Source: Chlamydiales bacterium (lineage in GTDB: Bacteria; Chlamydiota; Chlamydiia; Chlamydiales; JAAKFR01). From it: a stretch of 32,000 nt of DNA. Shown here one piece after another: positions 1 through 32,000 of the stretch. Within the stretch, counting starts at the first letter, position 1; each line of letters starts with the position of its first letter. The notes below the pieces were generated by a model. That model saw only the letters and a list, made by a program, of their open reading frames with translations, made no database searches and was not told the DNA's origin. The stretch covers positions 1,287,053 to 1,319,052 of the forward strand of contig JAWLBH010000001.1 of assembly GCA_041395025.1 (NCBI GenBank), given 5' to 3'. The translations under genes and the position numbers were made by a program.

Positions 1-97
1 GCTCATCTTCTCGCTCTTGGAGCTTTTTAACCATTTCTTCATAATTTTCAGGATACTCGATAATTTCTTCTTTGTCGGCATGTTCTCCTTTGTTCAT
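1..97 (-). CDS. 5' end of an unidentified CDS running off the left edge (MNKGEHADKEEIIEYPENYEEMVKKLQEREDE...)
   Basis: ATG at 95-97 (minus strand). AAAGGAG Shine-Dalgarno (reverse complement of 107-113) lies 9 nt upstream. The frame stays open to the window edge. Only 32 codons are visible, so no family assignment is possible. Confidence 0.35.
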   Translation of the reverse strand, partial: MNKGEHADKEEIIEYPENYEEMVKKLQEREDE

Positions 98-180
98 CTA
101 TAGAAGCTCCTTTACTCTGATACGATGATTTCGTATGATAACAGAATTTAATTTTCTAAGAAATAGTTGAAAAGGAATGA

Positions 181-1437
181 ATGAAAAATCTTATTTACAA
201 ACTTAAAGAACGAGGTTTTATTGATAGTGTTACAGATCACAAACTCTTTAGTTTAACGAAACATCCTATCAAAGTATATGCTGGATTTGACCCTACTTCG
301 AATAGTTTACATCTTGGAAATTTAATTGCGATGATAGGGCTTGCATGGTTTCACCGTTTTGGTCACAAACCTATTGCTCTTATTGGGGGGGCAACTGGAA
401 TGATTGGAGATCCTTCTGGAAGAAATACCGAACGCAATATTCTGGATAGCAAGACAATTCATATCAACTCAATTGGAATTCGCCGCTCTCTTGAAGCAGT
501 GTTAAAAACTGATGTGATGATTTTAGATAACGCTTCTTGGTTTAGAGAGATGGGATATATTTCTTTTTTACGAGATATTGGCAAATTTTTTCGTCTAGGA
601 CCTATGTTAGCTAAAGAGAGTGTTAAAACGCGTCTGACTTCAAAAGAAGGGATTAGCTATACGGAATTCAGTTATCAACTATTTCAAGCGTATGATTTTC
701 TTCATCTTTTTAGAGAGCATGAGGTCACTCTTCAAATTGGAGGAAGTGATCAGTGGGGGAACATTGTTGCTGGAACTGAGTTAGTCCGTAGATTAACAGG
801 CACATCAGTGAATGGAATGACTTTTCCTCTTCTTACTCGTAGTGATGGTAAAAAATTTGGAAAAAGTGAAAAAGGTGCAATTTGGCTCAATCCTGATCGC
901 CTTCCTTCTTACGATTTTTATCAGTATTTTTTTTCTATTCCTGATGCGGATATTCCGAAAATGTTTCGCATGCTTACATTTTTAGATCTTGAGGAAATTC
1001 GTGAGATAGAAGATTCAATGAGAGCAAAAGACTATATCCCTAATTCAGCACAAAGACGATTAGCAGAAGAGGTCACGAAAATTGTTCATGGTCAACAAGG
1101 ATTGAACGAAGCAATTTCTATTACTAAAGCTGCTCAACCAGGAAGTCATACTCAACTTACATCGGAAACGCTTCGTACCCTTGTTTCTGGTCTACCCAGT
1201 CAGACTCTTTTAGTCGACAAAGTAGTTGGAGTCAAGTTAATTGATTTACTTGTTAAATGTCATCTTTTAGAAAGCAAAGGAGAAGCACGCCGTATGATTA
1301 TAGGAGGGGGAGTTTCTCTCAATAATGTTAAGGTCAGTGATGAGGAGTTGGTCTTATCCAAAACTCATCTTGTAGAAAATGAATTTGTTCTTATCAGTTT
1401 AGGTAAAAAAAAGAAGTTAGTCATTCGCATTTCTTAA
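181..1437 (+). CDS. tyrS: Tyrosine--tRNA ligase
   Basis: 418 aa. Class I HIGH-type motif HLGN, KMSKS-type motif KFGKS, and a C-terminal S4-like RNA-binding domain (GEARRMIIGGGVSLNNVKV). Confidence 0.95.
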   Translation: MKNLIYKLKERGFIDSVTDHKLFSLTKHPIKVYAGFDPTSNSLHLGNLIAMIGLAWFHRFGHKPIALIGGATGMIGDPSGRNTERNILDSKTIHINSIGIRRSLEAVLKTDVMILDNASWFREMGYISFLRDIGKFFRLGPMLAKESVKTRLTSKEGISYTEFSYQLFQAYDFLHLFREHEVTLQIGGSDQWGNIVAGTELVRRLTGTSVNGMTFPLLTRSDGKKFGKSEKGAIWLNPDRLPSYDFYQYFFSIPDADIPKMFRMLTFLDLEEIREIEDSMRAKDYIPNSAQRRLAEEVTKIVHGQQGLNEAISITKAAQPGSHTQLTSETLRTLVSGLPSQTLLVDKVVGVKLIDLLVKCHLLESKGEARRMIIGGGVSLNNVKVSDEELVLSKTHLVENEFVLISLGKKKKLVIRIS

Positions 1438-1624
1438 GTGCGTTTTTATGATCTTTTTCTATTCTATTCTAATCCCAACTAGTTGATAACCAAGAGTAAA
1501 ATAGATTTATATTTTTTCTGAATATGAATCTTTATATATTGATAGAAATCAATATCTTATAAAATAAATCTCTTTAAAATAATGGAAATTTAGCTAAAAA
1601 AAATGTCTTTTTGTAAAAATTCTC

Positions 1625-1652
1625 TTGAAACGAAAATGTAGATAGATATTAT
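1625..1652 (+). promoter_or_regulatory. Candidate sigma70-type promoter for the HU/IHF gene (TTGAAA-N16-TATTAT)
   Basis: TTGAAA at 1625-1630 and TATTAT at 1647-1652 with a 16-nt spacer, about 95 nt upstream of the ATG at 1748. This is an AT-rich context, so a chance match is possible. Confidence 0.3.
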
Positions 1653-1679
1653 ACGGCTATAACTCAATAAAATAAGAGA

Positions 1680-1704
1680 GAGAATGCTTAGTTTTAGCAT
1701 TCTC
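1680..1704 (+). other. Perfect 9-bp stem-loop (GAGAATGCT-tagtttt-AGCATTCTC) in the putative 5' leader of the HU/IHF gene
   Basis: Read directly from the sequence. It sits between the candidate promoter and the AGGAGG RBS (1734-1739). No U-run follows, only AAUUUC. Confidence 0.4.
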
Positions 1705-1747
1705 AATTTCGGTACTACCGACAAGTTCAAACTAGGAGGCACAAATT

Positions 1748-2047
1748 ATGGCAACCATGACCAAGAAGAAATTGATCACGACCATCTCGCAGGATGAAGG
1801 ACTTCATCCAAATCATGTTCGTGCAGTTATCCAAAATTTTCTCGATAAGATGACAGAAGCCTTAGCAAAAGGAGACCGTCTAGAATTTCGTGATTTTGGA
1901 GTTTTACAAGTTGTGAAAAGAAAACCAAAAATTGGTCGTAATCCAAAGAACTCATCTGTTCCCATTCATATTCCAGCACGTCGAGCGGTTAAATTTACGC
2001 CAGGAAAGAAGATGCGTCGCTTAATTGAAACATCAAAAGGTGAATAA
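1748..2047 (+). CDS. HU/IHF-family DNA-binding protein
   Basis: 99 aa. Typical HU/IHF beta-arm region GRNPKNSSVPIHIPARRAVKFTPGKKM. AGGAGG SD lies 8 nt upstream. Its position next to a CT266-like gene and accA matches the chlamydial IHF/HU (CT267) locus as I recall it. Confidence 0.9.
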   Translation: MATMTKKKLITTISQDEGLHPNHVRAVIQNFLDKMTEALAKGDRLEFRDFGVLQVVKRKPKIGRNPKNSSVPIHIPARRAVKFTPGKKMRRLIETSKGE

Positions 2048-2081
2048 AAAAACAGGTGTTTTTTTCCTAATTCAATATGTT

Positions 2082-2109
2082 ACCCTTAGTAAAAGCTAAG
2101 GGTTTTTTT
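2082..2109 (+). terminator. Rho-independent terminator of the HU/IHF gene
   Basis: Stem ACCCTTAG (2082-2089), loop taaaag, stem CTAAGGGT (2096-2103), running into a T-run 2103-2109. It lies 35 nt after the stop codon. Confidence 0.75.
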
Positions 2110-3039
2110 ATGCAAGAAAGAGAAATGTCATTTGAAGAGGCACTGTTTCCATGGGGCGATCTTCCTTATCCTTGCGAATACGCAAAGAGAGGTTTCGATC
2201 TAGCACAAAGAGGAGAAATTGAAAAAGCGAAGAAAATGACAAGATTTTACCAAGCGACTCTTGACCACTATGATCGACCGATTTATTCATTTTTTCAACA
2301 AGAAAAAGGAGGGCGTTTTCAGGAGCTTGAGAGAGCGAGTCATGCCTTTTTAAAAGCATGTGATGTTCAACCATTATCTCAATACCATTTTATCGACTCT
2401 CAATTAGGGATCCTTTATCATCGACAAGAAGAACAAACTATTCTTTGTTTGGGATCAGGTTGTAAAAGTGGGATGGGTGCTTTTTTTGTTGGTAAAGTAG
2501 GGGTGGTGAATTTTGGTCCACAGTTAAAGCCACTTGGCGACTGTTCTGGATTTGGGCTAGCTGGGAAAGGAAGAAATATAGAGATTTCAGAAAATCTTTT
2601 AAGTTACCAATGTCGTTTAGCTGCCCCGCATCATAGAGATACTGGTATTTCTTGGTTAAAAGATTCAGGTTACTGCGGAGCTTGGATTGAAAGTAGATGT
2701 GCAATAGATGATAATTGTTTAGATATCACGAGTCGGATTGAAGGGTTTCGCCCCCTTTCTGATTTTATTTTTACTTACTTTATGAAAGCGCAAACTTGTT
2801 ATGTTGCTGGATCTCATAAATTGACTGCTCATTCACTTGATCGTTATCAAGGTCCACCTCAACCAATCAAAATCGATGGTTTAGTAGTTAACCCATGTGA
2901 AGGGTTTTGCAACATGGAAGTGATCCCATTAGCTGGAGATAATAGTTTTTGGGAAGCAGATTTTATGATTTCTTTTAAGATATTAAGGAAAAATTTTCAT
3001 TTTACGATCAACACCTATAAAAATCTCTCATTGAAGTAA
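2110..3039 (+). CDS. Conserved hypothetical protein (positional equivalent of chlamydial CT266)
   Basis: Long ORF with no motif I recognise. I moved the start from the ORF-track 2077 to the ATG at 2110 (MQEREMSFEE...) because 2082-2109 is an intrinsic terminator. An ATG at 2125 is an alternative start. Confidence 0.6.
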   Translation: MQEREMSFEEALFPWGDLPYPCEYAKRGFDLAQRGEIEKAKKMTRFYQATLDHYDRPIYSFFQQEKGGRFQELERASHAFLKACDVQPLSQYHFIDSQLGILYHRQEEQTILCLGSGCKSGMGAFFVGKVGVVNFGPQLKPLGDCSGFGLAGKGRNIEISENLLSYQCRLAAPHHRDTGISWLKDSGYCGAWIESRCAIDDNCLDITSRIEGFRPLSDFIFTYFMKAQTCYVAGSHKLTAHSLDRYQGPPQPIKIDGLVVNPCEGFCNMEVIPLAGDNSFWEADFMISFKILRKNFHFTINTYKNLSLK

Positions 3040-3052
3040 AACTACTTTCTTA

Positions 3053-3229
3053 TTTCTCATAGAGTCTATGACTACAGATCATTTACCAAAGACCACAGCA
3101 TGCTTTAATACTATCTGAGCGACAGATGGACTTTAAAGATGAAATGAGTACTTTTCAAAAAAAGCATTAGGCAAATTTGGAGTATTAAAGCATGATCAGT
3201 TGTCTAGAGCTCAAATCTTCTATGAGAAA
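3053..3229. repeat. Nested inverted repeats (11-bp outer, 14-bp inner) in the accA upstream intergenic region
   Basis: Outer pair: TTTCTCATAGA 3053-3063 with TCTATGAGAAA 3219-3229. Inner pair: CATGCTTTAATACT 3099-3112 with AGTATTAAAGCATG 3181-3194. Both pairs are perfect. The arms between them are asymmetric (35 nt versus 24 nt). Confidence 0.6.
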
Positions 3230-3377
3230 AACAGGGTTTTCAAATGAATCATAATAGTTTTTAGATCTGATTTTCTTAGTATACTAAATATATTAACTAA
3301 AAAGATTTAAATAGGTAAGTTGAAAGTTAATCTTCTATATTGTATCATTTTCTTTTAAAGTTATTTAGGGACTATCG

Positions 3378-4370
3378 ATGGATATTTTGCCTCATGAAAA
3401 ACAAATTGTTGAATATGAAAGAACTATTCAACAATTTAAAGAGCAAAATCAAAAAAATTCTTTATTTTCTCAAGAAGAGATCCATAAATTTCAAAAAAAA
3501 CTGAATAAGTTAAAAGAAAATATATATTCCAATCTAACTCCATGGGAACGGGTTCAAATTTGTCGTCATCCGAAGCGTCCACGTTCTACTGACTATATTC
3601 AAAATATTTGTGAAGATTTTATTGAAATTTTTGGAGATCGTCATTTTAGTGATGACCGTGCTGTAATTGGGGGGCTTGGTAAGATTAATGGACGGAAATT
3701 TATGATCATTGGTCAAGAGAAGGGAAACGATACAGAAAGTCGCCTTCATCGGAATTTTGGGATGCTTCATCCAGAAGGTTTTCGTAAAGGACTTCGTCTT
3801 GCTAGATTGGCTGAAAAATTTCATCTTCCTGTTGTTTTTCTTCTTGATACTCCTGGAGCGTACCCCGGATTAACGGCTGAGGAACGTGGACAAGGTTGGG
3901 CAATTGCCTATAATTTAAGAGAGCTTGTCCGTCTTACAACACCGGTGATTGTATTGATTGTGGGCGAAGGATGTTCAGGAGGTGCTCTTGGAATGGGAAT
4001 AGGAGATGTGATTGGGATGCTTGAACATGCCTATTATTCTGTGATTTCTCCTGAAGGGTGTGCATCTATTTTATGGAAAGATGCTGGAAAAAATAGTGAG
4101 GCAGCAGCAACTCTTAAAATGCAAGCTGAGGATCTAGTGAATTTTTCTGTAATTGATCATATTATCTATGAACCGATGGGAGGTGCTCATCATGATCGAG
4201 ATCAGATTTATCGAGATGTAAAAGCTTTTATTTTAGAAAAATGGGATCTACTCAAATGCTATCCTCCTGAAGTACTACTCGAAAGACGCTATCAAAAATT
4301 TCGCAAAATGGGGCAATTCCAAACGGTAAATCATGAAACTTCTTCTCAAGTCAGCTCTGCTGAATCGTAA
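3378..4370 (+). CDS. accA: Acetyl-CoA carboxylase carboxyltransferase subunit alpha
   Basis: 330 aa. Motifs [39 protein letters not shown] and [10 protein letters not shown] are typical of AccA. Confidence 0.95.
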
Positions 4371-6255
4371 ACACTATGCACTTCTTTTAGTGACAATTTT
4401 AGCGATGTTCATGCTGACTATTGGTTCGCAAATGGAAATGTTTGCACTAGGCGTAATTACAAAAATGGGTCCCGATTTTTTTACTCTTTTTGGGACAGAA
4501 AAAGAGGGTAGACTACAGCAAGCAAATAGTGTCACTTTAGATCAAGTTGAATCGAAATGGGGAGTAATTGCTTCAACACCACGGGGCCCGATTAGTATTG
4601 ATGCAGCCAATGCTTATATCAGTCATCGAGGAGGAATGACGATTGTTCAAAGGCTTGTGGCTTTTTTAGATCGACATTTTGATATTCATAGGCATCTTGT
4701 TCACTTGGCTTTTATTTTGATTTTTGTTGCTTTTTTCAAAGCCACAGCGCTTTTTTTTCATCGCTATTTGACTCAGTTGATTTCGATTCGTGTTAGTCGT
4801 GATTTACGTCAACAGTATTTTGAGCATATTCAATCACTTCCAATGAAGTTTTATCATGATTACGATATTGGCAGCCTTTCAGCTCGTGTGTCTGGTGATG
4901 CAGGAGTTGTAGCATCTGCGATTAATTCCCTTTTATTGAACTATATCCAAGCTCCTTTTGCTGTGATTTCCACTCTTTTTGCTTGTTTTTACATTTCTTG
5001 GAAGCTTTCAGTTGTTATTTTTATTGGGTTTCCAATTATTGTCCTTCCTATCATTTATATTGCGAAAAAGATTAAAGCTATTTCTAAGCAAATGCAACGA
5101 AACCAAGAAGGATTTGCAGCCGTCTTATTGGATTTTTTAAGTGGGGTGATGACCATTAAAGTGTTTGCTATGGAGTCTTTTTCTCTCAAGAAATACAAAG
5201 AACAAAATAACAAGATGGCCTATCTTGAAGAGTGTAGTGCACGTTTTGGCACAGCTGCACGTCCGTTGCTCCATACTATCTCTTCTCTTTTTTTCGCATT
5301 GGTTATCTTATTTGGACTCTATTTTTTTCACTTAGCTGCAGCAGAATTATTTGTTTTTTGCGGCCTTCTTTATGTCTTTTATGAGCCTATTAAAAAATTT
5401 GCTGAAGAAAATAATAATATTTTTCGTGGAATCGCTGCTTCTGAACGGATGTATGAAGTGCTTAATATCGATTCAGCAATTCAAGATGAGCCAGATGCAA
5501 TGAATTTTATAGAACTCAAAGAGCTCATTGAATTCCGTAATGTCTCTTTTCGATATCGAGATGAATGGATTATCAAAAATGTAAGTTTTACAATTAAAAA
5601 AGGAGAAACCGTCGCTCTTTTAGGACCTACTGGAGCTGGTAAATCTACTCTTGTTAAACTCCTTCCAAGGCTCTATGACATTCAAGAAGGAGATATTTTG
5701 ATTGATGGAAGATCGATCAAAAAATATACTCAAAAATCCTTAAGAGAAGGTATCGCTTTCATTCCTCAAAAACCTTTTCTTTTTTTTGATACGATTCGTG
5801 CAAATATTGCTTTTGGGCAAAACTTTACAGATCAGGAGATTCGTGCAGCTGCTCGTTCTGCTCATGCTGAAGAATTTATTGTTCAGTTACCTAATAGTTT
5901 TGATTTTCAATTAGAAGAGTCGGGGAAAAATCTGTCTGGTGGTCAACAGCAAAGAATTGCAATAGCTCGTGCTTTAGTAAAAAATGCTCCGATTCTTGTC
6001 ATGGATGAAGCAACTTCTTCACTTGATGTGGTCAGTGAAGGAAGAATTCGAGATGCGATTTGTAATTTACATGGAAAATTGACACAAATTATTATTGCTC
6101 ATCGGTTTTCAACGATTGAACATGCTGATAAAATTGTTTACTTAGAAAATGGCACTAAGATAGGAGAAGGATCTAAAGAAGAATTAATCAAAAATTGTCC
6201 TAGTTTTCATCGCATGTATAGCCTGTGGCATAAGCAGGGAACAGGTTTAGAATAA
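4333..6255 (+). CDS. msbA: ABC exporter, fused permease/ATPase, MsbA-like (lipid A/lipid flippase family)
   Basis: 640 aa. N-terminal multi-TM exporter domain. Walker [10 protein letters not shown], signature LSGGQQQR, Walker [11 protein letters not shown]-loop IAHR. The start overlaps the accA 3' end by 38 nt. There appears to be an extra ~70-aa loop between TM1 and TM2 relative to E. coli MsbA as I recall it. Confidence 0.88.
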
Positions 6256-6466
6256 ACTCCCCGAGAGTATTTTATTGATTTTTGACTATCAATCCTTTTC
6301 ATCTTTTGCTTCATTATTTTCGTCAATCTCAGAATCATCTTTATCAACCAGATTTGTAAGATATGTTTGAAGAAGATTTTCTTCAGTTGAATGAAAGACC
6401 AGGTAATAAGTTATTCATAGTCATCGCGATAGGAAGCGAAAAAAAATAACTATTGAAAGAAAAATA

Positions 6467-7498
6467 TTATGTCTTCTCATTAAAAGAAAAAGCAGACTGT
6501 TCTTTTAGATGTAACTTCTCCATATCTTCTTCTGCTTTTTTTAATGACTTATAGTAGCAAATTCTCGGTTGAGAATGCAGATGAATTTCATAGCCTATTA
6601 GATGATCACTGAAATCATACTTAGATATGAATCGATACTGACCCTTATCTAATAAGCCAAATGTTTTATTATACGTTGCTTGTAAAGATTGTGTTTGTTT
6701 AAAAAATTTAGGATATTTACGTTTAACATAGTGAGAAGGATAACTAGGCGTAGTCTCGTTGAATTGTGATGCAGCATTTTTATAAAGCGAGCTTTTTAGT
6801 CCTCTAGCATGGTGATCTAATTCTTTTCTATCTTTAAAACAGAAGACTTTAATCTCCTCATCTTCGCTATCTCTTTGGATTGAGAACCAATGAGTCACTT
6901 CGATACTATCAAAACGCTGCCCACTGAGTAACCAGAATTGACCTAGTCCAATTTTTAGATCGATTTCTTGTTCTTTAATATACTTCTTTAAAGATGGCAA
7001 GAGTGTTGCTATTTCTTCTCTAGACACCTGTTTTTTGTAATAACTATTCATTAAATTCAGAATCATTGCTATATCAATGATAAAGATCCCGACTCCTCCA
7101 ATCAGCATGCCATAGACTCCTCCTTTTCCTAGCAAGTTAGCAAATGTATTTATAGAATTTAGTAGAGAGATTCCATGAAAGGAGAGAGCAGCAAGAGCAG
7201 AAACAATCACTGCAATCAGCGCAAATACCGCTATGACAATGAATATGATCTTTTTAATTTCATTGTGCTTTCTTTTTTTTATTGTAGAAATAATCTGTTT
7301 TTTTTGAGCCTGAGAAAGAGGTTTGACTCGATCAAAAAAAAAGGATAGTTCTTTTGCATAAGGAGGATACACAGAACTATGAGGGGGCATTTGTCTCATA
7401 CTATCTCCTTGCCAAGACGCATTTTGATACTGAGATTGTTTTATGATTGTTCTATCAAGATTAGAGTGTTTTAATGATCCAGTGGGATACATATCCAA
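6467..7498 (-). CDS. Hypothetical membrane protein with a bilobed hydrophobic domain (Inc-like candidate type III substrate)
   Basis: 343 aa. About 80 aa of polar, low-complexity N-terminus. Two hydrophobic segments at aa 84-107 (IIFIVIAVFALIAVIVSALAALSF) and aa 127-150 (VYGMLIGGVGIFIIDIAMILNLM), separated by a ~19-aa loop. About 190 aa of soluble C-terminus. I recognise no enzymatic motif. Confidence 0.6.
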   Translation of the reverse strand: MDMYPTGSLKHSNLDRTIIKQSQYQNASWQGDSMRQMPPHSSVYPPYAKELSFFFDRVKPLSQAQKKQIISTIKKRKHNEIKKIIFIVIAVFALIAVIVSALAALSFHGISLLNSINTFANLLGKGGVYGMLIGGVGIFIIDIAMILNLMNSYYKKQVSREEIATLLPSLKKYIKEQEIDLKIGLGQFWLLSGQRFDSIEVTHWFSIQRDSEDEEIKVFCFKDRKELDHHARGLKSSLYKNAASQFNETTPSYPSHYVKRKYPKFFKQTQSLQATYNKTFGLLDKGQYRFISKYDFSDHLIGYEIHLHSQPRICYYKSLKKAEEDMEKLHLKEQSAFSFNEKT

Positions 7499-7562
7499 AC
7501 TATAAAGTTTTTTAAAAAGCTCACCCTAAAAAAAGTCATTAAAAAATGATATGTTTTTTATC

Positions 7563-8207
7563 TTAACAATGGAAGGGGGATCGATCAGCATCTAATAATT
7601 TTGTTACTAATTTAAATATAGATTTAGAAATCATCATCTTATTAGTTTGAATGATTTTTTTCCCTCCTGGTGAGGCAAAGTCTGAAACAATCTTCCATAT
7701 TCTACACGATATTTTAAGGGATGAGGCTGCATAAGCAATTCCATATCCCTCCATATCTACTAATTCCCAATTCTGGCGTAAATAGTTACGATGGGTTTCA
7801 TGATGAATAGGAAAGTAAGATGAAACTAATCTGGCACCTTTTTTAAAAATGAAAGATTCTGAGTTATTTGTTTCTATGGTTGATTGATTGAATTGAGGAT
7901 AGTGATATTTTCCAATCATTCCGATTTCAAAAATCTGACCAATAGAAAAAGTATCTTGTAAAGCTCCTGCCATTCCAAAGTTCCAGATTTCTTTAAAATC
8001 ATGTGAAAAATATTTGTAAACAGCTTGTTCTGCTGCATTGATGCCTACCCCGCTAATCACAATTAATCCTTCATCGAATAGATAAGCAAGAGGGGTTCTT
8101 TGTTTTGAAGTTGTATTTTTTTCCAAACTAAATGATTTAATCTTTAGATGGCAAAGTGTTACGTATGCTTCAATCTCTGTGGCAAATATAAGTATTTTTC
8201 TAGACAT
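7563..8207 (-). CDS. mqnB: Futalosine hydrolase / MTA-SAH-nucleosidase-family protein (CT263-like)
   Basis: 214 aa. Nucleosidase-type N-terminus KILIFATEIEA and an MEGYGIAYAA motif of the PNP_UDP_1 fold. It sits immediately downstream of mqnD and overlaps it by 49 nt. Confidence 0.7.
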   Translation of the reverse strand: MSRKILIFATEIEAYVTLCHLKIKSFSLEKNTTSKQRTPLAYLFDEGLIVISGVGINAAEQAVYKYFSHDFKEIWNFGMAGALQDTFSIGQIFEIGMIGKYHYPQFNQSTIETNNSESFIFKKGARLVSSYFPIHHETHRNYLRQNWELVDMEGYGIAYAASSLKISCRIWKIVSDFASPGGKKIIQTNKMMISKSIFKLVTKLLDADRSPFHC

Positions 8208-8965
8208 ATTTCTAGTAGAGTTTCAATAGCTTTAAAACCAACTTCTGATAGGTTCTCTGTTTCTTCAGTGACATAAGTCTTGATATGATTTTCAATCACA
8301 TTAGGATTTTTTTCTTGGCTGTATTTCAAAATGAAGGGTTGTATTGAAAAAAAATTTCTGTGTGCATAAGCAAGAGACTGACGTAGTATTTTGATAATAT
8401 TTTCCTTATCAGGACATGTATGATGAATGGCTAGACCTCCTAAAGGGAGAGGTAGTTGAAAGCGTTGATACCAGAGTTTACCAAGGTCAGTAATCTCGAA
8501 GAGCTGCATTGAAGAATAGGTGAAACAAGTTTCGTGAATCACCACACCACAATCAACACTACCATGATTGATCAAGTCTATGACTTCATGATATAAGCAA
8601 AATTTTTTTTTACTTATCATCGGTAGAAATTTTTTTATCAGCAAATGGGCTGTTGTCTCTTCGCCAGGAATAGCGATCCGTTTTTCTGATATTTCATCGA
8701 TGGAAAAAGGAGTCTTTGATAGAACTTTTGGACCACAGTCGAATCCAAATGCTGATCCAATGGGGAGGAGTTGGTAGTGATCACATACATTTTTAAAACA
8801 ATTAAAAGAAATTTTAATCAAAGGATAGTCTCCTCGATAAGCTAATTGATTTAAATGCTGAATATCTGCGAGAAGGACCTTAGGAGGAGGAGAGATTAAT
8901 CCTTTCATCCAGCCATAAAATAAATATATATCATTAGGACACGGAGAGATGGCGATCTTTATCAT
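8159..8965 (-). CDS. mqnD: 1,4-dihydroxy-6-naphthoate synthase (menaquinone via futalosine, VitK2_biosynth family)
   Basis: 268 aa. SPCPND near the N-terminus, plus IHETCFTY, LPLPLGG and HIKTYVT. These line up with my recollection of Thermus MqnD (SPCPNDTF, IHESRFTY, LPLPLG, HVHTYVN). Confidence 0.82.
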   Translation of the reverse strand: MIKIAISPCPNDIYLFYGWMKGLISPPPKVLLADIQHLNQLAYRGDYPLIKISFNCFKNVCDHYQLLPIGSAFGFDCGPKVLSKTPFSIDEISEKRIAIPGEETTAHLLIKKFLPMISKKKFCLYHEVIDLINHGSVDCGVVIHETCFTYSSMQLFEITDLGKLWYQRFQLPLPLGGLAIHHTCPDKENIIKILRQSLAYAHRNFFSIQPFILKYSQEKNPNVIENHIKTYVTEETENLSEVGFKAIETLLEICLEKYLYLPQRLKHT

Positions 8966-9076
8966 GAAACTTGTTGTTCTTTGAAAAGAGTTTTAAAAGT
9001 TGTCAGATTCTTTACAAATTACATTGAAAACCATTTAAATGAAAATCTCTTCTTTTACTCAAAATAAAATAATTTT

Positions 9077-9769
9077 TTATAATGCATGCATTTTTTCAAT
9101 TGCAGATTTTAGTTCAGTATTTTCAGGCTTATCAAATGCGCCTTGATTTTTTAGCCATTTTAAATAGGACACTGGGACTTCACTTAGAGGTTTTCCTTGA
9201 TATTTTCCAAAAGGCATCGTATCGCTTTTTTTTTCCTCATCGAGTAAATCTAATACGATTTCGGGTAATAAATCATCGATCATGACAGTGAAAATCTGAT
9301 AGAGAGTCATAACATCATCCAAAGCACGGTGAGCATTATTCATATTAAATCCGTAAATCTGACGTAGAAATTGCAGATTATGGCGTGGTAAGTCAGGACG
9401 GTATTTACGAGCCCATTTCAAAGAATCAACCATATCGTAATTAAGTAGTTCAATTTGATTTCGTTTAAATTCTTGAATCAGAAAATGTTTATCAAAATTC
9501 TCATTGTTATGTGCCACGAGAATAGTGTCTTCATTACAAAAGGCTAGAAATGCATTTCCTACTTCAGCAAAAGAGGGGGCTTGAGCTACCATATCATTCG
9601 TAATCCCATGGATATCAGAAGCTTCTTTAGGAATAGGGATTCCAGGATTCACAAGCTTTGAAAAGGTACGCTCTGTTGTTGGATCATAGGCCGCGATCTC
9701 GACAATACGATCTTTATCAGGCCTTATTCCAGTCGTTTCAGTATCGTAATAAATAAAATGCTTAGGAAT
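9077..9769 (-). CDS. DEDDh 3'-5' exonuclease (DnaQ/epsilon-like) with a C-terminal DUF3820-like tail; 5' boundary unresolved
   Basis: The ORF-track start is a GTG at 9650-9652. The same frame stays open upstream to 9787 and encodes KHFIYYDTETTGIRPDKDRIVEIAAYD, the Exo I motif. Exo II (VAHNNENFD) and Exo III (HRALDDV) lie downstream. C-terminal tail: MPFGKYQGKPLSEVPVSYLKWL. The extension has no ATG/GTG/TTG; I placed the end at an in-frame ATT (9767-9769). Confidence 0.75.
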   Translation of the reverse strand: MPKHFIYYDTETTGIRPDKDRIVEIAAYDPTTERTFSKLVNPGIPIPKEASDIHGITNDMVAQAPSFAEVGNAFLAFCNEDTILVAHNNENFDKHFLIQEFKRNQIELLNYDMVDSLKWARKYRPDLPRHNLQFLRQIYGFNMNNAHRALDDVMTLYQIFTVMIDDLLPEIVLDLLDEEKKSDTMPFGKYQGKPLSEVPVSYLKWLKNQGAFDKPENTELKSAIEKMHAL

Positions 9770-9818
9770 TTTTAACTCATTGGGTTTTTAAACAATCATT
9801 CATCTTAATGCTTATCTC

Positions 9819-9836
9819 TGTGATTCTGCAATCACA
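9819..9836. promoter_or_regulatory. Perfect palindrome TGTGATT-ctgc-AATCACA between the export-gate operon and the dnaQ-like gene
   Basis: 7-bp arms with a 4-nt centre, read directly from the sequence. It lies 57 nt downstream of the lipoprotein ORF stop and about 50 nt upstream of the dnaQ-like coding frame. No U-run follows on the minus strand. Confidence 0.25.
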
Positions 9837-9892
9837 CACTATGGATAAAAAACCAATATACACTTTTAATAGGTTATTATCTTTTAATTCTA

Positions 9893-10045
9893 TTATCTCC
9901 CTGGAATCAGTGATCGGGGTTTTTCACCTGTAACATGAGGGTTATTTGTATTAGGCAGCGTTGAAATAGAATCGTTATTTGGCATTTTATAGATACAACT
10001 AGTGAGGGTAAAAAGGATAGTAAGAGAGAGAAGACTCAGTTTCAT
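9893..10045 (-). CDS. Small predicted lipoprotein (50 aa), absent from the ORF track
   Basis: MKLSLLSLTILFTLTSCIYKMPNNDSISTLPNTNNPHVTGEKPRSLIPGR. Signal peptide ends in the lipobox L-T-S-C. A partial SD (AAGG) lies 6 nt upstream of the ATG. The ORF starts 46 nt downstream of the sctT stop on the same strand. Confidence 0.45.
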   Translation of the reverse strand: MKLSLLSLTILFTLTSCIYKMPNNDSISTLPNTNNPHVTGEKPRSLIPGR

Positions 10046-10091
10046 AACAAACCTTAATTTTAGTGAGGACATTAATCAATAGAAAAGATAA

Positions 10092-10838
10092 TCACAATGA
10101 AAAAAGAGCTTTTTTTGCAATTGCAATGATTTCATTAAATGCTCCTTGTAAAATTTGACTAAAAAATCCTCCTGTAACAGCAATGATTGTCAGTCCAACA
10201 AAGATTTGGATTGGAAATCCGTTCCAAAAGATATGTAAGAAAGGGAAAAAACGGGCCAAAATAGCAAAAGAAGAGATCAAGATTAGGAGAAAAATCATTG
10301 GAAAAAGTGCATATGAGAGGCCTTGTATAAAAAGTTTTCCAAAGGCTTCAGTGAATCCCGTGATAAGATGAAAAGAAAAAACAAAATGGCTCTCGTATAA
10401 CAAACGTAGTACAACATGATGAAAGTCAAGAGAAAAGAAAATAGTGAAAACTGTGGTCATAAAAAAATAAGACATAAGAGGATACTCATTATGAGATAAA
10501 GGATTGAGAATTTCATAAGCAGAAAACCCTCCTAATGTTCCAATAATTTGTCCAGCAAAAGCAGCTGCTTGAAAGATTAGAGAGCAAAGAAAACCGATCA
10601 GATAACCGATCATCGCCTCACGCATGATTTGCATAGCTAAAAGGAGAGGATGATCTGGTATAAGTCTCGACTGAACAAAGAAGGGTGGAAAAAGAATAAG
10701 AGAAGAGGATAGGGCCAGCCCAATACGGATCCATAAAGAGATATTGTGTTTATGGAAAAAAGGAGAAAAGAGAAAAAATCCTATACTACGAGAAAATAGA
10801 AGCAAGAAAGGTAAAAATTCATTGGATATAATTGACAA
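10092..10838 (-). CDS. sctT: Type III secretion export-apparatus protein, SctT/FliR family
   Basis: 248 aa polytopic membrane protein with FliR/YscT-like layout (RSIGFFLFSPFF..., AFAGQIIG, LNPLS...). It overlaps the S gene by 20 nt. Confidence 0.9.
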   Translation of the reverse strand: MSIISNEFLPFLLLFSRSIGFFLFSPFFHKHNISLWIRIGLALSSSLILFPPFFVQSRLIPDHPLLLAMQIMREAMIGYLIGFLCSLIFQAAAFAGQIIGTLGGFSAYEILNPLSHNEYPLMSYFFMTTVFTIFFSLDFHHVVLRLLYESHFVFSFHLITGFTEAFGKLFIQGLSYALFPMIFLLILISSFAILARFFPFLHIFWNGFPIQIFVGLTIIAVTGGFFSQILQGAFNEIIAIAKKALFSL

Positions 10839-11109
10839 GTGAGGAGACCTTATCCCATTGGTGAATCAAAAGATTGTTTGTGAACTTAGTAAGAATTTTA
10901 AGTATCCATGGAAAAAATAGTGTTAAAGCAAACGCAAGGAGAAGGATTTTTGGAACAAACGTTAAGGTCATCTCTTGGATTTGTGTAATCGACTGAATCA
11001 GTGAAATGATTAAACCAACAATCATGGCTAGAAGAAGAAAAGGGGTGCTAATTTCAATTGCTGTATAAAGCGTTTGACGTACGATGTATGTGATTTGCTC
11101 TGGTGTCAT
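10819..11109 (-). CDS. sctS: Type III secretion export-apparatus protein, SctS/FliQ family
   Basis: 96 aa with two TM segments. The core LIQSITQIQEMTLTFVPKIL matches the FliQ/YscS signature; MTPE... and EMTL resemble FliQ. Confidence 0.9.
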   Translation of the reverse strand: MTPEQITYIVRQTLYTAIEISTPFLLLAMIVGLIISLIQSITQIQEMTLTFVPKILLLAFALTLFFPWILKILTKFTNNLLIHQWDKVSSLVNYIQ

Positions 11110-11142
11110 TTTAGAAATACTTATTTAAATTTGAAGGTCGAT

Positions 11143-11766
11143 TCATTGATAGCCTCCAACAATTTGTTGTACCACAAGTCTCCATCCATCGACTACCACA
11201 AAGAAGAGGATTTTAAAAGGGAATGAGATCATGACTGGTGGAAGCATTACCATTCCCATCGACATCAATAATGAGGTAATGACCATATCAATCACAAGAA
11301 AGGGTAAAAATAGTAGAAAACCAAGCATAAAAGCAGTGCGAAGTTCAGAGAGGACAAACCCAGGAATCACGCAATACCAAGGAATTTCATCTAATTTATT
11401 ATTCATTAGTTTAATACGAGCCATATCTAAGAAAAGCTCTAAATCTTTCTCACGAGTATGGTAAATCATAAATGTTCTTAAGGGAGGCCATGCCTTTTCC
11501 AGGATTTTTTCATAAGGGGTTTCTTTCTCTTGTATATAAGGAGTAATGGCTTTTTCGTAGATTTCTGTAATGACTGGATGCATGATATATCCTGTCAAAA
11601 TCAAAGAGAGGCCAATAATAATTTGTGAGGAGGGAACAGATGTACTTAATGCCTGACGTAAAAATGTCAAAACAATCGAAATACGAGTAAATGATGTCAT
11701 GAGAATAAATACAAAAGGGATAAGAATGAGAAAAAGAGTAGAACCAACAAGATAAGGGTTATTCAC
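11143..11766 (-). CDS. sctR: Type III secretion export-apparatus protein, SctR/FliP family
   Basis: 207 aa. MTSFTRISIVLTFLRQAL, HTREKDLELF, VLSELRTAF, LPFLVIDMVITSLLMSMGM and FKILFFVVVDGW are FliP/YscR family signatures. Confidence 0.92.
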   Translation of the reverse strand: MNNPYLVGSTLFLILIPFVFILMTSFTRISIVLTFLRQALSTSVPSSQIIIGLSLILTGYIMHPVITEIYEKAITPYIQEKETPYEKILEKAWPPLRTFMIYHTREKDLELFLDMARIKLMNNKLDEIPWYCVIPGFVLSELRTAFMLGFLLFLPFLVIDMVITSLLMSMGMVMLPPVMISFPFKILFFVVVDGWRLVVQQIVGGYQ

Positions 11767-11807
11767 ATATTTTCCAAAATTCTCGATTCGGAAAAAGATC
11801 CAATCGA

Positions 11808-12233
11808 TTAATTATTCTTAGAGGCTAGTTTTTTTAATCTTTTTATCAAGGGTTCTTTAGTCAGGCTTTTTTCTTGACTGTATTCAGTCATTTTCTCCTC
11901 TATTTTGATATCAGGAGGTAGTTGAGTCACGAGTTGAATTCCAGCTTGTGATTCAGCAATTAATACACCTGTACCGAAAACATCAATTAAATAAAGAGAA
12001 GATTTTGAGTTTAATGCACGTCGTTCAAGAATTTTAATTCCAGTTGAACGATTAAGATGAGCAATACGCGAACGCATTAACCATTTCATGATATAAACAC
12101 TCACAAAAATCAAAATGAGAATCAGTCCTAACATGGTTAACATATTTATAAACTGCCCCCAGTAATCGTAGCTTTGTCCCACAACTTCTTCAGACACTGT
12201 TTCAGTTACCAAACCTGTTCCTAAAAAAACCAT
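11808..12233 (-). CDS. FliO-like bitopic membrane protein heading the R/S/T operon
   Basis: 141 aa. AAGGAG SD lies 7 nt upstream. Single TM (MLTMLGLILILIFVSVYIMKWL), then GIKILERRALNSKSSLYLIDVFGTGVLIAESQAGIQLVTQLPP. This aligns with the Salmonella FliO core as I recall it (GLKISASASLGARERVVVVDVEDARLVLGVTAGQINLLHKLPP). Basic C-terminal tail. Confidence 0.6.
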   Translation of the reverse strand: MVFLGTGLVTETVSEEVVGQSYDYWGQFINMLTMLGLILILIFVSVYIMKWLMRSRIAHLNRSTGIKILERRALNSKSSLYLIDVFGTGVLIAESQAGIQLVTQLPPDIKIEEKMTEYSQEKSLTKEPLIKRLKKLASKNN

Positions 12234-12338
12234 CTTTTAACTCCTTATATCAAAAAAAAAAAATAAATTCATAGAATCAGTCTATCTTTCTTTTTATAAA
12301 TTTTCTATCTTAGTAAAAATTTAAGATTAGGATAGATA

Positions 12339-13169
12339 ATGCAAGAATTTAAGGGAATTATTGCCCTTGATATTGATGGAACAATTACGATTGATAAGTC
12401 TCAGATTCATGAAAAAGTGCAAGATTTTCTTAATTTTTTAATAGAAGATGGATGGCAGTTAATTTTTTTAACCGGAAGGATGTTCTCTTTTGCCTATCCA
12501 GTGTTATCAAAATTAAAAGGAGAATATTATCTTGCTGTACAAAATGGGGCTGCTCTTTATAAAATGCCTCTTATCCAACTGGTTAAAAAACATTATCTAC
12601 CGATTCATCTTCTTACCAAACTTCCTAGAAATATTGTGATTGAATCAGGAAAAGAAAATGATGATCTTTGCTATTATTGTCCAATGGATTTTAGGAGAGA
12701 AGAATTAGAATTGATTCACTCTCGAATCTCTTTTTTTCCTGAAAAATGGGTTGTAGTTCATGGATTTGAGAATTTAGACATTACAGATTTTGCGGTTGGA
12801 AAATATTTTGGTGATAAAAGAAAAGTGAATGTTTTTATAAAAAAAATGAATCAATTTACAGAACTACGTACTCAACTAATACGTGATCCCTTCAAGCTAG
12901 ACCAATACATCATTTTTCTCAATCATATTCAGGCATCAAAAGGAAATATACTTGCAGCTTTTCAACAATTTTATCCCTCTAACTTACCTGTGATTAGTGC
13001 AGGCAATGACTTAAATGATTTAGATATGTTACAAAGAAGCACTTTTAAGATTGTCATGCCTGATGCTCCTGAAGAGCTGAAAAATCTAGCCCATTTAATA
13101 GCTCCTCCAGTAGAAAATTTTGGAATTATTGATGCCATTAAAGAGATAATAGACAGGAATTTTTTTTAA
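12339..13169 (+). CDS. HAD-superfamily hydrolase, Cof-type (subfamily IIB) phosphatase
   Basis: 276 aa. Motif I ALDIDGTIT, a cap domain, and motif IV SAGNDLNDLDML. Confidence 0.85.
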   Translation: MQEFKGIIALDIDGTITIDKSQIHEKVQDFLNFLIEDGWQLIFLTGRMFSFAYPVLSKLKGEYYLAVQNGAALYKMPLIQLVKKHYLPIHLLTKLPRNIVIESGKENDDLCYYCPMDFRREELELIHSRISFFPEKWVVVHGFENLDITDFAVGKYFGDKRKVNVFIKKMNQFTELRTQLIRDPFKLDQYIIFLNHIQASKGNILAAFQQFYPSNLPVISAGNDLNDLDMLQRSTFKIVMPDAPEELKNLAHLIAPPVENFGIIDAIKEIIDRNFF

Positions 13170-13192
13170 ACCCATCTTTCTATCGGTGATTT

Positions 13193-13549
13193 ATGAATGG
13201 GATCATTAAGATTGAAGATTTTCGCATTCAATGTATCATAGGAGTGCATGCTCATGAACGCATTAATACGCAAGAACTGTCTCTTGATTTATCTATGAAA
13301 ATTAATTTAACTGAAGCTACTAAAAGTGATTCAATTACTGATACTGTAGATTACCAAAAAGTGTGTATCATATGTGCGCAATTAGCCCAATCTCGGGCTT
13401 ATCATTTGATTGAAACTTTTGCTTATGAGGCTCTTGAAGCAGTTTCTGCAAAATTTCCTTTGATATGGATAAAAGTATGTGTCCGCAAGAAGCAAACCCT
13501 CCCTTTTCTTTACTCTGCTGCTGTGGAATTTGAAAGGGGAAAAGAATGA
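13193..13549 (+). CDS. folB: Dihydroneopterin aldolase (FolB/FolX family)
   Basis: 118 aa. Pattern IGVHAHERINTQELSLDLSM...DSITDTVDYQKV is typical of FolB. Confidence 0.82.
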   Translation: MNGIIKIEDFRIQCIIGVHAHERINTQELSLDLSMKINLTEATKSDSITDTVDYQKVCIICAQLAQSRAYHLIETFAYEALEAVSAKFPLIWIKVCVRKKQTLPFLYSAAVEFERGKE

Positions 13550-14268
13550 AACCAATTCTTGTCACTGGTGGAGCTAAGGGTTTGGGTGCTATGCTTTGTA
13601 AGCAATTAGCAGCAAGAGGGCATGAAATCGTGATTCATTTTCATAAAAGTGAACGCGAAGCCGAGTCAACCATGAAGGTTTGTCAGAATCTAGGAGTGAT
13701 GGCTGAAACCATTCAGGGGGATTTTTCTACAACATCTTCTCTAGATCTGTTTACTCAAGAATATTTAGATAGGTTTCCTTCTACAAAAGGAATTGTAAAC
13801 AATGTAGGGAACTATTTAATTTCTTTACCTTCAAAAGTAGAGAAAGAGGATTGGCAATCGCTTTTTCAGACGAATTTTTTTGCACCAGTTTCTCTGATTC
13901 AAAGCATTTTACCTCAATTAAAGCAAGAGAAAGGTAGGATTGTTAACTTAGGAACAAGTGGTCTTTTGCCTATGAAAGCATTTTTAAATATTACAGCTTA
14001 TGCGATCACAAAATCAGCACTTTGGTTATATACACGCTCGCTTGCAAAAGAGTTAGCCAACGATCACATCACTGTGAATATGGTTTCGCCTGGTTTTTTG
14101 GAAACAGCAATTGATTTAGATAAAAATTCAAAATTCGTCCCTATTTTACCTATGGGAAGACCTGCTAAATTGGAAGAGGTAGCTTCAGTTGTAACTTTTT
14201 TTTTCGAACCTGAAAATCAATATATCACAGGACAAAATATAGAAGTCGCTGGTGGCTTTGGATTATAA
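13546..14268 (+). CDS. Short-chain dehydrogenase/reductase (possible pteridine/FolM-like reductase)
   Basis: 240 aa. Cofactor-binding TGGAKGLG, catalytic YAITK (YxxxK), and a PG motif (SPGF). ATGA start/stop overlap with folB. Confidence 0.85.
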   Translation: MKPILVTGGAKGLGAMLCKQLAARGHEIVIHFHKSEREAESTMKVCQNLGVMAETIQGDFSTTSSLDLFTQEYLDRFPSTKGIVNNVGNYLISLPSKVEKEDWQSLFQTNFFAPVSLIQSILPQLKQEKGRIVNLGTSGLLPMKAFLNITAYAITKSALWLYTRSLAKELANDHITVNMVSPGFLETAIDLDKNSKFVPILPMGRPAKLEEVASVVTFFFEPENQYITGQNIEVAGGFGL

Positions 14269-14286
14269 AACTAGTATTGGGAAAGA

Positions 14287-15201
14287 TCATAAGGATTTTT
14301 CAGTAGAGAGCATCTCTGGTCCAACTCCCATAACATGCATCCCGTTATCGACATACAGAGTTACCCCAGTGATTGCACTAGCCAAATTTGAAAGAAGAAA
14401 AGCAGCAACATTTCCAACTTCCATTGCATCCATGGGTTTTGGAAGAGGTGCTCCTTTTTTTGTATAGTCGATCATTTGTTCAATAAATCCAATTGCTTTA
14501 GCAGCTCGACTAGCTAGAGCGCCTGCAGAAATCGTATTTACACGAAGCCCCCATTTACGACCAGCTTCCCATGCTAAAGTACGAGTATCACTTTCAAGGG
14601 CAGCTTTTGCGGAACTCATCCCTCCACCATAACCAGGAATAGTGCGTTCAGAAGCAAGGTAAGTAAGAGATAGGGTGGCTCCTCCTCGATTCATTAGAGG
14701 ACCAAAATGGGCAAGTAGACTCACAAAAGAATAGGCTGATGAGCTCATTGCTGCTAGATAGCCTTGACGACTGGTTTCAAGCAAAGGTTTTTTAATTTCA
14801 GGACCATTTGCAAGAGCATGAACTAAAAAATCAATATTCCCAAAATCTTCTTTGATCTTTTCAGCAGTTTCAGAAATCGTATAACCGATTGTATTTTTAT
14901 AGCGTTTGTTATTTCTAATATCTTCAGGTATGTCTTCTTGTCTATCAAAGCTTGCATCAAGAGGATAAATTTTTTTAAATTCCATGAGTGATCCGTCATG
15001 CAAACGACGAGATTCGTCAAATTTTCCTGAGGTCATTCCATTTGTAAAAATATTTAAAATAGGTGTCCAAGTTCCAACAAGAATTTGAGCGCCAGCTTCA
15101 GCAAGAGCTTTGGCAATTGCCCACCCAAATCCCTGATTATCGCCAATTCCAGCAACAAATGCTTTTTTCCCACTTAGATCAATTTTTAACATCTTATTCA
15201 C
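14287..15201 (-). CDS. fabI: Enoyl-[acyl-carrier-protein] reductase (NADH), plant/chlamydia-type FabI
   Basis: 304 aa. N-terminus [41 protein letters not shown] closely resembles Chlamydia FabI. Active-site region [13 protein letters not shown]. Confidence 0.95.
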
Positions 15202-15285
15202 CTAATGAAATTAAAAAGGGCTATTTATAACTAATCAAGATAGATTCCTCAAGAAAAATGGTTGAATAGTCATCAAATCAAAAGA

Positions 15286-16095
15286 TCAGTGATCAAAATT
15301 ATCAATCAATTTTTTCTTCCATCGAATCAAATCATTTGGAAAAGGAGCAGATACTTCATAAGGTCCGAAGGCAAGCTTAGATGCATGTAAAAGTGGTCGG
15401 AAGAGCCCGGGTATTCCTTTTTTATTGCCATATTCACGATCTCCAATGACAGGAGATCCTAGCATTTTCATATGGAGACGAATTTGGTGAGTGCGTCCTG
15501 TAATAGGATGACAGCAGATATAGGAATACTGTCGATTTGACTCCACACATTCCCATTCGGTTGCTGAAAAAACTCCATTCTTAGACATCCCCCATTTTAC
15601 TGCGCCATCACGTGTTTGTATTTTCTTCATTTTCCCCTTAAAAATCCCCTTTTGATCCACAGGGACACCTGACACTAAAAGATGATAAGTTTTTTTGATT
15701 TTTCTTTCTCGGAAAAGGTTTTCATAGGGTATTGGATGATTTTTAGAAAACAAAATTACACCAGTTGTATCACGATCTAGACGGTGAACAAGATTGAGTT
15801 TTAATATCTGCGCGAGATCTGAAGAAGAGATAAAGGCAGGTTTGTTATAAAAAAGAATAGAATCATCTTCAAAAAGAATACGTTGTTGATCTTTAACAAA
15901 GATAGGGTGTTTTTCTGGCCAAACTAGGATTTCGTCTCCTTTTTTCAGATAAGTAGAACAAAAACGTTCAGTATTCCCATTAACGAAGCATCTACCATGC
16001 TCAATAGACCAACGTAGATCTTTTGTTGAAAAATCACAGTGATTTTTTATAAAAGTAAGAAGACGAGTAGAACCCAAAACCTTTAATTTCTTCAT
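15286..16095 (-). CDS. RluA-family 23S rRNA pseudouridine synthase (RluC/RluD-like) with an N-terminal S4-like domain
   Basis: 269 aa. Catalytic motif HRLDRDTTGVILF and the GRTHQIRLH motif. Confidence 0.9.
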   Translation of the reverse strand: MKKLKVLGSTRLLTFIKNHCDFSTKDLRWSIEHGRCFVNGNTERFCSTYLKKGDEILVWPEKHPIFVKDQQRILFEDDSILFYNKPAFISSSDLAQILKLNLVHRLDRDTTGVILFSKNHPIPYENLFRERKIKKTYHLLVSGVPVDQKGIFKGKMKKIQTRDGAVKWGMSKNGVFSATEWECVESNRQYSYICCHPITGRTHQIRLHMKMLGSPVIGDREYGNKKGIPGLFRPLLHASKLAFGPYEVSAPFPNDLIRWKKKLIDNFDH

Positions 16096-16189
16096 GATTA
16101 ATAGAACATTTTATATCATTTTGAACATAAAATGATATTCAAATCGATGGACGATCTTTGTATCCCATAAATGGCATTCTGCATTTTTG

Positions 16190-17182
16190 ATGAAGATTTT
16201 AATTGTAAAAATGTCAGCAGCAGGGGATTTAATCCATACTTTTCCTGTAGTTAGTTATCTTAGGCAACGATTTCCCTCGGCTGAGATCGATTGGATTGTT
16301 GAAGCTTCTTTAACTGAAATAATAGAGGCACACCCTCATGTCAATCGAGTTTTAACAGTTGAGAGTAAAAAATGGTTACGTTCTTGTACTCATTGGCAAG
16401 AGATCAAAGCTTTTCGTGCGTCTCTCCATCAGTCTGTTTATGATGTAGTGTTTGATCTGCAGGGCAATATTAAATCTGCAATGATACTTGCACAAGTTAG
16501 AGCTAAGATTAAAGTGGGATTTGGTTGGAAAACACTTTCTGAATGGCCTAATGCTCTTTTTACTACACAGAAAATCAACCCACCACAAGGGAGAAACATT
16601 CGAGAAGATTATTTATCAATCGTTCAGAGTTATTTTAAAGATGAAAATTTTTTCCCTATTGAACCGATTAAATTACGTATTCATGATTCGGAACAGCCTC
16701 TTATCAAAGCTTTTCCTTCAGGTGGAACCATGGTTTGTCCAGGTACGGCTTGGCCAAATAAACAGCTTTCTTATGAGCAAATCCATGCTTTTTTAAAAAT
16801 ACTTGGAAAAAGTTTTTATATATTTATTTGGGGAAATCAGAAAGAAAAAGAGATCAGTATGCGTTTAGTTAAAAATTTTTCTGGTAGTCTAGTTTTAGAA
16901 CGCTATCGCTTACCAGTTTTACAACATATGATGGCAAAATCTCTTTGTGTCATTGCGATGGATTCTCTTCCCCTTCATTTATGTGGAACTACTCAGACCC
17001 CTACGATTGGTTTTTTTGGACCTTCATTAGCAAAAAAATATGGACCTATTGGGGAAATGCATCGGAAAATTCAAGGAGATTGTCCCTATAAAATAAAATT
17101 TGAAAAGAGATGCCCTAAATTAAGAACTTGCAAAACGGGAGCGTGTCTGAAAACACTGGTTATTGACGAAACTCTAATCTAA
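16190..17182 (+). CDS. Glycosyltransferase family 9, LPS heptosyltransferase I (WaaC/RfaC)-like
   Basis: N-terminus MKILIVKMSAAGDLIHTFPVVSYLRQRFPSAEIDWIVE parallels E. coli WaaC (MRVLIVKTSSMGDVLHTLPAL...DWVVEE). The C-terminal DSLPLHL region corresponds to WaaC DTGLSHL. I prefer the ATG at 16190 to the ORF-track TTG at 16187. Confidence 0.85.
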   Translation: MKILIVKMSAAGDLIHTFPVVSYLRQRFPSAEIDWIVEASLTEIIEAHPHVNRVLTVESKKWLRSCTHWQEIKAFRASLHQSVYDVVFDLQGNIKSAMILAQVRAKIKVGFGWKTLSEWPNALFTTQKINPPQGRNIREDYLSIVQSYFKDENFFPIEPIKLRIHDSEQPLIKAFPSGGTMVCPGTAWPNKQLSYEQIHAFLKILGKSFYIFIWGNQKEKEISMRLVKNFSGSLVLERYRLPVLQHMMAKSLCVIAMDSLPLHLCGTTQTPTIGFFGPSLAKKYGPIGEMHRKIQGDCPYKIKFEKRCPKLRTCKTGACLKTLVIDETLI

Positions 17183-17233
17183 GTATATATGAATATGTTT
17201 CTATTTTTTAATCTCGGATCAATTATCCATAGA

Positions 17234-18319
17234 TTATAAAAATTTCGAAAAATCGAGATTTGATTCGACTAGCTCAATGGCTTTTTTAATTTTTGAAATA
17301 TCTTCTTTGCAGATTTTTGCAGTAAAAGATGTGATCATACGCATCGCATTAAAGCTAGAATGGTTAGCATAGAGGCTCGGGATATTAGCTTTTTTTAACC
17401 CTTCAACTAAGTTAGCAGATGGTGGATAATGCCCTGTAAGGATTAAGCCATTTTGAGGTTCTTCATTGGGATTCTTTCGGTGATTAATCATACACAAGAT
17501 AATATCTTCTCTTATTGCAGGGGTAATAATGAGTTGATTCGCAGATAGTCGTTTTTTAAATGCTTCTAGAGAAGTTGCAACAAGGCGTATTGATTCAAAA
17601 TGACGATAATGGTAGGTTTCACCAGATAAAAGATGTGTTTTGAAGAGAGTTTCAAAATCTCCCATTGTTGGGGTGTTTAAGAATTTATTATAAGGTATAC
17701 TCCCAATAAGAGGAATATTCCAACATTTAAGAGCTTTATTGATATAGCTATTAACCATTGTTTGTTTTTCAGGAATGACCCGGTTAAGGATTACACCAGA
17801 AATTTTTACACCTAATCTGTCACATAGAGCTTTATTCAGAGCAAGCTGATCAAAAGTATTTCCAAGGCCTCCTTCTGCGATAATCACTAAGTCAAGGCCA
17901 AGAGTTTTCGCAACAGTTGCGTTGTTCAGTTGAATAATAGAACCTACACCAATATGGCCAGTTCCTTCAACAATTGTGAAGTCATTCTTTGAAGAAATAT
18001 GTTGAAACGAGTCAATAATTTTTTTCTTTAATAGATTAGCATCGATTCTTCCATCTAAATACTCTCGGGTAAAACCACGTGAAAAAATGACAGGACTCAT
18101 CTCTTCATACTTAGCAGGTAGTTGAAAGTATTCTTTAAATAAAACAACATCTTTATCAACAAGTAGACATTCATCAACGCATTCATGTTGTTGTCCTACT
18201 GGCTTCATAAATCCGAGTTGTGGGATTTTTTTCTTCATGGCTGCGATTATACCTAAACAAATTGTAGTTTTTCCGACATTTTGCCCTGTTGCAGCTACAA
18301 AAATTGCTTTTCTTGACAT
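17234..18319 (-). CDS. BioD-like P-loop domain + DRTGG domain protein (resembles the N-terminal regulatory half of phosphotransacetylase; no Pta catalytic domain)
   Basis: 361 aa. P-loop ATGQNVGKTT near the N-terminus, FKPV-like MKPVGQ, EGTG, and a C-terminal DRTGG-like segment (LIITPAIREDIILCMI...GLILTGHYPPSANLVEGLKKANIPSL). The layout parallels E. coli Pta residues 1-350 as I recall them. Confidence 0.65.
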   Translation of the reverse strand: MSRKAIFVAATGQNVGKTTICLGIIAAMKKKIPQLGFMKPVGQQHECVDECLLVDKDVVLFKEYFQLPAKYEEMSPVIFSRGFTREYLDGRIDANLLKKKIIDSFQHISSKNDFTIVEGTGHIGVGSIIQLNNATVAKTLGLDLVIIAEGGLGNTFDQLALNKALCDRLGVKISGVILNRVIPEKQTMVNSYINKALKCWNIPLIGSIPYNKFLNTPTMGDFETLFKTHLLSGETYHYRHFESIRLVATSLEAFKKRLSANQLIITPAIREDIILCMINHRKNPNEEPQNGLILTGHYPPSANLVEGLKKANIPSLYANHSSFNAMRMITSFTAKICKEDISKIKKAIELVESNLDFSKFL

Positions 18320-18345
18320 GCTAAAAACTCTATCTTGTTTTTCCG

Positions 18346-19359
18346 ATGAATTTTAATAACATAAAACAATGGTTTTTGTCTCATCGTCGTTCGCTTCCCT
18401 GGCGAGATCATCCAACTCCTTATAGAGTATGGGTTTCAGAAGTGATGCTTCAGCAGACACAGGTGAGTATCGTGATTCCTTATTTCTTACATTGGATGAA
18501 GGTATTTCCTACAATCCATGCTTTGGCTTCTGCCTCTTTAACAGATGTTTTAAAAATATGGGAAGGATTAGGGTATTATTCTCGTGCTCGTTATCTCCAT
18601 GAAGGAGCGCGTTTTTTAGTCTCTGAATATGGAGGTGAGCTTCCCTCTGATCCGATGAACTTAGCGAAAATTCATGGAATAGGACCATATACACAGTCAG
18701 CTATACGAAGCTTTGCTTTTAAAGCAAAGACAATCGCTATTGATGGTAATGTTTTGCGAGTTTTAAGTCGTTTTTTTGCAATTATTGAACCAATTGATAG
18801 AGAGACAACACGTAAAAAAATTCAACAACTTGCGGAAAATCTCCTACCTAATGAAGAGCCATGGCTTGTAAGTGAAGGATTGATTGAGCTAGGAGCCTTA
18901 GTTTGTAAAAAACAGCCTATTTGTTCGCAATGTCCTTTAATTGAAGATTGTTTGGCGTTTCGGTATAAAAAAACAGATCAGTTTCCTGTCCGAATCTCAC
19001 GTCAAAAAACGGTGTTTTTGCACAGATATGTTGCAATTATTAATTGTAGAGGAAAATTTATGATTCAAAAAGGAGAAAAAGGAAAAATCATGGCGGATTT
19101 GTATGAATTTCCATATGTAGATAGAAAAGGAGATGTAAAAGAGGTTTTTCAAGAAAATTTTGCTCTTCCACTGGATTATAGTTATCCACTTCCTGAACAA
19201 AAACATACCTTTACCCATTTTCATGCATACCTTTATCCACATCTATTTCAGACATCTAAGCAAGATGAACGTTTTGAGTGGAAGACATTAGAAGAGCTCA
19301 ATGAACTACCTTTTTCTGCAGGTCATAAAAGAATTTTAAAATCATTATCAAAAAGATGA
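18346..19359 (+). CDS. mutY: A/G-specific adenine DNA glycosylase
   Basis: 337 aa. WRDHPTPYRVWVSEVMLQQTQV, an HhH segment LAKIHGIGPYTQSAI, a four-Cys cluster CKKQPICSQCPLIEDC, and a C-terminal NUDIX-like domain. Confidence 0.93.
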   Translation: MNFNNIKQWFLSHRRSLPWRDHPTPYRVWVSEVMLQQTQVSIVIPYFLHWMKVFPTIHALASASLTDVLKIWEGLGYYSRARYLHEGARFLVSEYGGELPSDPMNLAKIHGIGPYTQSAIRSFAFKAKTIAIDGNVLRVLSRFFAIIEPIDRETTRKKIQQLAENLLPNEEPWLVSEGLIELGALVCKKQPICSQCPLIEDCLAFRYKKTDQFPVRISRQKTVFLHRYVAIINCRGKFMIQKGEKGKIMADLYEFPYVDRKGDVKEVFQENFALPLDYSYPLPEQKHTFTHFHAYLYPHLFQTSKQDERFEWKTLEELNELPFSAGHKRILKSLSKR

Positions 19360-19537
19360 GTATTATAGATACAAAAATCTCACTTGGTTAGGGCAGGAAA
19401 TGCCTATTTTGATCGAATATGAGGGGATGTATAGACATGACCATAAATTAATTTTAGCAATTCAAGGTGGAAGGAAGTTAGTACAGAAGGCAAGAGAAGC
19501 TGGCTTTTTTTGTCCATAAGCTTATCTTTAAAAAGAG

Positions 19538-19765
19538 ATGAATGCTCCAAATCTTTTATCTGAATTATCTCATTTTCAAGCACTATTCGGAATCGTTACC
19601 GTAGTATGCCCACTAGAAATTGATCCAGAGGATTGCCTAGTAGGTATACTAGGTATATTAAGAGGTTGGGAAAGAATTTTTGATTTTCTTGATGCAGCAA
19701 ACATTTTAAAAAATCTTCCTCAACTTAAATGGATAGTTGTCGGATCAGGAATCAGCAAAAAGTAA
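19538..19765 (+). CDS. Doubtful 75-aa ORF in the mutY-NUDIX gap
   Basis: The only ORF over 60 aa in a 513-bp gap. No RBS and no recognisable motif. It may be a gene remnant or noise. Confidence 0.2.
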   Translation: MNAPNLLSELSHFQALFGIVTVVCPLEIDPEDCLVGILGILRGWERIFDFLDAANILKNLPQLKWIVVGSGISKK

Positions 19766-19872
19766 TTTTTAAAAGAAGATAGAGAATTAGGTTTGGAGAA
19801 GAGTATGATTTTTACTGGCTGTCTTTTTTCATCCTTTTGGATAGAATGGAAAAAAGCTTGCAGTAAAGAATT

Positions 19873-20367
19873 TTACACTTCTTCATATGTGAAATAGGAT
19901 GAATCAGATTTATTCTTTATGAGATGGTGGATGATTAGATAAGTTTCATCAAAAATTTCTATGCCTCTATCTAAGGTCTCAATTTCTCTTAAAGTAAACC
20001 ATTTTAACCCACATGTCTCGTATTGATTACATCTTAGCTGACCAGCCAATGGTTTTCCTAAATAGATAAAATCGATGTGTTGATGAGCAGGTTCATTATT
20101 ATATTTAGGAATCTGTTCTAATAAACACATGTAAGGACGTTGAAAGCTTTTTCCATTAAATCGTGGCTTGACCCAGATATTTTCTTGAGAGATGAGTTGA
20201 ATATCTAAGCCAGTTTCTTCTTTTGCTTCACGAATAGCTCCTTCAGGAGGCAATTCATTTGATTTTAAATGCCCTCCAGGTGGAAGCCATTTTTTCATTT
20301 TTTTATGATAGATAAGCAAAGTTTGTTGATTTTCAAGGATAAAGACAGTTGCAGTATGTTGGATCAT
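19873..20367 (-). CDS. NUDIX hydrolase (MutT-family)
   Basis: 164 aa. Complete Nudix box GHLKSNELPPEGAIREAKEETGL (Gx5Ex7REUxEExGU). Confidence 0.9.
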   Translation of the reverse strand: MIQHTATVFILENQQTLLIYHKKMKKWLPPGGHLKSNELPPEGAIREAKEETGLDIQLISQENIWVKPRFNGKSFQRPYMCLLEQIPKYNNEPAHQHIDFIYLGKPLAGQLRCNQYETCGLKWFTLREIETLDRGIEIFDETYLIIHHLIKNKSDSSYFTYEEV

Positions 20368-20541
20368 CGTTTTTTTAAGAGGTATTTTGTATTTCCAAAT
20401 TTTTTTTCATTCAGTAATGAGTTTTAAAGAGATTTTAGAGAAAGAAATTATGAATGTTTTTCATTTTTTTTGTGAAAAATTTTTTCATCTGTAGAGAAGA
20501 AAAAGATTGTATTTTTATAAATAAATAAAGATCATTTTTTT

Positions 20542-20640
20542 GCCGGGGACCTCGTGGAAGATGAAACTCTGAACTAGGTCAGGATCGGAAGGTAGCAGCC
20601 TTAAGGATGGATGAGTCTGCCTCAGAGAATATCTCCGGCT
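20542..20640 (+). ncRNA. ffs: Signal recognition particle RNA (small bacterial 4.5S type)
   Basis: Conserved domain IV core CUAGGUCAGGAUCGGAAGGUAGCAGCCUUAAGG, compared with E. coli CCAGGUCAGGUCCGGAAGGAAGCAGCCAAGG, including the GGAA tetraloop. A closing helix is formed by GCCGGGGA (20542-20549) and UCUCCGGC (20632-20639), followed by a T-run from 20640. Confidence 0.85.
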
Positions 20641-20684
20641 TTTTTTCATCCGATCTTTATCAGAAAGAATCAGCTCTATTAGTC

Positions 20685-21548
20685 ATGGAAATCATTGAAA
20701 TCAAACAGTCTCTTGGCAATCTTTTATCTGCTTCTCTGTTCATTCTTTTGTTTCTCTTTTTCATTTTACGTTCAGACTATTTTCGCCTTTCATCGTTAGT
20801 CAATCCCTATTCTATTAGATGGCAAGAGGTCATGGGAATATTTTTGATCTACCTCTCCCTTGCATTTTTGATTTTACCAGCCATCAATGGAGGGATTTTC
20901 TATATTGCATTTGGAGAAACACGTATTTCTAACCATTGGTTAGGATGGGCTCAAATCTCCTCTCTTTTTATTATTTTCCTTTCTCTTTTAACTTATTGCT
21001 TTTCCATCCGAAGTGGGTTGCGTCGCTATATCTTTTGGGGACATCATAAGCCCTCTTCAAAGAGGTTTTTTAGATCAATAGGACTAGGTTTTTTGAGTTT
21101 TTTAATAAGCTACCCCTTTGTTTTGTGGATAGGTTTTTTCACAGGATTAATCTCTTTTTGGATTTGGGGAGAGGTGGCAGTTGAACAAGTAGCTGTGAAT
21201 CAAATAAAAATGACTCAAGGCTATCCAGTTATGTTTATTTGTATGGTGTTTTTCGTGGTAGGTTTAGTTCCTTTTATGGAAGAGCTTTTATTCCGAGGGT
21301 TTCTACAAACATTATTAAAACTTTATATAGGACGTACCTGGAGTCTTATTCTCACAGCACTCATATTTGCATTGGTCCATTTTTCTCTCAGCCAGGGTTT
21401 AGGGAATTTTCAACTCATTGCTTCTCTTTTTATTCTTTCTCTGTTTCTTGGTTTTATCTACGAAAAAGAACAGACTCTTTGGGCTCCAATAGCCTTACAC
21501 GCTACATTTAATGGGTTTAGTTTAATACTACTTACGTTTTCAAAATAA
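20685..21548 (+). CDS. CPBP-family intramembrane glutamic endopeptidase (CAAX protease/Abi family)
   Basis: Polytopic membrane protein with motif 1 FMEELLFRGF, motif 2 FALVHF and motif 3 HATFNG. I moved the start from 20607 to the ATG at 20685 because 20607-20640 lies inside the SRP RNA. Confidence 0.85.
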   Translation: MEIIEIKQSLGNLLSASLFILLFLFFILRSDYFRLSSLVNPYSIRWQEVMGIFLIYLSLAFLILPAINGGIFYIAFGETRISNHWLGWAQISSLFIIFLSLLTYCFSIRSGLRRYIFWGHHKPSSKRFFRSIGLGFLSFLISYPFVLWIGFFTGLISFWIWGEVAVEQVAVNQIKMTQGYPVMFICMVFFVVGLVPFMEELLFRGFLQTLLKLYIGRTWSLILTALIFALVHFSLSQGLGNFQLIASLFILSLFLGFIYEKEQTLWAPIALHATFNGFSLILLTFSK

Positions 21549-21574
21549 ATTTTTAGAATTTTATAAATAAAATC

Positions 21575-22429
21575 TTAGAATCGAATTTGGCTACTTAAAT
21601 AGGCGCCTTTCTCATCACCCCAATCTCCTTCAGCAGTTAAACTAATTTTCTCACAGTTGACAAAAGAGACTCCTATTGTATAACCCCATCTTTTTTTACT
21701 ACCTAAATTATATAAGATGGCTTCAGCTGGGAGTGCTTCATTAAAAAATCCATCTACAATAGTGTGGTTGAATTGCAGTTGTGATTGAGAAAATTTAATT
21801 GCGATATAAGGAACAAGCAGGTTAATGCGATGGGAAATTCCAAGACCAATTTGCCACTCTTGATATTTTCCGTTTAATTCATTAGGGTAAATGCTGAGAG
21901 AATCTGTCTGAGTTAAGCGACTAATATTGGGTTTTGTATAGAAATATTGTGCTTCTGCTCCCAATGTTGTCGACCCACAATCCCAAATCAGCGTCCGGAC
22001 TCCAATACTCCAAGAAAATTGGGTGTTAGTTTCAATTTGAAATCGACCTGACCCGTTTAATGCAAATGCTTGTTCATTTGTATTAATTAAGATATTTGTT
22101 CCACCAAAAGTAGCAAAGATATCAAAGTAATCCCAAAAGTTACACGCTAAAAAACCTGCATTTGTATTAATTTTTGTCTCTTCAATATCACAACGATATC
22201 GACTACTATCTACTTCCATATGTCTATTAAAGACATAGTTTCCATAAAAACCAAATCTGACACTGAAAGTGTCGAGCCAAGTTAAAGAGGGATCAGAAGG
22301 GTCTCCACAATGACCCTCTAAAAATAATCCATCACAGATTAAGCATGGATCAGCAGGATTGCTAACCGGAAGAGCATGACTAACACCTGTTGTTAGAATG
22401 ATCAAGAAAGCTAATATATATTTTTTCAT
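21575..22429 (-). CDS. MOMP-family outer-membrane porin (short form)
   Basis: 284 aa with a signal peptide. Mature N-terminus LPVSNPADPCLICDGLFLEGHCGDPSDPSLTWLDTFSVRFGFYGNYVFNR parallels C. trachomatis MOMP [47 protein letters not shown]. Seven Cys residues. The C-terminal residue is Phe (SSQIRF), typical of beta-barrel OMPs. Confidence 0.8.
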   Translation of the reverse strand: MKKYILAFLIILTTGVSHALPVSNPADPCLICDGLFLEGHCGDPSDPSLTWLDTFSVRFGFYGNYVFNRHMEVDSSRYRCDIEETKINTNAGFLACNFWDYFDIFATFGGTNILINTNEQAFALNGSGRFQIETNTQFSWSIGVRTLIWDCGSTTLGAEAQYFYTKPNISRLTQTDSLSIYPNELNGKYQEWQIGLGISHRINLLVPYIAIKFSQSQLQFNHTIVDGFFNEALPAEAILYNLGSKKRWGYTIGVSFVNCEKISLTAEGDWGDEKGAYLSSQIRF

Positions 22430-22700
22430 CTTCGATGTTTCTAAACCACATTTATTAAAATATCTGATAGAACAACTTAGATATAGGTGTTTTTCTATGG
22501 AATTTCAATAAGAAAAATGAGTCTGATTAGAAGTAGAACAAGTTTCAATCAGGAGATCAGTTTTTTATTGAATGATCTTGCTTAAGCTGAGAAAAAGAGA
22601 CCGATATTTTTTTTGAAAGAATTATTTTAGGATAAACTTTTTTTTATTATAACCAAATTGATATATTATGTTAAAACACTGTGCATTTTAGGTAATCAAT

Positions 22701-23468
22701 GTGATCCAGCCAACCTCTGTAATAGAATGTGTCGGTATCAGTGATATTGGCCTTATTCGTGATCATAACGAAGATGTTTGGAAAGCCTATCCAAATCTTG
22801 GTTTCTTTACTCTAGCTGATGGGATGGGTGGTCATGCTGCAGGAGAGGTGGCTGCTGATGAGTCAGTTTCTTATCTGTATAGACTGGTAGAAAAATGGCA
22901 CCCTAGTAAAGAAAGTGCTCCTGAAAAAACGGTTGATTTTTTTTATCATGCTCTTATTGAAGTCAACAACGCAATCTATGAAAAAGGAAGGCAAGAATCT
23001 GCTTGTGCTGGGATGGGAACGACAATTTGTGCACTTTATATTGATGAAATCTATGCGACTTTTGCACATGTAGGAGATAGCAGAATTTATCATTTAAGGG
23101 AGGGTGTATTGAGGCAATTAACAGAAGATCATTCCCTTGTATCCAATTTAATTGCTCTTGGCACGTTGAAAGATGACGAGCGTGCGACATCTCCCTACAA
23201 ACATATTCTAACAAGTGCGATAGGTATTCATCCACATGTCAAACCTCGAGTGAACTATCTAAAAATAGATTTTCAGGATTGTTTTCTTATCTGTTCTGAT
23301 GGTTTAAATAACCATGTCGACGACAATACTATTGAATCCATTTTAAATAAAAATATTCCTCTGAGTGTGCGTGCACAGTTGCTTGTTGATTTGGCAAAAG
23401 AAGGTGGAGGCAGAGATAATATCACTGTGATTCTTGTAAAAATAAATGACGATCTACCTAGACAATAA
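22701..23468 (+). CDS. PP2C-family Ser/Thr protein phosphatase
   Basis: 255 aa with a GTG start. Motifs SDIGLIRDHNED, LADGMGGHAAGEVA, GDSR, CSDGL and GGRDNITV. Confidence 0.92.
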   Translation: MIQPTSVIECVGISDIGLIRDHNEDVWKAYPNLGFFTLADGMGGHAAGEVAADESVSYLYRLVEKWHPSKESAPEKTVDFFYHALIEVNNAIYEKGRQESACAGMGTTICALYIDEIYATFAHVGDSRIYHLREGVLRQLTEDHSLVSNLIALGTLKDDERATSPYKHILTSAIGIHPHVKPRVNYLKIDFQDCFLICSDGLNNHVDDNTIESILNKNIPLSVRAQLLVDLAKEGGGRDNITVILVKINDDLPRQ

Positions 23469-24549
23469 TGCAACCACTTTTCTTGATCCTCGAGTCTTAG
23501 CTTCAATTGAAGCTTTATTGAGACAAAAAGTTGGAAATCCATCTAGCATTCACTCTTATGGACAAATTGGTCGAGCAATTTTAGCTAAAGCTACAAAAGA
23601 TGTAGCGAATTTTTTTTCTGTCCAACCCTCTGAAATTGTCTTTACTTCTGGAGCAACTGAAGCACTAAATATGGTCATACGTAGTCTTCCTGCTAAAAGT
23701 CATGTTATCACCTCTTCGCTCGAGCATATTGCTGTACTAGAGGCTTTAAAAATGATTCATTGTGAAATAGACTATCTCAATCCATGCCCTGGTTATGGCT
23801 CCATAACATCTCTTCAAGTACAAGAGGCTATGCGTTCTAATACTTCTGCCATTATTCTAACAGCTGCCAATAATGAAACGGGGATTATTACAGATATTGA
23901 ACTTATTGCTGATCTTTCTCAAAGATATGGAGTTGCTTTAATTATTGATGGGGTAGCGCGCCTTGGAAAAGGAAATTGGGTTTTACCTAAAGGAGTGTCA
24001 GCAGCTTGTTTTAGTGGACACAAAATTCATGGACCAAGTGGAGTAGGTGTGGCTGTGATTCGTAAATCATATACATGTCATCCAATAATAGTTGGTGGTC
24101 CTCAACAATATCGTATGCGAGGAGGGACAGAAAATTTAGCGGGGATTCTCGGTTTTGCAGAAGCATTAAAGTTTTTACCCACTTCTGGTAAGAAAATGAG
24201 AGATCTTCGCGATTATTTTGAGAATGGTTTAACTCAAAATCTATCTGGGATTTTTATTCATGGAATCAATGAATCAAGGCTTTGTAATACATCGAATATT
24301 GCATTTGAAGGCGTTGATGGCGAAACTCTACTGATGCAACTAGACTTATTAGGGATTAGTGCGAGTCATGGATCAGCTTGCTCATCTGGCGCTTTAGAAA
24401 CTTCTCGGGTTTTGCTCAACATGGGAATTGAACCTAGTCTTGCACGTAGCTCTATTCGTTTTTCGATCAGTAGGTTTACGACATTGAGTGAAATTGATAA
24501 AGCTCTGTCCATTGTGACCAAATGTATAAGAAATGCAAAAAAATTTTAA
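23446..24549 (+). CDS. Cysteine desulfurase (NifS/IscS-like, class V aminotransferase)
   Basis: 367 aa. IYLDNNATT at the N-terminus, PLP-lysine region FSGHKIHGPSGVG, and catalytic-Cys loop SHGSACSSG. Overlaps the PP2C gene by 23 nt. Confidence 0.92.
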   Translation: MTIYLDNNATTFLDPRVLASIEALLRQKVGNPSSIHSYGQIGRAILAKATKDVANFFSVQPSEIVFTSGATEALNMVIRSLPAKSHVITSSLEHIAVLEALKMIHCEIDYLNPCPGYGSITSLQVQEAMRSNTSAIILTAANNETGIITDIELIADLSQRYGVALIIDGVARLGKGNWVLPKGVSAACFSGHKIHGPSGVGVAVIRKSYTCHPIIVGGPQQYRMRGGTENLAGILGFAEALKFLPTSGKKMRDLRDYFENGLTQNLSGIFIHGINESRLCNTSNIAFEGVDGETLLMQLDLLGISASHGSACSSGALETSRVLLNMGIEPSLARSSIRFSISRFTTLSEIDKALSIVTKCIRNAKKF

Positions 24550-24574
24550 AAAATCCTACTTTTATTATATATGA

Positions 24575-25354
24575 TTAAATATCTTCTAGATAAGTATTAA
24601 GTCGATTCATCCACCCTTTAACCCACTTTTCTTCTTGTCTTTCGACAGGAGCATGAGAGACCCTTCTTAATAATAGAGTTTTTGCTGTTTTTACAAAATC
24701 CCCAATAGGCTCTGAAGAATGATCTGGAATTAGAAGTAAAACTTGTAAGAGTCCCCATCTATATCCTTCGTAGTTTTCTTCAGGATTGATACCTGATCCT
24801 TTAAAATTTAAGTAGTCTATAAGAACATAGAGTCCTTTTATACTTTTAGAGAGGTTTTTAAAGAGCATGGTCACTTTTCTTTTTTCTTTTTTAGAACAGG
24901 CTTTAATCATTTTTGGTAAACTCAATTTTAAACGATGAAACATAAATCCAATTTGCAAATGTTTATTTGCAATTAAAAACTCTCTTAATTCTTGCATGTC
25001 AGAGGAATAAAAATTTTCATAAAATGCTTCTTTTGAATTCCAAGGGCAAGATTGATGATCGAGTAAAAATTGTGGGAGACCTTGAGGTTTTTTTTGTTTA
25101 ATAAATCCAATGAATTGAGGAAAAGACTCTTCAAATTTTCTCTCCTTATGGTCAGGGTACCAGATAAAATGGCCTATGCCTATTGAGGCAAAATCTTCTC
25201 TATCATTCCAACTGGTAAGACCATTGAGACTTTTTTTACATTCGTTATCCCATATTTTTTCTCCAATTTTTTCTAAATCTTGATTTGTGATTGAAAAGAC
25301 AGGAGATAAATAGCATAAAAATAAAGCAAGTTGAAAAATAAAACATCTTTTCAT
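24575..25354 (-). CDS. Secreted hypothetical protein (speculative lysozyme-like fold)
   Basis: 259 aa. Clear signal peptide MKRCFIFQLALFLCYLSPVFS|ITNQ. Segment IWDNECKKSLNGLTSWNDREDFASIGIGHFIWYP is loosely reminiscent of the catalytic-Glu region of GH46/lysozyme-superfamily enzymes (ENS...DGRGYTGGIIGF). No firm family call. Confidence 0.7.
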   Translation of the reverse strand: MKRCFIFQLALFLCYLSPVFSITNQDLEKIGEKIWDNECKKSLNGLTSWNDREDFASIGIGHFIWYPDHKERKFEESFPQFIGFIKQKKPQGLPQFLLDHQSCPWNSKEAFYENFYSSDMQELREFLIANKHLQIGFMFHRLKLSLPKMIKACSKKEKRKVTMLFKNLSKSIKGLYVLIDYLNFKGSGINPEENYEGYRWGLLQVLLLIPDHSSEPIGDFVKTAKTLLLRRVSHAPVERQEEKWVKGWMNRLNTYLEDI

Positions 25355-25378
25355 AAAAAATCCTAAACATCATTTATT

Positions 25379-26578
25379 ATGATCCGCTCATCATTTTTTC
25401 ACGATACTTTCTATTCACTGTTAGTGATTAAAAAGCTTACGTGTATGCTTTTTTGTTTTCTTTTTGGATATGAAACACTTTGTGCAATTGATATCTATCA
25501 AAAAGACCCTTTTATAGACAATTTAATCAGTAAAATGACGATAGAAGAGAAAGTAGGTCAATTATTGATTGTCCATTTTCAAGGAGAAGAATGTAATGAG
25601 ATCGCAAAAATATTGATAGAAGATCTGCATATTGGTGGAATCATTTATTATGGATGGGCGAATAACCTCTCCAATCCTGAAAAAGTCAGAGAGTTAAGTC
25701 AGAGTTTACAAAAATGTGCATTAGAGACACCCCTAGCATTAGAACTATTTATTGCTATCGACCAAGAAGGGGGTTCTATTTGTAGATTGAAGGAAGGATT
25801 TACAGTCATTCCATCTAGTCGAGCGATTGGTATGAGTGGAGATCCTTTTCTCGCACAAATCTATTCTTCTATTATTGCTAAAGAACTTATGGATGTGGGA
25901 GTCAATATGAATTTTGCTCCTGTTGTTGATGTCAACAATGATGGAGTTTTAAGAGAACGATGTTTTGCAAATGATCCTAAAATAGTGACTGCTTTTGCTA
26001 AAGCAGCAATTAAAGGATATCAAGATAAAAGTGTCATTCCCACGATTAAACATTACCCTGGTTATGGAAATGTTTCCATAGATCCACATGTTGATTTGCC
26101 AACTAATGGCCGTCTTTTAAAAGATTTAGAAAAGATAGATTTGTGGCCATTTTTTCAACTTGCCAGCCAAGTTGATGCAATCATGACTGCCCATATTTTA
26201 GTCCCAGCATTAGATCCTAAACATTGTGCAACACTTTCATCTAAAATTTTATCTTATCTAAGGAATACCATGGGTTTTAAAGGATTAATCATCTCTGATT
26301 CATTGGTGATGAAAGGGATCCAAAAAGGCTCTGAATCTATAGATGAAATTGCAATTAGAGCATTTAACGCAGGATGTGACATCTTACTTTTAGGAGGGAA
26401 ACAGTTGCTTGAAGAAAAGCAAGGATATGAATTGAATCTATCGGATCTTCAAAAAATTCATCGATCTATTGTTTGCGCAGTGACCGCAGGTATCATCAGT
26501 GAATCTAAGTTAAATGAGGCAGTTGCACGTATTTTGCAGATCAAAATCAAATATCTAAAAAGGAAGTCAAAAGGATAG
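25379..26578 (+). CDS. nagZ: Glycoside hydrolase family 3 beta-N-acetylhexosaminidase (NagZ-like), apparently exported
   Basis: 399 aa. IDQEGG, KHYPGYGNVSIDPH (KH-PG-G...D-H dyad), nucleophile region IISDSLVM. Hydrophobic N-terminus KKLTCMLFCFLFGYETLCA. The start is uncertain: 25379 is only 24 bp from the divergent neighbour's start, and 25445 is an alternative. Confidence 0.88.
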   Translation: MIRSSFFHDTFYSLLVIKKLTCMLFCFLFGYETLCAIDIYQKDPFIDNLISKMTIEEKVGQLLIVHFQGEECNEIAKILIEDLHIGGIIYYGWANNLSNPEKVRELSQSLQKCALETPLALELFIAIDQEGGSICRLKEGFTVIPSSRAIGMSGDPFLAQIYSSIIAKELMDVGVNMNFAPVVDVNNDGVLRERCFANDPKIVTAFAKAAIKGYQDKSVIPTIKHYPGYGNVSIDPHVDLPTNGRLLKDLEKIDLWPFFQLASQVDAIMTAHILVPALDPKHCATLSSKILSYLRNTMGFKGLIISDSLVMKGIQKGSESIDEIAIRAFNAGCDILLLGGKQLLEEKQGYELNLSDLQKIHRSIVCAVTAGIISESKLNEAVARILQIKIKYLKRKSKG

Positions 26579-26668
26579 ATCGATTGAAAAGATGATGTGT
26601 ATTCTAAGGAATGATGGTAAGAGTGTTTTTCATGTTCATTGTGATTTCATGATGAATCAACTAGGTCA

Positions 26669-27886
26669 CTAATTTTCTAATGTTTTTACAGTAATAGATT
26701 TAATGCCGAGTAGAGTTGTTTCTTCAGCAATTAATTCAAATTCACCAACAGTGATCGTATCTCCCTCAATAGGTTTATGATCAAGTTGAGAAATCATTAA
26801 TTGTGCTAGTGTTTCTACTTCATGTGAACATATAGAAGTTCCGTACTCTTTATTTAAATCAAGAATTTTTTTATTACCAGGAAATGTGCGATGAATCATT
26901 GGGTCTTTGGTTCTTTTTTTTCTTTCTTCGAGTGGATGGTGGTGACCAAAAATTTCCTCCAAAATTGCGTCAAGAGTTAGCATGCCTATTGCTGCACCAT
27001 TTGGATCAAGAACAATTGCCACTGTTTGTTTATTTTGTCTAAATTGACTAAGAATTGGTAAAAGTTTTGTTGAAGAAGTAATAAACCATGGAGGACGTGC
27101 ATTTTCTCGTATGAAATGATGATCTGATAAACTGACAAAATCTCTTGGAATCGCAATGGCTACAATGTTAGAGCGGCTTTTATGAAATAGGGGAATATAT
27201 TTTTGAGTTAATCCAGGTAGTCGAGAATATAGATCGGAGATTTTTGTATTTAAATGAATCATTTGCACTTGTTTGAGAGGTGTCATGACGTGTGCAGCAG
27301 TTTTATGACGAAGGGAAAAAATATTAGAGACAACAATATTTAACTCACTTTCTTCTTGGTGGCTTTCAAAGACTTTCTGGAGTTCCTCACGACTCAAAAA
27401 AAAGTCAAAATTCTCTTCCTTTTTGCCAAAGAAGAGATGAATCAGGCGGGTAATAAGTCCAATCATCCAGATCAATGGTGCAAAGAGGCGATGTGTCGCG
27501 TAGACAATAGGAATCCCTAGCATAATGACATGTTCAGAAAAACGTCTGGCAGCAAAGATAGGAGCAAGTTCAGCAAAAATCACAACTAAAAAAATTTGGG
27601 TAATAGGTGCAAAGTCAGGATTAAGGCCAATCATTCGATAAAAATCACGCGCACTTTGAGAACCAATTTGTAGAGCAATATTCACTCCTAGCATGATTGT
27701 CCCAAACAAACGCGAGGGTTTCTGAAGAATATACTGAAGCCAAATAGCCCGTTTAATTCCTTGATTAACATAATATTGAAGCCGAACTCGATTAAAGGAT
27801 ACGATAGCCATTTCAAGCATAGAATAAAACCCTTGCACAGCAATGCAAAATAAGGTAACGAATAGCCAAATGAGACCATTATTCAT
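26669..27886 (-). CDS. CNNM/DUF21 + CBS-pair + CorC_HlyC domain membrane protein (hemolysin-like/TlyC family)
   Basis: 405 aa. N-terminal 4-TM DUF21, a central CBS pair, and a C-terminal CorC/HlyC transporter-associated domain (GDTITVGEFELIAEE). Tandem paralogue of the upstream gene. Confidence 0.9.
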   Translation of the reverse strand: MNNGLIWLFVTLFCIAVQGFYSMLEMAIVSFNRVRLQYYVNQGIKRAIWLQYILQKPSRLFGTIMLGVNIALQIGSQSARDFYRMIGLNPDFAPITQIFLVVIFAELAPIFAARRFSEHVIMLGIPIVYATHRLFAPLIWMIGLITRLIHLFFGKKEENFDFFLSREELQKVFESHQEESELNIVVSNIFSLRHKTAAHVMTPLKQVQMIHLNTKISDLYSRLPGLTQKYIPLFHKSRSNIVAIAIPRDFVSLSDHHFIRENARPPWFITSSTKLLPILSQFRQNKQTVAIVLDPNGAAIGMLTLDAILEEIFGHHHPLEERKKRTKDPMIHRTFPGNKKILDLNKEYGTSICSHEVETLAQLMISQLDHKPIEGDTITVGEFELIAEETTLLGIKSITVKTLEN

Positions 27887-29117
27887 TTTTTAACCGCCGG
27901 ACATAAATTCTTCTTACTCTATTAGGATCGGCAGCTAAAACTTGAAATAGAAATCCTTGTGATTGATACTTTGTTCCACTTTTAGGAATATCTCCTAATT
28001 TTTCAGTTAACCATCCCCCTAGTGTAACAGTATTATTTTCACTTGTCAGTTTAACACGAAATAGCTCCTCAAATTCGCTTAATTCGAATTTTCCACTTGT
28101 GATAATCACATTACTGCCTGCTATCGTGTAGCGAGTTTTTTCATCTCTACTATCGGTAATTTCACCTACTACAATTTCATACAAATCTTCTTGAGTGATA
28201 ATTCCAGAAATTGATCCATATTCGTCGACAACAATTCCAATGGTCACGTCATGGTAAAAAAATTGATGGAGGAGTGTTCGAGCTAAAATTGTCTCAGGTA
28301 CATAGTAGGGTTTTGTTAAAAAAGGAATGAGGTTTTTGCCTGTTGACATGTTTTTGCGGTAGAGAAAAAATTTTTTTGCTCCAATAATTCCAACCATATT
28401 TTGTAAATCACCGTCACAAACAGGTACACGAGTGCATTCTTTATCAATAAATAGAGAAATGAGTTTGTTAATCGGATCAGAAATATTATAATAAAGAATT
28501 TCATCACGTGGATGCATCCGTTCTTTGACTGTATATTCAGTAAGAGAGAGATATCCTCCAATTAATTTGGTTTCTTCCAAAGTTAAAATCCCTGTTTTTT
28601 CAGAAGAATGAAGGAGATGGTGGAGTTCTTCTTTTGATAATTCTTTTTCACGTTTTAAGAAAAAGAAAAGGAAATGAGAAATATGCGTTGTGATCATAGT
28701 CATCAGACGTAGAGTGGGACCTAAGATTTTTTCTAAAAAGATGATGATTCCAACCACACGTTGTGCAAGTTTTTTATTATAAGAAAGAGCAAGTGTTTTT
28801 GGAATAATTTCGCCAATCAAAAGAGTGATTAAAAGAGGAATACTGACTTTCAATAACCAACTAGAATAGCTACCAAAGAGGTTAGCTGCCGTATTTTGAA
28901 TTAAGATGTTAGAGCCAATATCACAAAAAAGCAGAGTCACAAGAAGATCGCGAGGGCGAGAGAGGATAGAAGCAATCAATTGTTTTCTCTTATCGGAATC
29001 ATACTTATAGAGTTTTAATTCAGTGGACGAAATAGAGAACAATGCAATCTGAGAAAGCGAAAAAAAACCTGAACTCAATGTAAAAATGAGTAATAGAATG
29101 AATGATGAGAGCATCAT
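27879..29117 (-). CDS. CNNM/DUF21 + CBS-pair + CorC_HlyC domain membrane protein (hemolysin-like/TlyC family)
   Basis: 412 aa with the same architecture (DUF21 TMs; CBS pair with VVDEYGSISGIITQEDL; C-terminal GFLFQVLAADPNRVRRIYV). 8-nt overlap with the downstream paralogue. Confidence 0.9.
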   Translation of the reverse strand: MMLSSFILLLIFTLSSGFFSLSQIALFSISSTELKLYKYDSDKRKQLIASILSRPRDLLVTLLFCDIGSNILIQNTAANLFGSYSSWLLKVSIPLLITLLIGEIIPKTLALSYNKKLAQRVVGIIIFLEKILGPTLRLMTMITTHISHFLFFFLKREKELSKEELHHLLHSSEKTGILTLEETKLIGGYLSLTEYTVKERMHPRDEILYYNISDPINKLISLFIDKECTRVPVCDGDLQNMVGIIGAKKFFLYRKNMSTGKNLIPFLTKPYYVPETILARTLLHQFFYHDVTIGIVVDEYGSISGIITQEDLYEIVVGEITDSRDEKTRYTIAGSNVIITSGKFELSEFEELFRVKLTSENNTVTLGGWLTEKLGDIPKSGTKYQSQGFLFQVLAADPNRVRRIYVRRLKNE

Positions 29118-29425
29118 GGAATTTGAATAAAGTGTACTTTTGTTTGCCCTTCAGGAACTAGACCGATACATTTCATTAATGTGAGTTCAATGAAGCTATC
29201 ATCTTTTTGACTTGTGATTTGAAGTTTTAAGTCTTCTTGCTTAACTAGTAATTTCTCTTTTTTTTCTTCCAAAGATTGGAGTTTTTTCAAGAGTTTTTTT
29301 TCTTCCAAAGCTTTGTGTTGGACAGCCTGATCATAGGTAAAATAACATAAGAAAAAAAAGAGAATCACCCACCATGATTTAAAAACCATCTCGTCAAACA
29401 AACGCGATCTTGGTATCGTCTCCAA
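29114..29425 (-). CDS. FtsB/DivIC-like septum-formation-initiator family protein (bitopic coiled-coil protein)
   Basis: 103 aa. TTG start with a GGGAGG SD 4 nt upstream, overlapping the dcd stop. One TM (WWVILFFFLCYFTY), a coiled coil (LEEKKLLKKLQSLEEKKEKLLVKQEDLKLQI), and a C-terminal DDSFIELTLMKCIGLVPEGQTKVHF that resembles the DivIC/FtsB motif D..yIE..AR..LG.v.pGE.v. ATGA overlap with the next gene. Confidence 0.55.
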   Translation of the reverse strand: METIPRSRLFDEMVFKSWWVILFFFLCYFTYDQAVQHKALEEKKLLKKLQSLEEKKEKLLVKQEDLKLQITSQKDDSFIELTLMKCIGLVPEGQTKVHFIQIP

Positions 29426-29434
29426 TCTACCTCC

Positions 29435-30004
29435 CTAGACTGTTGGAATAGTAATTCCAGTCTGCTTTTGATATTTTCCACCTCTTTCTGCATAGGAAAC
29501 TGTGCAGATGTTTTTCGCTTCAAAAAAGATCACTTGAGCGATTCCTTCATTAGCATATACTTTAGCAGGTAGGGGAGTTGTGTTAGAAATCTCAATAGTG
29601 ACGTGTCCTTCCCATTCAGGTTCAAAAGGAGTGACATTGACAATGATTCCGCAACGGGCATAAGTCGATTTTCCAAGACAAATAGTTAAAATATTTCTTG
29701 GAATTCGAAAATATTCCATGCTGCGTGCAAGAGCAAAAGAATTAGGAGGGATAATGCATGCCTGTGTTTGAATATCAATAAAAGCATCTTCTGTAAAATT
29801 CTTAGGATCTACAATAGAGTTATAAACATTTGTAAAAACTTTAAATTCATCTGAGAGACGAATGTCGTATCCATAGCTAGATTGCCCATAGCTTACGATT
29901 TTTTCACCATGAGGGTCAAATCTTATAAGTTTTTCAACATAAGGTTCGATCATCTTTTTTTCGATTGCCATCTTTCGGATCCATTGATCTTCTTTGACGC
30001 TCAT
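29435..30004 (-). CDS. dcd: dCTP deaminase
   Basis: 189 aa. [51 protein letters not shown] matches the Dcd/dUTPase-fold signature. Confidence 0.93.
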
Positions 30005-30068
30005 AAGAACTCCATTGTTTGAATAATATATAGCTTTTGAATCAGTTTTTTGCTAGTTTATCTTCTTA

Positions 30069-31073
30069 ATGGAAAAGGAGAAAAATTTTACTAAATCGAC
30101 TTTTGTCGTAGAGGACCATAATTTTGAAGTTCCTTTGCGCCCTCAGTCACTTGAGGAATTTTTAGGACAGGATGAAATTAAAGAACGCCTTGATGTTTTC
30201 ATAGGAGCGGCAAAAAAACGTTTTGAAACACTTGGCCATTGCCTTCTTGCTGGCCCTCCTGGTCTTGGGAAAACAACCCTTGCTAATATTATTGCTAAAA
30301 CGATGGGTGGCTCTTTAATTGTGACCTCAGGACCTACCCTTGAGAAGGCAGCTGATCTCGCTGGGCTTTTAACTAATCTTCAAGAAGGAGATCTTCTATT
30401 TATTGATGAGATTCATCGGATGCCAAGATCTATTGAAGAGTATCTTTATTCTGCGATGGAAGATTATTTACTTGATCTTATGATTGATAGTGGACCAAAC
30501 GCTCGTTCGGTACGGGTAAAGCTCAATAGATTCACTCTTGTAGGAGCTACAACTCGTGCTGGTTTAATCACAGCTCCCATGCGTTCTCGGTTTGCATTTA
30601 CTTGCCGTCTGGATTATTATCCTCCAGGTGTTCTCGAAAAAATTTTAGCTCGTACTGGGAGGTTGCTTAATCTTGAAATTGATCAAGAAGGATTATCTGA
30701 AATTAGCCATCGAGCTCGAGGAACCCCTCGGATTGCAAATAGTCTTCTTCGTTGGGTACGAGATTTTGCTCAAATGCGTGCGGATGGTCATCCAGTGAAT
30801 AAAGAAATTGTGCATAATGCACTTAAATTATTAGCTATTGATGAAAAAGGGCTTGATGAGATAGATACTAGGATTCTTACAGTCTTAATTAATCACTATG
30901 GAGGGGGACCGGTTGGCCTCAATACACTTGCTTTAGCAATCGGAGAGGAAGGAAAAACCGTTGAAGAAGTTTATGAACCTTTTCTTATTTTACAAGGATA
31001 TTTAAAACGAACACCTAGAGGAAGAGTGGCGACTAATCGTGCTTATCTTCATTTAGGGAAAAAGAGGAAATAG
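30069..31073 (+). CDS. ruvB: Holliday junction branch-migration helicase RuvB
   Basis: 334 aa. LRPQSLEEFLGQ, Walker A GPPGLGKTT, Walker B LFIDEIH, sensor region RGTPRIANSLLRWVRD, and a C-terminal winged-helix domain. Confidence 0.97.
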   Translation: MEKEKNFTKSTFVVEDHNFEVPLRPQSLEEFLGQDEIKERLDVFIGAAKKRFETLGHCLLAGPPGLGKTTLANIIAKTMGGSLIVTSGPTLEKAADLAGLLTNLQEGDLLFIDEIHRMPRSIEEYLYSAMEDYLLDLMIDSGPNARSVRVKLNRFTLVGATTRAGLITAPMRSRFAFTCRLDYYPPGVLEKILARTGRLLNLEIDQEGLSEISHRARGTPRIANSLLRWVRDFAQMRADGHPVNKEIVHNALKLLAIDEKGLDEIDTRILTVLINHYGGGPVGLNTLALAIGEEGKTVEEVYEPFLILQGYLKRTPRGRVATNRAYLHLGKKRK

Positions 31074-31075
31074 AT

Positions 31076-31882
31076 ATGCGAACATTAGTGTTTTGTGGAT
31101 TATTGTTGATGATACCTCTCGGTGCTGCTCCCCTTTGTAGTCCGAAAAAGACTGCTAATGCTATGCCCGTTGGTCCAAAAATTAAAGTTCTTCTTCAAAA
31201 AAATGCTGAATCAGCTTTTTTAGAAGTCAAAGGCCCTTATCGCGTGATAAGAAAGGATACTGGCTCTACTTTGAGTTTAGGTAGATCAGAAAAGCATTAT
31301 ATGATTCATGCTTTACAGGATGGATTGCGTTGGGGTGAAGAATACCCAGATGTTTATCAGATTACCATTCTTCCTACTCATCCTCACACTTTATTATATG
31401 TTGATGGGATTCAATACAAAGGAACAGTCTCAGTTTACCATGTGCGTAATCATAAAATTGCTATTGTAAATGAAGTGGCAATTGAAGACTTTTTGAAGTC
31501 AACATTAGCATTTGATGATCAACTTCCTTTCGATAAAGAGGCGATGTGCGCAATTGCCATTACAGCGCGTACTGAAGCTTATAATAGATTATTAAAAAGT
31601 CAGTCTTTGAATCTTCCTTGGTCTATTACAGCTCAAGAAGCTGGTTATTCTGGGGTGATTCAAAAATGCAATCATGGCGTCGAAAAAGCGGTAGATTGGA
31701 CCCGTTATATGGTGTTAGAATCCTCTAGCCAAAAAGATCAGATTCAAAGCCTTGATTTTTCTCGTTCCAAAGCACAAGAGCTTGCTCATGAGGGATATGA
31801 TGCACAAAAAATTCTTCATTTTTTCTTTCCAAAACATAAAATGGCGATCACCCTTAATGAAAATGAAGTGGTATATAGATAA
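31076..31882 (+). CDS. SpoIID/LytB-domain protein (short, divergent)
   Basis: 268 aa with a signal peptide. The core IEDFLKSTLAFDDQLPFDKEAMCAIAITARTEAY aligns without gaps to the SpoIID signature (leeYl.gVv..EMp....eAlkAqAvaARTYa). Confidence 0.8.
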   Translation: MRTLVFCGLLLMIPLGAAPLCSPKKTANAMPVGPKIKVLLQKNAESAFLEVKGPYRVIRKDTGSTLSLGRSEKHYMIHALQDGLRWGEEYPDVYQITILPTHPHTLLYVDGIQYKGTVSVYHVRNHKIAIVNEVAIEDFLKSTLAFDDQLPFDKEAMCAIAITARTEAYNRLLKSQSLNLPWSITAQEAGYSGVIQKCNHGVEKAVDWTRYMVLESSSQKDQIQSLDFSRSKAQELAHEGYDAQKILHFFFPKHKMAITLNENEVVYR

Positions 31883-32000
31883 TTCCATATTTTTTAATCA
31901 GTATATCGATTTGTTTTAGATGAGATAAGTTTTTAGAACAACCGATGAATGGGGGTCAAGAATGATAGTATTTTTACTATGAACCGGGGCTTGGTTTTCT

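Follow-up and report, generated by a model that had tools for sequence, protein, structure and literature searches.

The window analysed here, a 32-kb stretch of DNA from an uncultured relative of Chlamydia, holds a real and intact fliO-fliP-fliQ-fliR operon that is followed by a small lipoprotein gene (Table 1). The four co-directional minus-strand genes (12233-10092) and the 50-aa lipoprotein ORF reported in the initial annotation were recovered exact to the base, and the ORF coordinates reproduced the spacings given there, with gaps of 41 nt between fliO and fliP and of 33 nt between fliP and fliQ, a 20-nt overlap of the fliR start with fliQ and 46 nt between fliR and the 50-aa lipoprotein ORF. 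Reading of the sequence placed the AAGGAG 7 nt ahead of the fliO ATG. The names already used in GenBank for this NCBI 'Chlamydiales bacterium' MAG agree with these assignments (FliO MEZ5315739.1; FliP and FliR MEZ5315738 and MEZ5315736). The window FliP was also traced in Logan, only to a 1.2-kb contig.

Table 1. Features of the fliOPQR locus, in window coordinates
Feature	Position	Strand	Description	Family or role
fliO	11808..12233	-	141 aa, bitopic membrane protein	PF04347
fliP	11143..11766	-	207 aa, GTG start	TIGR01103
fliQ	10819..11109	-	96 aa	gate subunit
fliR	10092..10838	-	248 aa, TTG start	gate subunit
small lipoprotein gene	9893..10045 (50 aa) or 9893..10072 (59 aa)	-	lipobox LTSC	
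fliO/HAD divergent intergenic region	12234..12338	.	carries AAGGAG Shine-Dalgarno of fliO	

A dnaQ-type exonuclease gene, which has no canonical start codon in the window, and a HAD-IIB hydrolase gene flank the operon, in line with the dnaQ-like gene and HAD phosphatase named at the outset, and the G+C content of the operon (0.34) equals that of the rest of the window. Among the ORFs of at least 90 aa in the 32 kb, no T3SS or flagellar gene was detected besides the operon, as had been claimed, the other ORFs being housekeeping genes or without family. Genes for the flagellar rod, hook, filament and motor (flgB/C/E/G/K/L, fliC, fliG/M and motAB) are missing from the 32-kb window, and sctJ and sctL are absent both from it and from within 10 kb of the operon in the relatives examined. 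The divergent region between fliO and the HAD gene presumably holds the operon promoter. Promoter and terminator scans gave nothing beyond shuffled expectation: upstream of fliO no convincing sigma-70-like site was found, promoter-like sites were not enriched, and no sigma-28-like GCCGATAA box was seen by eye.

The 141-aa protein encoded directly upstream of fliP had been likened to FliO, and the proposed check against Pfam bore this out, as it matched PF04347 with 29.7 bits (cut-off 22, E 7e-7), a domain that was also present in 23/23 close homologues. Against NCBIfam TIGR03500 it scored 42.9 bits, under the cut-off of 55.25, and its family profile aligned with E. coli FliO over 79 columns (hhalign, E 3.6e-4). 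A sequence search of the PDB returned no FliO, the top match for the window FliO being a thermosome (E 0.97). The accompanying view that FliO is strictly flagellum-specific is out of date, FliO being known in some non-flagellar T3SS operons of Myxococcus and some Proteobacteria (PMC12403147).

Paired HMM scores, comparisons with PDB and plasmid proteins and the published typing of a sister MAG all bear on whether the three remaining proteins are of the flagellar or the injectisome type. FliP scored 229.9 bits against the flagellar model TIGR01103 (cut-off 217.45, passed) versus 162.3 against the SctR model TIGR01102 (cut-off 208.6, missed), FliQ scored 87.7 bits against TIGR01402 (cut-off 88.9, short by 1.2) versus 59.0 against the SctS model TIGR01403 (cut-off 76.5), and FliR scored 123.3 bits against TIGR01400 (cut-off 168.6, missed) versus 69.9 against the SctT model (cut-off 163). 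The paired scoring suggested in the initial annotation was therefore won by the flagellar models for all three proteins, in agreement with its reading of the first two as closer to FliP/FliQ than to YscR/YscS, but only FliP reached its flagellar cut-off; none of the three reached that of a SctR/S/T model. The EscR/YscR subfamily model NF009438 scored 178.9 on FliP versus a cut-off of 179. The further Pfam matches were FliP, Bac_export_3 and Bac_export_1, the last with 148.5 bits on FliR. In the PDB, FliP matched FliP chains with 159-186 bits versus 104-110 for SpaP, FliQ matched FliQ with 64 bits versus 35 for SpaQ, and FliR chains were the sole matches to FliR, while among plasmid proteins the window FliP was 40-50% identical to FliPs and 30-36% identical to SctRs, so that in both comparisons the matches split into two groups, with FliP/Q/R as the better one. 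The motifs quoted earlier (MTSFTRI, HTREKDLELF, SELRTAF, MTPE... and QEMTLTFVPKI) are all present. Judged from these sequence comparisons, FliR is divergent yet flagellar-type and FliP a reduced form: its injectisome-like length of 207 aa and its lack of a signal peptide, both pointed out before, were confirmed in an alignment (A3) in which it begins about 10 residues before TM1, whereas marine chlamydial and E. coli FliPs keep the signal peptide, and its gasket reads M-V-M instead of Met-Met-Met. More than 120 chlamydial FliP clusters lie at 61-84% identity, and all named members of the closest 120 are chlamydial.

The operon occupies an ancient, conserved chromosomal site. Many uncultured chlamydiae share the order folB-HAD / fliOPQR / small lipoprotein-(csrA)-(ybjN)-dnaQ-mqn (loci L002, L003, L005, L007, L009, L011-L014, L059, L062 and L095), a range that spans Sororchlamydiaceae-like MAGs and extends to a Waddliaceae-like MAG of marine origin, and the gene junctions and overlaps within the operon are conserved among relatives. 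In most of them csrA adjoins fliR, whereas in the window csrA has been deleted and ybjN is missing too; in one relative, 4 kb of inserted DNA separate fliP from fliQ. The detachment from T3SS genes stressed in the initial annotation is therefore true but not unusual, since over 10 related genomes and the single-cell genome SAG SCGC AG-110-M15 likewise carry the operon on its own; as the latter is a flagellated marine chlamydia, such detachment is normal for chlamydiae. Because a second dnaQ paralogue exists (loci L067 and L005 share one genome), absences of the operon were re-validated with the linked lipoprotein gene. Among the loci listed, seven (L021, L026, L031, L052, L053, L054 and L068) have cleanly lost fliPQR and kept fliO with the lipoprotein gene, and about 45 more have the dnaQ-linked lipoprotein gene and no fliO match. 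In Chlamydia trachomatis, flhA and fliA presumably adjoin tyrS (CT060-CT062); a similar placement of flhA/fliA in the relatives was rejected, as NIF3, rpiA and groESL lie upstream of tyrS there, and no flhA.

The pore genes are under constraint. The dN values were 0.11-0.24 for fliP, 0.07-0.23 for fliQ and 0.13-0.27 for dnaQ at saturated synonymous sites, and purifying selection on fliP and fliQ is at least as strong as that on dnaQ. The small lipoprotein carries a TNNP motif in addition to its lipobox and matches no Pfam family. Its gene may be co-transcribed with the operon. We considered and rejected it as a new flagellar component, because its family HMM placed the gene beside dnaQ in 51 of the chlamydial loci listed, most of them without fliO and including Simkaniaceae and Rhabdochlamydia loci that lack both fliO and fliPQR.

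We found no paper that describes the MAG of the window itself. The closest described locus is that of the sponge MAG O_S4.2_2 of Ca. Sororchlamydiaceae (formerly Chlamydiae Clade IV), in which S4CHLAM2_16300-16330 are orthologous to fliOPQR, in the same gene order and at the same site (SDR-folB-HAD / fliOPQR / lipoprotein-csrA-dnaQ-mqn). Its FliP (S4CHLAM2_16320, 208 aa, typed as TIGR01103; Dharamshi 2022 Data S8A/B, PMC9666466) is as short as that of the window and likewise without signal peptide. FliP is 80% and FliO 57% identical between the two, which together with the synteny suggests that the window lineage groups with Ca. Sororchlamydiaceae-like chlamydiae; ybjN is absent from both loci, while the loss of csrA and the lack of a canonical dnaQ start codon set the window apart. 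Importantly, O_S4.2_2 encodes a separate, canonical SctR (S4CHLAM2_04710, 274 aa, TIGR01102 (yscR)) together with SctS/T/U/V, and it also lists FliF, FlhA, FlhF, two FlhB/SctU and two FliI/SctN copies (PMC9666466). The inventories of 9 Sororchlamydiaceae genomes include FlhA, FlhF, FliF, FliQ, FliR, two FliI/SctN and SctJ/S/T/V, while FlgB-K, FliC/D/E/G/L/M/S and MotA/B are at zero in 9/9 by COG/KO mapping, a method that may overlook proteins of divergent sequence; two of the MAGs have an entry for FliW (PMC9666466). A second, flagellum-derived export gate, one of the two readings offered initially, is thus supported by the flagellar type of FliP, FliQ and FliR and by the presence of both FliP and a separate SctR in a syntenic sister genome.

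We therefore think it likely that the product of fliOPQR is the core pore of a flagellar-type (fT3SS) gate, a second one in addition to that of sctRST. As the Sororchlamydiaceae inventories include a reduced export apparatus but lack genes for rod, hook, filament and motor, the gate most likely serves protein export, as such a device or within one, and not swimming. Solved flagellar gate structures contain five copies of FliP, four of FliQ and one of FliR. By homology with Salmonella and E. coli, for whose gate Fabiani et al. 2017 is reportedly the source on FliO, the single-pass membrane protein FliO would act as assembly factor for the FliP/FliR core, scaffolding FliP oligomers; with one FliR and four FliQ added, these would make up a helical FliP5-FliQ4-FliR1 pore. 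FlhB and an FlhA ring would join this pore within a FliF ring; delivery of substrates to it would fall to the FliI ATPase. Both this stoichiometry and the partners FlhA, FlhB, FliF and SctRST are predicted for the window genome, the latter from a relative, and the gate would add to, not replace, the injectisome sctRST.

Several other explanations were weighed. The operon might be one scattered part of a full and functional flagellum, with about 30 other genes elsewhere on the chromosome and a motile stage, a reading that gains from the flagellar gene sets of the marine chlamydial SAGs (20-28 genes, one SAG with a stand-alone fliOPQR; PMC5604735), from csrA next to fliR in most relatives, from FliW in two Sororchlamydiaceae MAGs and from the authors of Dharamshi 2020 and 2022 (PMC9666466), who interpret the flagellar genes of CC-IV/Sororchlamydiaceae as evidence of motility. 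We nevertheless consider it unlikely, given that Data S8A lists zero rod, hook and filament, FliG/M and Mot genes in 9/9 Sororchlamydiaceae, that FliP of the window clade lacks the signal peptide and the periplasmic insertions of the SAG FliP, that csrA is deleted in the window and that sister lineages have wholly deleted fliPQR. A decaying, functionless relic of an ancestral chlamydial flagellum that is heading for removal could be suggested by the seven listed loci that kept fliO and the lipoprotein gene but lost fliPQR, the roughly 45 further listed lipoprotein loci without a fliO match, the loss of csrA and ybjN from the window and the 4-kb insertion in one relative. Decay is improbable, however, when all four ORFs are intact, both in the window and across over 100 sequence clusters, when junctions and overlaps are conserved and when the non-synonymous rates of fliP and fliQ do not exceed that of dnaQ while synonymous sites are saturated.

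The second initial reading held that the operon is the sole gate of the injectisome with an ancestral FliO, the long CdsR of Chlamydiaceae being a FliO-SctR fusion. The occurrence of FliO in certain T3SS operons that are not flagellar, its presence as an orphan in every Chlamydia species, the length of FliP and its lack of a signal peptide, and the near match to the EscR/YscR subfamily model are all compatible with it, but the flagellar models win for FliP, FliQ and FliR, and the reading is contradicted for the sister genome because a separate 274-aa SctR (PF00813 only), SctS and SctT are encoded there; we regard it as very improbable. The fusion idea likewise appears to find no support, the best 150 matches to a chlamydial FliO profile being 91-241 aa long, with none of about 300 aa, and the SctRs compared, those of Sororchlamydiaceae (274-275 aa), carrying PF00813 only; moreover, Chlamydia encodes FliO apart from CdsR, in a gene of its own next to ybjN and mqn. 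A recent horizontal gain of a flagellar cassette from a flagellated bacterium, to which the solitary position of the operon among housekeeping genes might point, is more doubtful still: Sororchlamydiaceae-like MAGs and even a marine MAG of Waddliaceae-like type share the insertion site, and such conserved synteny contradicts it, as do the G+C content, equal to that of the surroundings, the chlamydial origin of all named members of the closest 120 FliP clusters and the mere 50% identity of the best non-chlamydial FliP in plasmid records.

The novelty of the locus itself is low, as GenBank already gives its genes their correct names and the flagellar genes of the clade are published. What the 'cryptic' flagellar genes of Chlamydia do has been a puzzle since the first genomes, and the locus represents an intermediate state, with intact, constrained pore genes in the neighbourhood (ybjN/dnaQ/mqn) in which an orphan FliO is all that Chlamydia has retained. 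This orphan has been suggested to be a chaperone for menaquinone enzymes (PMC12403147); since sister lineages have lost fliPQR and kept fliO, a simple evolutionary account would make it a leftover of fliOPQR instead. We tentatively propose, as a possibility short of an even chance, that Sororchlamydiaceae-like chlamydiae keep a complete, selected flagellar-type export apparatus (FliF, FlhA, FlhB, FliO/P/Q/R and FliI) without axial parts or motor, either as a second export system or for swapping of parts with the injectisome, and that FlhA, FliI, FliF and the orphan FliO of Chlamydia are a further-reduced remnant, at the same site after deletion of fliPQR. In yeast two-hybrid assays FlhA CT060 binds CdsQ, so flagellar and injectisome parts may mix (PMC2734247). 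Sororchlamydiaceae-like organisms would thus be a place to study a flagellar export apparatus without axial parts.

SAG AG-110-M15, one of the marine chlamydial SAGs described by Collingro et al. 2017, has a stand-alone fliO-fliP-fliQ-fliR without flagellar neighbours as in the window (FliP and FliQ each 54% identical), but its flanking genes are unlike those of the window, it has rod, hook and filament genes, and its 302-aa FliP has a signal peptide, an extended periplasmic segment at the N-terminus, two insertions and an MMM gasket that the window FliP lacks. The Salmonella/E. coli gate (PDB 6F2D, 6R69 and related) shares the fliO-P-Q-R order; the window FliP and its E. coli counterpart share 45% identity, MTSFTR, TRExD, SEL(K/R)TAF, PFK and DGW being conserved, and the region of FliO spanning the TM and core aligns to E. 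coli FliO, whereas the window differs by the missing signal peptide and the M-V-M gasket of FliP, by the lack of adjacent fliLMN or flhBA and probably by the absence of the remaining flagellum. The chlamydial injectisome proteins CdsR/S/T (SctR/S/T) belong to the same superfamilies (PF00813, PF01313 and PF01311), and its R subunit, like the window FliP, has no signal peptide, but the SctR/S/T models score far below the flagellar ones, sctJ/sctL are not neighbours and the 274-aa SctR of the sister genome lies elsewhere. In Chlamydiaceae, a flagellar-type export remnant (FlhA CT060, FliI CT717 and FliF CT719; PMC2830194, PMC2734247) coexists with the injectisome, and the neighbourhood of the orphan FliO, beside ybjN-mqnD-mqnB (PMC12403147), matches the fliO site described here; fliP, fliQ and fliR, which Chlamydiaceae lack (Data S8A, PMC9666466), are intact and constrained in the window.

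The four genes that the initial annotation had described as an isolated fliO-like and R/S/T export-gate operon are co-directional on the minus strand, and the ORF coordinates agree with the spacing it gave (41 nt, 33 nt and then a 20-nt overlap, with 46 nt before the lipoprotein ORF); the fliO ATG is preceded by AAGGAG 7 nt upstream, and all motifs quoted for the R and S proteins were found in the sequences. Paired TIGRFAM scoring placed the flagellar model above the injectisome model for all three of FliP, FliQ and FliR, with FliP alone reaching the flagellar cut-off, and Pfam returned FliP, Bac_export_3 and Bac_export_1 for these proteins. The 141-aa product of the first gene matched Pfam PF04347 (FliO) with 29.7 bits (gathering score 22), as had been anticipated, and FliO TIGR03500 with 42.9 bits, under the cut-off of 55.25. 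E. coli FliO aligned weakly, across its TM segment and core (79 columns, E 3.6e-4, probability 37%), with a profile built from 23 chlamydial homologues, in the register first proposed; such weak alignment is usual for FliO (PMC12403147). Moreover, comparison of FliP with 660 plasmid records was bimodal, annotated FliPs being 40-50% identical and SctR/YscR/Spa24 proteins 30-36%. Taken together, the paired models and the Pfam, PDB, plasmid and profile comparisons mark the predicted P/Q/R proteins as flagellar type and the first gene as encoding FliO, and the GenBank records already carry flagellar names (MEZ5315739, FliO; MEZ5315738, FliP; MEZ5315736, FliR).

Coordinates of the fliOPQR operon and of other features in the window
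Feature	Positions	Strand	Description
fliO	12233-11808	minus	141 aa, ATG start (ORF listing)
fliP	11766-11143	minus	207 aa, GTG start (ORF listing)
fliQ	11109-10819	minus	96 aa, ATG start (ORF listing)
fliR	10838-10092	minus	248 aa, TTG start (ORF listing)
small lipoprotein ORF	10072/10045-9893	minus	59/50 aa, lipobox LTSC
palindrome	9819-9836		TGTGATT-GCAG-AATCACA
dnaQ	9077-9799	minus	dnaQ-type exonuclease (PRK06309, 301 bits)
SRP RNA	20542-20642		RF00169, 42.3 bits
CPBP-protease ORF	20607-21548		mechanically called
Chlam_OMP-matching protein	21575-22429	minus	284 aa
left-edge gene	1-100	minus	starts near 100 (MNKGEHADKEEIIEYPENYEEMVKKLQEREDE...), runs off left edge

Scores of the gate proteins against paired family models and PDB chains
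Protein	Flagellar model	Injectisome model	PDB
FliP	TIGR01103, 229.9 bits (cut-off 217.45)	TIGR01102, 162.3	159-186 vs 104-110 (SpaP)
FliQ	TIGR01402, 87.7 bits (cut-off 88.9)	TIGR01403, 59.0	64 vs 35 (SpaQ)
FliR	TIGR01400, 123.3 bits (cut-off 168.6)	TIGR01401, 69.9	FliR chains only

The operon is flanked by dnaQ and a HAD-IIB hydrolase gene, and a family scan found no T3SS or flagellar gene among all other window ORFs of at least 90 aa, bearing out the reported isolation within 32 kb. These ORFs comprise tyrS, HU, accA, an MsbA-like ABC exporter, mqn genes, folB, SDR, fabI, rluA, rfaC, mutY, a MOMP-like porin, PP2C, nifS-like, nagZ-like, two CNNM/CorC, dcd, ruvB, spoIID-like and a few without family; the window is chlamydial because it encodes a plant/chlamydia-type FabI (PRK06300, 543 bits), PRK06309 and Chlam_OMP. 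PF04347 was present in 23/23 close FliO homologues, and FliP has relatives in at least 120 clusters (90% level, 61-84% identical), those with a name among the matches listed being all from uncultured Chlamydiales/Chlamydiae and mostly called FliP. Context look-ups of relatives, together with a scan of GTDB representatives anchored on dnaQ (among the matches listed), revealed a conserved order, mutY - bioD/pta-like - rfaC - rluA - fabI - SDR - folB - HAD followed by fliO-fliP-fliQ-fliR and then small lipoprotein - (csrA) - (ybjN) - dnaQ - mqn (PF02621) - mqnB-like (PNP_UDP_1) - ADH, on 1.80- and 2.40-Mb contigs, in the marine 'Waddliaceae bacterium SP13' (L059) and elsewhere, with no further flagellar or T3SS gene within 10 kb of the operon in any relative locus of this arrangement. 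The single-cell genome SCGC AG-110-M15 (Collingro et al. 2017), which is flagellated, likewise has fliOPQR as a stand-alone four-gene operon, located on an 8-kb contig (FliP 54% identical). Since the site is conserved in relatives and the operon also stands alone in SCGC AG-110-M15, it is the chlamydial norm, and no peculiarity of the window, for fliOPQR to lie apart from the other flagellar genes. One lake MAG (L005 11090-15216, also L006) carries a ~4-kb insertion with DUF72, DUF892 and several ORFs without family that splits fliO-fliP from fliQ-fliR, the four flagellar ORFs still being intact.

The operon had been read either as a second, flagellum-derived export gate or as the injectisome's own gate retaining an ancestral FliO-type factor. 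The sponge MAG O_S4.2_2 harbours a syntenic operon (S4CHLAM2_16300-16330, context L095; FliO P0012, FliP P0037) whose FliP is 80% identical to that of the window. It encodes a 208-aa protein typed as K02419 and TIGR01103 fliP (S4CHLAM2_16320) and, on a different contig, a 274-aa protein typed as K03226 and TIGR01102 yscR, with Pfam PF00813 only (S4CHLAM2_04710; Dharamshi et al. 2022 Data S8A/B, PMC9666466). A relative with the same operon thus has a separate SctR, which argues against the injectisome's own gate, and the flagellar models are favoured throughout. Similarity and synteny would place the window MAG in Ca. Sororchlamydiaceae (formerly Clade IV, sister to Chlamydiaceae). For nine genomes of this family, Data S8A/B of the same study list the injectisome genes SctJ, SctS, SctT and SctV along with flagellar-type FlhA, FlhF, FliF (with FliG-middle domain), FliQ and FliR, two COG1338 (FliP/SctR), two FliI/SctN, one or two FlhB/SctU and, in two genomes, FliW, and score as zero FlgB, C, D, E, G, H, I and K, FliC/FlgL, FliD, E, G, L, M and S, MotA and MotB (PMC9666466). 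Their 'FliF' (378-434 aa) combines PF01514 (YscJ/FliF) with PF14841 (FliG middle domain) (Data S8B, PMC9666466). Such a protein would be a fused ring-rotor remnant. We take its architecture to resemble that of Chlamydia CT719. Because O_S4.2_2 has two R-family proteins, and given the Sororchlamydiaceae inventory, the analysis supports the window operon as a second gate rather than the injectisome's own, an answer taken from this close relative, and suggests that the gate is part of an export-only apparatus; Dharamshi et al. take the flagellar genes of the family as evidence for motility.

When the window was compared with each of four relatives by the Nei-Gojobori method, synonymous sites were saturated (pS 0.66-0.97) and the dN values of fliP (0.11-0.24) and fliQ (0.07-0.23) were not above those of dnaQ (0.13-0.27), with fliO and fliR similar in dN to the HAD gene and folB. 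As dN is low, synonymous sites are saturated and the operon ORFs and gene junctions are unbroken in many lineages, the operon genes are, judged by their divergence, kept by selection. Strong constraint falls on a gate whose family is apparently without axial flagellar genes. In an alignment of window-clade, marine chlamydial and E. coli FliPs, the window-clade FliP is reduced: the signal peptide, a periplasmic stretch of ~60 residues at the N terminus and two insertions in the periplasmic part are missing, whereas marine chlamydial FliPs (299 and 302 aa) retain the signal peptide, the N-terminal periplasmic segment and both insertions. The loop near 'SMGM[VMI][MLM]LPP' (window residues ~170-176) reads M-V-M in the window and M-V-L or M-I-L in relatives of the reduced 204-217-aa clade, while E. 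coli and marine chlamydial FliPs keep Met-Met-Met; in Salmonella this loop is the 'M-gasket', which seals the pore in its closed state. Other FliP hallmark motifs are conserved in the window clade. The operon is already annotated, and the phenomenon is published for the clade; what would go beyond published work is the conserved site, the decay series leading to the orphan FliO of Chlamydia, the reduced FliP and the strong constraint on the gate.

The small lipoprotein was rejected as a flagellar part, as its gene adjoins dnaQ in at least 51 chlamydial loci (among L011-L069), mostly without fliO, in Simkaniaceae, Rhabdochlamydia, Parachlamydiales and others across Chlamydiota. In loci with fliO this gene runs in the same direction as dnaQ; in the others the two diverge. 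The 50-aa form carries the motif C-x(5-8)-D-x-[LIF]-x-x-[VIL]-P-x-T-N-N-P with invariant T-N-N-P, has no Pfam family and, to our knowledge, matches no described protein; by its sequence conservation it is a real, pan-chlamydial dnaQ neighbour. Between it and dnaQ, most relatives carry csrA and several a YbjN-family (T3S-chaperone-like) gene; both are missing from the window (9653-9892, vs L002 12112-12959), where tblastn found no remnant of either, ybjN being also absent from L009, L013 and L095 and csrA from L005 and L012. The perfect palindrome, 57 nt past the lipoprotein stop and just upstream of dnaQ, has no T-run; it may form a weak terminator hairpin or be bound by a protein. No canonical start codon precedes the ExoI motif of dnaQ: in this frame ATG-ATT-GTT-TAA ('MIV*') is followed by KPNELKIPKHFIYYDTETTG, the start in relatives being MAKRFIYYDTETTG, and the only start in the ORF listing, GTG at 9652, would cut off the ExoI motif. 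This could reflect a nonsense mutation early in the gene, a start at a non-canonical codon (e.g. ATT) or an error in the assembly.

Elsewhere in the window, the SRP RNA overlaps the first 36 nt of the CPBP-protease ORF, whose true start probably lies further downstream. The Chlam_OMP (major outer membrane protein family) match falls in four stretches (E 4e-51), in a protein shorter than the 397-position model. At the position of the left-edge gene, relatives have a 123-135-aa ORF without family upstream of tyrS, where context look-ups found no flhA or fliA.

The further proposal that the longer CdsR of Chlamydiaceae is a FliO-SctR fusion meets indirect evidence against it: FliO stands as a separate gene in Chlamydia, Sororchlamydiaceae SctRs (274-275 aa) carry PF00813 only, and, of 1859 matches to a chlamydial FliO profile among 1.84 billion representatives, the best 150 span 91-241 aa, with none of ~300 aa. 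By gene order, the YbjN-family neighbour of the Chlamydia orphan FliO may be Mcsc/CT260. Mcsc/CT260 acts as a chaperone in T3S and binds CdsQ (PMC2734247). If this assignment is correct, FliO and the injectisome could still be linked; the operon would not thereby become an injectisome gate.

HMM searches of dnaQ loci found FliO in at least 14 GTDB representatives among the matches listed, with fliPQR in seven of these and absent from the other seven (L021, L031, L052, L053, L054, L026 and L068). Within the latter, fliO abuts the lipoprotein gene in four (L031, a Parachlamydiaceae MAG locus, L052, L053 and L054) and is co-directional with it in six, the exception being L026, with fliO downstream of dnaQ and a divergent lipoprotein gene; ~45 loci with a dnaQ-linked lipoprotein gene, among the matches listed, gave no HMM match to fliO. 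COG3190 is scored present in every Chlamydia species (Data S8A, PMC9666466), and the orphan FliO reported for non-flagellated Chlamydiia shares its operon with MqnB, MqnD and a protein of the YbjN family (PMC12403147). The orphan FliO of Chlamydia would be what is left of this fliOPQR operon: the fliO-only chlamydial loci match this orphan state, and its neighbourhood is the same as that of the window fliO.
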